Assembly: GCA_009780375.1 (NCBI GenBank)
Contig: WRAD01000001.1
Span: 48,228-112,227 of the forward strand
DNA length: 64,000 bases
Direction of reading: 5' to 3'
Source of the DNA: Bacillota bacterium
GTDB taxonomy: Bacteria > Bacillota > Clostridia > Christensenellales > UBA1242
In this document: positions 1-64,000 of the stretch, piece after piece
How positions within the stretch are numbered: position 1 is the first letter of the stretch
Layout: each line of letters starts with the position of its first letter
Made by a program: the position numbers and the translations under genes
Notes under the pieces: model-generated
Database searches by the model: none
What the model saw: the letters and a program-made list of their open reading frames with translations, nothing else
What the model was told of the DNA's origin: nothing

Positions 1-2
1 AA

Positions 3-1109
3 GTTATGGTTGTTGATGCCGGTGCCCCAAATGATAATTCACGCAATGCACTGCTTCATTATATGACAAACTATATTTTCCCACATAATACACCAAGATC
101 AATAGATTTGTTTGTTGCAACACACAGTCATGCCGATCACATAGGTGGGGCGGCAAACAGTTTTAACATGACAAGTGCGTTATTTGACAACTTTTATGTG
201 TCACACATAATAAGGCCAATTTCTTTTACAATGGCGGAAATCGAGGCAGATATTCACAGAGATCAATTTGGTATTGAAACCCGCCCAACAATGCATGATA
301 CCGCAATTTTCCGAAACTTTGTAACCCGAATAAATTCGCATACATGTATTAATGGGCAGGCATCTATTGTAACAATACCTTATGTAGGAAAGCAAATGCA
401 TTTTGGTGACGCATATATAAAATTCTATTCACCAACGCGACCTTTTTATGGAAACCTAAATTCTACTCCAGGGGCAAGTGGTGACAATGCAATAAATCAA
501 ACAAGTACAGTCTTTTCACTTAACTATGCCGGACGGCGTGTACTTTTTACAGGTGATGCCTATATTTATAACGAGGACAATATTATAAATACACTTGATG
601 CAAATGGAAGAACAATCTTTGGAACATTACCAGGCGAAATTTACAAGGTTGATGTGCTAGACGTTGGGCATCATGGAAGTAATACAAGTACAGGTCTTAA
701 CCTGCTTAGAAAAATTCAACCAACATATGCGGTTATCCAGGTTGGAGCAGCAAACAGTTATGGGCATCCACATACTGCATTGATAAATCGTCTTGTACAA
801 TATGTTAATCCATATAATATTCTGACAACCATGGATGATGGAGATATTCTAATTCAAATTAGGGCAGATGGACAATTGACCGTTGCAGGGGTTATTCAAT
901 CGGATCTGCCTGGAATTCTTTCTGGACTTTCAAATTGGTTTGCAACAAATGGATTTTGGGTTGAATATTGGATGATTGCCATTCCGATTATAATATTGTC
1001 TTTCCTATTACTTCTAGCTATGGATTTTTTTGGTAAAAATAATGCCTCAAATACAAGAAAAAATACAAATCGTCGAAACCAAGCAATCCCAGGAAATCGG
1101 CGAAGATAA
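3..1109 (+). CDS. ComEC C-terminal-type metallo-beta-lactamase-fold protein, 5' partial (continues upstream of the window), with a C-terminal TM anchor
   Basis: Carries HSHADHIGG (HxHxDH), DVGHHGS and YGHPH motifs. It aligns from about residue 80 of the tandem paralog 1127..2320, so the N-terminus lies off-window. C-terminal TM is WMIAIPIIILSFLLLLAM. Confidence 0.8.
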   Translation, partial: VMVVDAGAPNDNSRNALLHYMTNYIFPHNTPRSIDLFVATHSHADHIGGAANSFNMTSALFDNFYVSHIIRPISFTMAEIEADIHRDQFGIETRPTMHDTAIFRNFVTRINSHTCINGQASIVTIPYVGKQMHFGDAYIKFYSPTRPFYGNLNSTPGASGDNAINQTSTVFSLNYAGRRVLFTGDAYIYNEDNIINTLDANGRTIFGTLPGEIYKVDVLDVGHHGSNTSTGLNLLRKIQPTYAVIQVGAANSYGHPHTALINRLVQYVNPYNILTTMDDGDILIQIRADGQLTVAGVIQSDLPGILSGLSNWFATNGFWVEYWMIAIPIIILSFLLLLAMDFFGKNNASNTRKNTNRRNQAIPGNRRR

Positions 1110-1126
1110 AAACATATACATAAAGC

Positions 1127-2320
1127 ATGAGAACAAATAACAGAGGATTTCGATGGTTTGCGATATTATTTACTTTTGTTTCCATTTTGTCTCTAGGGTT
1201 TGTGTGGACAACACAAATTGAAAATTTTATAAATAAGGCCCTATTAGGATATAGGTCTTCACCAAAAATTCAAAGATTTGAAAACGGTCTTGCCATACAT
1301 TTTGTAAACATAGGTCAAGGTGATGCAACGGTAATTCAAACACCAACGGGTGAAGTAATACTCGTCGATGCAGGTAATCAAACTCCTGCAAGTCGTCATG
1401 TGCTCAGCAACTATTTAAAAAATGAAATTTTCAAGAATCAAGCCGAACGAACAATAAATCTTTTCATAGCAACACACAGCCATGCCGATCATATAGGGTC
1501 TGCAAGTTATTTGCTTGAAAACTATGATGTTGCACACATTATTCGACCAAAATCGTTTACGCCAACCGAGATTGCAAGTAACGTGCCATACCTTGAATTT
1601 GGGATAGAGGGAAGGGTAACCCCACACAACACAATTGCTTTTCAACAATTCATACATTCAATGAGCCAAAGTAACGCACTTATAGAGATTCCCAGAAAAG
1701 GAAAAGAAATACAGTTTGGAAATGTAGTTATACGCTTTTTTTCACCTACTACCGCATTTTACGGGCCTGATATAGGCAAAGTAAATTACCATAAATTCAT
1801 CAATCAACTCAGCACAGTATTCACCGTCAGTTATTCAGGAAGACGAGTTTTGTTTATGGGTGATGCCTATACCGAAAATGAATTGAGATTGCTTAATTAC
1901 AGGTGTGAAAATGGTCTCGATGCATTTGGCACATTACCAGACGATCCATTCAAGGTTGATGTCCTTGATGTCGGACACCATGGAAGCAATACAAGTACAA
2001 GTACACTTTTTCTTAATAAAATACGTCCATCTTATGCAATATTGCAACTTGGAAGAAATCACTATGGACATCCGCATAGCGAAGTAATAGGGAGACTTGA
2101 ATCAATTGATGCCAATATTCTTATAACTAGACAGGTTGGGCATGTCTTGGTACAAATAGACACGGATGGGCGATTAATCGTTCAAACAATACCAGACTCA
2201 AATCAATTTTGGGTAAACTATTGGATGATTTTTTTACCAATATTGTTAACTCCTCTTTTGTTTATATCAATCGGAAAAGTGGTTAAAAGGACAAAAGTAC
2301 TCTACATGTTTCCCAGTTAA
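1127..2320 (+). CDS. ComEC C-terminal-type metallo-beta-lactamase-fold protein with N- and C-terminal TM anchors
   Basis: N-terminal TM, then GQGDA, HSHADHIGS, DVGHHGS and YGHPH motifs, then a C-terminal TM. Tandem paralog of 3..1109. Confidence 0.85.
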   Translation: MRTNNRGFRWFAILFTFVSILSLGFVWTTQIENFINKALLGYRSSPKIQRFENGLAIHFVNIGQGDATVIQTPTGEVILVDAGNQTPASRHVLSNYLKNEIFKNQAERTINLFIATHSHADHIGSASYLLENYDVAHIIRPKSFTPTEIASNVPYLEFGIEGRVTPHNTIAFQQFIHSMSQSNALIEIPRKGKEIQFGNVVIRFFSPTTAFYGPDIGKVNYHKFINQLSTVFTVSYSGRRVLFMGDAYTENELRLLNYRCENGLDAFGTLPDDPFKVDVLDVGHHGSNTSTSTLFLNKIRPSYAILQLGRNHYGHPHSEVIGRLESIDANILITRQVGHVLVQIDTDGRLIVQTIPDSNQFWVNYWMIFLPILLTPLLFISIGKVVKRTKVLYMFPS

Positions 2321-2374
2321 ATTTCTTGAAAAGCCATAAGAGCAAAAAGAACTTAAAAATATTAATTTTAGGTA

Positions 2375-2403
2375 TTGACAAGTGATTTAATAGTTGCTAT
2401 AAT
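2375..2403 (+). promoter_or_regulatory. Sigma-70-type promoter of the LysR gene: TTGACA-17-TATAAT, with the ATG 8 nt after the -10 (leaderless or near-leaderless)
   Basis: TTGACA at 2375-2380, TATAAT at 2398-2403, ATG at 2412. No SD lies between them. Confidence 0.6.
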
Positions 2404-2411
2404 ACGTTATT

Positions 2412-3308
2412 ATGATAGCAAGCAACGTAAATTTTAATCTCTACAAATCGTTCGTGGCGGTCTTTGACCAAAAGAACATAAGCAAAGCGGCGGCCCAGTT
2501 ACAGATAACACAACCAACTGTGACCTATAACGTCAAGGAACTTGAACGGCAACTTGGTGTAAAGTTGTTCCATACTCACCCCCGGGGTGTCGAACCAACT
2601 AAAGATGCAAATGAACTCTACAAGTTCGTTGTGGCCGCACTCATTTCGATTGCAAACGGCGAAAACGCAATTCGTACTTTCGATGAGAGTGCAAGTGTTG
2701 TTATTCGCATCGCATCGTTTGGAGGTTTTGTGGCAAGTTATGTTGCAAAGGCAATTCGCAACTTTTCAAAAAAATATCCTCTTGCGAAATTTGAGGTTCT
2801 TTATTCAAGTTATGGTGATCCATTTACTCGCCTTTCGCAACACGGTGCAGATCTTGTGATTGATATGTACGAGGCATCCATGCCACAACTTGCAAGTTTT
2901 GAACTTAAAAAAGTCGAGCGTGTGGCGGTCGCAACCCCAGAGTTTATTAAAGAAAACAAAGTTGGTGATAAAATTTCTGCAGAAACACTTGAAACAATAC
3001 CATATGCGGTTTTCAAAAAGGCAATACGTCTTATTGATTCAAAAGTAAAAGCAACGCCTTTTGCAATTGTAGAAACATCAAGCAATTTACTTGAAATGGT
3101 AAAGGCATCTGCAACACTTGGAATTTGTTATGCCGACGATATTGAAGGGATGGATGGTCTTACAACTATTGACATTTCAAAGCTTGCACTTCCATCAAGT
3201 ACGCTTAAATGCATCTATAACAAAGAATCGGTTACAAAACCAACAAAGGCATTCATTTGCGAACTTTGCGAAGTATTTAATGTAAAGGCTCCTTTCATGA
3301 AAGACTGA
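2412..3308 (+). CDS. LysR-family transcriptional regulator
   Basis: N-terminal HTH (ISKAAAQLQITQPTVTYNVKELERQLGVKLF) followed by a ~200-aa substrate-binding-like C-terminal region. Confidence 0.85.
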   Translation: MIASNVNFNLYKSFVAVFDQKNISKAAAQLQITQPTVTYNVKELERQLGVKLFHTHPRGVEPTKDANELYKFVVAALISIANGENAIRTFDESASVVIRIASFGGFVASYVAKAIRNFSKKYPLAKFEVLYSSYGDPFTRLSQHGADLVIDMYEASMPQLASFELKKVERVAVATPEFIKENKVGDKISAETLETIPYAVFKKAIRLIDSKVKATPFAIVETSSNLLEMVKASATLGICYADDIEGMDGLTTIDISKLALPSSTLKCIYNKESVTKPTKAFICELCEVFNVKAPFMKD

Positions 3309-3340
3309 GAAAGAAAAATAGTAACATAATTCCATAAGCA

Positions 3341-3368
3341 AAAACACCCGTAATAAGGTGTTTTTGTT
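3341..3368 (+). terminator. Intrinsic terminator after the LysR gene
   Basis: Stem AACACC/GGTGTT, 8-nt loop, then TTTTTGTTT. Confidence 0.7.
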
Positions 3369-3374
3369 TATAGG

Positions 3375-3416
3375 CTAGGAATTATCGCTTTAAGTCACCG
3401 TTAGGTGCTTTTGTTC
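3375..3416 (+). repeat. Dispersed repeat copy C1 (internally deleted)
   Basis: CTAGGAATTATCGCT is joined directly to TTAAGTCACCGTTAGGTGCTTTTGTTC. It lacks the central T6-GTACTAGGATCTCGGC part of the consensus. Confidence 0.8.
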
Positions 3417-3432
3417 GATCATTAATTCATTT

Positions 3433-3786
3433 TTACGCAACAGTTTGTGTAACAATAACAGTTGTTCCTGCATCCGCAAAGTGTGTGTTACTTGCAACCC
3501 AATGAGCACGTGCACGTGCACGAAACCCAAGCAACGCGTAGAAACCGAATGTTATAAAGGTAAGTAACATCCAAAGTATCGAGCGAATCCAAAGTCCCAT
3601 TGCACGACCATCAAAGCGAAGTTGTTTTCCATCAACAATTGTGTTGTTGATAATAAAACGCTTCATCATACAGTTGTACCATGCGAAAAGGATCCCGAAT
3701 GTAAGCAGACCACCAATGATTACAGGAAACAACAACAAAGCTCTCCCAAGAAACCCTAGTGGGTTACCAATCCATTTTGATTCCAT
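3433..3786 (-). CDS. Small 2-3 TM membrane protein, possibly DUF898/YjgN-like
   Basis: AAGGAGG SD upstream. Two long hydrophobic segments flank a KRFIINNTIVDGKQLRFDG loop. The family call is by resemblance only. Confidence 0.5.
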   Translation of the reverse strand: MESKWIGNPLGFLGRALLLFPVIIGGLLTFGILFAWYNCMMKRFIINNTIVDGKQLRFDGRAMGLWIRSILWMLLTFITFGFYALLGFRARARAHWVASNTHFADAGTTVIVTQTVA

Positions 3787-3864
3787 TAATTTTCCTCCTT
3801 TTGTTAAAGTATATGTCTAATCGTACGATTTTATCAAAACAAAGTCAAATGATTTCTCTTCTGC

Positions 3865-5256
3865 TTACTTGCCTATGCAAAAATTTGAAAATATTTCGTC
3901 AATTACCGCATCAGACACATTGGTTCCACTTATATTTCCAAGATGATCAAGTGCGGTTGTAATGTCTGTAGCAATCATATCAAGGGACAACCCGTTAATA
4001 TTCTCAAGTGCGTTTACAAGAGCCCGATATGCAAGTGCAAGTTCGTTTAGATGACGTGTGCTTGTAATGACAAGTGTGTCATGTGCCTGATGAATTTGGA
4101 AACTTTCAGTAATTGAAGAATAGACAAGTTCTTTAAGTTTTGAAATGTTTTCATGTGACACCGCAGAAGTGAAAATGGTATTCCCGCATGGTGTGTCCCA
4201 GTTGACTGTGTTTTCATTAAATGAGGTCAAATCACTTTTATTAAGTACAAAAATAACTTGTTTGTTATTAAAGGAGTCAAGCAAATCCAAGATTTTGATG
4301 TCTTGCTTTGTTGGTTTGCAAGATCCATCAAAAATTGCAAGAATTATATCTGCCTTTTCCATTACTTGTCTAGAACGTTGAATGCCAAACTCTTCGATTT
4401 TTGAAATCTCATTCGTCTTTGTATCGGATCGAATATCGCGTTGTCCTGCGGTGTCATTAAATACCAGTTTAACACCTTTATATAAAATACTCTCGGTTAT
4501 GGTGTCTGTTGTTGTTCCTTCAATGTTTGTGACGATGCTTCTGTCTCTGTTTATAATTGCGTTAAATAAACTGCTCTTACCGACATTAGGTCGCCCTATA
4601 ACCGCGATTTGGATACCACTTGACATTATTCGTCCTTCATTTGCACTTGAAATAAAAGAATTAATGTCACTGCCCGCAGATGCAATTTTGGATTTAAGGT
4701 CGGCAACAGTACTGTAATCAATATCATCATCTGGTTGATCAAGTATTGTTTCAATTTGTGCAAGGCAGTTCAAAAGTTCCTTTTCCATTAAAAAGAGTTT
4801 TTTCGACAAAGCCCCTTGGCTTACAAGGGATATCGCTTTTAATTGACTCTCACTCTCTGCTGCAATTTTGTCCATAATTGACTCTGCCTGATCAAGTGAA
4901 ATTTTACCATTCAAAAAAGCTCGTTTTGAAAATTCTCCAGGCTGTGCCAATGTTGCACCCAAAGTTAACAAATGTTCAACAAGTTTCTGTAAAAGAAATG
5001 CTCCGCCATGAGCTTGGATTTCTACAACATTTTCCCCAGTGAAAGACCTGGGTCCAGGAAAGTAAATAACAATTACATCATCACTGAAATCAGGTGTTAA
5101 AATCGTTCCATACGTTGCATAACGAGGTTTAATTGAGGTCTTTGAAGTAAAACACTTTAAAACAATATCAAGTGCCAATGAACCACTTAAACGTATTATT
5201 CCAACACCGCCATTTCCAATGGGTGTTGCAATCGCTGCAATCGTTGTCTTTTCCAT
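3865..5256 (-). CDS. mnmE: tRNA modification GTPase MnmE
   Basis: Conserved N-terminus MEKTTIAAIATPIGNGGVGIIRLSG, G-domain GRPNVGKSSLFN and DTAG, and the C-terminal CIGK motif. The start was moved to M9 of the track ORF because of the extended -10 just upstream. Confidence 0.93.
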   Translation of the reverse strand: MEKTTIAAIATPIGNGGVGIIRLSGSLALDIVLKCFTSKTSIKPRYATYGTILTPDFSDDVIVIYFPGPRSFTGENVVEIQAHGGAFLLQKLVEHLLTLGATLAQPGEFSKRAFLNGKISLDQAESIMDKIAAESESQLKAISLVSQGALSKKLFLMEKELLNCLAQIETILDQPDDDIDYSTVADLKSKIASAGSDINSFISSANEGRIMSSGIQIAVIGRPNVGKSSLFNAIINRDRSIVTNIEGTTTDTITESILYKGVKLVFNDTAGQRDIRSDTKTNEISKIEEFGIQRSRQVMEKADIILAIFDGSCKPTKQDIKILDLLDSFNNKQVIFVLNKSDLTSFNENTVNWDTPCGNTIFTSAVSHENISKLKELVYSSITESFQIHQAHDTLVITSTRHLNELALAYRALVNALENINGLSLDMIATDITTALDHLGNISGTNVSDAVIDEIFSNFCIGK

Positions 5257-5261
5257 ATCCA

Positions 5262-5270
5262 AGTTTAACA
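5262..5270 (-). promoter_or_regulatory. Extended -10 (TGtTAAACT) 5 nt upstream of the mnmE ATG
   Basis: Minus-strand sequence reads TGTGTTAAACTtggatATG, with no SD. Confidence 0.55.
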
Positions 5271-5314
5271 CAAAAGACATGTCATTTTTGATTCAATTTA
5301 ATTCTCAAACTGGA

Positions 5315-5342
5315 ACAAAAAATTTAGCGATAATTCCTAGAC
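5315..5342 (-). repeat. Dispersed repeat copy C2 (5' half only; the only minus-strand copy)
   Basis: Reverse complement reads GTCTAGGAATTATCGCTAAATTTTTTGT and then continues TCCAG, skipping the remainder of the element. Confidence 0.8.
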
Positions 5343-5345
5343 TGC

Positions 5346-5369
5346 AAAAAAAGGGGCATTTACCCCTTT
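5346..5369 (-). terminator. Intrinsic terminator after CDS 5383..6105
   Basis: Minus strand reads AAAGGGGtaaatgCCCCTTTTTTTGC, with a GGGG/CCCC core and a T7 run. Confidence 0.7.
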
Positions 5370-5382
5370 GAATCGATATTTA

Positions 5383-6105
5383 CTAATAAGTTTCATCTGG
5401 GCGTTCGACCGCAAGTGATTGCACAAAGCGTGCGAGAGGGGCAAAATTAGCAAAGGTACTTAAACTGTAACGAAGTGAATGTGCATCTGCATCACCTGAA
5501 TGACCCAAACTGAAAAGTATTTCTTGTCTTTGAAATCTGTTTCTTTGATTCGCAAGGGGTATATACATTTGACGAATGCCTTGTGCATAGGTCGGGCGAT
5601 GTTGAACAAGCACATCATTTATATCAAGTTCATACCATGTGTAATCCATAGGAACGATTCTGTGGTCGCGACTGCTTGTGCCAAGCAAAGCCCATTGTGG
5701 GGTTGCAAATGAAATCATCATGTAATGCCATCCTGTTGCTGAACGAACTCCGTGTGTATTTTGCATCTGTGTATTGCCATTAAATCCGGCACGCTCTCTT
5801 CCTGACACACCTGTTGTAAATTGTTCTAACATATTGGTTCGACGTCCGCGGTTAAAGTGTCGCATTGCCTCGTTCATTAAAAGTGTTTCGAAATTATTTG
5901 AACTGTCTGGGAAAATAATCTCACGTTCGGTATTTCCCGCACCCCAGCGAAGTTCAATTGCATTTACATGTCTCAAATCAATGTCAAGTCCATAGGTTGT
6001 GCGTATTGATGTAAATAAAATTGCACCTACAGAAGAAAATATAACCAAAACAATAACAAGTCCGATTATTGCATTTCTAAGAATTTTTTTCCTGCGTTGT
6101 GTCAT
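5383..6105 (-). CDS. Hypothetical membrane-anchored (N-terminal TM) protein
   Basis: A GGAGGGA SD lies 4 nt upstream, embedded in the ftsH 3' end. The start overlaps ftsH by 29 nt. N-terminal signal anchor is IIGLVIVLVIFSSVGAILF. Confidence 0.6.
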   Translation of the reverse strand: MTQRRKKILRNAIIGLVIVLVIFSSVGAILFTSIRTTYGLDIDLRHVNAIELRWGAGNTEREIIFPDSSNNFETLLMNEAMRHFNRGRRTNMLEQFTTGVSGRERAGFNGNTQMQNTHGVRSATGWHYMMISFATPQWALLGTSSRDHRIVPMDYTWYELDINDVLVQHRPTYAQGIRQMYIPLANQRNRFQRQEILFSLGHSGDADAHSLRYSLSTFANFAPLARFVQSLAVERPDETY

Positions 6106-8698
6106 CGTCTCCCTCCGTTGTACTTGTGTCTTGTGTAACCTCTTGCGTCTCTACACCTACAAGTGTACCATAAACATGGATATTGTCAATAGTAGGGAAG
6201 TGAGTAAGATTTCCACCCTCTGTTATAATTTTACGCCCAAGTTCAATATTATACTCTAACGCACGTACACGTTCTTCGTCAATAAGGTTTGCTTGAAGAT
6301 AAGTTGCCGCAATTTCTCTAAGCCTGCCTACCTCGCGGTCATAAATGCCAAGTTCCTGTTCAATACGATCTTTCTTTTCTTGCTCACGAACTTTTTCAAC
6401 CCTTTCTTCGATGCCTTTAATAACCTGCTTTGCAGATTTTCCTGCCATGATAAGGTCAATATCTTCGGCATAAATTGTTTCGCGTTCAAGTAATACTTCA
6501 ACCATTACATTAATTTCTTTTTTCTTGTCGGCCATAACTTTTTTCGCCCTGTCCATCGCCTCGACAAGAAGTGCTTTAATCTCGCCGTCGATAAGAGATT
6601 GCATCTCATTGCTTATTTGCTTGCTTTCATACTGACGCATGAGTGCCTCGTCATGCCTGCCATAATAAAGAGGTCCAAGTTTTTCACTCATACCAAAGTT
6701 TGTAACCATTTTCTCTGCAAGTCCGGTTGCCACTTTTAAATCTTGTTGTGCACCTGTACAAATATCCCCAATAAACACATCTTCTGCCGCACGGCCACCC
6801 ATATAAAGTGCAAGTTGGGCTTTTAAAAAGGTTTTTGATTTATGTGCGGTTACATCATCTTGATCATTTGTAAGTGTGTAACCTGCCGCCATTCCTCTAG
6901 GGATAATTGAAACTTCTTGAACAGTATGTTTTGGTTGCAACATTCTTGATACAACCGCATGACCCGCCTCGTGATATGCGGTAATTTTTTTATCTTCTTC
7001 GGTAATAATACGACTTCGTTTCTGAGGGCCAAGAAGAACCTTATTAATTCCTTCGGTTATGTCTTGCATTCCAATTTTGCGTCTATCTTTCTTTGCCGCA
7101 ATAATCGCCGCTTCGTTCATAAGGTTTTCAATGTCGGCACCGGTAAATCCACTTATAATCTGTGCAACGCGTTTAAGATCAACGTCTGATCCAACAGGCT
7201 TGTTCTTTGTGTGGACGCCAAGTATTTTTTCACGCCCAGAAACATCAGGCATTTGAACAACTATTTGACGATCAAAACGACCTGGACGAAGAAGTGCAGG
7301 GTCCAAAACATCTGGACGGTTTGTCGCCGCAAGAACGATAACCCCTTCAGATTTTGTAAAACCATCCATTTGAACAAGAAGTTGGTTAAGTGTTTGTTCA
7401 TTTTCTTCTGCTGCACCGCTTATTCCAACACCACGCATTCGGGCGATACTGTCAATTTCGTCAATGAAAATAATACATGGGGCACTTGCTTTTGCCTCTT
7501 CAAATAAATCTCTCATACGAGAAGGACCAACCCCGACAAGCATTTCACTGAAATCCGACCCACTTATCGAAAAGAAAGGCACTCCGGCTTCACCTGCAAT
7601 TGCTTTTGCCAAAAGTGTTTTACCTGTTCCTGGTTGCCCTACAAGAAGAAATCCTTTAGGAATTCTTGCCCCAAGTTCAAGAAATTTGTGTGGAGTGCGA
7701 AGAAATTGAACAATTTCTTCAACTTCCATCTTTTCTTCTTCAATGCCTGCAACATCGTTAAAACGAACAGGACTTGAAAGTGTTCTTTGGGCACGGTGCT
7801 TGCCCATTCCACTTAGGCCACTTGAACGCATTATGCCTCGTGATAAAATCCAGAACAGGAAGATTGCGAATAAAATGAATGGCAACCAACTTAGGACGGT
7901 GCTCCAGATAGAAGTTGATACAACACGAGGGAAGTGGTTAATAGTATCGGTATTGTTGCCCTGTGTACGGAAATAATCGTTTCGTTCGCGAATTCGGGCT
8001 TCACTCTCTCTCCAGTTTGGGTTAAAAAGCCTGTAATCCGCATGACGTGAAGGATTATTTTGGAAATTTCTTACGCGATTTTCTGGAACATTTACACCCT
8101 CACGATTTCTTGTACGAAGTATATAAGTGGTATTACCATGGAAAATAACAGAATGTATAATAGAAGGTCCCCAAACAGGCACAGGCACAGGAGTAACAAA
8201 ATCAACAGAAGTATCAATTGTCAAGACCGGAAATCCTGCTGGGAAATTTGTGGTGTCAGAAAGCACTGTGTTAATTGCTGATGCAAGTGTTGTGATTTCT
8301 GGTGTTTCAGAGGTAACCCCACGAAGATTAAAGTTGACATTAATATAAGGTATGTCAGAAGCATCATGTGCAACGGTAACAGTAACAAATTCAACTCCAT
8401 TAACATCATCAAATACACCATTTACAAGTGTCAAAATTTCCGAACGTTTTGTTGCCATGTCTGTTGTGCTTGTGCCTGGTGCAAAACCTGTGACACGTAT
8501 AAGCTTGCCACTTGGATATTGGGGGATTGAACCACGTATAAGTCTGTCAAATTCATCAACACTGATTCTTGGAACATTTGGTCCCAAATTAATGTTATTA
8601 AAAAGCATCATACCCAAAAAAAAGACTACAAGAAGTATAAATGCAATCATTAAAGGATTTCTTTTTCTTGGTTGCTGTTGTTGCTGTTGATTACTCAT
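6077..8698 (-). CDS. ftsH: ATP-dependent zinc metalloprotease FtsH with an enlarged ectodomain and a C-terminal extension
   Basis: Walker [14 protein letters not shown], Walker [10 protein letters not shown], and the HEAGHAV zinc motif. Two TM segments are separated by about 230 aa. Start set at the ATG (MSNQQQ), with GGAG upstream. Confidence 0.93.
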
Positions 8699-8904
8699 AA
8701 AGGAATGTACTCCGATTAAAGGCAAATTGTTCGCCTGACAAATATCACCTAGTATACCACAAACGACAAAAGTTCATCATGCAAAATATCAATATGTAAA
8801 AAACAAAACGACTAATTTAAGTAAAATACTTGCATAATAATATAAAATGGGATATATTAATTACATTAACATTCAATGTCTAAGGAACAAGGGGTTATAA
8901 ATTT

Positions 8905-9114
8905 ATGTGGAAAATTATTTTAGGTATAGTTGTACTTGTTGTTGCAATTGTTGCATCTATTGTGCTTTATATTTGGATTGCAGGGCAAGACTTTTCAAAT
9001 CTTGACTTTTGGTTACTTATTGTCGCGGTAACATTTCTGTTGGCGTCGGCAATTGTGCTTTGTGGACTTCTTATCGAGCGTGGATTCCGTGAACGACAAT
9101 ATGGTACTAACTGA
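8905..9114 (+). CDS. Small two-TM membrane protein
   Basis: AAGGGG SD-like sequence upstream, two hydrophobic helices, and a terminator following. Confidence 0.5.
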   Translation: MWKIILGIVVLVVAIVASIVLYIWIAGQDFSNLDFWLLIVAVTFLLASAIVLCGLLIERGFRERQYGTN

Positions 9115-9130
9115 GGTCAATCTATTTCCA

Positions 9131-9167
9131 AAAAACTGCTTCCATTTTTAAAAGGAGCAGTTTTTTT
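9131..9167. terminator. Bidirectional-looking intrinsic terminator
   Basis: A5-CTGCTTC...GGAGCAG-T7: a 7-bp stem (one G-U pair) flanked by an A-run and a T-run. Confidence 0.6.
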
Positions 9168-9189
9168 GTTGTATTCATATATTCCCTGT

Positions 9190-9486
9190 ATGGAAAGAAC
9201 AATTTGTGCAAGAGGCAGTATTGAAACATTTGCAAACGACATAGGCGCGGATAACATAAATAGGTTTTTTGTGCGAAGTATGGACAAACGAGTATGCCGA
9301 GGCAATTGCAACGGTCAGATAGTTTTGAGAACTCCTCAAGTTCCGGTTCCATCATCACAATCATCAAAACCAAAGCCCGAAACGGTTTCATTAAAACTTG
9401 GTAAAATCAGAATCCAAATTAAAAACGCGGAAAATATTAAAGTTCGTGAAGAAGAAGGCGGTGTGATGATTTCGGTTTCACAATAG
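9190..9486 (+). CDS. Hypothetical Cys-containing small protein
   Basis: It is the only long ORF in the gap. TATATT sits 6 nt upstream of the ATG, matching the leaderless pattern. I recognise no family. Confidence 0.35.
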   Translation: MERTICARGSIETFANDIGADNINRFFVRSMDKRVCRGNCNGQIVLRTPQVPVPSSQSSKPKPETVSLKLGKIRIQIKNAENIKVREEEGGVMISVSQ

Positions 9487-9488
9487 AC

Positions 9489-11141
9489 CTAGACATTAAA
9501 GAGTAATATAGCAAATCCATAAATTGCAAAACTTATTCCCGCAAGCGAGTAACGAATGGTTTTCTTCTCGATAAAAATAAATCTAGACAACAGAAAAAGA
9601 CCAATAAAATAGAATAAAAACCAATAACCATTTATGTTAAATGCAACCTGGGCATTTATTGAACTTATCCAATTTGTTGCATGAATAACACCGCGAGTAA
9701 AAATATCTGCCCAATATAATAAAGGCGAACCAATAAAAGTAACAAGAGCAATAACCGATAATTTGAATGCAATCACCAAAAGAGGAAGCAAGAATAAATT
9801 TGTAAGAATACTGAATGCAGGATATGCACCAAAATACAAAACTATAAATGGGAATACCGCAACAGATGTACTTAAATCAAGTGCAATTGTTCCCGATATA
9901 AATTTTCTAAACCATTGTATCCACTTTTTTTGTGCATTCTCGTTTTTCCCAAAGCACAAGACCTTGTTACAAAAACGATATAGAGGTCGGTACAAAAGTG
10001 CAATCCCAATCATACATCCAAAAGTCAATTGAAATGATACAGACATAATTGAAAATGGAAACAAAACAAGTACAATTACCATCGCCATGCAAATAGAGGA
10101 AAATAAATCAACTCGCCGTACAAATAACCTATTAAAAACCATCACAAGAAACATAATGGCGGCACGCATAATTGAATATCGAAAATCCGCAAGAAACAAA
10201 TAAAGTAACAGTGTACAAAAAATTATAAAGAATTGAGGCTTTTTTGGCATTTTTAAAATATGCATAACACCAACAAGCAATCCAACGACCATACCTACAT
10301 GAAGTCCACTGACCGCCAGAACATGTGCAAGACCTGTTGCCGAAAAACTTTCTCTAATATCAGAATCTAAACTTGATCTGTCGCCAAACAACATAGAGTA
10401 CATGAGAGTTGCACTTTGTTCACTCATATGACGATTGAAATAGTTATAGGTATACCTCATAACACTCATTCTTGCATCTGAACTGCTCCCATGAAATATT
10501 AAACCTCTTCCACGATGTGATGTGGTGTATCTGATTCGGTTGTTAACATTAAATGGACTTGAATTACTTGCAGATAAAGTTGTATTAAGACTTACAACAG
10601 TACCAAAGCCAAGACTCCTAAGCGATTCTAATACTTCCTCGTCCTGGGCCGTTAAATTCACCCGAACACGCCCGGTGATTCTTTGCCCCATAAACGTTGC
10701 ATTGTTCAAAACAATATTTGCCCTTCCTTCATCCAAAAAAGTATCATCTCGAATTGTAAATGATGTAATTGTGCCGCGAAGTTGTCCTTCGCCTATAAAA
10801 CTTCTTTGGTTTTCAAAAACAACTTGTGTTACTCCAAATGAAATTATTACCGCCAAACATAATAACAACGTAGACGCAAAAAATATCTTTGATGAACCAA
10901 TTGCCTTTAAACACGTTCCCCGAAAACCTTTCTTGTTATTCCAAGCATTCATTGCAACAAAAAATAAAATAAGTAAGCCAATCCACACAAATACAAGCCA
11001 AAACCCAACGTCTCTTGAAATCATACAAATAATAACGGTTAATCCAACAAACAGTGCAAAAAAACATACAGGACGAAAATTAACCAATTGCCTGTTTTTG
11101 CAAATTTTATCATTTTTTGTCACAATATCATTGTACAACAA
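9489..11141 (-). CDS. comEC: ComEC/Rec2 competence channel protein lacking the C-terminal MBL domain
   Basis: Polytopic membrane protein with an N-terminal OB/DUF4131-like insert and the competence-domain motif GLAHVLAVSGLHVG. It ends after the TM core, with no HxHxDH region. TTG start. Confidence 0.85.
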   Translation of the reverse strand: MLYNDIVTKNDKICKNRQLVNFRPVCFFALFVGLTVIICMISRDVGFWLVFVWIGLLILFFVAMNAWNNKKGFRGTCLKAIGSSKIFFASTLLLCLAVIISFGVTQVVFENQRSFIGEGQLRGTITSFTIRDDTFLDEGRANIVLNNATFMGQRITGRVRVNLTAQDEEVLESLRSLGFGTVVSLNTTLSASNSSPFNVNNRIRYTTSHRGRGLIFHGSSSDARMSVMRYTYNYFNRHMSEQSATLMYSMLFGDRSSLDSDIRESFSATGLAHVLAVSGLHVGMVVGLLVGVMHILKMPKKPQFFIIFCTLLLYLFLADFRYSIMRAAIMFLVMVFNRLFVRRVDLFSSICMAMVIVLVLFPFSIMSVSFQLTFGCMIGIALLYRPLYRFCNKVLCFGKNENAQKKWIQWFRKFISGTIALDLSTSVAVFPFIVLYFGAYPAFSILTNLFLLPLLVIAFKLSVIALVTFIGSPLLYWADIFTRGVIHATNWISSINAQVAFNINGYWFLFYFIGLFLLSRFIFIEKKTIRYSLAGISFAIYGFAILLFNV

Positions 11142-11176
11142 TTTTAGATATGAATTATCACATTGTTAATTAATGA

Positions 11177-11185
11177 TGCTATACT
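11177..11185 (+). promoter_or_regulatory. Extended -10 (TGcTATACT) 8 nt upstream of the holB ATG
   Basis: Sequence ATGCTATACTGGGTTtaaATG. The same ATGCTATACTGGGTT string is found upstream of folD. Confidence 0.55.
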
Positions 11186-11193
11186 GGGTTTAA

Positions 11194-11919
11194 ATGATTT
11201 ACACGAATGAAATACTTGATAAAGATTTGGCAACAAACAATTTATCGCAATCTTATTTATTGGTCTCGTTTGATATTTTATATCTTGAGGAAATTGCAAA
11301 AAGATTTTCAAAAAATTTTAATATCGCAGATGTATTCTGGCTAAGGCCAAAAGATGGAGGGAAGAGTATCTCTGTCGAACAAGTAATTGCATTTAATGAA
11401 AATGTACATTTGGCGGCGATTGGATTTAAAAAATTACTTGTTATAAGTGATTTTTCAGCAATGACAATCCAAGCACAAAATAAAATGTTAAAAGTTCTTG
11501 AAGATATACGAAATGACAGTGTATTTTTATTACTTGCAAGTAATCCTGACAGAGTTATTAACACAATTAAAAGTCGCTGTGTAATTTTATATCAACAAGA
11601 ATTAAAAGGGGCAAGTTTATATGAACAAGACTTGTTCACAAATAACAAAGCAACTGCTGAAATTTTCGAAAGTGCAAAAGCGTTATTCGTATCTAAAGAT
11701 TTGAACGAGGCATTGCCACATATTGTTGTGCTTGGCAACAAGGACAATTTTAAAATAGCACTAATTGCCCTTTCAAAACAGGTGTCGCTTATGGATTTAA
11801 AAGCACCAAAGACATATCGTCTTATGTCTGCGTTGTCAGAAATAAATCGTAATGTCGAGGCAAACTGTAATCCGACAAACGCACTTGATCTTCTTGTAAT
11901 TGAATTATTCCAATGCTAG
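11194..11919 (+). CDS. holB: DNA polymerase III delta-prime subunit (short form)
   Basis: AQNKMLKVLEDIRNDSVFLLLASNPDRVINTIKSRC matches the clamp-loader sensor region (..LLKtLEEP..TI.SRC). The P-loop is degenerate, as is typical of delta-prime. Confidence 0.7.
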   Translation: MIYTNEILDKDLATNNLSQSYLLVSFDILYLEEIAKRFSKNFNIADVFWLRPKDGGKSISVEQVIAFNENVHLAAIGFKKLLVISDFSAMTIQAQNKMLKVLEDIRNDSVFLLLASNPDRVINTIKSRCVILYQQELKGASLYEQDLFTNNKATAEIFESAKALFVSKDLNEALPHIVVLGNKDNFKIALIALSKQVSLMDLKAPKTYRLMSALSEINRNVEANCNPTNALDLLVIELFQC

Positions 11920-11959
11920 ACATTCTTTGAATTTGCTCTATTTCTTTTTTGGAATTTTG

Positions 11960-11968
11960 TGCTATACT
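11960..11968 (+). promoter_or_regulatory. Extended -10 (TGcTATACT) 5 nt upstream of the ricT ATG
   Basis: Sequence TGCTATACTtgcacATG, with no SD. Confidence 0.55.
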
Positions 11969-11973
11969 TGCAC

Positions 11974-12795
11974 ATGACAAAAGTTGTAAATATAAGGATC
12001 GGGGACAACAACCCGCCTGTGAAATATGATACCAAAATTGATCTTGCCCCAGAAGATTTTGTTGTTGTCGAATCACCAAATGGTGCCGAATGGGGCGTGG
12101 TAGACACAAATCCATATGAACAAAAAACAAGTGGTCAAAATTATCTTGTAATTCGAAAAGCAGACGATAATGACATGAAAACAATAAAACTTCGTCAAAA
12201 TGATGCAAAAAATGCGGTAAAAGTTGCCACCGACAGAATTGAAAAATACAAGCTTGATATGAAATTACTTAACGCAACATATACCTTTGATGGTGGCAAA
12301 GTTATAATCCAGTTTTCGTCACCTGGGCGTGTTGATTTCAGAGAACTTGTCAAAGATTTGGCCTACAGCCTTAAAACAAGAATCGAATTAAAACAAGTAG
12401 GATCTAGAGACGAAGTTAAAACTTTTGGTGCACTAGGTGGTTGTGGGCAAGTGTGTTGTTGTGTAAGATTCAAACAAGATTTTGAAAATATTACGATTAA
12501 AATGGCAAAGACACAAGGACTAAGTCTTAATCCGCAAAAGATTAATGGGATGTGCGGACGATTGCTTTGTTGTTTGAATTATGAAAATGCACATTACATT
12601 GAAACCGCCGAAAGGATGCCAAAATATGGGCAAGAAGTACAAACGCCCGATGGCAAAGGAATTGCACAAGGACATAATGCAATTAAAGAAACGGTAGATG
12701 TAAAGTTCCATAAAGATGGCGTCTTCAGAACAGAATGTTTCAGGGCATGCGATGTAAAATGCGGTGGGTGTCGCAAGCATGAAGAAAATATTTAG
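11974..12795 (+). CDS. ricT: PSP1-domain protein (YaaT/RicT, stage 0 sporulation-type regulator)
   Basis: PSP1 C-terminal signature with Cys clusters (GGCGQVCCCV, CGRLLCCLNYE). Sits downstream of holB, as in Bacillus. Confidence 0.85.
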   Translation: MTKVVNIRIGDNNPPVKYDTKIDLAPEDFVVVESPNGAEWGVVDTNPYEQKTSGQNYLVIRKADDNDMKTIKLRQNDAKNAVKVATDRIEKYKLDMKLLNATYTFDGGKVIIQFSSPGRVDFRELVKDLAYSLKTRIELKQVGSRDEVKTFGALGGCGQVCCCVRFKQDFENITIKMAKTQGLSLNPQKINGMCGRLLCCLNYENAHYIETAERMPKYGQEVQTPDGKGIAQGHNAIKETVDVKFHKDGVFRTECFRACDVKCGGCRKHEENI

Positions 12796-12835
12796 AGGCA
12801 TGGTTAATTAACAAATGTGTTAAACTCTTGATAAG

Positions 12836-13321
12836 ATGAAACAGGTAATTATCATAAATGGAAATTGTGGTGTCGGAAAAGACACAATGATTGAATTCGC
12901 CAAAAGAAAATTCAAAATACGAAATGTCTCAAGTATTGACCCTATAAAAGAAATTGCACGCATTGGTGGTTGGCGTGAAAAAGACGAAAAGGGCAGACGA
13001 CTTCTTGTAAACCTTAAAGAATTATTCATAGAATTTAATGATCTTCCAACAAATTACTTGATAAAACAATATAACCAGTTTCTTAAAAGTGATGAACATC
13101 TCATGTTTGCACATATACGTGAACCTGAAGAAATAGACAAGTTTAAAAAAATTTCTCAAGCAAAAACACTTTTAATAACGCGAAGTCAATCTGCTGCAAT
13201 TGACTGTGGACGAAATAATGTAAAGTATACATATGACTTTCTGTTTGCAAATGATGGTGATACTATAAGTGAAAATGGTGAAAATTTTATAAAATTCCTA
13301 TTTGAGTGCTTATTCAAGTGA
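12836..13321 (+). CDS. Small P-loop NTPase/kinase-like protein
   Basis: Walker A GNCGVGKDT near the N-terminus, 161 aa. TGtTAAACT box 9 nt upstream. Confidence 0.55.
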   Translation: MKQVIIINGNCGVGKDTMIEFAKRKFKIRNVSSIDPIKEIARIGGWREKDEKGRRLLVNLKELFIEFNDLPTNYLIKQYNQFLKSDEHLMFAHIREPEEIDKFKKISQAKTLLITRSQSAAIDCGRNNVKYTYDFLFANDGDTISENGENFIKFLFECLFK

Positions 13322-14713
13322 TAATTTTTCAAAATCCTTTTTTGTATAAGAATATCCTGAATAAATTATAATTGCAATCGCCGCACTTATTGTAACTCCA
13401 CCAATAAGTAACCATCCAAGCCAGTTTTGTACCGACATGCTCTGTGTTGTTTGGTTTCCTCTAAAGCCAATGATGTCAAGGCTTACCCCTATTGTAAACA
13501 AAATAAAAGCATTTGAAATCTTTGTGCAAAAGGTCAAAAATGCCGCACTTATCGCTGTTTTATCTTGGCCTGTACGTTTTCTCTCAAGTTCAATGCAATC
13601 TGCAAACATTGAAATAGGTAAACTGTATAAACAACCGGTACCAATTCCACAGAATAAAATTGTCAAAATTACAAGAGGAAGTACAGCGGCAGATGGAACA
13701 GAATTCCGGAATGCGAGAACAAAGCCAAATATAATCATGCCCAGAATTATGATGAAAAGTGATGATTTCAAAGCAACGATTTTATCGGTTCGTTTTGCAA
13801 TATAGAACCAAAGCGGTTGACCTGCAATTATTCCTGTTATAAGTGCAATCATGATGAAAGGTATTTGAAGTGTAGAAAAATGAAAAGTATAAGTAAAAAT
13901 ATGCATACCAAGGCTTGTTAAGAATGCCCCTGCACTTAGACTTATCGCATATCCAAGAATCAATCGACCAACATTTTTTTGGCGCATGACAGAGAAAAAA
14001 TCGCCATGAATTGTGGTTTTCTTTTTTGCGTTTGGTGTTAACGTTTTAACGGGTTGTAAAGTATCACTCTCGACTTCAGATTGATGTCGATGCTTGTACG
14101 TTCCCCAAAACATAAGCAATCCACAAACCACACAAAGAATGCTTGTCACAATCGCAATCTGTATAAATCCATTGCTTGAATTTGTTGCCCGGGCATCGGA
14201 CAAAAATACACTCATAAGTACTGATGGGACAACAAGGGCAAGAAAACTGAATGTTGTCTTGTATCCTTGTATAGCTGTTCTGTCTTCATACGTTTTACTT
14301 AGATCAAGTCCAAGTGCCTGGTACGGCGTAGAATACGTTGTGTTAAATGTTTCAATGACAAGAAGCAATACAAATAACAAAGAAAATTTTGCCCACAACC
14401 CCATGTCGGGCGATATTGACCAAATTAAAACGTTAGTAATTGCAACCGCTATGCACCCAAATAAAATAAATCCGTGTCGCTTTCCAAATCGTTTGCTTTT
14501 TATTTTATCACTGTAATACCCGACAAATGGATCGGTTGTCGCATCCCATACCGTAGATAATGCAATAGCAATACCCATAAGTGAGCCAGGGATACCCAAA
14601 AGCCCGGTTCCAAAAAACATTAAAAAACTTGAAAATGTCTGAGTTGTTGTACCATACCCAAACGCACCAAGCCCATAAAACAACTTTGTTTTTCTTGCAA
14701 GTGGTTTTGCCAT
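13310..14713 (-). CDS. MFS transporter of the GPH (glycoside-pentoside-hexuronide:cation symporter) type
   Basis: About 12 TM segments. The N-terminal motif DATTDPFVGYYSDKIKSKRFGKRHGFIL is typical of MelB/GPH family loop 2-3. Confidence 0.8.
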   Translation of the reverse strand: MAKPLARKTKLFYGLGAFGYGTTTQTFSSFLMFFGTGLLGIPGSLMGIAIALSTVWDATTDPFVGYYSDKIKSKRFGKRHGFILFGCIAVAITNVLIWSISPDMGLWAKFSLLFVLLLVIETFNTTYSTPYQALGLDLSKTYEDRTAIQGYKTTFSFLALVVPSVLMSVFLSDARATNSSNGFIQIAIVTSILCVVCGLLMFWGTYKHRHQSEVESDTLQPVKTLTPNAKKKTTIHGDFFSVMRQKNVGRLILGYAISLSAGAFLTSLGMHIFTYTFHFSTLQIPFIMIALITGIIAGQPLWFYIAKRTDKIVALKSSLFIIILGMIIFGFVLAFRNSVPSAAVLPLVILTILFCGIGTGCLYSLPISMFADCIELERKRTGQDKTAISAAFLTFCTKISNAFILFTIGVSLDIIGFRGNQTTQSMSVQNWLGWLLIGGVTISAAIAIIIYSGYSYTKKDFEKLSLE

Positions 14714-14749
14714 TCACTATGCTTATGCAAAGATGTGTTTAATTTTGAA

Positions 14750-15469
14750 TTATTTAATGCCCCTTTGCCTATTTATTTCATAAAGAACCATTGCGGTTGC
14801 GGTTGCCACATTTAAACTGTTTACCCGACCAAACATAGGCACAGAAACAACATTGTCTACAAGTGACTTTGTAAGATGCCTGACTCCTGTATTTTCACCA
14901 CCCATAACAAGGGCAATTGGACCTGTCAAGTTGTTTTGTGCAACGTTCACCCCTCCCATATCTGCCGCATAAACCCAGAATCCTTTTTGCTTTAAATGCT
15001 CAATCTCTTGATTAATATTTGTCACTTTTGCAATTTTCACATGATTCGCGGCCCCCGCACTTACACGAATAACCGTTTCATTGACACTCGCCGCCCGATT
15101 TTTCCCAATGATTATCCCATCAACGCCCATACATTCGGCGGTGCGAATTATATTGCCAAGATTATGTGGATCTTCAACACCATCCAAAATGACTAATAAT
15201 GGTTGCCGTGGATTTCCTTTGGATCCTTGTAAAATTTCAGATAATGTAAAATATTTATAATCTGTCACAAAAGCGATAAAACCTTGATGATTCTTTGTTT
15301 TACTAAGTCTGTCAAGTGCGACTTTGTCAACGAACTGGTACTGGATACCACTTGATTTTATTTTTGAAACAAGGTCGTTATGCCCGGTTCCCTTGAACAT
15401 CATTATTTTTTCAATTGTCGCATTGCTTGCAAGTAATTCTTCGACCGCATTTTTTCCTTCAACTAACAT
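14750..15469 (-). CDS. rlmB: SpoU/TrmH-family 23S rRNA 2'-O-ribose methyltransferase (RlmB-like)
   Basis: N-terminal substrate-binding region plus SpoU motifs (DGVEDPHNLGNIIRTA, LVMGGENTGV, NSLNVATA). Confidence 0.85.
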   Translation of the reverse strand: MLVEGKNAVEELLASNATIEKIMMFKGTGHNDLVSKIKSSGIQYQFVDKVALDRLSKTKNHQGFIAFVTDYKYFTLSEILQGSKGNPRQPLLVILDGVEDPHNLGNIIRTAECMGVDGIIIGKNRAASVNETVIRVSAGAANHVKIAKVTNINQEIEHLKQKGFWVYAADMGGVNVAQNNLTGPIALVMGGENTGVRHLTKSLVDNVVSVPMFGRVNSLNVATATAMVLYEINRQRGIK

Positions 15470-15475
15470 AGTTTT

Positions 15476-15484
15476 ATTATACCA
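15476..15484 (-). promoter_or_regulatory. Extended -10 (TGgTATAAT) 6 nt upstream of the rlmB ATG
   Basis: Minus strand reads CGTGGTATAATaaaactATG. Confidence 0.55.
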
Positions 15485-15498
15485 CGTACCAGACTCTT

Positions 15499-15858
15499 TT
15501 AAATCTTAATTAAATCAATTGCCCGTTTTTCGTTGCCAGTTAGCACGTTGAACCCAATCACCGATTCTAGTGCCGTTGCCTTTTTATATTCTGCCAGTGA
15601 GCAACTTGACGGTACAGTATTCACACTCGCATTTCTTGCCCTGTTTGCAATATCTTTTTCAACATCACTCAAGCCTTCAAAGATTTTGTCAAATAATTCT
15701 GCCTGTGCCTTTGCACAAACAATTTTACTTGCCATATCATGTAACTTTGCAACTTTGAAGCCGTTTGCTGCAAGTTCCTTTCTTATAACTAAACTCATAT
15801 ATGCATCCCCAACAAACGCAAGTACAAGAACATTCTTATTCGCAATTTCTTTTTCCAT
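15499..15858 (-). CDS. mrnC: Mini-ribonuclease 3
   Basis: LAFVGDAYMSLVIRKEL matches the RNase III-like catalytic helix of Mini-III. About 120 aa after moving the start to M32 of the track ORF; the N-terminal extension runs through a promoter. Confidence 0.8.
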   Translation of the reverse strand: MEKEIANKNVLVLAFVGDAYMSLVIRKELAANGFKVAKLHDMASKIVCAKAQAELFDKIFEGLSDVEKDIANRARNASVNTVPSSCSLAEYKKATALESVIGFNVLTGNEKRAIDLIKI

Positions 15859-15863
15859 AAGCA

Positions 15864-15872
15864 AGTATATCA
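15864..15872 (-). promoter_or_regulatory. Extended -10 (TGaTATACT) 5 nt upstream of the mrnC ATG
   Basis: Minus strand reads GTGATATACTtgcttATG. Confidence 0.55.
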
Positions 15873-15898
15873 CTTTTTTAAAAGCATAAATATAAAAC

Positions 15899-16642
15899 AT
15901 GAACCTTGTACGAATTATATTTGAATTAAGCACACCAATGATTCTAAACAATGAACTTACCGTGTCAACATATCCTTTTGCAATTGATTATCCAAAAGAT
16001 ACCGATATTGTAATAGATAACATGTCTGAACGATTTATATTTAACACACGTAATGTCACCGATGACAATGCATCAAAATATTGGGACATTATTCAAATTA
16101 ACAAAGAGCTCATAGTCTTGCGCTCACATAAAGACACAAATAAAAAAATCAACATAGAAAATACAAGTTCTCATTTTATTTTCCCCAAACGCTATATTGT
16201 TGAACTTGGGAACGATGAAAAGGTAACATATTTCACAATATACAGTAAACAAACCGACAAAGTGGCAATCAATCTGGGCACAGTTGCAATTAATCCAGGT
16301 GTTATGCTTGAGAGAAATACCATAATATTACGAAGTGACAATATCTCGTTTACATATGACCCTGTGCAAAACAAAGTTCTTGAACATAAAATATTTTTAC
16401 ATCAATCATCGCCTCTTCCATTTCGATTTTTGCAACATCTGAAAAACAAAGACCTACTGGAAGCACAAAAACTTCTTGCTTTTAAAATAAATTTGGAAAA
16501 ACTTGAATCTTATTTTGGTAACTTTGAAATCATACTTAATAATTATCTAAACCAAGAAAATCTTGTCACTGTAAAAACAAACGGTGAAATTAAAACGCTG
16601 CACTTTGAAATTAAAGATAACTTGATTCAAAATATACAATAG
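15899..16642 (+). CDS. Hypothetical protein
   Basis: Uninterrupted 247-aa ORF with no competing ORF. I recognise no motif. Confidence 0.5.
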   Translation: MNLVRIIFELSTPMILNNELTVSTYPFAIDYPKDTDIVIDNMSERFIFNTRNVTDDNASKYWDIIQINKELIVLRSHKDTNKKINIENTSSHFIFPKRYIVELGNDEKVTYFTIYSKQTDKVAINLGTVAINPGVMLERNTIILRSDNISFTYDPVQNKVLEHKIFLHQSSPLPFRFLQHLKNKDLLEAQKLLAFKINLEKLESYFGNFEIILNNYLNQENLVTVKTNGEIKTLHFEIKDNLIQNIQ

Positions 16643-16653
16643 AGGGCAATTAT

Positions 16654-16780
16654 AAAAAGCCGTCAAGGGTGTGACGGCAAAAAAACATTCAAAATATATA
16701 ATAAAAGATATATAGAAAACTTTGGCGGGGTTTTATGCCTTACGGGAGATTAATTTCGCCATGCACTTGACGGCTTTTTT
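16654..16780 (+). other. Long-range inverted repeat enclosing about 98 nt, with a competing local hairpin and a T-run
   Basis: AAAAAGCCGTCAAG (16654-16667) is complementary to CTTGACGGCTTTTT (16766-16779). TGACGGC at 16672-16678 can alternatively pair with the first arm. Confidence 0.5.
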
Positions 16781-16801
16781 CTTGTGTGCTATCAGAAAAC
16801 A

Positions 16802-16810
16802 TGATAAAAT
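16802..16810 (+). promoter_or_regulatory. Extended -10 (TGaTAAAAT) 6 nt upstream of the NUDIX gene ATG
   Basis: Sequence ATGATAAAATactgacATG. Confidence 0.5.
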
Positions 16811-16816
16811 ACTGAC

Positions 16817-17323
16817 ATGAAATTGTTGAAAGAAATATGTCAAGACCCACAGGTTAAATGTGATAAGTATGGAATACGCAAAACTGCTCGTGCTATTTTG
16901 CTGAATGACAAGAATGAGATTCTTTTATTACACGCAAGAAATGGTAATTGGTATGAATTGATAGGCGGTGGCATCGATGATGGTGAAACACTGGAACAAG
17001 CACTTCACCGTGAGTGTTTAGAAGAAGCAGGAGCAAAAATCAAAGTGTTGGGCGAAGTTGGTGTAACTCTTGAATTCAGAAACACACAACAGAGATTGAA
17101 AATAAATCATTGTTATGTCGCAAAAATACTTGGTGAACTTGGGGCAACTAATATGACTGACGAAGAAATCCGTGACGATTTTGTTTTGGAATTTCATTCA
17201 TTGGATAAAGCAATAGAACTTTTGAAAAGTGCAAAACCTTTTGGAGAACAGGAATTATTAGGAAAATTCATGATTGCTAGTGAGTTGGCATTTTTAGAAG
17301 AATACAAAAAGAGGGCAAAATGA
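16817..17323 (+). CDS. NUDIX hydrolase
   Basis: Nudix box GGGIDDGETLEQALHRECLEEAGA (GX5EX7REUXEEXGU). Confidence 0.85.
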   Translation: MKLLKEICQDPQVKCDKYGIRKTARAILLNDKNEILLLHARNGNWYELIGGGIDDGETLEQALHRECLEEAGAKIKVLGEVGVTLEFRNTQQRLKINHCYVAKILGELGATNMTDEEIRDDFVLEFHSLDKAIELLKSAKPFGEQELLGKFMIASELAFLEEYKKRAK

Positions 17324-18078
17324 AAACATCTTTGATACGATTTTTAACAAGTGACAACTTGCGATTAGACGGTCTACTATTTGAACCGAACATAAAAACA
17401 AGTAAAATTGTTATCCATGTTCACGGAACATCGGGTGACTTTTTTAGCAATAAATTCATTGATGTATTTGCGGAAAAATTAACGGCGAAAGGCATAGCAT
17501 TTTTGACATTCAATAATCGTGGTGCTTGTAACAATTATGAATTCCGCAAGGAAATTAACGGTAGGCGTGTCGATAAAGTTGAAATAGGTTCGGAAAACGA
17601 AATCTTTGAAGAAAGTAATCTTGATTTAATTTCTGCGGTTGATTTTGTCAAGAGCAAAGGGTTCACGGATATATCTTTACAAGGTCACAGTTACGGTTGT
17701 AACAAAGTTGTTTGGTATGCACAGGGTAATAATTTTAACGACAAGTTGATTTTGCTTGCCCCATGTGACTTGGTTGAATTAACCGAACAAGACAAACTTG
17801 ACCCAAAGAAAGCACAGGACATTGAAAACTGTGATATGTTCAAATATCGCAACGGACAACATAACCCTGTTTTGTCAAAAATTAAAGGTGGCATACTTGT
17901 TCAAATCGGAACTGATGATCCGTATATTTTGCAACCGAACAAACAAGATTGCCTTGATTATCTCAAAGTAACTTTCAAAAATTCTGATGTGGCTGGAAAC
18001 CTTATTGTCGGGGCAAATCACGGCTATGAAGAAAAATTTGACGAATTAGTGGATAATGTTGTGGCGTGGTTAGTATAA
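17320..18078 (+). CDS. Alpha/beta-fold hydrolase
   Basis: Nucleophile elbow GHSYG. ATGA overlap with the NUDIX gene suggests translational coupling. Confidence 0.7.
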   Translation: MKTSLIRFLTSDNLRLDGLLFEPNIKTSKIVIHVHGTSGDFFSNKFIDVFAEKLTAKGIAFLTFNNRGACNNYEFRKEINGRRVDKVEIGSENEIFEESNLDLISAVDFVKSKGFTDISLQGHSYGCNKVVWYAQGNNFNDKLILLAPCDLVELTEQDKLDPKKAQDIENCDMFKYRNGQHNPVLSKIKGGILVQIGTDDPYILQPNKQDCLDYLKVTFKNSDVAGNLIVGANHGYEEKFDELVDNVVAWLV

Positions 18079-18597
18079 TTCAAACTTGGTTATAGAACAA
18101 TTTTCCGTTCCTCGCTTATACTTTTTTCTGTTTTCGTCAAACTTGCAAAAATCAAAGGTGTCATGCTCCAAACAATATCCGATTGTCGAAATTATGCCCC
18201 TATGCGTGATTACCGCAACATTATCGACTTTGTTCGCTCTTAATTCTGAAAGAAAACTTTGTACACGGTCAAAAGCGTCTTTGAAAGATTGCTTGATTAA
18301 CTCGTTATATTTTTCTTGTTCCGCCTGTGTCAAATTATCAAGGTTTTTTATTGGGTGTTCCGCAATAATCGAAAATTCACGCAAGCGTGGGTCATATATA
18401 ACATCAACGCCGACAACCGCATTGACAATTTCCGTTGTTTGTCTTGCCCTTACAACATCTGACGAATAGATTTTGTCAATTCCCAGTTCTGTAACCCTTG
18501 GGGCAACCATCCTTGATTGTTCAATTCCAATTTCATTCAAAGGCACATTGCCTTTCTGACCGCCATCGGTTTTGCCGTGTCTTACAACATAAATCAT
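18070..18597 (-). CDS. Histidine phosphatase family protein (phosphoglycerate mutase-like)
   Basis: N-terminal RHG motif (MIYVVRHGKTD) and a downstream H in THRGII. AAGGGG SD upstream. Confidence 0.8.
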   Translation of the reverse strand: MIYVVRHGKTDGGQKGNVPLNEIGIEQSRMVAPRVTELGIDKIYSSDVVRARQTTEIVNAVVGVDVIYDPRLREFSIIAEHPIKNLDNLTQAEQEKYNELIKQSFKDAFDRVQSFLSELRANKVDNVAVITHRGIISTIGYCLEHDTFDFCKFDENRKKYKRGTENCSITKFELY

Positions 18598-18606
18598 ATT
18601 TGCCCC

Positions 18607-19023
18607 TTACTCTTTCATTTCTGCAATTATTTTATTCAAAGTTTTCTCGTCACAATCATTTGGCAAATCAATTTTTATTGCAAGTGGCCACGAAACATCG
18701 TGCCACGCTCTGCCGTGTCGCTCCTGCGTTTTGCTGTATCGGGGGAAAGCGTGAAAGTGAACAAATGGGTCTTTCATCATCAATGCTAGATAGTTGAACT
18801 TTTCCGCTCCGTAAAGTGATTTTGTTTTATTTTCAAACCATGCACAAACTTTTTGCAACTCGCCGCTTTCCGCCGTTGTCATTTCCGCAAGTGACGAAAT
18901 ATCCCTTTTCAAACAAAACACACACGCCCCAAGTGTCAAATGATTGTATCGTTGCAAAACAACCCAGTATTCAAAATCTTTTACAAGATACTTTTCGGGC
19001 GAAAAAACTTTCAAATGTTCCAT
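18607..19023 (-). CDS. HIT-like nucleotide hydrolase/transferase
   Basis: VHFHAFPRY resembles the HxHxHxxPR histidine triad, with the first His replaced. Start moved to M10 (MEHLKV) because of an extended -10 6 nt upstream. Confidence 0.55.
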   Translation of the reverse strand: MEHLKVFSPEKYLVKDFEYWVVLQRYNHLTLGACVFCLKRDISSLAEMTTAESGELQKVCAWFENKTKSLYGAEKFNYLALMMKDPFVHFHAFPRYSKTQERHGRAWHDVSWPLAIKIDLPNDCDEKTLNKIIAEMKE

Positions 19024-19029
19024 GCACCT

Positions 19030-19038
19030 ATAATACCA
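19030..19038 (-). promoter_or_regulatory. Extended -10 (TGgTATTAT) 6 nt upstream of the HIT-like gene ATG
   Basis: Minus strand reads GGTGGTATTATaggtgcATG. Confidence 0.5.
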
Positions 19039-19158
19039 CCGTTTTCGCATAGTGGCAAATTATTAGTTTAATTTTTCCGCAACTATTCTCGCTATCCCGA
19101 CAAACTCTGTCACGGCGTGGGTGTTCCATTATTTGCTTTGATAACGCAGAAGACAGTG

Positions 19159-19167
19159 TGTTATAAT
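19159..19167 (+). promoter_or_regulatory. Extended -10 (TGtTATAAT) 5 nt upstream of the sigma factor ATG
   Basis: Sequence GTGTGTTATAATaaaccATG. Confidence 0.55.
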
Positions 19168-19172
19168 AAACC

Positions 19173-19679
19173 ATGGATGATATAAATCAGTATCGTAAAC
19201 TTGTAATCACTGTTGTACGACACACTATATTTAAACTTGACGCTCATCCATCTCTAGGTGAAGAAGACCTTATCCAAGAGGGGTTAATTGCACTTCTGCG
19301 GGCAAAACAGACTTTTAAAGGCGATGGTGGGGCAAAGTTTGAAACTTATGCAAGTACATGTATTAGAAACCGACTTATTGATATCCTTCGTAAGGAATCT
19401 ACACAAATCCCCTCGAAATCAATAGGTGATGAAAATAACACCAAATATACCCAGTCCGACATAGATGCCGCAACTCGTAAAACCGAATTTTTAGAAAAGG
19501 AAGAGATATTAAAAACTGTGCTTAATACCTGTACAGACATAGAAAGGGCAATTCTTAACACATATCTTCAAGGATATTCATATACTGAAATTGCAAAGAT
19601 TTTTGAAATATCAAACAAAAAAATAGATAATACGATTCAAAAGATAAAACAAAAAATCAAACAAACAATACAAGAGTAA
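19173..19679 (+). CDS. Sigma-70 family RNA polymerase sigma factor (small, group 3/4-like)
   Basis: Region 2 (LIQEGLIALLRA...FETYASTCIRNRLIDILR) and region 4 HTH (YSYTEIAKIFEISNKKIDNTIQKIKQKI). Confidence 0.8.
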   Translation: MDDINQYRKLVITVVRHTIFKLDAHPSLGEEDLIQEGLIALLRAKQTFKGDGGAKFETYASTCIRNRLIDILRKESTQIPSKSIGDENNTKYTQSDIDAATRKTEFLEKEEILKTVLNTCTDIERAILNTYLQGYSYTEIAKIFEISNKKIDNTIQKIKQKIKQTIQE

Positions 19680-19696
19680 CAAACATACAATGACAT

Positions 19697-20263
19697 ATGA
19701 ATACATACGACATTCTGTTTGCCTCTTTTGTGCTTTTAATAGTTGTGTCCATTGATATATTCATGGTAGGCTTTTCGTATGGGGCAAATAAAACCAAAAT
19801 AGGTTGGCGACGATTGACTCTTGTATCTTTAATAGGCAACATAATTCTTGGCTCGGCATTAATATTTGGTTACTTCATAGTAAGATACATACAAGAAGAC
19901 GCGATAACATGGACGGTATTTACAATATTTATGCTTGTTGGTGTTATAAAACTTTGTTGTTGGATGGCATCAAATGCACTTGAACAAGAAACAAAGACAA
20001 GAACCCAGAATTGGAAAGAAACATTTTTACTTGCAACAATTCTTGCAATTGACGGTATAGGTATTGGTTTTGCAACAGGGCTTGATAAGATGACCTTGCC
20101 TTTTATGTTTATAATAATATCCATATCTTTCGTTTTTGATATATTTTTATTCAAGTTTGGTGAATACATTGGAAATAAACTTGCAACAAAAACCAAATAT
20201 AATCTTGGTTGGGTTAACGGGGCGATGTTTATTGCTCTGGCAATTTTGAATATCTTCATCTAA
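19697..20263 (+). CDS. DUF204-type membrane protein (YtaF / MntP-like)
   Basis: Six-TM protein with duplicated halves and the DIFMVGFSYG / DGIGIGFATG motifs typical of the MntP/YtaF family. Confidence 0.65.
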   Translation: MNTYDILFASFVLLIVVSIDIFMVGFSYGANKTKIGWRRLTLVSLIGNIILGSALIFGYFIVRYIQEDAITWTVFTIFMLVGVIKLCCWMASNALEQETKTRTQNWKETFLLATILAIDGIGIGFATGLDKMTLPFMFIIISISFVFDIFLFKFGEYIGNKLATKTKYNLGWVNGAMFIALAILNIFI

Positions 20264-20405
20264 AGTAGAATTTTTACATTGTACGTAACGTAATCAAAAC
20301 ATAATAAAAGCACAGCGAATATAAATCTTTAGCAGAGTCTCTCTTTTGTTGAAATGACTGAACAAACAATAAGAGTTTCTTTTGTGCACCAGATTTTTCT
20401 TTTGT

Positions 20406-22178
20406 TTATCTGCTTTTCTGAAAAACCCTTAAACCCCAAACAGCAGCAACATATGATAAAAGTGCAATAACCCCTGAAAGAATAACCCACCATTTTCCCT
20501 CGGGCAATAAAAACATAAGCCCAACAAGAAGTCCGCCTAAGCCCAAACCGACTCCAATAATCTTTACCATATTCCAAGTAAATCGCAATTGCAATCCTAG
20601 AAACTTCCATACAAAAAATATATTCAGTATGAACGCAATCGCAAAACAAAGTACATTACCAATCGATACCGCATAAATACCCATGCTTGTACGTATAAGT
20701 GCCATTTGAAACGCAATTTTCACAATACCACCCACAAGTATCGCAAACAAAGGCCATTTTGCTTTGCCTGCACCTTGTAACATACTTGTAAATATTTGAC
20801 TCAGACCCATTAATAAAATCATTGCACTTTCAATTTTTAAAAGATTTGTTGCAATTACAAGTTGAGCCTGGTTGTCTCTGAACGCCGCTTCGTAAAGAAG
20901 CAAAATAATTTGTCGTGCAAACACCATATAAAACAATGCAAAGAATAAAGTTATAATCACAGCCAATTTTATTGCAAGTGTGCTCTTGGATTGGAATTCT
21001 GCGGTATTACCTTTTTTAAGAAGTGATGCGGTCATAGGAACAACCGCCGTTCCAATAGCCATCCCTAAAACCGCAGGCATGTTTATAAGTGTGTGTACGG
21101 TGCCAGAAGATATACCATATAACTGGGTTGCTATTTTCACGCTTGTATCTGCGTTTGTTAACATTCTTACAACAACCAAACTGTCAAAAACCAAAATCAA
21201 TGGAAACACAGAAGCCATCAGGGTTATAGGCAAAGATTTTTTTACAATTAACCACATCAACTTCCAAGAGATGTATTTTTTAAAATGAGATTTTTTATTT
21301 GTTACAGGCACAGTAATCTGTCGTTTGCTTGCTGGCTTTTTGTTTTGCATCAAAAAACCTTCATGATTTGTTGTCTTCTTAAGTCTTTTTTTGTGAATTA
21401 AATAAAAAATAACTAGATATGCAAACCCTAATGCCTCGCTTGTCGTAACCGCCAGAATCGCCCCAAAAACAGCCCAATAGACACCAAGAGGGAAAAGTAC
21501 AATTGCCAAAGTAAGGCCTACACCAACTTTTACTACTTGTTCAACAATCTGGCTTGTTGCGGTTGGAATCATGTTTCTAAGCCCTTGGAAATAACCACGA
21601 AAAGCGGCTATGAGACAAACAAAAAACACCGCAGGGGCAATTGCCATGTAAATTTTGCCAATGCCAATATTTCCCTGAAGTCTTGCAATAGGAAAAGCAA
21701 TGCCAATAAATACACCCGACACCACAAGGCCAATAACCCCAAGCAGAATCAATGCATTAACAAGAATTTGTGTCGGAGTATAATCATCTCCATCTGTAAC
21801 TTTTTTTTTCTTTGTCGCTTTGGATATATCTATATCATTATCATTTTGTTTGGATTGGCTTGCCGCCACCATTCTGGATATTGCAACAGGTATGCCCGCA
21901 CTTGAAATAATTAAAAGAAGTGCATAGATAGGGAAAACCATCTGGTAGAGTCCCATGCCATAATTCTGTACAATGTTCGCAAGTGGAATTCGAAATGCAA
22001 TGCCAAGTAAACGACAAATAATTCCGGCCGCCGCCAAAGTAACCGCACCTGTTAAAAAGCCTTGACCTTTAAAAATTGCAAATAACCTAGAAACCTTGCC
22101 ATCCTTTTTTGTCTTTGATTTTCTATCCTTGGTTTTTTTTTTACCCGTTTCTTTGTCCCTTGTCTTTTGTTTTTTCAC
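20406..22178 (-). CDS. MOP-superfamily flippase (MurJ / SpoVB-like) with a Lys-rich N-terminal tail
   Basis: About 14 TM segments. The N-terminal core LLGIAFRIPLANIVQNYGMGLYQMVFPIY is typical of SpoVB/MurJ. Start tentatively set at GTG 22178, with TACACT 6 nt upstream. The TTG at 22229 lies inside a terminator-like hairpin. Confidence 0.8.
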   Translation of the reverse strand: MKKQKTRDKETGKKKTKDRKSKTKKDGKVSRLFAIFKGQGFLTGAVTLAAAGIICRLLGIAFRIPLANIVQNYGMGLYQMVFPIYALLLIISSAGIPVAISRMVAASQSKQNDNDIDISKATKKKKVTDGDDYTPTQILVNALILLGVIGLVVSGVFIGIAFPIARLQGNIGIGKIYMAIAPAVFFVCLIAAFRGYFQGLRNMIPTATSQIVEQVVKVGVGLTLAIVLFPLGVYWAVFGAILAVTTSEALGFAYLVIFYLIHKKRLKKTTNHEGFLMQNKKPASKRQITVPVTNKKSHFKKYISWKLMWLIVKKSLPITLMASVFPLILVFDSLVVVRMLTNADTSVKIATQLYGISSGTVHTLINMPAVLGMAIGTAVVPMTASLLKKGNTAEFQSKSTLAIKLAVIITLFFALFYMVFARQIILLLYEAAFRDNQAQLVIATNLLKIESAMILLMGLSQIFTSMLQGAGKAKWPLFAILVGGIVKIAFQMALIRTSMGIYAVSIGNVLCFAIAFILNIFFVWKFLGLQLRFTWNMVKIIGVGLGLGGLLVGLMFLLPEGKWWVILSGVIALLSYVAAVWGLRVFQKSR

Positions 22179-22200
22179 GAACCTAGTGTATGCAAAACAA

Positions 22201-22228
22201 AGAAAAAGCCTTGCATTACGCAAGGCCA
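22201..22228 (-). terminator. Terminator-like hairpin (GCCTTGC/GCAAGGC) with a T-run on the minus strand
   Basis: Minus strand reads GGCCTTGCgtaatGCAAGGCTTTTT. It overlaps the 5' end of the track ORF 20406..22229. Confidence 0.5.
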
Positions 22229-22329
22229 ACTCTTTTCATAACCCACACGACCTTTCTAATTCAAGAGTTAACCAAGTATATACCAAGTTTAGAATTCTGT
22301 CAAGTTGCCAAAAATTAGATTAAGGAGGT

Positions 22330-22605
22330 TTGATGAAAAAACAAGATTTTGTTAATCAATTATCAGAAAAAATTAACCTGCCAAAGAAAATAACAAACGA
22401 TATTGTGGACGAATTTTCCGCACTCATCATGCAATCGCTTAAAAGTGGTGACGAAGTTGGTCTGTCAATAGGAAAATTTCAACTTAAAAAGCGTGATGCT
22501 CGTATAGGTACAAATCCACTTACTGGTCAACGTATTGTCGTTGCACCAAAGGTTGTACCATCATTTAAACCAAGTAAAACATTCAAAACCGCTGTACTTG
22601 AATGA
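22330..22605 (+). CDS. hup: Histone-like DNA-binding protein HU
   Basis: Strong AAGGAGG SD, 91 aa. GKFQLKKRDARIGTNPLTGQRIVVAPKVVPSFKPSK matches the HU arm/beta-ribbon. Confidence 0.93.
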   Translation: MMKKQDFVNQLSEKINLPKKITNDIVDEFSALIMQSLKSGDEVGLSIGKFQLKKRDARIGTNPLTGQRIVVAPKVVPSFKPSKTFKTAVLE

Positions 22606-22683
22606 TATTTTTTTGCAGGGTGATTTTATTGTCGCCCGTTATAAATCTCAACGTAAACCAATAATTCAAGGAGACACAAAATA

Positions 22684-22899
22684 ATGTCCTGCCAAATAAT
22701 TCAATTCCCAGAAAGCGACACCGAGCCAAGTTTAGAATATGATCCATATCAAAATACACTCTTGTCAGAAGAAGATATTTTGAATTTGCTTGTAGGTGTA
22801 ATAAATCTAATAAAACGCTATGCGACGGTAACACAACTTGAATTTTTGCTTGATCGACTTGAAGATGTGCGAGAGGACTTGTTACAAGGATTCATATGA
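22684..22899 (+). CDS. Small acidic hypothetical protein
   Basis: AAGGAGA SD 7 nt upstream, 71 aa. No recognisable motif. Confidence 0.45.
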   Translation: MSCQIIQFPESDTEPSLEYDPYQNTLLSEEDILNLLVGVINLIKRYATVTQLEFLLDRLEDVREDLLQGFI

Positions 22900-23098
22900 C
22901 ACAGTTATGTTTTGCTGTGATCACTTTGCCGCTTTTATCAAATACTATACCTTCTTTCTCAAGTAATGTTCTCTGTTGCTGTTTACCGCCGAATGCAAAT
23001 GCAGGTGATAAACTTCCATTTTTGAAAACAACCCTGTGACATGGTATGACACCAGGTTCGGGGTTTTTGTGTAATGCGTATCCAACTTGCCTTAGTTC
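22892..23098 (-). pseudogene. ogt: Remnant of methylated-DNA-protein-cysteine methyltransferase (Ogt/MGMT), C-terminal 68 codons only
   Basis: Minus-strand translation is ELRQVGYALHKNPEPGVIPCHRVVFKNGSLSPAFAFGGKQQQRTLLEKEGIVFD..., carrying the PCHRVV active-site motif. An in-frame TAG lies immediately upstream and there is no start codon. Absent from the ORF track. Confidence 0.75.
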
Positions 23099-23103
23099 CT
23101 AGA

Positions 23104-24000
23104 CTATAAAACGATTGATGAAAGTATCCAAACAATCGTAACCGCAAATAGCGTATGAGTTATTTTATAAAGCAAATAAAACCAAAAACTCATTCCAAAC
23201 TTTCTAAAGAACAGATATCCTTGCATCCCAACCGAAAGGCCACCAAAAGTCAAAACTGCCGTCGGTACCAAAATACTTGTTGACAAGGGCACAGATACAA
23301 ACACCCCAACCGTCATTTCAAATATTGACGCCAAAATTGCACCTGCAACTTGTGACAAGCCCAAGACTGTATCAAGTTGTGCGGTTATTATATAAAATAA
23401 AACTATCATTCCACCAACCGAAAAGATGCTTTGCAATGCATTTTGTAATGTATTCGCAATGGTTGCACCTATGTCAATTTTTGCAACATCTTTGGCATAA
23501 TCTTTACCTGCATTAAAAGGAGAAATATTTTGTTGTTTTCTTTTGCCAAGTATTATATTGAACAATATTCCATTAGCGAGTGCACCCAAAATCATACCTG
23601 TAAAAACAATAACCCCACTCCAAGCACTTCCAAGTAATCCAACACCTACCGTTGCAATCACAAAAATTGGACTTACTGTACTTGTTGCCGTTGCCAATTT
23701 GATTGCCTTTACTCGGTTTATCTCGCCTTTTTGGTATAATTCCGACAATAATTTGGCACTTGTAGGAAAACCACTTGTATAACTTAAAAGCATTACTGTA
23801 CTTGTACGACCTCGCAAGCCTGCTTCTGTCATAAGCCCAGTTATGAAAAAGAAAGGAAATAATACAGGTAGAACGTTTCTTGCAAATAAATTAAAGCCAT
23901 TTCGACTTGCAAGAACAAAGCCAGACACATCGGCAAAGCAAAGTACGGCAAATCCAATACTTGCCGTCACCAAAAAAAACTTGCCAAAGTTACGTAACAT
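23104..24000 (-). CDS. Nucleoside-recognition/YlbJ-like integral membrane protein (short)
   Basis: Polytopic membrane protein resembling the sporulation protein YlbJ family (SGFPTSAKLLSELY), 298 aa. Confidence 0.55.
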   Translation of the reverse strand: MLRNFGKFFLVTASIGFAVLCFADVSGFVLASRNGFNLFARNVLPVLFPFFFITGLMTEAGLRGRTSTVMLLSYTSGFPTSAKLLSELYQKGEINRVKAIKLATATSTVSPIFVIATVGVGLLGSAWSGVIVFTGMILGALANGILFNIILGKRKQQNISPFNAGKDYAKDVAKIDIGATIANTLQNALQSIFSVGGMIVLFYIITAQLDTVLGLSQVAGAILASIFEMTVGVFVSVPLSTSILVPTAVLTFGGLSVGMQGYLFFRKFGMSFWFYLLYKITHTLFAVTIVWILSSIVL

Positions 24001-24010
24001 TGACCAATCT

Positions 24011-24583
24011 TTATGCAGGCAGACTCAAACAATAAACCCTTGCAAGGCCATATTTTTTTATCTTAACGTTAAAAAATGTCTCCCACTTTCCGATTATTTC
24101 TAAATCAAAATCTTTATTCGTCTCATACACTATAACAGAGCCAGAAGAAATCATTTGATTAGAGTATAAAAAATCAATTGCAATCATTCCAAAATCACTT
24201 TGATAAGGTGGATCCAAGAACACAACATCAAATTTTGGTATCTTTTTGCTTTTAATATAACCGCTTGCAAGTTCAAGCAATTTATAAAAATCCAAGTTAA
24301 AAACGTTAAAACAACGTTGTTTCACAGAATTTAAATTGCTTTTAATTATTTTAAACGCTTTCTCACAGTTGTCATTTGTAATAATCGATTTTGCACCACG
24401 GCTTGCTGCCTCTATTGAAAATATACCTGATCCGGCAAATAAATCAAGAACATGTGCCTCGCGTATTCTAGATCCTATAATATTGAAAATACTCTCACGG
24501 ACGCGGCTTGTTGTAGGCCTCGTCTCATTACTTGATATAAATTGGATCTTTTTTCCTCTAAACTTTCCGCCGATTATCTGCAT
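24011..24583 (-). CDS. rsmD: 16S rRNA (guanine966-N2)-methyltransferase RsmD
   Basis: N-terminus MQIIGGKFRGKKI...TRPTTSRVRESIFN, SAM motif LDLFAGSG, and the catalytic FLDPPY. Confidence 0.9.
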   Translation of the reverse strand: MQIIGGKFRGKKIQFISSNETRPTTSRVRESIFNIIGSRIREAHVLDLFAGSGIFSIEAASRGAKSIITNDNCEKAFKIIKSNLNSVKQRCFNVFNLDFYKLLELASGYIKSKKIPKFDVVFLDPPYQSDFGMIAIDFLYSNQMISSGSVIVYETNKDFDLEIIGKWETFFNVKIKKYGLARVYCLSLPA

Positions 24584-24589
24584 ATAAAG

Positions 24590-24598
24590 ATTATACCA
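24590..24598 (-). promoter_or_regulatory. Extended -10 (TGgTATAAT) 6 nt upstream of the rsmD ATG, overlapping the alr start codon
   Basis: Minus strand reads CATGGTATAATctttatATG. The TG comes from the complement of the alr ATG. Confidence 0.5.
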
Positions 24599-25704
24599 TG
24601 GGTAAGAAAAGCAATGACAACATAATATGTGTTAAAATCTCTGCAAAGACAATTCTCGAAAACATAAGAACCTTGAAAAAAAATCTTGAACCAAATGTGC
24701 AAATTTGTGCAGTAATTAAGGCAAACGCATATTCTCTTGGAGATGTAGAAATTGCAAAAATCTTACTTCCGTATGTGTCTTGTTTTGCGGTTGCTCATCT
24801 GGCAGAAGCAAAACGCCTTAGAGATGCAAACATAACCAACCAAATTCTTTTATTAGGTCCGTGCCAAGATTTTAAAAAAGCTCTTGACCTAGATTTAATG
24901 ATTTCAATTAACTCTGTCTCAGAGGCAAAAAACTGTGTTAAAGTAATCAATGAAATTCAAAAACAAAAATTGGAACCCTTGAATGTACATTGGCACATTA
25001 AAGTTAACACAGGTCTAAACCGTTTTGGTATTTCTGAATTAAACGATCTCCAGTCTATTCTTAATGTGGCAATCAAGTGTTCAAGTATAAAACTTGGGGC
25101 ACTATACACACATTTATCATATGACGAACAAAATACAAACGCTGTTAATGAACAACTTGAACGATTTGTTCCATTTAAAACACTCTTCAAACAATATGCA
25201 CAAAATGGAATTATTCATGCTGCCTGCAGCCATACTGCACATTATAACCCTGCACAATTCGATATGGTAAGAATAGGCAAGAGTTTTTACGGCGGATATC
25301 ATGGATACAAAACCGCATTAGATGTAAAAGCCAAAATCACAGCAACGCAAAATATAAAATCGGGCGAAAGGGTAGGATACAACGGAACTTTCCAAGCGAC
25401 CGAAAATATGAAAATCGGTGTAGTTGCTTGTGGATATGCCGATATAATGGATTGCAACTTTGCAAACAAAACATATGTTTATGTGGACGATGTAAAATGT
25501 AAAATAATCGGAAGGATTTGCATGGATGCTTTTATGATTGATGTAACACAGATAAAAAATCCAATGAATAAAATGGCAACAATAATTGCAAATAGGCCGG
25601 GCATAACAATAATGGAATTATGCGAAAAAAGTGATATAATTGCCTGCGACCTGTTTTGTGGCCTTAATTTCGGGCGAGCAAAATTGACATATACAAACAG
25701 GTAA
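24598..25704 (+). CDS. alr: Alanine racemase
   Basis: PLP-lysine region AVIKANAYSLG, about 368 aa, and the C-terminal beta-domain GRICMDAFMIDV. Confidence 0.9.
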   Translation: MGKKSNDNIICVKISAKTILENIRTLKKNLEPNVQICAVIKANAYSLGDVEIAKILLPYVSCFAVAHLAEAKRLRDANITNQILLLGPCQDFKKALDLDLMISINSVSEAKNCVKVINEIQKQKLEPLNVHWHIKVNTGLNRFGISELNDLQSILNVAIKCSSIKLGALYTHLSYDEQNTNAVNEQLERFVPFKTLFKQYAQNGIIHAACSHTAHYNPAQFDMVRIGKSFYGGYHGYKTALDVKAKITATQNIKSGERVGYNGTFQATENMKIGVVACGYADIMDCNFANKTYVYVDDVKCKIIGRICMDAFMIDVTQIKNPMNKMATIIANRPGITIMELCEKSDIIACDLFCGLNFGRAKLTYTNR

Positions 25705-25717
25705 CAGGGCAAGTTTG

Positions 25718-25746
25718 AAAAAAGCACCGTATGCGTGCTTTTGTTC
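25718..25746 (+). repeat. Solo 3' module of the dispersed repeat, acting as the alr terminator
   Basis: Sequence AAAAAAGCACCGTATGCGTGCTTTTGTTC. The 15-mer GCACCGTATGCGTGC is identical to the hairpin of copy C9 (59922-59936). Confidence 0.75.
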
Positions 25747-25748
25747 AA

Positions 25749-25818
25749 GTCTAAGAATTATCGCTAAATTTTTTGTACTAGGATCTCGGCTCTAATGCAC
25801 CTTTAGGTGCTTTTGCTC
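25749..25818 (+). repeat. Dispersed repeat copy C3 (full length)
   Basis: GTCTAAGAATTATCGCTAAATTTTTTGTACTAGGATCTCGGCTCTAATGCACCTTTAGGTGCTTTTGCTC. Confidence 0.9.
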
Positions 25819-25838
25819 AATTGAATTAAATAAAGATT

Positions 25839-26606
25839 TTATGACGCAAATACAAGATCAACACGAAGCCCGAGGTGTTCTGTTGAGATAAATACACGTT
25901 GGCGACAAGTGCTTAACATTGATGTTTCATCCGCTCCGAAGAGAAGATTGTTTCTCTCGGGTGTAACATTAGACCCAGATCTTACATCAAAAACCATAGT
26001 GCGATGGCCTGGGTTTTCTGCATTAATAAGCGTAAAGAAGCCGCGACTATGTGCAGATGTTGCTCCGTACCTTACAAATTCAAAATCTCCAAAAACGACT
26101 TGACGACGGTTCTGGTTGGCGTTTGCCCCTGTTGTTGCGCCATGGTTTACATAACGAACTTGGGTTGTTGTAAATACGATTGAATAATCTTCTCTGGCGG
26201 TTCTTTGTTGGTTTAAAAATGCCGCCATTGTTGTTGCATCAAAAGCCTCAAACGTAACCGTATAATCACGATCTGGGTTTGAATTTTCAATTTCTGTTCT
26301 GTATGTTGTCATTGCTGTGTTAATTGTGGCTGCACTGATGAGGTCTTCTGAATCAAACTCTATCACTAAAATACCTTCACCATATCCACTTCCTGTCGGT
26401 GTGCCCACAGTATCGGTATCAAGATAAAAAGTAAAAGTGTATGTGTATTCTACATGAACCCTCACTCCGTCTGCCTCGAATGTGCCACCAAAAACCGCCG
26501 GTGAATTGTTGTTGTCACGGAACATGAAAACACTTGCAATCATCAAACCAATAAGTGCCGCAAAAACAACCCCATAAACAATAAATCTTGTACGCTGTTG
26601 AGACAT
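25839..26606 (-). CDS. Hypothetical membrane-anchored (N-terminal TM) extracytoplasmic protein
   Basis: GGGAGG SD 5 nt upstream. N-terminal anchor FIVYGVVFAALIGLMIASVFMF. Confidence 0.6.
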   Translation of the reverse strand: MSQQRTRFIVYGVVFAALIGLMIASVFMFRDNNNSPAVFGGTFEADGVRVHVEYTYTFTFYLDTDTVGTPTGSGYGEGILVIEFDSEDLISAATINTAMTTYRTEIENSNPDRDYTVTFEAFDATTMAAFLNQQRTAREDYSIVFTTTQVRYVNHGATTGANANQNRRQVVFGDFEFVRYGATSAHSRGFFTLINAENPGHRTMVFDVRSGSNVTPERNNLLFGADETSMLSTCRQRVFISTEHLGLRVDLVFAS

Positions 26607-26714
26607 GTCAACCTCCCTAAATTATAGATACAACAATAATATTGAATAACCATCATTATGTCAAGCCATTAAAGTAAACAAATACCTATTAATTATCTAT
26701 ATTGAATAAACTGG

Positions 26715-26743
26715 TTGAAAAAAAAGCAAGAAATTTGTATAAT
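26715..26743 (+). promoter_or_regulatory. Promoter TTGAAA-17-TATAAT, with the metK ATG 6 nt after the -10 (leaderless)
   Basis: TTGAAA at 26715-20, TATAAT at 26738-43, ATG at 26750. No SD, and no room for a riboswitch. Confidence 0.6.
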
Positions 26744-26749
26744 TGAACA

Positions 26750-27961
26750 ATGAAATCAATTTTAACAAGCGAGAGTGTTAACATAGGTCACCCAGATAAA
26801 ACGTGTGATACAATTGCCGATGCTTTTTTAGACGAGGCATTACGTCAAGACCCAAACGCGCAAATGGCGGTTGAATGTGCAATAAAGGATGACCATCTTT
26901 TTATTTATGGTGAGGCAACCACAACCGCAAAGATAAATTATGCAAACATTGCCTGTAAAATTCTTGCAGACATAGGATATACAAATCCATTCAAAACCAT
27001 TGAAAAAATTTCAATGCAAAGCCCAGAAATCAACAAGGCTACACTGGGATTAAATAATGCATGTGGGAAAAAACTGTTATCTGATGCGGCAGACGTAGAC
27101 GAAGTCAAAGCTAACGATCAAGGCATAGTATATGGGTATGCCACAAACGAAACCCCAGAATTCATGCCACTTCCAATTATTCTTGCACATAAACTTATGA
27201 AACGGTATGAAGATTTTAGAAAGCAATATATCGCAAGCGATAAAAGCCCAATGCCTGGTGCGGCATCACGTTGGTTCTTTGCTGACGCGAAGAGTCAGGT
27301 TTCAATTGAATATAAAAACAATGTATCAACCAAAATTCACACTGTTTTGGTATCTGTATCTCATTCTGAAGACATAGATGATAATGCTTTGATTTATGAG
27401 ATAATTAAGCAAAATGTAGTGCAGCCGGTTCTTGCCGAGTATAAATCATTAATTAAAAATGACTATTCACTTATAATCAATCCATCGGGCAAGTTCACAA
27501 TATGGGGTTCACATTCCGACAGTGGTTGTGTCGGACGAAAAATTGTTGTCGATACATATGGCGGAATCGGGCGTATAGGCGGTGGATGCTTTTCTTCAAA
27601 AAACGCAACAAAGATAGATCGAAGTGGTGCATATTATGCAAGGTATGTTGCAAAAAACGTGGTGGCAAATGGCTTTTGTGATCGCGTTGAGGTAAGTGCA
27701 AGTTATGCAATAGGTTTAGCTGATCCACTCAAAATTAACATAGATACTTTTGGAACGCATGAAGGCAAAATGAAAGATGGCAAACCAGTCGAATTAAACG
27801 ATATTTATCACTTTGTAAATGATAACTTCTGTTTTCGTCCTGCAAGTATTATTAAAGAACTTGATCTATTAAAACCTATTTACCAGCCAACCGCCTGTTA
27901 TGGACATTTCGGAAGATCCGAGTTTCCGTGGGAGCAAATTAAAGCAATAAACAAGAGATGA
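26750..27961 (+). CDS. metK: S-adenosylmethionine synthetase
   Basis: Motifs SESVNIGHPDKTCD, GDQGIVYGYA and GGGCFSSKNATKIDRSGAYYARYVAKN. Confidence 0.93.
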   Translation: MKSILTSESVNIGHPDKTCDTIADAFLDEALRQDPNAQMAVECAIKDDHLFIYGEATTTAKINYANIACKILADIGYTNPFKTIEKISMQSPEINKATLGLNNACGKKLLSDAADVDEVKANDQGIVYGYATNETPEFMPLPIILAHKLMKRYEDFRKQYIASDKSPMPGAASRWFFADAKSQVSIEYKNNVSTKIHTVLVSVSHSEDIDDNALIYEIIKQNVVQPVLAEYKSLIKNDYSLIINPSGKFTIWGSHSDSGCVGRKIVVDTYGGIGRIGGGCFSSKNATKIDRSGAYYARYVAKNVVANGFCDRVEVSASYAIGLADPLKINIDTFGTHEGKMKDGKPVELNDIYHFVNDNFCFRPASIIKELDLLKPIYQPTACYGHFGRSEFPWEQIKAINKR

Positions 27962-27999
27962 ATGTTATTTTAAAAAAATTGGAATGGAGTCAATAGAAT

Positions 28000-28605
28000 T
28001 TATCCTAGATGCAATCGAATATTTCTTTTTTGTTCCTTATATGTTGTGCTTTTACCGTGTCCATGATGTGCGATTTCAAATTCAATATCCTGAAGTTTTT
28101 CAAGGGTATCTAGCATTAAACGCTCGCCAAATCTTATAAAGTCTGTTCGTCCAATACCCATTGCAAATAATACATCTCCTGTAAATAAATGACCATGCAT
28201 CAAAAAAACGATACTTCCTATGCTGTGTCCTGTACAGAAAAATGGTTTTATTCTAAACAATCCTACTGTTATTTCTTTTTCACTTGTAATAGGCACAAAA
28301 TTTTCAAAATTTTTTGGAATGTTAATTGGTTTTAAAATATTGTTTTGAAAGTCACCTAATCTCAAGTCATCAATAATAACCGAATGACAATAAATAGGGC
28401 AATCAAATTCTTGTATATAATCTGCGATATATGTAATATGATCAAAGTGTTCATGCGTTAAAAATATTGCACTCACGCTTCTTTTTCCAATTATCTTTTT
28501 AACATCACTTACTCTTGCACCTGCATCAAATAAAATAACTAAATTCACCTCGCTTGCAACAAAAGTATTACTGTCAAGCGTTCCTTTAGCAACTTCAATA
28601 TTCAT
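28000..28605 (-). CDS. MBL-fold metallo-hydrolase (glyoxalase II-like)
   Basis: THEHFDH (HxHxDH), a later GHSIG, and a C-terminal HHGHG. Confidence 0.8.
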   Translation of the reverse strand: MNIEVAKGTLDSNTFVASEVNLVILFDAGARVSDVKKIIGKRSVSAIFLTHEHFDHITYIADYIQEFDCPIYCHSVIIDDLRLGDFQNNILKPINIPKNFENFVPITSEKEITVGLFRIKPFFCTGHSIGSIVFLMHGHLFTGDVLFAMGIGRTDFIRFGERLMLDTLEKLQDIEFEIAHHGHGKSTTYKEQKRNIRLHLG

Positions 28606-28808
28606 AAATCCTCCGTTGTATTTTGTGCACTTGTTATGCCATCTCTGTGTTTATAAATCATTGTTGCACGCATACTCTTGTATAAAAACTCGCCTCTGTC
28701 TGTAATCATACTGCGTGCTTTTCTATCAAGAAATTTACAATCAAGTTTTTTACCATCTCGAAATATAATTAAAATTCTTGTACCTCTTGGGAAGTTATGA
28801 TGCAGCAT
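28602..28808 (-). CDS. Small hypothetical protein
   Basis: 68 aa, with an ATGA overlap onto the downstream MBL gene. Extended -10 6 nt upstream of its ATG. Confidence 0.45.
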   Translation of the reverse strand: MLHHNFPRGTRILIIFRDGKKLDCKFLDRKARSMITDRGEFLYKSMRATMIYKHRDGITSAQNTTEDL

Positions 28809-28814
28809 AGATAA

Positions 28815-28823
28815 AGTATAACA
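28815..28823 (-). promoter_or_regulatory. Extended -10 (TGtTATACT) 6 nt upstream of the ATG at 28808
   Basis: Minus strand reads ATATGTTATACTttatctATG. Confidence 0.55.
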
Positions 28824-28879
28824 TATTACTTGTTTTCAAATTGCATATGATATACTTGTATTATTAAGGAGAAATTGAA

Positions 28880-30136
28880 TTGATGCAAAAAACCCGTATT
28901 ACTGCAATCATAGCCGAGTTCAATCCACTCCACAAAGGACATAAATACATAATTAAACGTGCAAAGGAACTTACCGATGGAAACAGTATCCTCGTAATAC
29001 TAAGTGGTAATTTCACTCAAAGAGCAGAACCTGCAATCTTAGAAAAACATACTCGGGCAAGACAAGCAATAATTGCAGGGGCAGATGCAGTAGTTGAAAT
29101 CCCCGCCACCTATGCAACGGGTAATGCCGAAGTATTTGCAAAAGCGGCGGTTAAAATAGCCTGTTCTTTTTCCCATGTAACTCACCTTGTCTTCGGTACA
29201 GAAGCACAGGATTTAACATTGCTAAAACTTATTGCTAAAACCGTTGTGAAAAAGCGTAGGGAGTTTGAACGATCAATGAAATTTTATTTAAAAAAAGGAA
29301 TAAGTTTTGACAACGCTCGAACCGAAGTAATGAAAAGGCTGTTACCGAAAATTCCAGGCGAAGTAATTGAGAAAACAATGCACACACCAAATAATATTCT
29401 TGCAATTGAATATTTAAAGGAACTTGTTCGTCTTAAAACCACCGTTCATCCAATAGGTGTTCAAAGAATAAAAACACCTTCCGCATCACAAATAAGGGCG
29501 GTTGTTGTTTCTAATTCTCAACATGCACTTGCACTTTCTTCATCCGTACATGATACATCTAATCAATCACAAATCATCCTTGATTCTTATAACTCATCTT
29601 TTGGCTTGATTCCTGTTCCGAAACGAAAGATAGATATACCAAAGAGTGCCGATTTGAATTATTTGACAATTGCAAATTTTGAAAAATTCGCCTCGCTCGC
29701 ATTATTTTCATTAATGACAAAACTAAACGAAGAAATTTATAATTCTAACACAGAACTTGTAAATCTGATAAAAAATCTTCATCCAACGACCTATAGACAA
29801 TTAAAGGAACAGGCCCCCACTAAACGGTTTGCTGTATCACGTTTCGCAAGGCTTGCCCTTCATTGCACACTTGATATAACAAAAAAAGATATAAATTTTC
29901 TATATAAAAATACTTATGTGCCATATACAAATTTACTTGCGGTTAAAAAAAGTGGTGATTCGTTATTTGCAACATTGGTTCTTAACCAAAAAACTCCTCT
30001 TATTGTTCGTGGAAATAAAATAAAGCCAAAACAAAACAAATATTATCACGCACTTAAACGCATAGATGAAAAAGCCGAGTTACTTTATGAATCTGTTTCT
30101 GGGGTAAAGGTTCCTAAGAAATGTGAATTCGTTTGA
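28880..30136 (+). CDS. tmcAL: tRNA(Met) cytidine acetate ligase (TmcAL / YlbM, UPF0348 nucleotidyltransferase)
   Basis: N-terminal IIAEFNPLHKGHKYII (HxGH-type) and NNILAIEYLK. AAGGAG SD upstream. A TTG is immediately followed by an ATG, and either could initiate. Confidence 0.75.
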   Translation: MMQKTRITAIIAEFNPLHKGHKYIIKRAKELTDGNSILVILSGNFTQRAEPAILEKHTRARQAIIAGADAVVEIPATYATGNAEVFAKAAVKIACSFSHVTHLVFGTEAQDLTLLKLIAKTVVKKRREFERSMKFYLKKGISFDNARTEVMKRLLPKIPGEVIEKTMHTPNNILAIEYLKELVRLKTTVHPIGVQRIKTPSASQIRAVVVSNSQHALALSSSVHDTSNQSQIILDSYNSSFGLIPVPKRKIDIPKSADLNYLTIANFEKFASLALFSLMTKLNEEIYNSNTELVNLIKNLHPTTYRQLKEQAPTKRFAVSRFARLALHCTLDITKKDINFLYKNTYVPYTNLLAVKKSGDSLFATLVLNQKTPLIVRGNKIKPKQNKYYHALKRIDEKAELLYESVSGVKVPKKCEFV

Positions 30137-30137
30137 C

Positions 30138-31139
30138 TTATTTGACAATAACTGCTTTTGTCAAGCCTCTTGGTTTATCAACATCCAGGCCAAGTTCTTC
30201 TGCAATATACAATGCAACTAGCTGCATAGGTACAATGTTCAGAATTGTTTTTAATACTTGCACCTCGTTTTTATTCTTATTTTTCCAAGCAAATTTGTCT
30301 GGTTCAAGCATATATATACTTGCACCTTTTTGTTTTAATTCATCTGATAACTTGTTCGCCCCATCCCCATCAAATAATACACACAAGCATCGGTTGTCAA
30401 CCATCGCAATTGGGCCATGGCGAAATTCTTTCAATGGATAACCTTCGCAATGTTTATAAGTAATTTCTTTAAGTTTTAACGCAGATTCTTTTGCGGTAAC
30501 CACATCAAAACCTCTTCCCATAAAGAAATATGACTGAATATCTTTGTTTTCTTTTGCAAGTTCCTTGTAAACATTTGCATCTTTTAAAATACTTTCAATA
30601 AACATCGCCATATTATCCCAGTCACATTTTCCACTTGCCAATGCAAACCCAACAAGTACTTGTGCAACATATGCCTTTGTGCTTGCAATGCCAATTTCTT
30701 CACCTGCAAGCACTGGTAAATATGTATCCGCATCCCTAACAATCGAACTTTCTTTAACATTGCAAATTGCCACAATAGGCATGCCTGATTTTTTCATAAC
30801 TGACATCGCATCAAGTGTATCGGTTGTTTCGCCGCTTTGACTTATAACAATACCAAGATCTTGATTGCCAATGACAGGTTTTTCAAATTCGCTTGCAATA
30901 TACACTCGTGCACGTTTACCCACCAAACGTTCGAACATAAGTCCAATCATCAAACCGGCATGATATGCGGTTCCACACCCAACAATGTGAATGCAATCAC
31001 AAAGGTGAATATAATCCTGAAGCCCCAAAAATTCATCACTCTTTACAATCTTTTGGTACTCTTTTGTTAATTCACGAATTACACTTGGAATTTCAAAAAT
31101 TTCTTTTTCGGTAAAGGTTTTAAAATCTTTTTTGCTCAT
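30138..31139 (-). CDS. SIS-domain sugar-phosphate isomerase/aminotransferase (GlmS C-terminal half-like, AgaS/FrlB type)
   Basis: Two SIS repeats (VGCGTAYHAG, ISQSGETTDTL) with no glutaminase domain. C-terminus KPRGLTKAVIVK resembles the GlmS tail. Confidence 0.7.
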   Translation of the reverse strand: MSKKDFKTFTEKEIFEIPSVIRELTKEYQKIVKSDEFLGLQDYIHLCDCIHIVGCGTAYHAGLMIGLMFERLVGKRARVYIASEFEKPVIGNQDLGIVISQSGETTDTLDAMSVMKKSGMPIVAICNVKESSIVRDADTYLPVLAGEEIGIASTKAYVAQVLVGFALASGKCDWDNMAMFIESILKDANVYKELAKENKDIQSYFFMGRGFDVVTAKESALKLKEITYKHCEGYPLKEFRHGPIAMVDNRCLCVLFDGDGANKLSDELKQKGASIYMLEPDKFAWKNKNKNEVQVLKTILNIVPMQLVALYIAEELGLDVDKPRGLTKAVIVK

Positions 31140-31269
31140 AAATTCTATATATGAAAAATCGGATATTATTGTCAGGTCTAGTGACTCTTATGAGTAAGTC
31201 CAAACAAAGAATTTATAAAGGCAAGAAGAGAAGGGTAAAAATAAACTTTGCAATTGCGAAGACATTTGC

Positions 31270-33495
31270 TCATTCCGAATAAAATGCCTCGGTCTTGTCT
31301 TTCATTTCGACAAGAAAATTTTTCAACATAGTAAAACGCTTTTGAATATAGGTATTTTTAACCATCTTTTCAATATTTGCTGCATCTCCAACCAAAACAA
31401 CCATTTTTTTTGCGCGTGTTACCGCGGTATACAAAAGATTCCGAGTTAAAATCATGTATGCACCACTTGTGACCGGAACAATCACAACATCAAATTCACA
31501 GCCTTGACTCTTATGAACGGTAATAGCATATGCAAGTACGAGATTTGCAAGATCTGTACGCATATAAGTTGTAATTCTACCATCTTCAAGTTCCACAACT
31601 ATTTCACCATTATGACGATTAATTCCTATAATCGAGCCAATATCACCATTATATACACCACTTCCTTCAACACCATCCTTTCGCCACTCTTGATTGTAGT
31701 TGTTCGCCGTTTGCATAACTCGGTCGCCTAATCGGAAGAGTGTTTTTTGCATTTGCCCAAACTCGTATTCAGACTTGTCAATATCGGGTGGATTAAGTGC
31801 CTCTTGCAACGCAATATTAATTGCATTCATGCCTGCTTCGCCTGCTTTCATAGGTGTAAGAATTTGAATTTGTGGCGTGTAATCGGTGAAATATTTTTGA
31901 ATACGCCCGGTTGTTAAATTTACAACTTTTTCTCTGATTTGCAATGGGCTTGATGCACTTGCAAAGAAAAAGTCCGAACTTGTGTTTGATAAATCAGGCA
32001 TCTTTCCATTGTTGATTGCATGGGCAGAGAAGACAATCTCACTTTTTTCTGTTTGCCTGTAAATCTCTGTTAATCTAACCGTTGAAATTATACCAGAATC
32101 AATAATATCACCAAGAACACTTCCAGCACCTACACTTGGTAATTGGTCAATATCACCAACAATTATAATGCGTGTTCCAGGCAAGATTTTTTTAAGCAAG
32201 TGGTTGGTTAATTGTGAATCACACATAGAAAATTCATCAATAATCACAACATCACATTCAAGTGCCTCGGTTTCATCATATCCAAACGCCCGTTTATCTG
32301 CACCACCAAAGTCAAGATCTAATGCGCGATGTATTGTACTTGCCTCAAGCCCTGTTGTTTCTTCCATCCGTTTTGCCGCACGTCCGGTTGGTGCAAGTAA
32401 TTTTGTCACAAGTCCTTCTGCTTTGTTAACGTACAAAATTGCATTTACAATTGTGGTTTTACCGGTTCCTGGGCCTCCTGTGATAACACACACGCCACTT
32501 GTGACCGCTTGTTTAACCGCTTGTTTTTGTTTGTCATGAAGTTTTATTTTTCTGTTACGCTCGTAATGATTGATTAATTTATCAAGTTTGTCGTCTGGCA
32601 AATTATCATTATCTTTTTTAATTGCAAGCATATTAAGTCGGGTGGCAATAGACTTTTCTGCATTATAAAATTTTGTTAACGCATATCCTTCGCCAATTGC
32701 CGTCAAGTATTTTTCCAAGCAAAGTTCATAAAGAACTTGATTTAAAACATTTTGTAAATCATCCATTTTTATTCTAAGTAATTTGCAAACATCTGCAGAT
32801 AATTTTTCCTTTGGTAAAAATGTGTGCCCGTCTTGGTCACTTGCCACTTTTAATGTATAAACCGCACCTGCACGCACTCGAAATACACCGTCATAAGGAA
32901 TACCAAGTTCCCTTGCCATTTTATCGGCGGTAATAAACCCAATTCCGTCAATCGTTTCAATAAGTGAATATGGATTGCTTTGAACGCGTTCCACCGTTCT
33001 TTCCCCATAGAACTTGTATATTTTCATCGCCATGTTAAGTGAAATTTCAAACTTTTGCAAAAATAAAATACTTGCCTGCATTTGTTTAATACCTGCATAC
33101 TTTTCTCCAATTACTTTTGCTTTCTTTAATGAAACACCACGCACCGCAATTAATTCCTCTGGTGCATTCTCCATTATCTTTAACGTGTCTTTGCCAAATG
33201 TTTTAACAATGCGTTCGGCGGTAACAGGCCCAATGCCATCAATAAGTCCACTTCCGATAAATGCCATTATCTTTGCAGGTGTGTTAGGTGGCAAAACTTC
33301 GTAACCTGTAACCTTGAATTGCATGCCGTACTTTGCATTGTTGACATAATCGCCCTCTAAATTCATTTCTTGACCACTTGCAACATAGGCAAAGACCCCG
33401 GTTGCGGTAACACCCGATTGTTTAAGTCTTAATACACTGTATCCATTCTCATCGTTATGATAAAGAATGTCTGCCACTTCGTCGGTTATCTTCAC
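31270..33495 (-). CDS. recD2: RecD2-type SF1B DNA helicase
   Basis: HhH-rich N-terminal region, Walker A GGPGTGKTT, DEFSM, IIVGDIDQLPSVG, and the C-terminal SH3/2B region ending AITVHKSQG..YTAVTRAK. GTG start. Confidence 0.9.
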   Translation of the reverse strand: MKITDEVADILYHNDENGYSVLRLKQSGVTATGVFAYVASGQEMNLEGDYVNNAKYGMQFKVTGYEVLPPNTPAKIMAFIGSGLIDGIGPVTAERIVKTFGKDTLKIMENAPEELIAVRGVSLKKAKVIGEKYAGIKQMQASILFLQKFEISLNMAMKIYKFYGERTVERVQSNPYSLIETIDGIGFITADKMARELGIPYDGVFRVRAGAVYTLKVASDQDGHTFLPKEKLSADVCKLLRIKMDDLQNVLNQVLYELCLEKYLTAIGEGYALTKFYNAEKSIATRLNMLAIKKDNDNLPDDKLDKLINHYERNRKIKLHDKQKQAVKQAVTSGVCVITGGPGTGKTTIVNAILYVNKAEGLVTKLLAPTGRAAKRMEETTGLEASTIHRALDLDFGGADKRAFGYDETEALECDVVIIDEFSMCDSQLTNHLLKKILPGTRIIIVGDIDQLPSVGAGSVLGDIIDSGIISTVRLTEIYRQTEKSEIVFSAHAINNGKMPDLSNTSSDFFFASASSPLQIREKVVNLTTGRIQKYFTDYTPQIQILTPMKAGEAGMNAINIALQEALNPPDIDKSEYEFGQMQKTLFRLGDRVMQTANNYNQEWRKDGVEGSGVYNGDIGSIIGINRHNGEIVVELEDGRITTYMRTDLANLVLAYAITVHKSQGCEFDVVIVPVTSGAYMILTRNLLYTAVTRAKKMVVLVGDAANIEKMVKNTYIQKRFTMLKNFLVEMKDKTEAFYSE

Positions 33496-33501
33496 AAATT
33501 A

Positions 33502-33510
33502 AGTATATCA
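33502..33510 (-). promoter_or_regulatory. Extended -10 (TGaTATACT) 6 nt upstream of the recD2 GTG start
   Basis: Minus strand reads TATGATATACTtaatttGTG. Confidence 0.5.
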
Positions 33511-33630
33511 TAGAGAAATTGTTACATACTCAATTACTTCTTCAAAATTTACAGCTGTGGGGCGTTGGGAGCGTCAAATTAGCACACCAAGTGTCGAGGC
33601 AATTATCTTACTTTGTGAATTTTTTAATAA

Positions 33631-33699
33631 TCTAGGAATTATCGCTAAATTTTTTGTACTAGGATCTCGGCTCTAATGCACCGAAAGGTGCTTTTGTTC
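33631..33699 (+). repeat. Dispersed repeat copy C4 (full length)
   Basis: TCTAGGAATTATCGCTAAATTTTTTGTACTAGGATCTCGGCTCTAATGCACCGAAAGGTGCTTTTGTTC. Confidence 0.9.
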
Positions 33700-33770
33700 T
33701 TGCAGTGCCGATTATTTATTAGGCTTAATTGAAAAGCCGCATAAACATTGGTAATGTTGATGTAAAAACC

Positions 33771-33799
33771 TTGACCTTTTTGCCAAAAAGCCGCATAAT
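33771..33799 (+). promoter_or_regulatory. Promoter TTGACC-17-CATAAT, with the ATG 6 nt after the -10 (leaderless)
   Basis: TTGACC at 33771-76, CATAAT at 33794-99, ATG at 33806. Confidence 0.6.
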
Positions 33800-33805
33800 A
33801 AAGAT

Positions 33806-35104
33806 ATGAACTATAACACACTTACGCCAACCGAAAAAAACATAAAAAAAGCACAAAACTTTGCCACAGGCCATTTTACGACCTCTGGAGAGGTTTATAA
33901 TATTGCAATTATAAATTCTGGTACAACTGCCGATTGTTTGTTGTCAAATGTTGTGGCAGGTATAAAACAAGGTGGGGCAATACCCCTTGTCTTTAATTTA
34001 CCTGGGTTTGGGTTTTTAAATAAAATAAATCCCGCCGTTGCAAAATACGCACAAAGTACAAGTATGGTAATTGCCGCAAATACCGAGGCAATTATAAAAA
34101 CCAATATTATCGATGGTGTCGTGGTTGTATCTGATTGTGACATCACAACCGCGGGTGTATTATCTGGATGCTTGAAATGTAACTGTCCTGTGCTTGTTGT
34201 CCCTAATGGAGTTAATCCAAGTTTTGATGTTGATTTTTTAAAGTTAAACGGAAGGGCGGTTGTTAATGCAACAGAAATAGATGGACAACTTGAAAAAGCA
34301 TCTCTTTTAGAGGGTATTCAAGAAAACTCGACCACTCATACTTTTTTCAAGGCAATTGAAGGGTTTGGTCTGGCACTCAAAACTGCGTCTGCAAATATTT
34401 ATCTTTCAGGTAAACAAATTGCGCTTGCACAAAAAACTGGCAAAAAAATCGTTGAATACGCAAAAGATCTTAACGGACCTCGTCGCTTGTTAACAAAAGA
34501 TGCATTGATGGTTGTGGCAAAGAAAATTTTTTCTGATGGTGGTGCAGAGGGTTTCTGTGGTTTTATGCCTATAATTTCACTTCTTATACAAAACGGCAAT
34601 AAAATTCCACATGACTTTTTTATTGATATTGCAAAAAAGTTACCGAATTTTCCACTTATTCTTCTTCGTGGAAGTGCTTGTGAAGACGGTGGTTATGCAA
34701 TAGCAAAAGATAATTTAAATTTCAGTGGCAAAGCTTGGGTATATCACACCCTTGAAGATGCAGATAAAGCAATTTCAAGCGGGGCAATTAACGAAGGGGT
34801 GATTGTTCTTCAAAATTGTGTTGGACAAAATGTTTCATGTATCCTGTATGCAATTGAAGGCATGGAAAAACAATCTCAAATTGCCGTTGTGACCGACGGA
34901 CTTGTTGAACCTTCGTCTGTTCTTGCAATAGTAAATTGTCGTCCTGCATCAAATGAAAACGGTGATTTTGCAAACATACAAACAGGTGACATTATCGAAC
35001 TCGATCTTGCCAAAGGTCGATTCAATACCTCAATTTCCGCCAAAGATATGAAAGCTCGTGCAAAACGTAATTCTGTTAAAGAACAACCAAAGTATTTTTT
35101 GTAA
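33806..35104 (+). CDS. IlvD/Edd-family dehydratase-like protein, short and divergent
   Basis: Collinear with dihydroxy-acid dehydratase (IAIINS..., SDCDITTAG versus CDK.xPG, C-terminal GDIIELDLAKGRFN). Only 432 aa, and the DDG and K motifs are substituted. Confidence 0.5.
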   Translation: MNYNTLTPTEKNIKKAQNFATGHFTTSGEVYNIAIINSGTTADCLLSNVVAGIKQGGAIPLVFNLPGFGFLNKINPAVAKYAQSTSMVIAANTEAIIKTNIIDGVVVVSDCDITTAGVLSGCLKCNCPVLVVPNGVNPSFDVDFLKLNGRAVVNATEIDGQLEKASLLEGIQENSTTHTFFKAIEGFGLALKTASANIYLSGKQIALAQKTGKKIVEYAKDLNGPRRLLTKDALMVVAKKIFSDGGAEGFCGFMPIISLLIQNGNKIPHDFFIDIAKKLPNFPLILLRGSACEDGGYAIAKDNLNFSGKAWVYHTLEDADKAISSGAINEGVIVLQNCVGQNVSCILYAIEGMEKQSQIAVVTDGLVEPSSVLAIVNCRPASNENGDFANIQTGDIIELDLAKGRFNTSISAKDMKARAKRNSVKEQPKYFL

Positions 35105-35129
35105 AATCTATGATATACTTATCCATAGT

Positions 35130-35324
35130 ATGGCAACGAAAGAACAACTGAATGAAATATCAAAGACTATTCCATTAATGAAGACAATACGTTACGGGAT
35201 AATGAAGCCATTTTTCCACCAGACTCTTGAAGACTATTTACGATTAACAGAATGCGAGAAATTCGTCCTTTTTTTGAAAAACACCAAAAACTTGATGAAT
35301 GGAATAACTTTTTTGTCAAGTTAA
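35130..35324 (+). CDS. Small hypothetical protein
   Basis: 64-aa ORF with TGaTATACT 10 nt upstream. No homology recognised. Confidence 0.3.
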   Translation: MATKEQLNEISKTIPLMKTIRYGIMKPFFHQTLEDYLRLTECEKFVLFLKNTKNLMNGITFLSS

Positions 35325-35325
35325 A

Positions 35326-35334
35326 TGCTATACT
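35326..35334 (+). promoter_or_regulatory. Extended -10 (TGcTATACT) 6 nt upstream of the folD ATG
   Basis: Sequence ATGCTATACTGGGTTcATG. Confidence 0.55.
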
Positions 35335-35340
35335 GGGTTC

Positions 35341-36213
35341 ATGAATACAAAAGGCATAATAATCGACGGCAAATTAATATCACAAAAAATTAAAGACGAA
35401 CTTAGGTTAAAAGTTCAACAACATAATAACAAGCACGACACACAAATTGGCCTTGCGGTGGTTCTTGTAGGAGAAAATCAAGCAAGCCAAGTCTATGTAC
35501 GCAATAAAGTAAAGGCATGTGACCAAGTAGGCATAAAGTCTTTTGTGCATAAACTTGATGAAACCATATCAGCAGATGAGGTTACCAGCCTTATCAAAGA
35601 ATTGAACAATAATCCAAATATCAACGGTATTTTAATCCAGCTCCCACTTCCAAAACATTTGAATGAGGATAAAATACTCGCCCTTGTAGACCCATCAAAA
35701 GATGTTGATGGTTTTCATATCCATAATGCCGCCGGACTCTTTCTTGGCCACCATATTAGTCAATCTACTCAAACTCCTATACTTTATCCATGCACGCCCA
35801 GTGGCATAATTGAACTTGTAAAATCTACTGGTGAATCAATAGAAGGGAAACACGCGGTTGTCATTGGACGAAGTAACATTGTCGGAAAGCCTGTTGCGAT
35901 GATGTTGTTGTCTCTTGGCTGTACTGTGACAATTTGTCATTCTAAAACAAAGGATCTTCCGTCTATAACAAAACAGGCAGATATCCTTGTTGTCGCAATA
36001 GGTCGCAAAGAATTTATAAGCGGCGATATGGTCAAGCCTGGTTCGATTGTAATTGATGTAGGTATAAACAGGCACGAAGGCAAAATTTATGGTGATGTTA
36101 ATTTTGATCAGGCAAAACAAATTGCAAAACACATAACCCCGGTTCCTGGTGGTGTTGGACCAATGACAATTGCAATGCTCTTGTCAAATACATTAAAGGC
36201 AAGTGAAAAGTAA
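35341..36213 (+). CDS. folD: Bifunctional methylenetetrahydrofolate dehydrogenase/cyclohydrolase FolD
   Basis: SQVYVRNKVKAC, GILIQLPLP, GRSNIVGKPVAMMLL and PVPGGVGPMTIAMLL. Confidence 0.93.
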   Translation: MNTKGIIIDGKLISQKIKDELRLKVQQHNNKHDTQIGLAVVLVGENQASQVYVRNKVKACDQVGIKSFVHKLDETISADEVTSLIKELNNNPNINGILIQLPLPKHLNEDKILALVDPSKDVDGFHIHNAAGLFLGHHISQSTQTPILYPCTPSGIIELVKSTGESIEGKHAVVIGRSNIVGKPVAMMLLSLGCTVTICHSKTKDLPSITKQADILVVAIGRKEFISGDMVKPGSIVIDVGINRHEGKIYGDVNFDQAKQIAKHITPVPGGVGPMTIAMLLSNTLKASEK

Positions 36214-36281
36214 TCTCTGAGTGTTTCTAAAGTTGATGTAGATAGGATTATACTTTCGTCAAAAGAATTTTCATAAAATTC

Positions 36282-36310
36282 TTGACAAATTTTTCAAAAT
36301 GCCGTATATA
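36282..36310 (+). promoter_or_regulatory. Promoter TTGACA-17-TATATA ahead of a ~120-nt leader of the pot operon
   Basis: TTGACA at 36282-87 and TATATA at 36305-10. The -35 overlaps the palindrome AAGAATTTTcatAAAATTCTT. Confidence 0.5.
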
Positions 36311-36433
36311 TATCTATTGCAATTTTTGCAAACAATAAAACAATTTTTAAGAGAGGTAACTTAGGTTAATCATCGACAGCAGTTCTAAGAAAAAATCATT
36401 TTGAGGGCAAAAGCCAAAAAGGGGGTATTTGAT

Positions 36434-37999
36434 ATGACAACACCAAACACAGGTATGCCTATTAAAAGGAAAACTCTTGAAAAGATTATAGAACTTAAGA
36501 ACCTTTCAAAAATATTCGGCAAGACAACGGTTGTCGATGATATAAGTCTTAATATTGTACGGGGCGAGTTCGTGACATTACTTGGCCCAAGTGGGTGTGG
36601 CAAGACAACGCTTTTGCGTATGATAGCAGGGTTTGAAACACCAACAAGTGGTGGTATTTATCTTGAAGGTAAAGACGTTACAAAAATCCCACCGTATAAT
36701 CGTAATGTAAACACTGTGTTTCAAAAATATGCACTCTTCCCGCATCTAGATGTACATGGAAACATAGCATATGGGTTAAAGCTTAGAAAAATATTATTAC
36801 CTGAACAAGAGATAAATGAAAAACTTGAAAAATTAAGACAGAAAAAATCTGAAGAAGTTGTTGCAAAGACAGAAGAGAGATTAAGAACACGAACAAGACT
36901 TTATACAAAAAAAGAAATTAAAGCAAAAGTAAATGATGCATTAAAACTTGTCGGGCTTGAAGACTATGGACACAGAGATGTTGACAGTTTATCAGGGGGG
37001 CAGCAACAACGTGTTGCAATCGCAAGGGCATTGGTAAATGAACCACGTGTTTTGCTTCTTGATGAACCACTTGGTGCACTTGATCTTAAGATGAGAAAAG
37101 AAATGCAAGCCGAACTTCGTCGTATGCATAAAGAACTTGGGATAACTTTTATTTACGTTACCCACGACCAAGAAGAGGCACTTACAATGTCAGATACAAT
37201 AGTTGTAATTAACGACGGAGAGATTCAACAAGTCGGAAGTCCACAAGCAATTTACGACAAACCTGCGAATGCATTTGTCGCCGACTTTATAGGCGAAAGT
37301 AACATTCTAAGTGGAATTATGCTTGGCGACAACTTGGTTAAATTTCTGGGAAAATCGTTTAATTGTGTATCAAAAGGTTTTGCCAAAAACCAACCAGTAG
37401 ACATAGTAATTCGCCCAGAAGACATAACCGTTCATGTTAAAAAGAGTACCAAAACCCAGCTTAACGGAAAAGTGATTTCTAATACTTTCCTAGGGACTTT
37501 TTTCGAAGTGGAAATTGAAGTTAACGATGGCGAGTACCAGTTCACAGTGCAAACAAATCAAAATATTGCACTTGATGCCATAGTTGGCCTTGAAATAAAA
37601 CCTGAGAACATACACATCATGGCAATGGAGGCAACAATCAATGAAATTGAGGCAGAAATGACCGCAGGTGATTGGGTAAAAATTGCAGGAAAAGAATTCG
37701 AGGTAACCCCACAAAATGATGCCAATGGTGAAGAATTTGGGAAAGGGGATAGAGTAACCGCGTTTATTCCGTTTGATAAAATTGAACTTACCGACGATGA
37801 AAACGATGGAACGGTTGGTGGATGGGTGACACATACTCTTTACAAAGGTTCATATTACCAGGTAAAAGTTTGGACCGATAATGACACGTTGTTTATCATT
37901 AACACACAGTACGAATGGGATATCAACGATAGGGTAGGTATAAAAATCTTACCTACAGATATCCGCATACAAGCCAGAGAAGACCTTGATGTAGGTTAG
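36434..37999 (+). CDS. potA: Spermidine/putrescine ABC transporter ATPase PotA (enlarged)
   Basis: Walker A GPSGCGKTT, signature LSGGQQQRVAIARAL, Walker B LLLDEPLGALD. SD AAAGGGGG before the ATG at 36434. About 40 aa of charged insert and a long C-terminal domain. Confidence 0.85.
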   Translation: MTTPNTGMPIKRKTLEKIIELKNLSKIFGKTTVVDDISLNIVRGEFVTLLGPSGCGKTTLLRMIAGFETPTSGGIYLEGKDVTKIPPYNRNVNTVFQKYALFPHLDVHGNIAYGLKLRKILLPEQEINEKLEKLRQKKSEEVVAKTEERLRTRTRLYTKKEIKAKVNDALKLVGLEDYGHRDVDSLSGGQQQRVAIARALVNEPRVLLLDEPLGALDLKMRKEMQAELRRMHKELGITFIYVTHDQEEALTMSDTIVVINDGEIQQVGSPQAIYDKPANAFVADFIGESNILSGIMLGDNLVKFLGKSFNCVSKGFAKNQPVDIVIRPEDITVHVKKSTKTQLNGKVISNTFLGTFFEVEIEVNDGEYQFTVQTNQNIALDAIVGLEIKPENIHIMAMEATINEIEAEMTAGDWVKIAGKEFEVTPQNDANGEEFGKGDRVTAFIPFDKIELTDDENDGTVGGWVTHTLYKGSYYQVKVWTDNDTLFIINTQYEWDINDRVGIKILPTDIRIQAREDLDVG

Positions 38000-38033
38000 T
38001 TGTACTTAAATTCTAATTAAAAGGGGGTTGACC

Positions 38034-38858
38034 ATGAAACAAAAACAAAAAAAAGAAAAAGCAACAAAGCAAAGAACTTCTTTTCGTCCAAATAACAAAG
38101 TATGGTTCGCCGCACCCTTTGTAATTTTTCTTATGCTTATGGTCGTTATTCCTCTTGGACTCTTGTTTTATTATGCATTCGCAAGTGACGGTGGGGCAAG
38201 TGCAAACTTTGGACATGTGTTCGGCACAACTGGATATATGAGAATGATTGGAATCTCGTTAGGGATTGCTTTGTTTGCCGCAACAATTGCTGTTCTTATT
38301 GCCTATCCAATTGCCTATGGACTAAGTATGGTTGGATTTAAACGTGTACCAACTATATTATTGCTCTTTATTGCTCCTATGTGGATTAATTTGTTGCTTC
38401 GGTCATTTGCACTTGATCAATTTTATGAACTCATAGGTCTTGGACGTGGGTTTTGGGCATTGATAATCGCACTTGTCATTGATTATCTGCCGCTTGCGAT
38501 TTTACCAATGTATGTCGCCCTGAGTGGCATCAATAAAAAATTCATAGAGGCAAGTTACGACCTTGGTGCAACCAGAGGACAGATGTTCAGAAAAACCGTA
38601 CTGCCTCTAAGTGTTCCTGGAATAATTACAGGATTTTTGCTTGTATTCACTCCTGTCATGTCAACATATTTCTTGTCAATGTATTTTGGCACTAATGAAA
38701 CTCGAATGATAGGTGAAATGCTTAACGTATATGTTGAAAATCATATCCTTGGTATTGCTTCTGTAATTGCGATGGTTATCCTTGTAATAATTCTGTTCGC
38801 GTTTATTGTTGCAAATCGCCTTTCTAAAATTGGCAACAAGAGAGGTGGAGTATGGTAA
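38034..38858 (+). CDS. potB: Spermidine/putrescine ABC transporter permease PotB
   Basis: Six-TM permease with an EAA-like loop (IEASYDLGATRGQMFRKTVLPLSVPG). GGGGG SD upstream. Confidence 0.85.
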   Translation: MKQKQKKEKATKQRTSFRPNNKVWFAAPFVIFLMLMVVIPLGLLFYYAFASDGGASANFGHVFGTTGYMRMIGISLGIALFAATIAVLIAYPIAYGLSMVGFKRVPTILLLFIAPMWINLLLRSFALDQFYELIGLGRGFWALIIALVIDYLPLAILPMYVALSGINKKFIEASYDLGATRGQMFRKTVLPLSVPGIITGFLLVFTPVMSTYFLSMYFGTNETRMIGEMLNVYVENHILGIASVIAMVILVIILFAFIVANRLSKIGNKRGGVW

Positions 38859-39664
38859 AAATCAACACACGTAAACTTGTTTATACCGCATTTATCTTTC
38901 TTGTCCTTGGCATTATTTATGCACCTATCATCCTCTTATTTGTTTTCTCTTTCTCAGAAACACCGATTCTTGATGTGAATAATTTTAGACCAGGAACAGG
39001 TTTATATGACGAATTATTTAGAAACAGTGACATAAGAGAAGCGGTGATAAATACGTTCGTCATTGCTATTGTGTCGGGTATAACCGCAACATTCATAGGA
39101 ACGGTGGCATGTGTCGGCATTTTGGCTATGCGCAAACGAAGTCGAGGGTTTGTAATGACACTTAACCAAATCCCACTTATTAACGCAACAATAATTACGA
39201 GTTTTTCTTTGGTCCTTTTGTTTACGACTTTGGGGATGTTCAATATGGGATATATAAGACTTATACTTTCCCATACATTGCTATGCCTTCCTGTGGTTGC
39301 ACTTGTTGTGTTGCCAAAACTAAGAAGCCTTGATCAAAACCTCTTCGAGGCCGCACAAGATTTGGGTGCAAGACCACTTAGGGCGTTATTTACCATTATC
39401 ATTCCACAACTCATTCCTGCTATGTTTATTGCATTTATTCTTGGCTTTACATTTTCACTTGATGACTTTATCATAACGCAATACAATAACGATGGTGTTC
39501 GTACCATATCAACACTTATTTATTCTGCAAGGCCGGTTATTCCGCCTGTATTCCGTGCACTTAGTGCAATGATGTTCGGTTTTGTTGTCCTTATGGTCAT
39601 CGTGATAAACGTTGCCATGTGGCGTCAAAATAAAAAGAGAAAAAAACTTAAAGGAGGTGCTTAG
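38852..39664 (+). CDS. potC: Spermidine/putrescine ABC transporter permease PotC
   Basis: EAA loop FEAAQDLGARPLRALFTIIIPQLIP. The start overlaps the potB stop. Confidence 0.85.
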   Translation: MVKINTRKLVYTAFIFLVLGIIYAPIILLFVFSFSETPILDVNNFRPGTGLYDELFRNSDIREAVINTFVIAIVSGITATFIGTVACVGILAMRKRSRGFVMTLNQIPLINATIITSFSLVLLFTTLGMFNMGYIRLILSHTLLCLPVVALVVLPKLRSLDQNLFEAAQDLGARPLRALFTIIIPQLIPAMFIAFILGFTFSLDDFIITQYNNDGVRTISTLIYSARPVIPPVFRALSAMMFGFVVLMVIVINVAMWRQNKKRKKLKGGA

Positions 39665-39666
39665 AA

Positions 39667-41112
39667 TTGAGCAAAAAAGTAATTGCAATTGCAATGGTTG
39701 TCATTCTTCTCGTCGGTGGAGGATTGACCGCATGGTTGGTGACGCGAACACCAAGAAGAGATATCCTTAGAATAGGGAACTGGGGTCATTTTTTGTGTCC
39801 AGATCTTGTGTCTGAATTCCAGGCTCATCATCGACAAGTAACAGGAAACAGAAACTTTCGTGTACGCGTGCAAGAATTTGCTGCAAACCAATCAATGTAT
39901 ACCGCACTTAGGTATAATCGATCTGACCATGATATTATGGCACCATCCGATTATATGATTGAAAGACTTATCTCTCGTAATCTTCTTCAACCACTTGATA
40001 CAAGTCGCCTTTTCTTTTATAACCTTGACAACTATGGAAATCGTATTCCTGTCACAGGTGGAGAATACGGTGAATATGAAAGATTTTACTGGTACGAAAG
40101 CAACTTTGATAATTCGGTACCAAGTTTCTTCAAGGACCAAGTTTTTGCCGCGGCACCGACAAGAACACGAATGGTCGAAGGTGAAACCGTAATAGATCGT
40201 TTTGCAATACCATATTTCTATGGCACAATGGGCGTTATGTATGACCCAACACGAATGGTTTCTGTTGGTGGGGTATCAACCTTTGCAGACACCGATGCCG
40301 CATCCGCATGGATTGAAAATAATGGGTGGGCATCAATATGGGAGGCACAAAACAATGGGATTGTGTCATTCATCAAGCAAAATGCACGTGATACCTATGG
40401 GATTGCTCAACTTATGCTTAATCGGACTGCACTGCTTAATGCCGCAGATGATGAGGCACGTATGGAAATCATCAGACCACTTTTTGCGGATACAAGTTTA
40501 CAACAAATTACCAATGCAGAAAATCTTCTCTTAACACTTCAAGGTTCAACCGTTATCGAATCAAACGACAATGCTCTTACTCATTTCGGTAGTGGTGTAA
40601 ATACTTCAGGGCAACTTGGGCTTGAATGGAACGTATCGGCTGCGTGGGCAATGGCTTCAAACCATAATGTTCGCTATCATGTACCTACCGAGGGAACTAA
40701 CTTGTGGGTAGATTCACTTGTAATCCCAAGAAGGGCAGGAAACGTTGATGCCGCATATGCATTCATTAACTTTATTATGAACCAAGATAACGCACGTCGC
40801 AACGCGGACTTTGTAAAAGGGACAAGTCCAATTGCCGAAGTTGCACAAAATCAGTTTAATGAATTCAGTAACTTTACTCACGCAGATTTTTACAGAGAAG
40901 AGATCATTTTCTTTGACGCACCTGCAAACAATCAAGATTTTATTGATTGGAGAACAAACTTTCTTTACACAATGTTCCCACTTGAAAGTGGTTCAAATGC
41001 ACTTGACCGTGCAGGTATAAAACGCTATCTTGATCGTCATCCAGGGAACACAGATTTTGAAAGAGAAATCGTTCTTATGATGACTGCTGTAATGCTTTAC
41101 ATCGGAAGTTAA
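39667..41112 (+). CDS. potD: Polyamine-type ABC substrate-binding protein PotD-like (enlarged, TM-anchored)
   Basis: TTG start 9 nt after AAGGAGG. N-terminal TM anchor without a lipobox Cys. SBP family-1-like core in the last position of the pot operon. Confidence 0.7.
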   Translation: MSKKVIAIAMVVILLVGGGLTAWLVTRTPRRDILRIGNWGHFLCPDLVSEFQAHHRQVTGNRNFRVRVQEFAANQSMYTALRYNRSDHDIMAPSDYMIERLISRNLLQPLDTSRLFFYNLDNYGNRIPVTGGEYGEYERFYWYESNFDNSVPSFFKDQVFAAAPTRTRMVEGETVIDRFAIPYFYGTMGVMYDPTRMVSVGGVSTFADTDAASAWIENNGWASIWEAQNNGIVSFIKQNARDTYGIAQLMLNRTALLNAADDEARMEIIRPLFADTSLQQITNAENLLLTLQGSTVIESNDNALTHFGSGVNTSGQLGLEWNVSAAWAMASNHNVRYHVPTEGTNLWVDSLVIPRRAGNVDAAYAFINFIMNQDNARRNADFVKGTSPIAEVAQNQFNEFSNFTHADFYREEIIFFDAPANNQDFIDWRTNFLYTMFPLESGSNALDRAGIKRYLDRHPGNTDFEREIVLMMTAVMLYIGS

Positions 41113-41138
41113 TCAAAAAAGCAACTTGACCTAGATGC

Positions 41139-41168
41139 AAAAAACGCTTATTGGGCGTTTTTTGTTCC
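41139..41168 (+). terminator. Intrinsic terminator after potD
   Basis: AAAAAACGCttattgGGCGTTTTTTGTTCC. Confidence 0.7.
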
Positions 41169-41169
41169 A

Positions 41170-41241
41170 GTCTAGGAATTGTCACTGAGATTTTTTGTAC
41201 TATAATCTCAGCCTTAATGCACCGTATGCGCGCTTTTATTC
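41170..41241 (+). repeat. Dispersed repeat copy C5 (divergent full-length variant)
   Basis: GTCTAGGAATTGTCACTGAGATTTTTTGTACTATAATCTCAGCCTTAATGCACCGTATGCGCGCTTTTATTC. Contains a perfect 8-bp inverted repeat, CTGAGATT/AATCTCAG. Confidence 0.85.
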
Positions 41242-41275
41242 GGTTTGTAAGTTTCTTAATGGGTATAATTGAAAC

Positions 41276-42133
41276 ATGCGTCTTTCTGTAATTCTTAACT
41301 TTTTAATTCGTTCATTCTTTTTATTTTTGATTTTTTATTTATGGGGAACATTTTTTATAAATGGTTTCTTTCTAACGTTTCTTATTGCCTTTTTATTGAC
41401 ATGTATTGTTAACTATGCCTGGTTTTTCTTTGCAATTAAACGCAAAAAAAAAATAACACTTACTCGTGAAGAACTTGATCATGCCGACAAAGTTATACTA
41501 AATCTTGAATTCATGACAAAGCAAGAGACACTTGTATTGTTTTATGGTGCTTTGAAGAAAAAGTTCCTTATAAAGGATCTAAACCAAACGCAACATAAAG
41601 AACCGGACATCCAAATTCACCACGACAAAATTTCGATTAACTCATACAGGGGTGATTCTCTGGCGCCTGCCGACACAGAAAGTCCTGTTAATATTTTTTC
41701 TATGTTCCATAAAGATGTTACCAAACAAGATATAGTTAATGCAATTGCAAACACAAAAACAGGTGCGAAAACAGTGATTCTTGCAAAAATTGTCCCTACT
41801 GAACTTAAATTGTTTTTTGAACGTCTTAACTGCTCGCCAATATTTATCGAGGCGGAACAGGCTTATTCGGAAATCCTAAAACCAACACAGACTTTTCCAC
41901 AATTTAAAATCGAGGTTAAAAAATCAACTCGTTTAACACTTCGACAACTTCGTACAATTGCATTTCAACGTCGCAAAGCAAAAGGTTATATATTGGTTGG
42001 AATTCTTGTTCTTGCCACATCTTTCATCGTACGTCCGTCTATTTTCTATGTTGTTATGGCAACGATAATTTTCGGCATGGCGGCAATCTCTTTCTTTCGT
42101 GGTGGCACACCTAACAAGGGGAAATTATGGTAA
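41276..42133 (+). CDS. Hypothetical membrane protein (2 N-terminal and 2 C-terminal TM segments)
   Basis: TATAAT 6 nt upstream of the ATG. The hydrophobic termini flank a ~170-aa soluble domain. Confidence 0.55.
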   Translation: MRLSVILNFLIRSFFLFLIFYLWGTFFINGFFLTFLIAFLLTCIVNYAWFFFAIKRKKKITLTREELDHADKVILNLEFMTKQETLVLFYGALKKKFLIKDLNQTQHKEPDIQIHHDKISINSYRGDSLAPADTESPVNIFSMFHKDVTKQDIVNAIANTKTGAKTVILAKIVPTELKLFFERLNCSPIFIEAEQAYSEILKPTQTFPQFKIEVKKSTRLTLRQLRTIAFQRRKAKGYILVGILVLATSFIVRPSIFYVVMATIIFGMAAISFFRGGTPNKGKLW

Positions 42134-42171
42134 ATTCTCAGTGCTCTTAATTTGGTACAAGATAAAAATCG

Positions 42172-42180
42172 TGATATAAT
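42172..42180 (+). promoter_or_regulatory. Extended -10 (TGaTATAAT) 6 nt upstream of the tsaE ATG
   Basis: Sequence CGTGATATAATacttgaATG. Confidence 0.55.
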
Positions 42181-42186
42181 ACTTGA

Positions 42187-42681
42187 ATGAATTCAACATT
42201 TATTGTCAATTCACTCGCCGACACTCAAAATCTTGCAAAGAATTTTGCAAAAGAACTTGCAAAAAATCCCCATGCAATAATTTTGATGTATGGTGAAATG
42301 GGCGTCGGTAAAACCACATTTTCTCGATTTTTGTTAAAATCTCTTAACCATACAATAAACCCATCAAGCCCAACTTTTTCAATAATAAACCAGTACACCA
42401 ACAACATCTATCACATCGATCTATATCGTATCGAAAACCCAGACAACTTTATGCACTTGGGTCTGGAAGAAATATTCTCATCCGATGACAAGGGCAGACC
42501 AAATAATATCGTCATAATTGAATGGGCAGAAAATCTACCGCCTGAATATATGAAATCTCTTATTTTAAACGATAAAGAAACTGTACAATCATATGTTTAT
42601 AAAATTCTAATCAAAGCACTTGACGACGAAAAAAGAGAAATCACAATTGAAACACATAACGAGGTGCAAAATGCCATTTAA
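42187..42681 (+). CDS. tsaE: tRNA t6A biosynthesis ATPase TsaE
   Basis: P-loop GEMGVGKTTFSR and the conserved SPTFSIINQY...HIDLYR. Confidence 0.85.
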   Translation: MNSTFIVNSLADTQNLAKNFAKELAKNPHAIILMYGEMGVGKTTFSRFLLKSLNHTINPSSPTFSIINQYTNNIYHIDLYRIENPDNFMHLGLEEIFSSDDKGRPNNIVIIEWAENLPPEYMKSLILNDKETVQSYVYKILIKALDDEKREITIETHNEVQNAI

Positions 42682-43186
42682 AATTAATATCCCTGCCCCA
42701 ACACTTCCAACATTATCTGCACTTCCAGAAGCAATCAAGAAACCCGACTTTATACTCATTGTCGATTCGGTACATCCAGTTATGACAATAGATTTAATTA
42801 CATTGTGTCAAAACAATCCGCAATATTGGCATGCCGAATCCACTATTCAAAAACAACATGATACTCTCATCGCCACAAAGACAAGCAAATTGCTTGAAAC
42901 GGCTTGCATTTCTTTTGCTGACCTTGCTGCATATGCGGTTGTAACTGGACCAGGTTCATGGATAGGTTCTCGTGTAGGAATTACCGCAATAAAGGCTTTT
43001 CATCTTATTCATTCTCATCCAATTATTGCTGTTAACTCGATAGAGGGGCAAGGAACAGAATACTTTGAAAATCTTTGTATTGCAATTAAATCAAAATTCA
43101 GTGCCAAAGATTTCATAACATCCCAAGCCCTTGAACCATTTTATGATAAAGAATATTTGGTTAACGGTAAAGAATATAAGATGTAA
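42671..43186 (+). CDS. tsaB: tRNA t6A biosynthesis protein TsaB (short form)
   Basis: VTGPGSWIGSRVGITAIKAF matches the TsaB GPGSFTGLRIG motif. GAGGTG SD upstream, and the start overlaps the tsaE end. Confidence 0.65.
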   Translation: MPFKINIPAPTLPTLSALPEAIKKPDFILIVDSVHPVMTIDLITLCQNNPQYWHAESTIQKQHDTLIATKTSKLLETACISFADLAAYAVVTGPGSWIGSRVGITAIKAFHLIHSHPIIAVNSIEGQGTEYFENLCIAIKSKFSAKDFITSQALEPFYDKEYLVNGKEYKM

Positions 43187-43194
43187 TCTTAAAT

Positions 43195-43899
43195 CTACAT
43201 GTAAACCACTCCCAAAAATGCAAACGAGTCTACAATAAATCTTTCCCGTTCGTCTATATAACAAAAATGACCGCTTTTTTCGTAAACCTTTAACTTTGCA
43301 TTTTTTGCAAGTTTGTACCATTTTTTACCCAATTTTACAGGTGTAGCTTTGTCCATAGACCCAAAAACAAGAAGTGTGTCATGTTCAATTTGTGAAATTT
43401 GATATCGCAAATCACGTCTAATCACATTATGAAATGTAATCTTGCCATAGTCGCTCAGTTTCTTATAATCCTCACTTCCTGTATTCTTTGACACAAATTC
43501 ACGTCCAAAAATTGACGCAAGTTTTTTCCTGGCTTTGTATATAAGTATCTTTAACATTGTACGTATGCTGCGACGCTTTTTAATGCCTGCCGCACCGGTC
43601 ATGACAAGTTTTTTAAATCGTTCGGCATTACGTCTCACCAATAACACCGCAACTCTGCAGCCAAATGAATGTGCCACTATATGGCATTTTTCAACCTGGT
43701 GTTCATCAAGTTTTCTTTCTATAAATTCGGCATAATCTTCCAATGTCCATGGCTTGTCTGGTTCATTTTCACCGTTTTCACGTTGAAACATAGGCAGGCT
43801 TAAACTTATACATTTAAAGTGTTTTTCAAACATTGGTAAGATTGGTGCAAAACTGTACTCATTTCCACCCCAACCATGTAAAAACAGAATTGTATCCAT
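43195..43899 (-). CDS. Alpha/beta-fold hydrolase
   Basis: LFLHGWGGN oxyanion region and AHSFG nucleophile elbow. TATATT 5 nt upstream of the ATG. Confidence 0.75.
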   Translation of the reverse strand: MDTILFLHGWGGNEYSFAPILPMFEKHFKCISLSLPMFQRENGENEPDKPWTLEDYAEFIERKLDEHQVEKCHIVAHSFGCRVAVLLVRRNAERFKKLVMTGAAGIKKRRSIRTMLKILIYKARKKLASIFGREFVSKNTGSEDYKKLSDYGKITFHNVIRRDLRYQISQIEHDTLLVFGSMDKATPVKLGKKWYKLAKNAKLKVYEKSGHFCYIDERERFIVDSFAFLGVVYM

Positions 43900-43988
43900 A
43901 CATTAATATATAAAAATTCAATCCTGTTTGTGTTCCTGTTGAAGTTCTCGAATTGGTCTAAAAAGCGACCCAAATTAATTTCCTATTG

Positions 43989-43997
43989 TGATATAAT
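43989..43997 (+). promoter_or_regulatory. Extended -10 (TGaTATAAT) 6 nt upstream of the lspA ATG
   Basis: Sequence TGTGATATAATaaaataATG. Confidence 0.55.
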
Positions 43998-44003
43998 AAA
44001 ATA

Positions 44004-44651
44004 ATGACAAAGCAAGAACAAATAAAAAAAATAGGGAAAAATTTAAAGCCCTTTTGGCTGTTTATGCTTGTCTTTACAATTTTATTAACCATTGATCTTG
44101 TAACAAAACACATATTCACCGACTTTGCAAACCGAACATTCATACCAAACTTTATATCAATACACTATGTTCAAAACAGGGGCGTTGCCTTTGGTTGGTT
44201 ATATGGTTCATCTGCACTTATAATATCATTAACATCTGTTATGATTGTTGCAGGTGCAATCTTTTATACAATCTATCGTCATAAAAAACTTGAAATATCA
44301 AATCAAAGCGGTCAATTTGATAAACAAGAAACCTCGGCCAGCCATTCCTGTAACAAGTCAAAAAGACATATGAAAAGATTGTTTGATGTGGCTTTTGCAT
44401 TATTTCTTTCCGGTGCACTTGGCAACCTAATTGACAGAATATTCCTCGGGTACGTCCGAGATTTTATCCGCTTTGATTTTATGAATTTTCCTGTATTCAA
44501 CCTTGCCGATGTATTTATTAATTTGGGTGTTTTGTTACTTGTTATCTATTTCATAATCGAATGGGCACATGAATTAAAAAAAGGACGCACAAAATACGCG
44601 GACAAGAAAAAGGTTTGTGATTCTGTTGTTAAGGAGGGTACAAATGATTGA
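44004..44651 (+). CDS. lspA: Lipoprotein signal peptidase II (with a ~35-aa charged insertion)
   Basis: NRGVAFG and GALGNLIDR...VRDFI...FNLAD catalytic-Asp motifs. Confidence 0.85.
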   Translation: MTKQEQIKKIGKNLKPFWLFMLVFTILLTIDLVTKHIFTDFANRTFIPNFISIHYVQNRGVAFGWLYGSSALIISLTSVMIVAGAIFYTIYRHKKLEISNQSGQFDKQETSASHSCNKSKRHMKRLFDVAFALFLSGALGNLIDRIFLGYVRDFIRFDFMNFPVFNLADVFINLGVLLLVIYFIIEWAHELKKGRTKYADKKKVCDSVVKEGTND

Positions 44652-45627
44652 AGAAAATCCTAATCTTATCAAAGTTAAAAAAGGCGGAACGCGTCTTGAT
44701 ACATATTTAAAAAATCACTTTGGCGATAAACACACCCGAAGTCAAATCACAAACAGTATCAATAACGGACATACAACACTTAACGGACAAAAGGTTAAAA
44801 ACGGGAAAATAGTTGAACGTGGTGACATGATTCTTGCCCAAATTGAAAATTTTGATACACCTGCAATCGCCGAAAACATTCCGCTTGACATAATCTACGA
44901 AGATTCGCATCTTCTTGTTATAAACAAACCTAAAGGCATGATCATTCATCCTGGGGCAGGTGTTCATGGTGGAACACTTCTTAATGCACTATTACATTAT
45001 TTTGAAATTCCTTTTGTCACAGAACCTGATACAAATTATCCCACGCCTGAGACAAATAATATATCAAATCAAACAGTTGAACATTCGAAGACATTAGTCA
45101 GAGCCGGAATTGTTCATCGACTTGACAAAAATACATCTGGGCTTATGATTGTTGCAAAAACCGCTCAAACACAAGCCAAATTATCAAAAATGTTTGAAAC
45201 ACATGAGATAAAGCGTACGTATGTCGGGCTTGTCGAGGGGAGTTTGCAAGGCCAAGGTACAATAAAAAAAAACATCATCCGCGATCCAAATAATCGCACT
45301 CGCTATAAAACAGATCCTACAAAAGGCCGCCATGCCATTACTCATTACATTGCCTTATCTCACTATCGCTATGGTAACCGTCCGCTAAGCCTTGTCCAAT
45401 TTAATCTTGAAACCGGTCGTACGCATCAAATACGCGTTCATATGAAATCACTTAATCATCCACTTGTTGGTGATATTGAATACAACCATAGCTCCACTCT
45501 AAAAATAGAAGGACAACTTCTGGAATCGGTTGAACTCTCATTTATTCATCCAATTACAACCAAGCAAATGGAATTCAAAATTCAACCGCAAATGCAATCA
45601 ATAATTGCTAAACTTGCAAAAATTTAA
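44644..45627 (+). CDS. rluD: RluA-family 23S rRNA pseudouridine synthase (RluD-like)
   Basis: N-terminal S4 domain, HRLDKNTSGLMIVAK catalytic motif, GRTHQIRVH. AAGGAGGG SD upstream. Confidence 0.85.
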   Translation: MIEENPNLIKVKKGGTRLDTYLKNHFGDKHTRSQITNSINNGHTTLNGQKVKNGKIVERGDMILAQIENFDTPAIAENIPLDIIYEDSHLLVINKPKGMIIHPGAGVHGGTLLNALLHYFEIPFVTEPDTNYPTPETNNISNQTVEHSKTLVRAGIVHRLDKNTSGLMIVAKTAQTQAKLSKMFETHEIKRTYVGLVEGSLQGQGTIKKNIIRDPNNRTRYKTDPTKGRHAITHYIALSHYRYGNRPLSLVQFNLETGRTHQIRVHMKSLNHPLVGDIEYNHSSTLKIEGQLLESVELSFIHPITTKQMEFKIQPQMQSIIAKLAKI

Positions 45628-45640
45628 CGCTATGAACAAC

Positions 45641-45671
45641 AAAAAACGGTGAACCAGTCACCGCTTTTTTT
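45641..45671 (+). terminator. Intrinsic terminator after rluD
   Basis: AAAAAACGGTGAaccagTCACCGCTTTTTTT. Confidence 0.75.
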
Positions 45672-45718
45672 CTTGTACTAGGATCTCGGCTGAAGCGCAC
45701 CTTTAGGTACTTTTGTTC
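45665..45718 (+). repeat. Dispersed repeat copy C6 (3' half, joined to the rluD terminator T-run)
   Basis: TTTTTTTCTTGTACTAGGATCTCGGCTGAAGCGCACCTTTAGGTACTTTTGTTC. The 5' CTAGGAATTATCGCTAAA part is absent. Confidence 0.85.
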
Positions 45719-46200
45719 TACTTTTGTTTGAAGAACTGTGCCATCAATAGTGTCGCATTATCTTCATTCAATGATTCCAAAAGCTTGACCGTTTGTCGCA
45801 CAAACATAAATACATCAAGTTTACAGGAATTTACAAAGTTGTACAATGCCGCTGTCTCATCGCAGGTTGTTGCTGAGTGGACGTGATGTGAATTTATATA
45901 CTTGGTGAACCAATCAATATGCGAAGGGCCTAGTGCCGCTTTAAGCAACACACAAAGGTTCTCATCCACAAAAGCTTGGTTCTCTTGAAGCATTTGTTCG
46001 ACATATTCTTTTGAACCACGCATGAGTATACTCCTGTGGGGAAGATTTTTGTAAACATCTGAAAGTGTTGTCGGGATTGACACAAAAACTTCTTTATCCA
46101 GATTGTTGACAAGTTCGTACATACAGGACACGTCTGCGTCAGGCATAAGCATAAGCCATTCTTGCTTACACACAAATTGAACCATTTCTAGATTCGTCAT
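45718..46200 (-). CDS. Hypothetical protein
   Basis: 160 aa from MTNLEMV. The longer track ORF would run through the rimM promoter and start. Its TAG stop abuts the end of repeat C6. Confidence 0.45.
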   Translation of the reverse strand: MTNLEMVQFVCKQEWLMLMPDADVSCMYELVNNLDKEVFVSIPTTLSDVYKNLPHRSILMRGSKEYVEQMLQENQAFVDENLCVLLKAALGPSHIDWFTKYINSHHVHSATTCDETAALYNFVNSCKLDVFMFVRQTVKLLESLNEDNATLLMAQFFKQK

Positions 46201-46302
46201 AATTCTCAAATCCTTTCTGTTTTCTCTCCATTTGAGAGTAAAAATAATAATGATTTTGGAACTTCTCAAGTATAACATACCCCTCATATCAAAGTCAATA
46301 TG

Positions 46303-46311
46303 TGATATACT
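46303..46311 (+). promoter_or_regulatory. Extended -10 (TGaTATACT) 7 nt upstream of the rimM ATG
   Basis: Sequence TGTGATATACTattaaacATG. Confidence 0.55.
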
Positions 46312-46318
46312 ATTAAAC

Positions 46319-46798
46319 ATGAAAAACAAATTTTTAATCGGCAAAATACTTAAACCCCGAGGCCTTAAAGGTGAACTTAAAATTCAAATTCTGACAAATG
46401 TGCTTGATGTTTTTACTAGCCTTAAAAAGGTCTATATAGGTAACAATGATCAAGCCGATTCATACACAGTGGTAAAGAGTTCCATCCAAAACGAATTCGC
46501 ATATATTTCTATCAAAGATGTAACCACAGTTGAGCGTGCCGAAGATTTTCGCGACATGCAAATCTTTGTAAATAAGAATCAACTTGAAATCGCCGATGAT
46601 GAAATAATCGCCGATGATATTTTGGGGTTTGAAATTATAAACCAAAAAGGTGTAAAACTCGGAGTCTTAAAATCTATTGAAAACTATGGTGGGTCGGACT
46701 TTTTAAATTTGGGTAATGAACTTGAAATTCCTTATGAAGAGGAATTCATAATTGAAACAAATATGACCGACAAAAAGATACTTGTTAAATGGGGGTAG
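46319..46798 (+). CDS. rimM: 16S rRNA processing protein RimM
   Basis: The N-terminus MKNKFLIGKILKPRGLKGELKI is the canonical RimM start. Located upstream of trmD. Confidence 0.85.
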   Translation: MKNKFLIGKILKPRGLKGELKIQILTNVLDVFTSLKKVYIGNNDQADSYTVVKSSIQNEFAYISIKDVTTVERAEDFRDMQIFVNKNQLEIADDEIIADDILGFEIINQKGVKLGVLKSIENYGGSDFLNLGNELEIPYEEEFIIETNMTDKKILVKWG

Positions 46799-46799
46799 C

Positions 46800-47441
46800 A
46801 TGAAAATCCAAATATTAACACTGTTCCCACAAATGTTTTCCGCACTTGAACACAGTATTATTAAACGTGCAAAAGACAAAGGGCTTGTCGAAATTGAATA
46901 CATAGATTTTCGCAATTATTCCAAAGACAAACATAAAAAAGTCGATGATTATGCGTTCGGCGGTGGGGCAGGGCTTGTATTAATGGCTCAACCAATCATA
47001 GACTGTATAGAAACAATAGACCCATTGCACCTTGCCCATCGAATATATTTGACCCCGTCCGCCAAAAATTTGACCCATAAAAAAGCGGTAGAGTTATCCA
47101 AACACAAAAATTTAATATTATTATGTGGTCACTATGAAGGCATAGACCAACGCATTATAGATCTTGTAATTGATGAAACAATAAGTATAGGCGAATATGT
47201 ATTAACAGGCGGTGAAATCCCTGCAATGGTTATTGTCGATGCGGTTGTACGTCATATTAAGGGGGTAATTTCCGTCGGGAGTCTTCAAAATGAAAGTCAC
47301 ACCACACAGGGGCAATGGGAATATCCACAATATACGCGTCCTCAAACAATTCGCAATCTTGATGTGCCACCGGTACTTTTATCTGGAAACCATGCGGAAA
47401 TCGAAAAGTGGAAAAAGGAAAATTCTGTAAAATTCAAGTAA
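46800..47441 (+). CDS. trmD: tRNA (guanine37-N1)-methyltransferase TrmD
   Basis: MKIQILTLFPQMF, DDYAFGGGAGLVL, CGHYEGIDQR and LTGGEIPAMV. Confidence 0.93.
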   Translation: MKIQILTLFPQMFSALEHSIIKRAKDKGLVEIEYIDFRNYSKDKHKKVDDYAFGGGAGLVLMAQPIIDCIETIDPLHLAHRIYLTPSAKNLTHKKAVELSKHKNLILLCGHYEGIDQRIIDLVIDETISIGEYVLTGGEIPAMVIVDAVVRHIKGVISVGSLQNESHTTQGQWEYPQYTRPQTIRNLDVPPVLLSGNHAEIEKWKKENSVKFK

Positions 47442-47496
47442 CATTTTAACTTTGATTCTTCCATTATAAGTGTTACAATTATAATAACGGGGGACA

Positions 47497-47931
47497 GTGA
47501 AAAAACAAAAAAAACCATTATTGTCGAACAAGTGGATTTTAATCTTAAAGGTGGCTTCTGCATGTGTGTTGCTTTTTATTTCTGCATTTTTCTTTTTTCA
47601 AAATCTGAATATATTCTGGTCCGATCTGCGAACCGCCAATCCGCCTTTATTTTTTATTCCTGTGCTTTTTGTAATTTGCGTAATCCTTGTTTGTGCCTAC
47701 ATTATATTTTTGCTATTCAAGGTTGACGATGGCAAAGTTTATCGTGCCGATCGCTTTGACATAATCTATAAAATTATTTACAGTTTTATTGTATTGCTTA
47801 TCTCTGTGCGAAGCTTCTTTGTCGAGCCGTACCTCGAGGCACCAATAGTCATTGTAGTAATAAGTTTAATTTTCGGTGTTGCAAATTGGATGATACCGAA
47901 CCTTTATTATCACGATAGTGAAGATTTCTAA
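47497..47931 (+). CDS. Hypothetical 4-TM membrane protein
   Basis: GTG start with a GGGGGA SD, and four hydrophobic segments. Confidence 0.5.
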   Translation: MKKQKKPLLSNKWILILKVASACVLLFISAFFFFQNLNIFWSDLRTANPPLFFIPVLFVICVILVCAYIIFLLFKVDDGKVYRADRFDIIYKIIYSFIVLLISVRSFFVEPYLEAPIVIVVISLIFGVANWMIPNLYYHDSEDF

Positions 47932-47933
47932 TG

Positions 47934-48013
47934 CTCTAGGAATTATCGCTAAATTTTTTTGTACTAGAATCTCAGCTTAATGAACTTAATGCACCATAAG
48001 TTGCCTTTGTTTG
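47934..48013 (+). repeat. Dispersed repeat copy C7 (full length with a small internal duplication)
   Basis: CTCTAGGAATTATCGCTAAATTTTTTTGTACTAGAATCTCAGCTTAATGAACTTAATGCACCATAAGTTGCCTTTGTTTGC. Confidence 0.85.
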
Positions 48014-48835
48014 CTATATGCCCGTATCTTCAATTTCTGAAAAACTTCCACCGATAAATTTTGCCGTCTTTCCAGTATTGTCAAGTTCACCATCATTATC
48101 ATTAATTATTGGCATCCTTGCAACACTGTTTCTTCTCAGGGTTTGTTTAAAAAATCGTTCTAAACTTGTGTGATATTTATCCTTGTGCGTGAGATTAAAT
48201 TCCGCAATTTGTTGAAGCTTCGCACTTCGTACATCACCTGTATCAATACTTGTCTGGATTAATGCCTCAACATCACCTTCGGTATAAACAAGTGCCGCCG
48301 CGGTATTTAATTGGCTTTGCTTGTAGAGCGGCATTAAAACATCAAACAAATTTGCATCATCAAGGCCACTTCCGATAACAATGAGGGTACAATGGGAAAA
48401 AGAAACAGTCCGTCCCATGTTAACCCCAATATCGGCCAGTGCTTCGGTAATATCTGTGCCACGCCCAACTGCAATATGTCTTTCTGGTATGCCAAAAGGG
48501 TCAAAATTAAATAAAACATGTTCACCGTAAACAATAATTTCATCGTCTTCCATGTCAATCGCTATTGCGGTTAATATTGTTCTTGTCAACGCCATCGATT
48601 GTTTTGACACAGCCATAGGTAATAATGCAACAAGCATAGCCAATATAATAAGCAAAAACTTTTTCTGCCATATCGTAATAAAAATTTTTACAAACACATT
48701 TTGTTTTTGTTCTAGCCTAGGAATTATCGTTAAATTTTTTGTACTAGGATCTCGACTGGAGCGCACCGTATGGTGCTTTTGTTCTTTTTTTTTCTTGCTT
48801 TCATCGACTTCTTTATTGGTTGTTCTATCTTTCAT
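48014..48835 (-). CDS. GerAC/Ger(x)C-like germination protein, apparently truncated and with a repeat-derived N-terminal extension
   Basis: The core (LTAIAIDMEDDEIIVYGEHV..., GRTVSFSHCTLIVIGSGL) resembles the N-terminal half of Ger(x)C. ATGA overlap with the upstream gerAB-like gene. Residues ~18-41 are translated from repeat C8. No lipobox Cys. Confidence 0.5.
   Translation of the reverse strand: MKDRTTNKEVDESKKKKEQKHHTVRSSRDPSTKNLTIIPRLEQKQNVFVKIFITIWQKKFLLIILAMLVALLPMAVSKQSMALTRTILTAIAIDMEDDEIIVYGEHVLFNFDPFGIPERHIAVGRGTDITEALADIGVNMGRTVSFSHCTLIVIGSGLDDANLFDVLMPLYKQSQLNTAAALVYTEGDVEALIQTSIDTGDVRSAKLQQIAEFNLTHKDKYHTSLERFFKQTLRRNSVARMPIINDNDGELDNTGKTAKFIGGSFSEIEDTGI
48716..48785 (+). repeat. 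Dispersed repeat copy C8 (full length, antisense inside the gerAB/gerAC junction)
   Basis: CCTAGGAATTATCGTTAAATTTTTTGTACTAGGATCTCGACTGGAGCGCACCGTATGGTGCTTTTGTTC, preceded by TTTTGTTCTAG. Confidence 0.9.
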
Positions 48836-50016
48836 ATTCTTGCCTCCTTTGTTGCAGAGTCACTTTTTTGTTTCTTGTCTTTTTTACCAGAATTTCTTTT
48901 TTTCAAAATCAATGCGTTAATTAAACACACAACAGGCACCGTAAAGAACAAAATCGCAATCGCAGGGGCGACAATAACAATGAAATCATTCAATCTGTCA
49001 GGTGTTTTTACAAGCAACCACCACATTAGATATAAAAACAATGCAACAGAAAACCCAATGTAACCGGCCCTATGTTTGACGTTAAAAATATATCTTAAAC
49101 ATGCAAACACCGCAAAAAACGTTGCCCCAAATCTTAATAATAATAACATTGACCAAATGCAAACCAAAATCCAATCAAGACGCCCACTCTGTGTCAAGAA
49201 TTCTGAATAGGTTGTCAAGTTTGTAATTGCCAAATCTTTTGTAGGTCCAAGTGGTCCAAAAATGCTTGTAAACATAAACACAAAAAATACAAAGAAAGCC
49301 CCAACAAGTCCGGCCACAAGCATAAATTTTGTTATGAATTCTTTTGGATTTTTAAAAGGTATTGGTTGATTTTCACCTTGTGCCTTTGCCGGGCATCCTT
49401 GTTGGATGTCACCAGAAAAAATCAACAAAAAAGCCGCACTTTCAAAGTAAATAAGATTATGATAAAAACCACGTAAAATCGGCATAAAACCGCCACTGAA
49501 CAACGGTGTAATCTCACCCGGATTCATACTTCTTAATGCAGGGAACACCGATAGTGCAATGCCAATAATAATCAACAGGTAAAAAATTTCACCACTACGG
49601 AAAAAAGCCCTTGCAGGTAAAAAGCAAAATGCTGCACCAAAAATAACAAGTGGTATTAAAAATTTGTGGATATTTAATTCGGTAAAAAGATTTTGACCTA
49701 ATATAATGTAACTTTGACTTGCCAAAATAAATAATTGTAAAAGTAAAAGACCAAGCATCAAAAGAACAACAAGTTTTGCCCCCACAAACTTTGTATTAGA
49801 TCGCAAATCGCTGTATATATCACTTCCTGCCCCAATTACAAGTACATTAAGAACCGCAAAAATTACAAGCAACTCGAACACCGTTCCAATCAACGCAATT
49901 ACCCATGCATTGCGAACGCTCTCGCCCGATAATATTGCTGGAAGTGCCAAAAATTTTATTGCAAACGAATATATACAATAAAATATAATCAACTGTCTTG
50001 TGGAAATTTTTTTCAC
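48832..50016 (-). CDS. Spore germination GerAB/GerKB-type permease (APC-like)
   Basis: The N-terminus MKKISTRQLIIF... is typical of Spore_permease proteins (IS.RQL). About 10 TM segments. GTG start. Confidence 0.7.
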   Translation of the reverse strand: MKKISTRQLIIFYCIYSFAIKFLALPAILSGESVRNAWVIALIGTVFELLVIFAVLNVLVIGAGSDIYSDLRSNTKFVGAKLVVLLMLGLLLLQLFILASQSYIILGQNLFTELNIHKFLIPLVIFGAAFCFLPARAFFRSGEIFYLLIIIGIALSVFPALRSMNPGEITPLFSGGFMPILRGFYHNLIYFESAAFLLIFSGDIQQGCPAKAQGENQPIPFKNPKEFITKFMLVAGLVGAFFVFFVFMFTSIFGPLGPTKDLAITNLTTYSEFLTQSGRLDWILVCIWSMLLLLRFGATFFAVFACLRYIFNVKHRAGYIGFSVALFLYLMWWLLVKTPDRLNDFIVIVAPAIAILFFTVPVVCLINALILKKRNSGKKDKKQKSDSATKEARI

Positions 50017-50045
50017 ATCTTTAATCTTTGCAAATAATGAAGGTA

Positions 50046-50219
50046 CTATTCAGTACCAAATTGACTAAGGTCTTCATCATGTGCAACATAGTCAAAAATA
50101 AGGCGTACCAATTTTTTAAGAAATTCCTTATCTCTGTTAATATGTTGTATAAGTGCGTCCATTTTGTCACTTACAATCTTTTCCTTGTCTTCAAAAATTT
50201 TGCCTTGGGTATCTATCAT
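50046..50219 (-). CDS. Small hypothetical protein (57 aa), divergent from the XRE gene
   Basis: AGGAGG SD 9 nt upstream of the ATG (MIDTQGK...). Predicted helical and acidic. Confidence 0.5.
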   Translation of the reverse strand: MIDTQGKIFEDKEKIVSDKMDALIQHINRDKEFLKKLVRLIFDYVAHDEDLSQFGTE

Positions 50220-50241
50220 GTTTAAAAACCTCCTATTTTCA

Positions 50242-50289
50242 CCAATATGGCACAAGTATAAATTATTTTGTTCCAATATGCAACAATAT
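50242..50289. promoter_or_regulatory. Operator-like direct repeats in the divergent promoter region
   Basis: CCAATATG occurs at 50242-50249 and 50273-50280, and CAATAT again at 50284-50289. Confidence 0.35.
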
Positions 50290-50294
50290 TTTAT

Positions 50295-50498
50295 ATGAGT
50301 TTAGCAAAAAATATTAAAACATTACGTAAAGAGAAAGGACTTACTCAAGAGGCATTGGCAAAAGATTTAGATATAGGTCGTGGAGCACTTGCACATTATG
50401 AAGCAGGGGACAGACAAGTGCCTAGTTATCTTGTACCAAAAATCGCAAAATACTTTAATGTGTCAATAGATTATTTATATGGAGAAAGAGAAGAATAA
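50295..50498 (+). CDS. XRE-family helix-turn-helix transcriptional regulator
   Basis: IKTLRKEKGLTQEALAKDLDIGRGALAHYEAGDRQVP is a canonical Cro/C1 HTH. 67 aa from MSLAKN. Confidence 0.85.
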   Translation: MSLAKNIKTLRKEKGLTQEALAKDLDIGRGALAHYEAGDRQVPSYLVPKIAKYFNVSIDYLYGEREE

Positions 50499-50547
50499 TT
50501 TTTTCAATATCATATGTAGGGGCAAACTTGCGATTCGTTCAAAAAAA

Positions 50548-50592
50548 TTGACAAACTTTGTAATTGTCAAAAATCAAAAAACATCGTAATAT
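50548..50592 (+). promoter_or_regulatory. Inverted repeat TTGACAA-N9-TTGTCAA overlapping the promoter TTGTCA-17-TAATAT of CDS 50599
   Basis: Perfect 7-bp arms at 50548-54 and 50564-70. The -10 TAATAT at 50587-92 lies 6 nt before the ATG. Confidence 0.5.
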
Positions 50593-50598
50593 TAAACT

Positions 50599-51030
50599 AT
50601 GTTAAAAAAACTTTTTGCAAAAAAATCAAAAACAAAAGGATATCCACGAGGATATACGCCAACTTCTGCCGATTTGGCTGTAGATAATTTTGTTGCAAAC
50701 ACACTTAAACAAAAACAGGAACTTAATTATACGCAAAGTGACTATGAAAAACTTGTTGGTAAAAAACTTCAAATATTCAATTGCACAAATGGGGAAGACA
50801 TAACCTATAAACTTGAATCGGTTGCTCATCTGGAAAATTCAACTTTTGGTGACACATTTTATTTACTTGCTAACGCCCCTGACAAAACACAAATTGTATT
50901 TCATCCGCGTTACCAAGATGAATCGTTTTGTTTTATTACTGCGGTGAACGGGAAAACTCTTGACGGGTATTTATCATTGTCTGATCACGAAATTTGTGCT
51001 GAACTTTTGCCTAAAATTACAAAGTCATAA
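50599..51030 (+). CDS. Hypothetical protein
   Basis: 143-aa ORF in the leaderless promoter context. No motif recognised. Confidence 0.5.
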   Translation: MLKKLFAKKSKTKGYPRGYTPTSADLAVDNFVANTLKQKQELNYTQSDYEKLVGKKLQIFNCTNGEDITYKLESVAHLENSTFGDTFYLLANAPDKTQIVFHPRYQDESFCFITAVNGKTLDGYLSLSDHEICAELLPKITKS

Positions 51031-51121
51031 GATTCTAATATCTACTTATAAGACCTGCATGAATTTACACTTTGGCATTACAGGAAAAATGTTCTTAATT
51101 GTCGTTATAAACATTTCCGCA

Positions 51122-51149
51122 TTGACATAATTCGATTTTTGGCTATAAT
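51122..51149 (+). promoter_or_regulatory. Promoter TTGACA-16-TATAAT, with the ATG 7 nt after the -10
   Basis: TTGACA at 51122-27, TATAAT at 51144-49, ATG at 51157. Confidence 0.6.
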
Positions 51150-51156
51150 GGAAGAT

Positions 51157-52884
51157 ATGAAAAGACGCATCTTAACCATAGTCGGTATTGCAATTGTTGT
51201 ATTTGCAGGTGGACTTACCGCTATTTTGATAAACGCGATGGCAACAACAATTAGGCTCTCTCCTGTAGGAAGTATCTACAGTGTCTCTGGCAATGGTGGG
51301 AATGCCGTTTCCGTCGGCGGTTACTTGTATTTTATTGGTAACTTTCACTCAAGGTACGATATAAACAGGCGTCCAAATAACATTTATGGTAATCCAGGCA
51401 CAGGGCATCGATTGACAAATGGTGCGATTTGGCGTATTCGTTTAAACGAAGAGGGGCTTCCACAATATGACAACAGTTGGATTGACGGATGGCAAGATGA
51501 ATGGAATGCAGGGCACCCTGATTTTATAGGCGGTCCAAATTCATCAGAAATTGATGATTTAAGACAGGACAATGAACATATAGAAACACAGATTGACTCG
51601 CGATTTGTTCCAGGTACCCTTGAACTTGTTGTGCCAAAGGTCGCAGGTCACGAACAAAGTTCGTTATTTATTATGGGCAATCATCTCATTTACACAAGTC
51701 CACACAACTATTATGGAAGAGGTCATGATGATTTACAAATCGACCGAACAGATTTTTTCAGGGTAGATTTAACAGGTGCAAATAACAGGCTTTTGTATAC
51801 AACAAGGTCAAGGGCTCATCAGGTAACACGCAATGACTTCACCGTCGCATGGGTAGATGGACAAAGTCATCTTTTAATTCGTGAACCTGTTGGGGATGGA
51901 CTCAGCCGAATCACACACGTTAATGTATCCACCGCAAGGGTACAAACACTTACAACCGAGGCGGCAACATGGGCATTCCCAGAGGTGACAACCTTCATAA
52001 GAACCACCTCAGGTGGAACCCACTTAAAAGGCTTTGGGGGCATAATGTCATTCGTGTATTGGACCGAGGCTCGTCCTGAATCCGATCCAACAAATGGTGA
52101 CCTTGTATTCCGTCACCACTTGGGGTCAAGAAACGCAACACGTAACCTTATGGCAGACGACCATAACACAAGATTTCAACTTGTATCGCTAAGCGGTGGA
52201 CGCCTTATTTGGAGAAGAGGCAATTTTAATACTCCACACAATTGGTCACTTCGCATAACAGAAAGTACCGATCAGGGTGTTTTTGCATCAGGTGCAATAA
52301 ACGCAGAAACTCGCCAAGTATGGGAAGCCGACATGGTGTCAATGTCAACAAGTGATTCCGAATTTAATACAATCGTTGCACCAACAGAAAACGCAGGATT
52401 TGTATTCAGTTTCTTTACGCTGTTCGGTCCTTCTGGTAACCAAAGTATTTGGAGATGGACATTAAGCGATGGACAATTTTCCGAGACGGTGATTCCTGGA
52501 ACGCAAGGTGTTGAAGAAATTGTAAAGGTTGCATCAAGTCGCCTGTTCTTTATGCGTGGCGGACAACTTCATTCAATTAATTTTGACGGTACAATTGCAA
52601 GACCACCTGTCACAATTTCTCCTGACCGTGAGACACGAATAAATATCTCTATCTTCACCCCAATCGCAAGTGATGGGTTCAGGGTAAATAACGCACATGA
52701 CTTTATCTCATATATCCGCACAATTCACTCAATTGTTGATGACGACATGGTTATCGATGATGAAACTGGCGAATCTCCAATCCCAACAGGTAATTCAATA
52801 ACAATTGCAGTGATTGTTGATCGTCAAAACAACGCTCATCGTCTTTGGAATCTTGAAAATGAATTCGTAGGAATTCCATCTTAA
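51157..52884 (+). CDS. Membrane-anchored beta-propeller-like protein (DUF5050/TolB-like repeats)
   Basis: N-terminus MKRRILTIVGIAIVVFAGG anchor, with recurring YF/LY..G..L..I..DG-type blades (YLYFIGN, LIYTSPHN, FFRVDLTGANNRLLYT, LFFMRGGQLHSINFDGT). Family call is by resemblance only. Confidence 0.55.
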   Translation: MKRRILTIVGIAIVVFAGGLTAILINAMATTIRLSPVGSIYSVSGNGGNAVSVGGYLYFIGNFHSRYDINRRPNNIYGNPGTGHRLTNGAIWRIRLNEEGLPQYDNSWIDGWQDEWNAGHPDFIGGPNSSEIDDLRQDNEHIETQIDSRFVPGTLELVVPKVAGHEQSSLFIMGNHLIYTSPHNYYGRGHDDLQIDRTDFFRVDLTGANNRLLYTTRSRAHQVTRNDFTVAWVDGQSHLLIREPVGDGLSRITHVNVSTARVQTLTTEAATWAFPEVTTFIRTTSGGTHLKGFGGIMSFVYWTEARPESDPTNGDLVFRHHLGSRNATRNLMADDHNTRFQLVSLSGGRLIWRRGNFNTPHNWSLRITESTDQGVFASGAINAETRQVWEADMVSMSTSDSEFNTIVAPTENAGFVFSFFTLFGPSGNQSIWRWTLSDGQFSETVIPGTQGVEEIVKVASSRLFFMRGGQLHSINFDGTIARPPVTISPDRETRINISIFTPIASDGFRVNNAHDFISYIRTIHSIVDDDMVIDDETGESPIPTGNSITIAVIVDRQNNAHRLWNLENEFVGIPS

Positions 52885-52963
52885 ATTTACTCCAATTCAT
52901 TATTTTTCGTTTTGAACTTCTTTGTTTTTACCTTATAATAAGATATATCTAGGGGGAAAACAA

Positions 52964-53449
52964 ATGGAATTGAAATTAATTAAAAGGCTTGCCGAGTTAA
53001 TGAATTCGGAAGGGCTTAAACAGCTTGAGCTTACAACGGATGCAGGGTCAATATGGCTTGAAAGAGACAGCAGTGTTACTGTTGTTGATACAACATCTAT
53101 AAGGGCAAAAGTTCCAGAAAGTGTAGATCAACGCGTTTTAATTAAAAAAGTAACAAAGCCAGGTAAGAAAACAACAGTAAAAGAAATCAAAGTAATGTCT
53201 GGTAAGTGTTATGAAATTCGAAGCCCAATCGAAGGAATATTTTATGCGGCAACAGAACCTACCGATCCGCCATATGTAACAATAGGGCAAACGGTATCCG
53301 ATGGAGACTTGCTTTGTGTTATCGGTGAAGATGGCGTAATGAATGAACTTGAATCCGAAGTTGATGGCGAAGTGTCGGAAATCCTTGTATCAAACGGTCA
53401 AAAAATTACATTTGACCAAGTTCTTTTCAAAATAACTAAAAAAGGCTAA
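52964..53449 (+). CDS. Biotin carboxyl carrier protein (BCCP)-like protein lacking the biotinyl-lysine
   Basis: The N-terminus MELKLIKRLAELMNSEGLKQLEL and C-terminus RSPIEGIFY...GDLLCVIGEDGVMNELESEVDGEV are collinear with AccB, but EAMKM is replaced by GEDGVM. AGGGGGA SD upstream. Confidence 0.65.
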   Translation: MELKLIKRLAELMNSEGLKQLELTTDAGSIWLERDSSVTVVDTTSIRAKVPESVDQRVLIKKVTKPGKKTTVKEIKVMSGKCYEIRSPIEGIFYAATEPTDPPYVTIGQTVSDGDLLCVIGEDGVMNELESEVDGEVSEILVSNGQKITFDQVLFKITKKG

Positions 53450-53458
53450 ACTAAAACT

Positions 53459-55462
53459 ATGTACAATCTTGGCATCGTTCAAAAATTTAAAGAAAAATGG
53501 CATGTCTATACAATCATAGCGATTGTAACTGTCGTTATATTTTTGTTTTTAACAATGATGATAATCAACATGGTAAGCGGAAATCCTATCTTCAGTTTTG
53601 GTGCGGTAAGAAATCCTTACTTTATAACAATTGCACTTATAATACCGTTCGGGGTAATCGCTTTGTTGGTCGCAGGGTTTTTCTTCAGTGACGAAAAGAG
53701 TAAAACCGTCGAACAATTTTATTCTAACCGTTGGATGTCAAAGTCGGAACTTAACAAAGTTTATCTCTCAACTACACTAAGCCGACTTAAAATGCAACAA
53801 AAAACAGGAACCCTTGTAAGATTTGAAAAAGTAGGAACCGACATCCAGATTAATATGGTTCCACAAGATTATCATACGATTGTTCTTGGAACAACAGGTT
53901 CTGGTAAAACTCAAGGGTATGTGTTGCCATATGTTTATGTGCTTGGGCACTCTGCCCAAAAGCCAAATATGGTTATCACCGACCCAAAGGGCGAGATTTA
54001 TGCAAAAACCGCCGAAACCTTGCGACGAAATGGTTATGATGTCCAGGTTTTTAACCTAAGTGCACCGACACAATCTTCAAGATGGAATCCACTCGAGAGA
54101 GCATGGGATATGTTTCAACGTGCACACAGTTTGGAAAGAGAACTTAAAAAACATACATCCAAAGATCCGGCATCAATGGGGTTAAGAGTAATTGCAAGTA
54201 ACTATCCAAGTGAATGGTACGAATTTAACGGGGTTGCATTCCCAAGTTTTCAAATGGCAGACATGGAAAGGAAAACACTCAAGCAACGGCTTCTTTCCGA
54301 GTCTGAATCTGATATAAAAGATGTATGTGCGGTAATTTGCCCAATAGAAAACGAGCGTGACCCAAGTTGGGAAAATGGGGCAAGGGACCTTATCCAGGGT
54401 ACCGTTCTTGCAATGTTAGAAGACAGTCTCCGTCCAGAACTTGGCATGACAAAGCAAAAATTTAATTTTTATAACGTGTACAAAATCTTAACGATGCGAG
54501 ATAATGATCCAAACGCATCTTTCAAATCCATTGCAAACTACTTTATGGGGCGTTCCAGATTATCTCCGGCGGCAATGCTTGCACAAACGGTTATTGCCAA
54601 CAGTGAAAATACAAAGCGTAACTTCTTTGGTGTGTCTACAAATAAACTTTCCATGTTTGCCGATAAAGGTATTTGCTATATAACAAGCGGTACCGAAATA
54701 GAATTTAAAGGATTTGTTGAACGTCCAACCGCAATGTTCCTTGTTATTCCTGACCAAATTAAAATTCGTCATCCTCTTGCTGTGCTTTGTGTGGCTCAAC
54801 TTTACAAAACGCTTGTTGATCTTGCCAATCAACAGGGCGGAACCCTAAAATGGCCGACATACTTTATTCGTGACGAGTTCGGTAATATGCCAAAGATGAA
54901 TGACTTTGAAACAATAATCACCGTTGCCCGTTCTCGTAAAATCTTTATCACCCTTGTTTTGCAGGACTATAAACAACTTGAAACCGTTTATGGTGCGGAC
55001 AAAGCGGTTACTATTCGAAATAACTGTAATACACAAATTTTTATCGGTGTTAATGATATGGATACAAGAAAGATGTTCTCGGATCTTCTTGGTGAAATGA
55101 CTGTTGAGGCACATTCCACCTCGGAATCAAAAAACACAGGCAAGCAAATCAAGGATGATCCTCTAAGTGGTTCAAAATCTACATCTACAAATACGGTGTC
55201 CCGTCCTCTGTTACCACCCAACGAACTTCTTGATCTTCAGCCGGGGCAAATTTATGTTTATGCATTTGGCTTTCACCCTCTGAAATCTCATGTAACTCAC
55301 TTTTGGAAGGCTCAACAAGCAGGTCTCGTAAAGCTCTATCCTGAACCTGACACATGGTCTGCATCCAAATATTTTGATGAAGAGGCGGTTTATTATGATG
55401 TTCGCCGTCGTAACGACATAGTTATCAACAATGCTCGTCGCAATGATGTTTTTGATTGGTAA
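53459..55462 (+). CDS. Type IV secretion coupling protein (VirD4/TraG/TraD-family ATPase)
   Basis: Two N-terminal TM segments, Walker A VLGTTGSGKTQG, Walker B-like YFIRDEFGNMP, and the LVLQDYKQLETVYG and IFIGVNDMDTRKMFSDLLG motifs. Confidence 0.8.
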   Translation: MYNLGIVQKFKEKWHVYTIIAIVTVVIFLFLTMMIINMVSGNPIFSFGAVRNPYFITIALIIPFGVIALLVAGFFFSDEKSKTVEQFYSNRWMSKSELNKVYLSTTLSRLKMQQKTGTLVRFEKVGTDIQINMVPQDYHTIVLGTTGSGKTQGYVLPYVYVLGHSAQKPNMVITDPKGEIYAKTAETLRRNGYDVQVFNLSAPTQSSRWNPLERAWDMFQRAHSLERELKKHTSKDPASMGLRVIASNYPSEWYEFNGVAFPSFQMADMERKTLKQRLLSESESDIKDVCAVICPIENERDPSWENGARDLIQGTVLAMLEDSLRPELGMTKQKFNFYNVYKILTMRDNDPNASFKSIANYFMGRSRLSPAAMLAQTVIANSENTKRNFFGVSTNKLSMFADKGICYITSGTEIEFKGFVERPTAMFLVIPDQIKIRHPLAVLCVAQLYKTLVDLANQQGGTLKWPTYFIRDEFGNMPKMNDFETIITVARSRKIFITLVLQDYKQLETVYGADKAVTIRNNCNTQIFIGVNDMDTRKMFSDLLGEMTVEAHSTSESKNTGKQIKDDPLSGSKSTSTNTVSRPLLPPNELLDLQPGQIYVYAFGFHPLKSHVTHFWKAQQAGLVKLYPEPDTWSASKYFDEEAVYYDVRRRNDIVINNARRNDVFDW

Positions 55463-55502
55463 GGTGATCTTATCGGAACGTCAAGATTAAAAATGGGATT
55501 CA

Positions 55503-55531
55503 TTGACAAAAAGCATATTTTGACGCATAAT
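55503..55531 (+). promoter_or_regulatory. Promoter TTGACA-17-CATAAT, with the ATG 6 nt after the -10
   Basis: TTGACA at 55503-08 and CATAAT at 55526-31. The string CGCATAATAAAGATATGAA is identical to the one at 33792-33810. Confidence 0.6.
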
Positions 55532-55537
55532 AAAGAT

Positions 55538-56446
55538 ATGAAATCAATAAAAAAGGTTTTGCTTTTGATTCTGATCCTTGTACTAATTGCCCCTGTCGCA
55601 ATAATTGCAACAGGATGCTTTGGCGGTAATAACAACTCAATCAATCGCGAGCACATACAAAATATACAATGGAATCTTGCACGAGTCGAAAGTTCCTCAT
55701 CACATGACCCAACGGTTCATTCAATAGGAGCGGGAGATATTTTATTTGATAACCAATTTGCCGGTTTTTTGTTTTTGGGCGGAGCCGGTAATTTTATCGA
55801 AACACTTGGTATTTTAGGTGAATTTCATGGGCATTGGACATTGTCATCTACGCGATTGGTTCTTACTTATGATATAGGAGGATTTGTTGACAGATGGAAT
55901 ATAAGATTAAAGAACAATAACACTACGCTTGAAAAATCTCAAACACAGCTTGGTATAACTTCAACGTTTATTTACACCAAAAACGAAGTTCTGCCTAATG
56001 TTAATCCAATAAACCCGGCACAAATTGTCGATATTCAATGGAATCTACACTCGGTAAGTTATATAGATGAATCATCCAATGTAACAATTGTAGACGAATA
56101 TGAACACATGGAGTTTGGAAGTTACAATCATTTTACAGAAATGTATGCAGGCTATCTCATCTTGCACAATGACAACAGATTTATACAAACTCAAGGTCAA
56201 TTTGGCGCATTTGAGGGTGCTTGGACATTGTCGCAAGGAACGTTGGATTTAACCTTTGACCCAGAAATTATTGATAACTGTGAACTTTATCCAGAACATC
56301 AACATTATTGTTTCCCTCCAAGCCGTACTGAAACCTGGAGACTTGGCATATCTGAAGATGGACAAACTTTGGAAAAGGTGCGTGCGGAACTTTCATTTGA
56401 GGGTGGTATCGCTTTTGAAATTCGTATATTTACTCGTGAAAACTGA
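55538..56446 (+). CDS. Lipoprotein with two tandem homologous domains (possibly META/HslJ-like)
   Basis: Lipobox IIATGC. Two ~125-aa repeats each start I(Q/V)(N/D)IQWNL and end (H/A)WTLS...L.LT(Y/F)D. Confidence 0.65.
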   Translation: MKSIKKVLLLILILVLIAPVAIIATGCFGGNNNSINREHIQNIQWNLARVESSSSHDPTVHSIGAGDILFDNQFAGFLFLGGAGNFIETLGILGEFHGHWTLSSTRLVLTYDIGGFVDRWNIRLKNNNTTLEKSQTQLGITSTFIYTKNEVLPNVNPINPAQIVDIQWNLHSVSYIDESSNVTIVDEYEHMEFGSYNHFTEMYAGYLILHNDNRFIQTQGQFGAFEGAWTLSQGTLDLTFDPEIIDNCELYPEHQHYCFPPSRTETWRLGISEDGQTLEKVRAELSFEGGIAFEIRIFTREN

Positions 56447-56617
56447 ACCTCATTTATATATATGACCAAATTAATAGTCAGACACAAGTATTTTCATACT
56501 TGCTTTTCTTATGCACTTATGGTACACTTAATACCAATCTCTTCGAGGCTTGGTGGCTTTGTTCTCAGGTAAAATCACCCCTTGCTTTGATTAGATGGTA
56601 AAAAAAGGAGAAACATA

Positions 56618-57004
56618 ATGTCAGAAGAAACAACAATCACAGCAGAAATTGCAGAAGTAAAAACATCCGCAAAGAAAACCGCGACGAAGGTAACCCCTGC
56701 AAAATCAACAAAGAAAGAAGCCAAAGCGGAAGCAAAAGATGCACTCAGTCAATTAAGCATTGCCCAAATTGTCGCAGAATTTGGGAAAGCACCGACCGAT
56801 ACGGGAAGCCCAGAAGTACAAATCGCACTTCTTACCGCACGTATCAATCATCTAACCGAGCACCTTAAGATACATAAACAAGACAAGCACAGTCGTCGTG
56901 GACTTATGAAAATGGTTGGTCAACGTCGTGGTTTACTTGTGTATCTTGAAAATAAAGATATCGAGTCTTTCCGTACACTCAAAACAAAACTTGGTATAAG
57001 ATAA
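56618..57004 (+). CDS. rpsO: 30S ribosomal protein S15 with a ~41-aa Lys/Ala/Thr/Glu-rich N-terminal extension
   Basis: The core [50 protein letters not shown] is canonical S15. AAGGAG SD precedes the extended start. Confidence 0.9.
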
Positions 57005-57012
57005 TTTAAACG

Positions 57013-57037
57013 AAAGACGGTGCAAATCGTCTTTTTG
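57013..57037 (+). terminator. Intrinsic terminator 1 after rpsO
   Basis: AAGACGgtgcaaatCGTCTTTTTG. Confidence 0.7.
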
Positions 57038-57053
57038 TATGGCTCATGTCATA

Positions 57054-57092
57054 AAAATCCCCAAAATTCTATCATGGGGATTTTTATTTTTT
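57054..57092 (+). terminator. Intrinsic terminator 2 after rpsO
   Basis: AAAATCCCC-N13-GGGGATTTTTATTTTTT. Confidence 0.7.
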
Positions 57093-57211
57093 ATTCTAAT
57101 GCCACTGTGGGTTGCTAAATTAACAACTAATTATCTCATAACAGTCACTAAAAACCAATAATTATTATGAAATTATGTATGACGTAAACTCTTTCGTTTT
57201 TCGTTGGCATA

Positions 57212-57284
57212 TGGTATAATACCATACAAAAATGCCCCTCTCTGCGAGAGGGGCGGCCCGCGAAAGCGAGACGGGGAGGAAATA
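57212..57284 (+). promoter_or_regulatory. pnp promoter (TGgTATAAT) plus a GC-rich structured 5' leader
   Basis: TATAAT at 57215-20. Hairpin GCCCCTCTC-tgc-GAGAGGGGC at 57234-54. A C-GAAA-G tetraloop hairpin at 57259-68. SD GGAGG at 57275-79. Confidence 0.55.
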
Positions 57285-59360
57285 ATGACCGACAGTTATA
57301 AAAAATTCGACACAGTAATCGGCAATCGTAAAGTAAGTGTTGAAACAGGTGCACTTGCAGGTTTGTCCGCAGGTTCATGTATTGTAACCTGTGGCGAAAC
57401 GGTAGTCATGGCAAATGTAACCGTTGCAGACACACCACGTCCAGGAATTGATTTTTTTCCGCTTGGTGTAGATTTTGAAGAAAAGTTATACAGTGTCGGC
57501 AAAATCCCAGGTGGGTTTAAAAAACGTGAAGGTCGTCCAACAGATTCCGCTGTTCTTATATCTCGTCTTATTGATCGTCCAATGCGTCCACTTTTTCCAA
57601 AAGGGATGTTTAATGATGTGTCACTTGTCGTCACTACCTTGTCTATTGATCCTGAAATTTCACCTGTGCCATTTGCAATGCTTGCCGCATCTATTGCAAC
57701 TGTCATAAGTGATATCCCATGGAATGGTCCAACAGGAAGCGTAGTTATTGGAAGAGGTGAAGATGGATTTATCGTTAATCCAACCACAACTGAAGCGGAA
57801 AAATCAGATATCGAGGTAATTATAAGCGGTACCGAAGATGCAATTATGATGGTAGAGGCAAACGGTGCGGAAATATCCGAGGAAGATATGCTTGGGGCAA
57901 TTATGTTTGGTCACCAAGAAATAAAAAAACAATGTGAATTTCAAAAAACACTTATTAAAAAAGTGGGTAAAGAAAAACGCAACATTGAAATGTTTAAATT
58001 TGATGAAGATTTGGAACAACGGGTAGAGAGTTACGCAACAAGTTTTCTTGAAAAAGCAATGGGCGAAACCGATCTTGAAAAACGACGCAAAGCAGAGAAA
58101 AAAGTCGATGAAATGATAGCAGATCAATTTGCAGACACATATGAAGATGACAAAATTGCAATAGGAAAAATTGTTAATAATATTAAACAAGATATTATCC
58201 GTGAAAAAATCTTGCAAAAAGGACTTCGTCCAGATGGCAGAGGAACAAAAGATATCCGACCAATTTGGACCGCAACAGGAATACTTCCACGTGTTCACGG
58301 TTCATCTGTATTTACAAGAGGCAATACCCAAGTTCTTAACGTCTGCACTTTGGGCATGGTTTCTGATTGTCAAAAACTCGATGGTATTGATGACGAGGTT
58401 CAAAAACGCTATATGCATCATTACAATATGCCTCCTTATGCAACAGGAGAAGCCCGTCAAATGCGTGGCACGTCAAGGCGAGAAATTGGACACGGGGCAC
58501 TCGCCGAACGGGCTATTGAACCACTTCTTCCATCCGAAGAAGAATTTCCATACGCAATTAGAACGGTCAGCGAAGTTCTTTCAAGTAACGGCTCGTCATC
58601 TATGGCAAGTGTCTGTGCAAGCTCTATGTCTCTTATGAATGCAGGCGTGCCGCTCAAATCTGCGGTTGCAGGTATAGCAATGGGTCTTATAAAGGATTCC
58701 GAATCGGGTAAAACCGCAATTTTATCTGACATTCAAGGTGTTGAAGATTTTCTTGGAGACATGGATTTCAAGGTGGCAGGAACAGAAAAAGGAATCACGG
58801 CAATCCAAATGGACATAAAAATTGCAGGTATAGACGAAGCAATCCTTAAACAGGCACTTAAACAGGCACGTGAAGGAAGATTACATATTCTTAAAGCAAT
58901 GAATACAGAAATTGACAAGCCAGAACCTAAACTTTCAAAATACGCCCCAAAGATTACTATCATGACAATCAAACCAGAAAAAATCAAGGATGTCATAGGA
59001 AGCGGTGGTAAGATTATAAACAAAATCATTGAGGAAACAGGTGTTAAAATTGACATAAGCGATGATGGTAAGATATTTATTGGTTCGTCATCTGACCAAT
59101 CCAATGCACGTGCAAAAGAAATTATTGAAGGAATTGTATTTGAACCCGAAGTTGGTATGGAATTTACAGGTAAAGTTGTACGCACAATAGAAATTGGTGC
59201 ATTTGTTGAATTCAACGGAAAAGAAGGAATGGTGCATATATCAAAACTTGCACCTACAAGAGTGGAAAAGGTGCTTGATATTGTTAAACCTGGTGACAAT
59301 ATCCAAGTAAAAGTAATTAAAATCGATGATAAGGGCAGAATTGATCTTAAGAAGATTTAA
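57285..59360 (+). CDS. pnp: Polyribonucleotide nucleotidyltransferase (PNPase)
   Basis: Two RNase PH domains (FPLGVDFEEKLYSVGKIPGGFKKREGRP, GHGALAERA), then KH (GSGGKIINKIIEETG) and S1 (GAFVEF..GMVHISKL). Start at the ATG after GGAGG. Confidence 0.93.
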   Translation: MTDSYKKFDTVIGNRKVSVETGALAGLSAGSCIVTCGETVVMANVTVADTPRPGIDFFPLGVDFEEKLYSVGKIPGGFKKREGRPTDSAVLISRLIDRPMRPLFPKGMFNDVSLVVTTLSIDPEISPVPFAMLAASIATVISDIPWNGPTGSVVIGRGEDGFIVNPTTTEAEKSDIEVIISGTEDAIMMVEANGAEISEEDMLGAIMFGHQEIKKQCEFQKTLIKKVGKEKRNIEMFKFDEDLEQRVESYATSFLEKAMGETDLEKRRKAEKKVDEMIADQFADTYEDDKIAIGKIVNNIKQDIIREKILQKGLRPDGRGTKDIRPIWTATGILPRVHGSSVFTRGNTQVLNVCTLGMVSDCQKLDGIDDEVQKRYMHHYNMPPYATGEARQMRGTSRREIGHGALAERAIEPLLPSEEEFPYAIRTVSEVLSSNGSSSMASVCASSMSLMNAGVPLKSAVAGIAMGLIKDSESGKTAILSDIQGVEDFLGDMDFKVAGTEKGITAIQMDIKIAGIDEAILKQALKQAREGRLHILKAMNTEIDKPEPKLSKYAPKITIMTIKPEKIKDVIGSGGKIINKIIEETGVKIDISDDGKIFIGSSSDQSNARAKEIIEGIVFEPEVGMEFTGKVVRTIEIGAFVEFNGKEGMVHISKLAPTRVEKVLDIVKPGDNIQVKVIKIDDKGRIDLKKI

Positions 59361-59867
59361 TTATTTCATTTTATAATCAATCACTCTTTCTAAATGATTT
59401 GCTGTTTCATTAACAAGAATATAAGAAAGTGCAAATTTTTCGTATGCTTCTTGTCTTTTTGTCATATTTGGGTTTAAAGGCGGTTGTCTTTTAAGTGCAC
59501 GCGAGTAATCCACACTGCGAGGAACTTCGCCTATTTCTTTGTAGAGTGAATGCACAACCCAATTACGAAGTTGCCTCACATAATCAATTCTATCAAGTTC
59601 TGCAATAGTTAAAAAAATTCTTTTTCCACGTGCAATTTCATCCCTCATTCTTTCCACCAAATTCGACCAACCACGTTTGTCATCAATCTGCAGACTATCA
59701 ACTTCGGTTGCCAAAAATACAAGTTGTCCCTCAATTTGTTGTTGCCCTTTGATAATACTTTCAACCCACATTGTTTGCCAAAAATCAGATTTACTTCCTT
59801 CAAGTAATCCACGTGCACGTTCTTTATATTGTCTGATGATATCGTCCATAAGCAAAGTGTACCACAT
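59361..59867 (-). CDS. Hypothetical all-helical protein with a HEPN-like RNxxxH motif
   Basis: LRNWVVHSLY at residues 100-109 resembles the HEPN/DUF86 RNxxxH..Y motif. Start set at MWYTLL, because the track's N-terminal extension is translated from repeat C9. Confidence 0.45.
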   Translation of the reverse strand: MWYTLLMDDIIRQYKERARGLLEGSKSDFWQTMWVESIIKGQQQIEGQLVFLATEVDSLQIDDKRGWSNLVERMRDEIARGKRIFLTIAELDRIDYVRQLRNWVVHSLYKEIGEVPRSVDYSRALKRQPPLNPNMTKRQEAYEKFALSYILVNETANHLERVIDYKMK

Positions 59868-59875
59868 ATTTTCTG

Positions 59876-59946
59876 CTCTAGGAACTATCGCTTCAATCAT
59901 TTGCAGGATATCGGCTGAAACGCACCGTATGCGTGCCTTTGTTCTA
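59876..59946 (+). repeat. Dispersed repeat copy C9 (divergent middle)
   Basis: CTCTAGGAACTATCGCTTCAATCATTTGCAGGATATCGGCTGAAACGCACCGTATGCGTGCCTTTGTTCTA. Confidence 0.8.
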
Positions 59947-59993
59947 CGAAAACACGAATAGTGTGTTTGGTGATAATTGCACATAATTAAGTT

Positions 59994-61304
59994 ATGGAAT
60001 CAATTTGGAAAAAATATTTAAAGCCTATTGACAATGTTAAAAAAACAGATGCAAAAGTTACAAAACTTGATTGCATAGTTGTGGGAGGCGGGATCGCAGG
60101 CATAATGTGTGCCTATATGCTTGCAAAAGAGGGTCAGAAAGTAACAATTATTGAGGCGGCCCAAGTTCTAGGCGGTGTGACATCTAACACAACCGCCCAT
60201 GTTACAAGTTTACAAGGAAGATACAGAGACATACCTGGTGCAAAAAGACGAAAGTTATTTTTCCAAAGCCAACAACAAGGGATAGACGGAATCGAAGAAC
60301 TTGTTAATAAACACAAAATAGACTGTGATTTTCAAAGGACAGATGGTATTGTATTTGGAAATGGCAAACCTTTAAAAAAAGAATTCAAGGTAATGAAAAA
60401 AATTTCCAGTGATATAAGATTAGAAAAAAACAAGAAACTCCCATTTGGTGATTTCGATTGCATAACTTTGAACATGCAAGCCCGATTTAATCCAATCAAC
60501 TTTTGTTATGGAATAATAAAAGCCGGTAATTTTGACATAATTGAGAATTGTCGTATCAAAAAAGTTTGTTTAATGAAAAAAAGACTTGAAACCGAGAACA
60601 TGATTTTTAAATACAACAAAGTTGTCTTTGCCACAGGGTTTCCGATTATAAACATTCGAGGTATTTATGCGTTCAAAATGTATAAATCTTCTTCATACGC
60701 AATTTGCAAGAACAATTCACAGCAGCTAGGTGCAATTTACAATTCGGTTGAATCTGATGGAATGACATATAGAGATTCCGAAGATGGAGTTATAATTGGT
60801 GGTTTTGATCATAGAACCGGTCGACATAAATGTAGCAAATACTTTTCAAAACTTGGTGATGGTAAATTCAAATGGGCGGCAAATGATTGCATGACCTTTG
60901 ATGGTATTCCATACGCAGGTCGTTTATTACGTGTATTCGCACGCGATACATATGTAATAAGTGGATTTTCAAAGTACGGCATGGTGAACAGTTTTATATC
61001 GGCAAAGATAATCGCAGATACTGTTTCTCGCAAAAAGAATCTATATAAAAGACTTTTCAAGCCAACACGTGTTTTGAATGTCAAAGTTTGGCCTTTATTC
61101 TTTTTGAATTTTTTATTGGATGCGAAAAATCTCACGGCAGGACTTTTCAGCAGTGGCAAACGAAGATGCCCACATATGGGGTGCAGGTTAAAATTTAATC
61201 CTAACACAAAGACATTTGATTGTCCATGTCATGGATCACGACTTACAAAAAAAGGCGATATAATCATAAGTCCGACGGTTGACGCAAATGAAAAATTATT
61301 GTAA
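59994..61304 (+). CDS. FAD-dependent oxidoreductase with a C-terminal Rieske [2Fe-2S] domain
   Basis: N-terminal dinucleotide motif VVGGGIAGIMCAYMLAKEG and C-terminal CPHMGC...CPCHGS Rieske ligands. CATAAT 6 nt upstream of the ATG. Confidence 0.75.
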   Translation: MESIWKKYLKPIDNVKKTDAKVTKLDCIVVGGGIAGIMCAYMLAKEGQKVTIIEAAQVLGGVTSNTTAHVTSLQGRYRDIPGAKRRKLFFQSQQQGIDGIEELVNKHKIDCDFQRTDGIVFGNGKPLKKEFKVMKKISSDIRLEKNKKLPFGDFDCITLNMQARFNPINFCYGIIKAGNFDIIENCRIKKVCLMKKRLETENMIFKYNKVVFATGFPIINIRGIYAFKMYKSSSYAICKNNSQQLGAIYNSVESDGMTYRDSEDGVIIGGFDHRTGRHKCSKYFSKLGDGKFKWAANDCMTFDGIPYAGRLLRVFARDTYVISGFSKYGMVNSFISAKIIADTVSRKKNLYKRLFKPTRVLNVKVWPLFFLNFLLDAKNLTAGLFSSGKRRCPHMGCRLKFNPNTKTFDCPCHGSRLTKKGDIIISPTVDANEKLL

Positions 61305-61886
61305 TTCTAATTGTTCAGAAAGATATTTCAGGTCCGCAATTTGAGGTTGGGCAAACGTATCATTGTCATTTGTTACAACTATAAATGTTCCTCGTATTGG
61401 TTTGCCACTTTCAAGACGTTTCTGTAAATTTTTTGTAACCGAAAGAAAGGCAAATGCTTTAACATTTGCAAGTTCAATTTTTGTTTTCCCGGCCCAATCT
61501 TCTTCCCAAATATCACTCCCACTTACTTCATCGCCATTTAACCAGTTTACTTTTGCCTCAGAATCTAAAGCGGTTGATATAGAAGATAATGAATTTGCAT
61601 TTTTGATTTTGATTGCTTTTTCAAGCACTATACTTTGTGACTTCAAAGTTACAAGATTTTTTGGCATCGCTATAACATGGAAAAAGTCAAAGAAATACCA
61701 AATAAAATAGAGCCAAGAAAGGAATACGATTATCGCTATCACGGTTAACATCCAATAAAGAAAACTTGGAATTACATTTTCAATGTCTGTACGAAATATT
61801 CCGAAAGGAATTATAAACGCTAAACAGATAACAATTGGCAAAAGTGCGAATAAAAAATTTTGACGCGTTGCAATAACCTTATTCAT
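61296..61886 (-). CDS. Hypothetical membrane protein (2 N-terminal TM segments plus a soluble C-terminal domain)
   Basis: 196-aa ORF with two hydrophobic helices. Its 3' end overlaps the convergent oxidoreductase gene by 9 nt. Confidence 0.5.
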   Translation of the reverse strand: MNKVIATRQNFLFALLPIVICLAFIIPFGIFRTDIENVIPSFLYWMLTVIAIIVFLSWLYFIWYFFDFFHVIAMPKNLVTLKSQSIVLEKAIKIKNANSLSSISTALDSEAKVNWLNGDEVSGSDIWEEDWAGKTKIELANVKAFAFLSVTKNLQKRLESGKPIRGTFIVVTNDNDTFAQPQIADLKYLSEQLELQ

Positions 61887-62020
61887 ACTATATCATAGCA
61901 CGCAAAATGCAAATCCAGAACCTTTATTTTTGAATACCTGAAAAATTATGACCATCAATTTTTGCTAATTTATCATCTGGCAAGCAACTGTAACTGACTT
62001 GATGAAAAAGTTGCAATAAA

Positions 62021-63748
62021 TTATTTCTCACTATCTTTTTCATTATCTTGTTGCGATTGATTCCATTCATTCCAATCTTTTTGAATTTGTGCTTCGTCAA
62101 TAGAACTTTGTCGGAATTGCTCAAGTGTCATGCCAAGAACTTGAACACAAACTTGTTCGCCCATTTGTGAAAAATAATCTCGCAGTTGTGACATGTCATT
62201 TGAATATTCAGAACGTTCGGCATCCGACATATGTTGCATATCTTCCAAACGAGAATACCCACCACCATACTTTTCTTGTACTTTTTGAACAAGGGTTGCG
62301 ACTTCGGTTGCCTTTGTCATGTCGTTGTTAAGGTGACGTGCGAAATAGTTTGCCCAAGCATTTGTATTAATTGTTTTGTCGGTTTGTTGTTCTTTGTGGC
62401 TTTCGTTGATAACTGCAAGAGTGCTTATTGTATAGTCGTTGCCGATGTCAAGATTAATAATCCACCATTGCATGCCATAATCGCTTTGCATTTGTGGCAA
62501 TGTGTCGTCATGGTGTTGTTGTAACAATTCAAATTCTTTGTCTAGGCTTTCTCGGTCACGGATTTGTGCACCCTCGTTTAATTTTCGCACAAGTGTCGCA
62601 ATTCGTTTAACATCATCGGCAAACATTTTTTGTTCAACTTTGTCTTGTGCTTTGTTGCCGGAAATTGTTTGGTCGGCTGGCAATTCGTAATACGATGAAA
62701 TCATGTCATATTGAAATGCAAGTTCTTGCAACGATTTTTTGGCAACATTAATATCGTGTTGATCTTGATGCGTTATTGGTTTTAATGGCTCGCTTGATTT
62801 GATTGGTTTTGGTGGGGTTGGTGCTTTGGGTGGTAAAGGTGGGGTTGGCATGGAGAATGTTGGTTGTTGGGGTGTTTGTTCAGATTCTATTGTTGTTTCA
62901 ATAAAAGGTGTTATTGCATCAATATCCTCCTGCGTATAACTTCTATCAATCAACCTAGATGCACGATTAAATCCGATACGAAAATCTCTTTGAAGTCGTG
63001 ATGTCATAGGCTGTCCAGTTGAATCTTGGGCATCATAAATGCGATCTAAAAATTCTTCCGTTGTGATTTGTCCACCTTTGAATTGTTCAATACAATCTTT
63101 CATTTCTTGTGGTGTTCTAATCGTTTTGTTTTCTTGTCTGTTATCTTGATAAATCTCATTTGCTATAGTGTCGTAAACTTGCACCAATGTTTCTGTATTG
63201 AAAAATGATTCATTTTCAAACATTGAACGATATCTGTTTTCTTCTTTTTTATTTACCGCTTGCCAATGCAAAACTGTCCAATCTACTTCATCTTCATTTT
63301 GCAAGTTTTTAAGTTCATCAAACATCAACGCCACAAAATCGTTTGAATTATAATCAGCAACATCTACAAATTCTTTTACAAGTTCTGTAAACAATTCTAT
63401 TGTTGTTGGTGTGATTGCTTGTTGGTCTTGGTTGTGGATAGTGATTTTTGGTGTTTTTTCCGTTTCACGTTCTGCTTTCTCATACAAGTTAAACAAGTTT
63501 TGAATTTTATCCAAAGCAACTACTTTAGTTACTAGTCCAATTTCGTCAAGCAATGAATACATTTGCCAATAACTAACTTCAAGACCAAGCAATGAATCAA
63601 TTTCGTATTGCGTAAGCATATCACCACCAGTTGCACTGCGATACGTAAAATATTCGACTGCGGTTTTGAAAATTTCCCAATCGTATACTTCATAATCACC
63701 AGACAATAAATGTTTTTTCATCGCATTTTGAATTTGTTCGTCTGTCAT
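62021..63748 (-). CDS. Large acidic hypothetical protein with an FtsK-gamma-like winged-helix motif and a Pro-rich linker
   Basis: GGAGG SD before the ATG at 63748. SRLQRDFRIGFNRASRLIDR resembles the FtsK gamma LQRRLRIGYNRAARLI. Linker is PTPPLPPKAPTPPKP. Confidence 0.6.
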   Translation of the reverse strand: MTDEQIQNAMKKHLLSGDYEVYDWEIFKTAVEYFTYRSATGGDMLTQYEIDSLLGLEVSYWQMYSLLDEIGLVTKVVALDKIQNLFNLYEKAERETEKTPKITIHNQDQQAITPTTIELFTELVKEFVDVADYNSNDFVALMFDELKNLQNEDEVDWTVLHWQAVNKKEENRYRSMFENESFFNTETLVQVYDTIANEIYQDNRQENKTIRTPQEMKDCIEQFKGGQITTEEFLDRIYDAQDSTGQPMTSRLQRDFRIGFNRASRLIDRSYTQEDIDAITPFIETTIESEQTPQQPTFSMPTPPLPPKAPTPPKPIKSSEPLKPITHQDQHDINVAKKSLQELAFQYDMISSYYELPADQTISGNKAQDKVEQKMFADDVKRIATLVRKLNEGAQIRDRESLDKEFELLQQHHDDTLPQMQSDYGMQWWIINLDIGNDYTISTLAVINESHKEQQTDKTINTNAWANYFARHLNNDMTKATEVATLVQKVQEKYGGGYSRLEDMQHMSDAERSEYSNDMSQLRDYFSQMGEQVCVQVLGMTLEQFRQSSIDEAQIQKDWNEWNQSQQDNEKDSEK

Positions 63749-63902
63749 AGAAACCTCCATATCGTTTGTGATGCATAAAAATTACCGAAACTATTAAATT
63801 GTGGTTTGCTTGTCAGGCACTATAAATTATACTACATTTGAACTAAAATGAAAAGACAAAAGTTACGGGGCAATAACACAATAAATTACTTATTGGCGGA
63901 CG

Positions 63903-63934
63903 AACAAAAAACCAAGATTTACTCTCGGTTTTTT
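63903..63934 (-). terminator. Intrinsic terminator after the partial upstream minus-strand CDS
   Basis: Minus strand reads AAAAAACCGAGagtaaatCTTGGTTTTTTGTTCG. It shares the TTTTGTTC tail seen at other terminators. Confidence 0.6.
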
Positions 63935-63937
63935 GGT

Positions 63938-64000
63938 TTACCATGGGGTGTCAAACTTGGATTTTCTTTTCACGACCTGTTCAACTTCGCACGATATTCG
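63938..64000 (-). CDS. 3' end of an unidentified CDS continuing beyond the window
   Basis: Open frame to the window edge ending ...RISCEVEQVVKRKSKFDTPW-stop, followed by a terminator. Confidence 0.35.
   Translation of the reverse strand, partial: RISCEVEQVVKRKSKFDTPW

Follow-up and report, generated by a model that had tools for sequence, protein, structure and literature searches.

According to the textbook view, type IV coupling proteins (T4CPs) are parts of mobile elements. The VirD4/TraG T4CPs of Firmicutes conjugative elements (NF045973; PF02534/PF12696/PF10412; prototype TrwB, PDB 1E9R) hold a two-helix membrane anchor, an FtsK/HerA-type nucleotide-binding domain with Walker A and B motifs, a TraG-D_C region, and an acidic/aromatic C-terminal tail. 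A minimal apparatus has been described for the Mycoplasma ICE (MICE), which comprises CDS5 (VirD4), CDS17 (VirB4), CDS16 (VirB6-like), CDS13/15, and the lipoprotein CDS14 (PMC6030558; PMC12857230), and most of its machinery proteins have been described as having no homologue outside Mollicutes (PMC6030558). In Patescibacteria, 148 of 5,713 VirD4-type T4CPs are encoded near virB4, in chromosomal type IV secretion systems (T4SSs) that lack a relaxase (PMC12102498). The distant t4cp of one of these bacteria, Ca. Southlakia epibionticum, is non-essential while the other T4SS genes are essential, which indicates that a lone T4CP need not serve a T4SS, and for this phylum it has been suggested that distant t4cp genes were exapted (PMC12102498). 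Patescibacteria apart, VirB2-like pilins have not been found in Gram-positive T4SSs, according to a recent review (PMC12857230).

The window analyzed here (a stretch of 64 kb) encodes a T4CP, and all six open reading frames (ORFs) that the sequence-only reading had described are present where it had placed them (Table 1). The T4CP scores above the cut-offs of PF02534 (182.6 bits, cut-off 20.1), PF12696 (119.1 bits, cut-off 22), and NF045973 (VirD4-like, CD1115 family; 308.5 bits, cut-off 250). It holds two N-terminal hydrophobic helices (approximately residues 17-40 and 54-76) that form a two-helix transmembrane (TM) anchor, a conserved C-terminal tail (YYDVRRRN...NDVFDW), and intact Walker A (GTTGSGKT) and Walker B (DEFGN) motifs, both invariant in 30 of the 30 orthologues compared. 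Judged from these profiles and motifs, the product is an intact, membrane-anchored VirD4/TraG-type coupling protein, as had been claimed. In the anchor, the nucleotide-binding domain, the TraG-D_C region and the tail it resembles the T4CPs of Firmicutes conjugative elements. Contrary to them, it is at most 30% identical to plasmid T4CPs, carries an insert of ~90 aa that is missing from the CD1115 model, and lies off mobile elements, in vertically inherited core synteny, with no relaxase or VirB4 gene nearby.

Table 1. Features of the T4CP locus, with positions in the 64-kb window.
Feature	Position	Strand	Description
XRE-family HTH regulator	50295..50498	+	67 aa; PF01381, 6e-15
p143	50599..51030	+	143-aa near-ORFan, no TM helix; no family
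Sigma-70-type promoter match, perfect	51122..51149	+	TTGACA-16-TATAAT; ends 7 nt before ATG 51157
Membrane-anchored beta-propeller protein	51148..52884	+	N-terminal TM helix; structure model
Promoter-like site before the pseudo-BCCP gene	52912..52939		
Pseudo-BCCP, AccB-like	52964..53449	+	161 aa; alignment to E. coli BCCP; biotinyl lysine lost
T4CP, VirD4/TraG family	53459..55462	+	667 aa; NCBI MCL2850843.1; Pfam/NCBIfam profiles, motifs
Promoter-like site before the lipoprotein gene	55503..55531		
Lipoprotein	55538..56446	+	302 aa from M16; lipobox IATGC; two lipocalin-like repeats

The sequence-only reading had also stated that relaxase, VirB4, channel, pilin, and integrase genes are missing from the window and that the flanks are core genes, and both statements hold. 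The search included Pfam scans of 20 further window ORFs, the Pfam tables supplied by the depositor for the two window ends and for 10 kb upstream, custom pilin and VirB6-like HMMs, and tRNA and repeat scans. In ~74 kb of core chromosome (the 64-kb window plus 10 kb upstream), it found neither a relaxase, VirB4, channel, pilin, or integrase gene nor flanking repeats, the only direct repeats being short and imperfect. Within the window there is no Mbov_0397-family VirB4 (NF045975), no HMM match to the pilin-like Mbov_0395 or the polytopic Mbov_0396/MMCAP2_0566, no integrase, DDE transposase or other recombinase, and no tRNA, while relaxase families are absent from both the scanned window ORFs and the scanned neighbor proteins of related loci. 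The flanking genes are gerAB/AC-like, trmD, and rimM on one side and rpsO and pnp on the other, and no GC deviation is apparent (0.37-0.41 in the T4CP gene and 0.32-0.44 in the locus overall, against 0.33-0.41 in the flanks).

This T4CP has ~70 orthologue clusters at 60-76% identity, nearly every one seen on a single contig, whereas the next relatives do not exceed 46%. The orthologues come from metagenome-assembled genomes of termite, rumen, and rodent gut Clostridia, in syntenic housekeeping contexts (rpoA-rplQ, scpAB, metK, ppx, MBL hydrolase, and atpG in 25 species-level loci), and an integrase or relaxase was found in none of these 25 loci. They are under strong purifying selection, with dN/dS values of 0.08 (window versus L007) and 0.04 (L007 versus L080). 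From its sequence conservation and synteny, the window T4CP is thus considered a conserved, vertically inherited core-chromosome gene of a lineage restricted to uncultured gut Bacillota. The proposal that the locus is a decayed conjugative element, the T4CP being all that is left of an ICE and no longer functional, would explain why the gene stands alone in a window without partner genes, but it is hardly credible given this selection, the invariant catalytic motifs, the syntenic orthologues, and the lack of an integrase, a tRNA, flanking repeats, or deviating GC content. A degraded ICE should not be annotated from a lone T4CP.

T4CP-only modules are known on mobilizable elements (IMEs) of Firmicutes, and the protein might be regarded as a chromosomal helper that mobilizes co-resident or incoming elements through the T4SS of other mobile elements. 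In three clade-2 loci (L040, L048, and L063), tyrosine-recombinase genes adjoin the T4CP gene. This helper role is nevertheless quite improbable, as there is no relaxase or oriT beside the window T4CP and its synteny is vertical; furthermore, the strong conservation of its substrate-recognition regions argues for one fixed partner and not for changing mobile elements.

Comparison with relatives was needed to reveal both a giant-protein partner and the T4SS context of the sister T4CPs. Of the 25 species loci that could be assessed, 22 have a gene for a giant surface protein of 2,500-2,850 aa, named c3, directly after the T4CP gene, with a gap of 14-106 bp and usually in the same direction, the T4CP gene being upstream. 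This fast-evolving protein is doubly membrane-anchored, through a TM helix at each end, the N-terminal one conserved and the C-terminal one followed by a basic tail. The c3 gene is absent from the window, which, like L010, L012, and L031, retains an intact T4CP without it. Such tight linkage could instead reflect a channel-independent two-gene function, and an exapted T4CP could act as a membrane motor without a VirB4/VirB6 channel, serving the envelope proteins encoded next to it (c3 in relatives; the propeller protein and the lipoprotein here). Its possible roles would be extraction, insertion, secretion, or FtsK-like DNA translocation alone. No channel genes lie within 10 kb of the T4CP in clades 1 and 2, except for pilin genes in L009 and L027, which, together with the exaptation raised for Patescibacteria, speaks for such a motor. 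We nonetheless regard it as unlikely: the N-terminal signal-anchor of c3 implies that the T4CP is not needed for its export, the T4CP is kept intact where c3 is missing, pilin genes persist beside clade-1 T4CPs, and the C-terminal docking module is common to T4SS-linked homologues.

The two pilin genes are located directly upstream of the T4CP gene (PF18895; in L009 also NF045849, with 61 bits for a cut-off of 40), and the sister T4CPs of L076, L072, L034/35/37, and L066 adjoin pilin, VirB6-like, and VirB4 genes. The NF045848 model (Mbov_0396/MMCAP2_0566, VirB6-like; cut-off 90) is matched with 107-114 bits in L113 and L076, and the VirB4 model NF045975 (Mbov_0397; cut-off 590) with 610 bits in L076 and, just under the cut-off, with 585 bits in L113 and 576 bits in L136. 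Lone and T4SS-linked T4CPs have in common the docking module, YYDI-x2-RN, and an aromatic, usually acidic C-terminus. Neighbors of sister T4CPs score above or close to the NCBIfam cut-offs of Mbov_0395, Mbov_0396/MMCAP2_0566, and Mbov_0397, and these loci resemble MICE in gene order as well, including the lipoprotein gene, and in the lack of a recognizable relaxase, VirB1, or VirB8. In contrast to MICE, the sister clusters have chromosomal surroundings that are conserved (mnmA, fba, gap), with no DDE transposase seen within 10 kb, and include giant proteins of 2,400-3,600 aa, while the window holds only the T4CP. Some of the T4SS-bearing sister contigs may belong to wall-less Bacilli rather than to Clostridia.

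A metagenome scan with the sister-locus VirB4 yielded 287 relatives, and in 9 of the 80 loci retained a divergent T4CP gene lies next to a pilin gene. The largely rumen-derived group with 41-44% identity shows no T4CP in the recovered flanks (up to 10 kb, and often limited by contig ends); these VirB4 loci without a T4CP complement the lone-T4CP loci. A clade-1 T4CP and a VirB4 never occur together on the contigs examined. Since the conserved giant partner is absent here and sister T4CPs lie beside a T4SS of the MICE type, the term orphan is probably right for the locus but need not apply to the genome.

Taking these data together, we lean towards a functional T4CP that works in a chromosomally resident, relaxase-less T4SS, and we infer that the remaining genes of this system are encoded elsewhere in the genome. 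Ancestrally, the T4CP lineage would have belonged with a minimal T4SS that has no relaxase and resembles that of Mollicutes ICEs, consisting of a VirB4 of the Mbov_0397 family, a pilin-like protein of the Mbov_0395 family, a polytopic Mbov_0396/MMCAP2_0566 protein, a lipoprotein, and giant proteins. In the clade of the window, the T4CP gene would have parted from the channel genes and become a fixed component of the core chromosome. A local rearrangement in this genome may then have deleted the giant gene and placed the propeller and pseudo-BCCP pair directly upstream of the T4CP gene. The membrane-anchored ATPase, predicted to be hexameric, would pick a conserved substrate, presumably a protein or a DNA-protein complex, by means of its all-alpha insert, which is strongly conserved, and of the acidic/aromatic tail at its C-terminus, and pass it to a VirB4/VirB6-like channel encoded elsewhere, while surface proteins (giant adhesin-like proteins and lipoproteins) would mediate cell contact.

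A system of this kind would parallel, in Firmicutes, the co-opted T4SS of Patescibacteria (PMC12102498; PMC12857230), which is also monoderm, MPF_FATA-derived, and chromosomally fixed, has PF18895-type VirB2-like pilins and no relaxase, and whose T4CP genes are mostly far from virB4, T4CP exaptation having been considered there too. It differs in phylum and lifestyle, the host here being a walled animal-gut Firmicute with germination genes (gerAB/AC-like, yabP), and in the linkage of the T4CP to giant surface proteins. More speculatively, a group of walled gut Firmicutes might keep a resident, vertically inherited, relaxase-less machine of the Mycoplasma ICE type, with giant fast-evolving contact proteins and a lone T4CP as substrate receptor, for uses other than element transfer, such as distributive exchange of chromosomal DNA (as in mycoplasma chromosomal transfer) or contact-dependent protein delivery to neighbors, or else the T4CP and the giant protein might form their own channel-independent system; taken as a whole, this proposal is doubtful.

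The data thus place a coupling protein among the conserved core-chromosome genes of many uncultured gut Clostridia, tied to giant surface proteins, and place homologues of Mycoplasma ICE machinery at fixed chromosomal loci of lineages from gut metagenomes, listed in public records as Clostridia or other non-mollicute Bacillota (labels only). With their pilin-like neighbors, these T4CPs would add another exception to the absence of VirB2 pilins from Gram-positive T4SSs. If functional, the system would offer a handle on the exchange of DNA or protein between cells in the gut communities of termites and humans and in those of the rumen.

The genes of the locus had been presented as a five- to six-gene set, headed by an XRE switch, in which a repurposed T4CP would work with envelope proteins. 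That the six genes form one new envelope-export or defense operon could be argued from their common direction and short gaps, with only 9 nt between the pseudo-BCCP stop codon (53447-53449) and the T4CP ATG (53459), and from the recurrence of the propeller and pseudo-BCCP genes within 1-6 kb of the T4CP gene in four close genomes. This reading is very doubtful, and the missing conservation already goes most of the way to refuting it. In ~80 related T4CP loci, the XRE, p143, and lipoprotein genes have no counterpart, bar weak HTH-domain matches and one weak lipoprotein-like match (E 2.7e-5). Propeller and pseudo-BCCP genes are confined to those four genomes, and in three of them (L007, L080, and L009) other genes intervene before the T4CP gene: metK, patatin, and atpG-type genes or a pilin gene, with metK among those in L007 and L080 and the pilin gene in L009. 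The propeller, pseudo-BCCP, and lipoprotein genes also each have a promoter-like site of their own upstream. With regard to defense, PADLOC returned for the locus proteins only generic HTH matches (XRE) and a weak partial match of the T4CP ATPase domain to mad8 (residues 126-275, 44.5 bits). The HTH regulator is real, but nothing in the data shows that it controls the set, and its linkage is not conserved. Repurposed or domesticated fits the T4CP much better than decayed, although not with the six genes as a unit.

The descriptions of the individual proteins fared well. The p143 protein, claimed to be of no known family, has no match in Pfam or NCBIfam, and its homologues form only 4 clusters among 1.84 billion representatives. 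The lipoprotein, whose true start is probably 55538, is an internal duplication as had been noted (34% identity between the repeats, E 3e-11). The membrane-anchored propeller protein, described as 581 aa long (candidate starts at 51148 or 51157 give 575-578 aa), belongs to a lineage-restricted family of ~38 proteins with no Pfam match. Its confidently predicted model is all-beta (pLDDT 82.9, pTM 0.84) and matches only beta-propeller domains in structure comparison. The position of the promoter relative to ATG 51157 suggests a leaderless transcript, separate from that of p143 and XRE.

Finally, the pseudo-BCCP gene has its own Shine-Dalgarno sequence (GGGGGA), and its product aligns over its full length with E. 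coli BCCP (AccB; TIGR00531; PDB 4HR7, 1BDO), which supports the BCCP-like label it had been given. Unlike AccB, it lacks the biotinyl lysine (EDGVM opposite EAMKM of 4HR7_B), scores 97.7 bits with TIGR00531, under the equivalog cut-off of 115.2, and is encoded beside a surface beta-propeller gene with no acc genes. The lysine is replaced in four of four orthologues, and the protein is presumably comparable to the BADC-type BCCP paralogues of plants, which are also lysine-less.

The 667-aa product of the gene coding for the VirD4/TraG-type coupling protein (T4CP) is, judging from its sequence, a genuine type IV coupling protein. It matches PF02534 (E 1.7e-53) and PF12696 (E 1.4e-34), scores 308.5 bits against NCBIfam NF045973 ("VirD4-like, CD1115 family"; cut-off 250), starts with two hydrophobic helices and shows a weak but real resemblance to TrwB. 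The ATPase had been described as apparently intact in the sequence-only reading, and in fact neither its Walker A motif (GTTGSGKT) nor its Walker B motif (DEFGN) varies across 30 aligned orthologues. Every sequence criterion assigns the protein to the VirD4/TraG family, while the contextual one, linkage to a relaxase or a VirB4, finds no counterpart within the window. The C-termini (residues about 640-667) of this protein and of all T4CPs in the related loci L002-L128 share a YYD(I/V)-x2-RN module, followed by a short tail with an aromatic last residue, usually preceded by acidic ones (NDVFDW, DDDDDDLF, SPFDF). Module and terminus are common to T4CPs encoded alone and to those linked to a type IV secretion system (T4SS), and the tail is reminiscent of the TraD tail that binds TraM.

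Coordinates of the T4CP gene and of features in the window and in related loci (L-numbers)
Feature	Source	Position (strand)	Remarks
T4CP gene	Window	53459-55462 (+)	
Pseudo-BCCP gene	Window	52964-53449	
Pseudo-BCCP gene	L007	8000-8530	
Pseudo-BCCP gene	L009	8867-9358	
Pseudo-BCCP gene	L080	4273-4830	
Sigma-70 promoter-like site, propeller gene	Window	51122-51160	TTGACA-16-TATAAT (12/12 consensus match), 7 nt, ATG 51157
Sigma-70 promoter-like site, lipoprotein gene	Window	55503-55540	TTGACA-17-CATAAT, 6 nt, ATG 55538
GerAB-like permease and GerAC genes	Window	48014-50016 (-)	GerAC with N-domain only
FtsK-gamma protein gene	Window	62021-63760 (-)	579 aa
c3 giant gene	L001	12598-20289	
c3 giant gene	L007	12461-20233	
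c3 giant gene	L015	12047-19987	
Tyrosine-recombinase gene set	L040, L048, L063	about 5-9.5 kb	ORF clusters c22, c31-c33
VirB4 cluster	L136	3-21434	
TasA-like/SipW-like set	L072	3043-14157	

The T4CP is intact, chromosomally inherited and under purifying selection. A homologue search returned about 70 cluster representatives with 60-76% identity to it, nearly all found on one contig each, after which identity drops to 46% or less; plasmid T4CPs reach at most 30%. Scanning one genome per GTDB species yielded 25 loci of its own orthologue clade (clade 1), from gut MAGs (termite, ruminant, rodent and others) that bear the names Clostridia, Christensenellaceae or Bacillota, and about 38 further loci at 35-40% identity (clade 2). 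In the loci of both clades, all ORFs were called mechanically and clustered. These relatives are loosely classified MAGs or metagenome contigs, and "absent" means for them absent within a flank of up to 10 kb, shorter at contig ends. Their T4CP genes lie in housekeeping synteny, next to ppx/gppA, a nucleoside phosphorylase, a MurJ-like flippase, an MBL hydrolase, a CPBP protease, rpoA-rplQ, scpAB, metK or even atpG. The dN/dS ratio is 0.08 between the window and L007 and 0.04 between L007 and L080, with dS saturated. This conservation, together with the synteny and the low dN/dS, excludes a decaying remnant, and with it the decayed conjugative element offered as one option in the sequence-only reading. 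Among the ORFs of the related loci, recombinases were found beside the T4CP in three clade-2 loci only, where a tyrosine-recombinase gene set directly 5' of the T4CP is possibly an element integrated there.

The surroundings of the gene in the window are likewise those of a chromosome. It is adjoined by rimM, trmD, gerAB/gerAC-like genes, rpsO and pnp, with ftsH, comEC, mnmE, recD2, metK, alr, folD, ruvAB, gltX and rpsG/L farther out. The window had been said to be free of T4SS and mobile-element genes, and no relaxase, VirB4, VirB6-like protein, pilin, integrase or transposase was found in it. No tRNA was detected in positions 1-64000, no Rfam family reached the gathering threshold in the 64 kb, including 5' of metK (26750) and rpsO (56618), and the repeat scan for mobile-element boundaries gave no flanking repeat of note. 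GC content, a deviation of which had been suggested as a check, is unremarkable (0.37-0.41 for the T4CP gene, 0.32-0.44 for the locus and 0.33-0.41 for the flanks). A megaplasmid (bioRxiv 2026.02.21.707213) was considered and ruled out on the grounds that core genes, ribosomal ones among them, are present on the contig. This contig is ENA ERZ27257297 k141_2636167, and NCBI has it too, in a MAG labelled "Firmicutes bacterium", with locus tags FWE01_00555-00575. Elsewhere in the window, a protein whose sole Pfam match is FtsK gamma (KOPS-binding; residues 247-273) lacks the FtsK ATPase domain.

The six ORFs from the XRE gene to the lipoprotein gene are all present where they had been reported, and the proposal that they form a unit is not supported. 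Searches of every related locus for the neighbours of the T4CP, with tblastn, phmmer, HMM and jackhmmer, recovered just two of them, the beta-propeller protein and the BCCP-like protein, and this pair is confined to four close genomes, that of the window together with L007, L009 and L080. For the XRE protein, the 143-aa protein and the lipoprotein, these loci yielded nothing beyond weak HTH-domain matches and one weak lipoprotein-like match (E 2.7e-5). The pair is separated from the T4CP by metK and further genes in L007 and L080, and in L009 a pilin gene stands between the BCCP-like gene and the T4CP. Since metK lies 25 kb away in the window, the tight arrangement seen there is the product of a local rearrangement. 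At the window locus, the GerAA-type gene is missing from the place where the first gene of the germination operon is expected, and the XRE-to-lipoprotein block starts exactly at this position, which may therefore be a rearrangement breakpoint. A defence function was also considered and rejected, as PADLOC returned no more than a weak, partial match between the ATPase domain and mad8.

The BCCP-like protein aligns over its full length with E. coli BCCP, but carries EDGVM in place of the biotinylation motif EAMKM and scores below the AccB cut-off, for which reasons it is regarded as a pseudo-BCCP. The biotinyl lysine is gone from all four AccB-like orthologues (EDGVM, EAGRHF, ETGRHL, DTGEFH), and the gene stands directly 3' of that for the membrane-anchored beta-propeller in three of the four genomes, L009 having intervening genes. 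Small proteins encoded 5' of orthologous T4CPs were compared with it and are not BCCP-like. A confident model of the 581-aa propeller protein, built with 37 homologues (pLDDT 82.9, pTM 0.84), predicts an N-terminal TM helix and an all-beta remainder that matches propeller domains only. The 143-aa protein, with four homologue clusters among 1.84 billion representatives, is almost an ORFan; the lipoprotein 3' of the T4CP is an internally duplicated lipocalin-like unit, and the upstream XRE is a typical HTH protein.

The pseudo-BCCP gene ends 9 nt 5' of the T4CP start. Separate promoter-like sites precede the propeller, pseudo-BCCP and lipoprotein genes, so that the transcription unit including the T4CP most likely consists of pseudo-BCCP and T4CP. 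The sites of the propeller and lipoprotein genes are near-consensus, and the ATGs that follow them are the NCBI starts; with -10 hexamers only 6-7 nt from the ATG, both transcripts may be leaderless.

The regular partner of the T4CP gene is one for a giant envelope protein. In 22 of the 25 assessable clade-1 species loci, a giant of 2,500-2,850 aa (ORF cluster c3; about 20 loci besides those tabulated) is encoded 3' of the T4CP on the same strand, usually after a gap of 14-106 bp. It comprises an N-terminal hydrophobic segment or TM helix, a beta-rich body without Pfam domains, and a conserved C-terminal TM helix with a basic R-x-R-x-K-M-x-x-K tail. The c3 proteins evolve far faster than the T4CPs, those of L080 and L007 being 50% identical while the respective T4CPs are 90% identical. 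A c3 gene is missing from the T4CP-adjacent position in the window, L010, L012 and L031; a homologue search meant to find one elsewhere in the window's genome brought up only six hits overall, c3 being too fast-evolving for the word filter. Clade 2 shows a fixed order of T4CP and a 160-aa protein followed, on the opposite strand, by two small proteins, a cardiolipin synthase and a giant of 1,850-2,770 aa. HMM comparison revealed no similarity among c3, the c6 cluster and the giants adjacent to VirB4 genes, and Pfam gave no informative domain for giants, lipoproteins, VirB6-like proteins or the c1, c2 and c5 clusters.

T4SS genes do occur beside sister T4CPs. In L076, whose T4CP (P0075) is 41% identical to that of the window, the T4CP gene is divergent from two pilin-like genes and genes for a 901-aa polytopic protein, an 895-aa VirB4-like ATPase and a giant protein. 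Pilin and polytopic protein are found in L034, L035 and L037, the polytopic protein with a TasA-like/SipW-like set and a 3,608-aa protein in L072, a VirB4 in L066, and pilin genes directly 5' of the T4CP in L009 and L027, both of clade 1. Pfam places the small proteins in T4SS_pilin (PF18895) and gives matches to P-loop_TraG and AAA_10 for the ATPase. The NCBIfam matches are more precise, namely Mbov_0397 ("ICE element conjugal transfer ATPase"; 610 bits, cut-off 590) for the ATPase, MMCAP2_0566 and Mbov_0396 for the polytopic protein, and Mbov_0395 for the pilin. In a simple neighbour-joining tree, the T4SS-linked T4CPs branch as sisters of clade 1, and clade 2 lies outside the two. The window T4CP is shown to descend from a lineage with members in a minimal, relaxase-less T4SS.

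A metagenome scan with the L076-type VirB4 recovered 287 relatives, whose usual cluster (giant, pilin, lipoprotein, polytopic protein, VirB4, giant) adjoins core genes (fba, gap, mnmA) and in which no relaxase or Pfam-recognisable accessory protein was seen. A T4CP is adjacent to it in nine of the 80 loci retained, and none was present in the recovered flanks (up to 10 kb, often cut by contig ends) of the largely rumen-derived VirB4 group of 41-44% identity. These T4CP-less VirB4 loci mirror the lone-T4CP loci, and matching the two sets by GC content and megablast overlap gave no link. In L136, L145, L146, L160 and other rumen contigs, the cluster encodes a giant of about 2,450 aa, a pilin-like protein, a lipoprotein, a polytopic protein, an Mbov_0397-type VirB4 and a second giant (2,900-3,350 aa), with accessory proteins devoid of Pfam domains and no T4CP within the recovered flanks.

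We lean, by a small margin of belief, towards a continuing role of the T4CP as ATPase and substrate receptor for such a T4SS, whose genes would lie at another place in the genome. Surface proteins would provide contact, as the lipoprotein CDS14 does in M. agalactiae (PMC6030558). We hold as unlikely the chief alternative, that the T4CP works with envelope proteins independently of any channel. Among known machineries, that of the Mycoplasma ICEs comes closest (PMC6030558; PMC12857230); its channel genes are of the same families and in the same order as those beside sister T4CPs. The closest described situation is the chromosomal T4SS of Patescibacteria, without relaxase and with PF18895 pilins, where T4CPs lie near virB4 in just 148 of 5,713 cases and exaptation "cannot be ruled out" (PMC12102498). 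Our literature search found nothing specific on orphan T4CPs or T4SSs in Christensenellaceae-like bacteria and no description of such a system in Clostridia. Taken alone, the window is modest in content, with a single isolated gene whose neighbours are not conserved, and it is the T4CP family that is more interesting than the window sequence alone could reveal.

In L072, as judged by eye, four paralogous proteins of 190-265 aa with TasA/camelysin-like signal peptides and a SipW-like signal peptidase with an SGSM motif flank the VirB6-like/T4CP pair, a set that hints at a fibre or pilus module.
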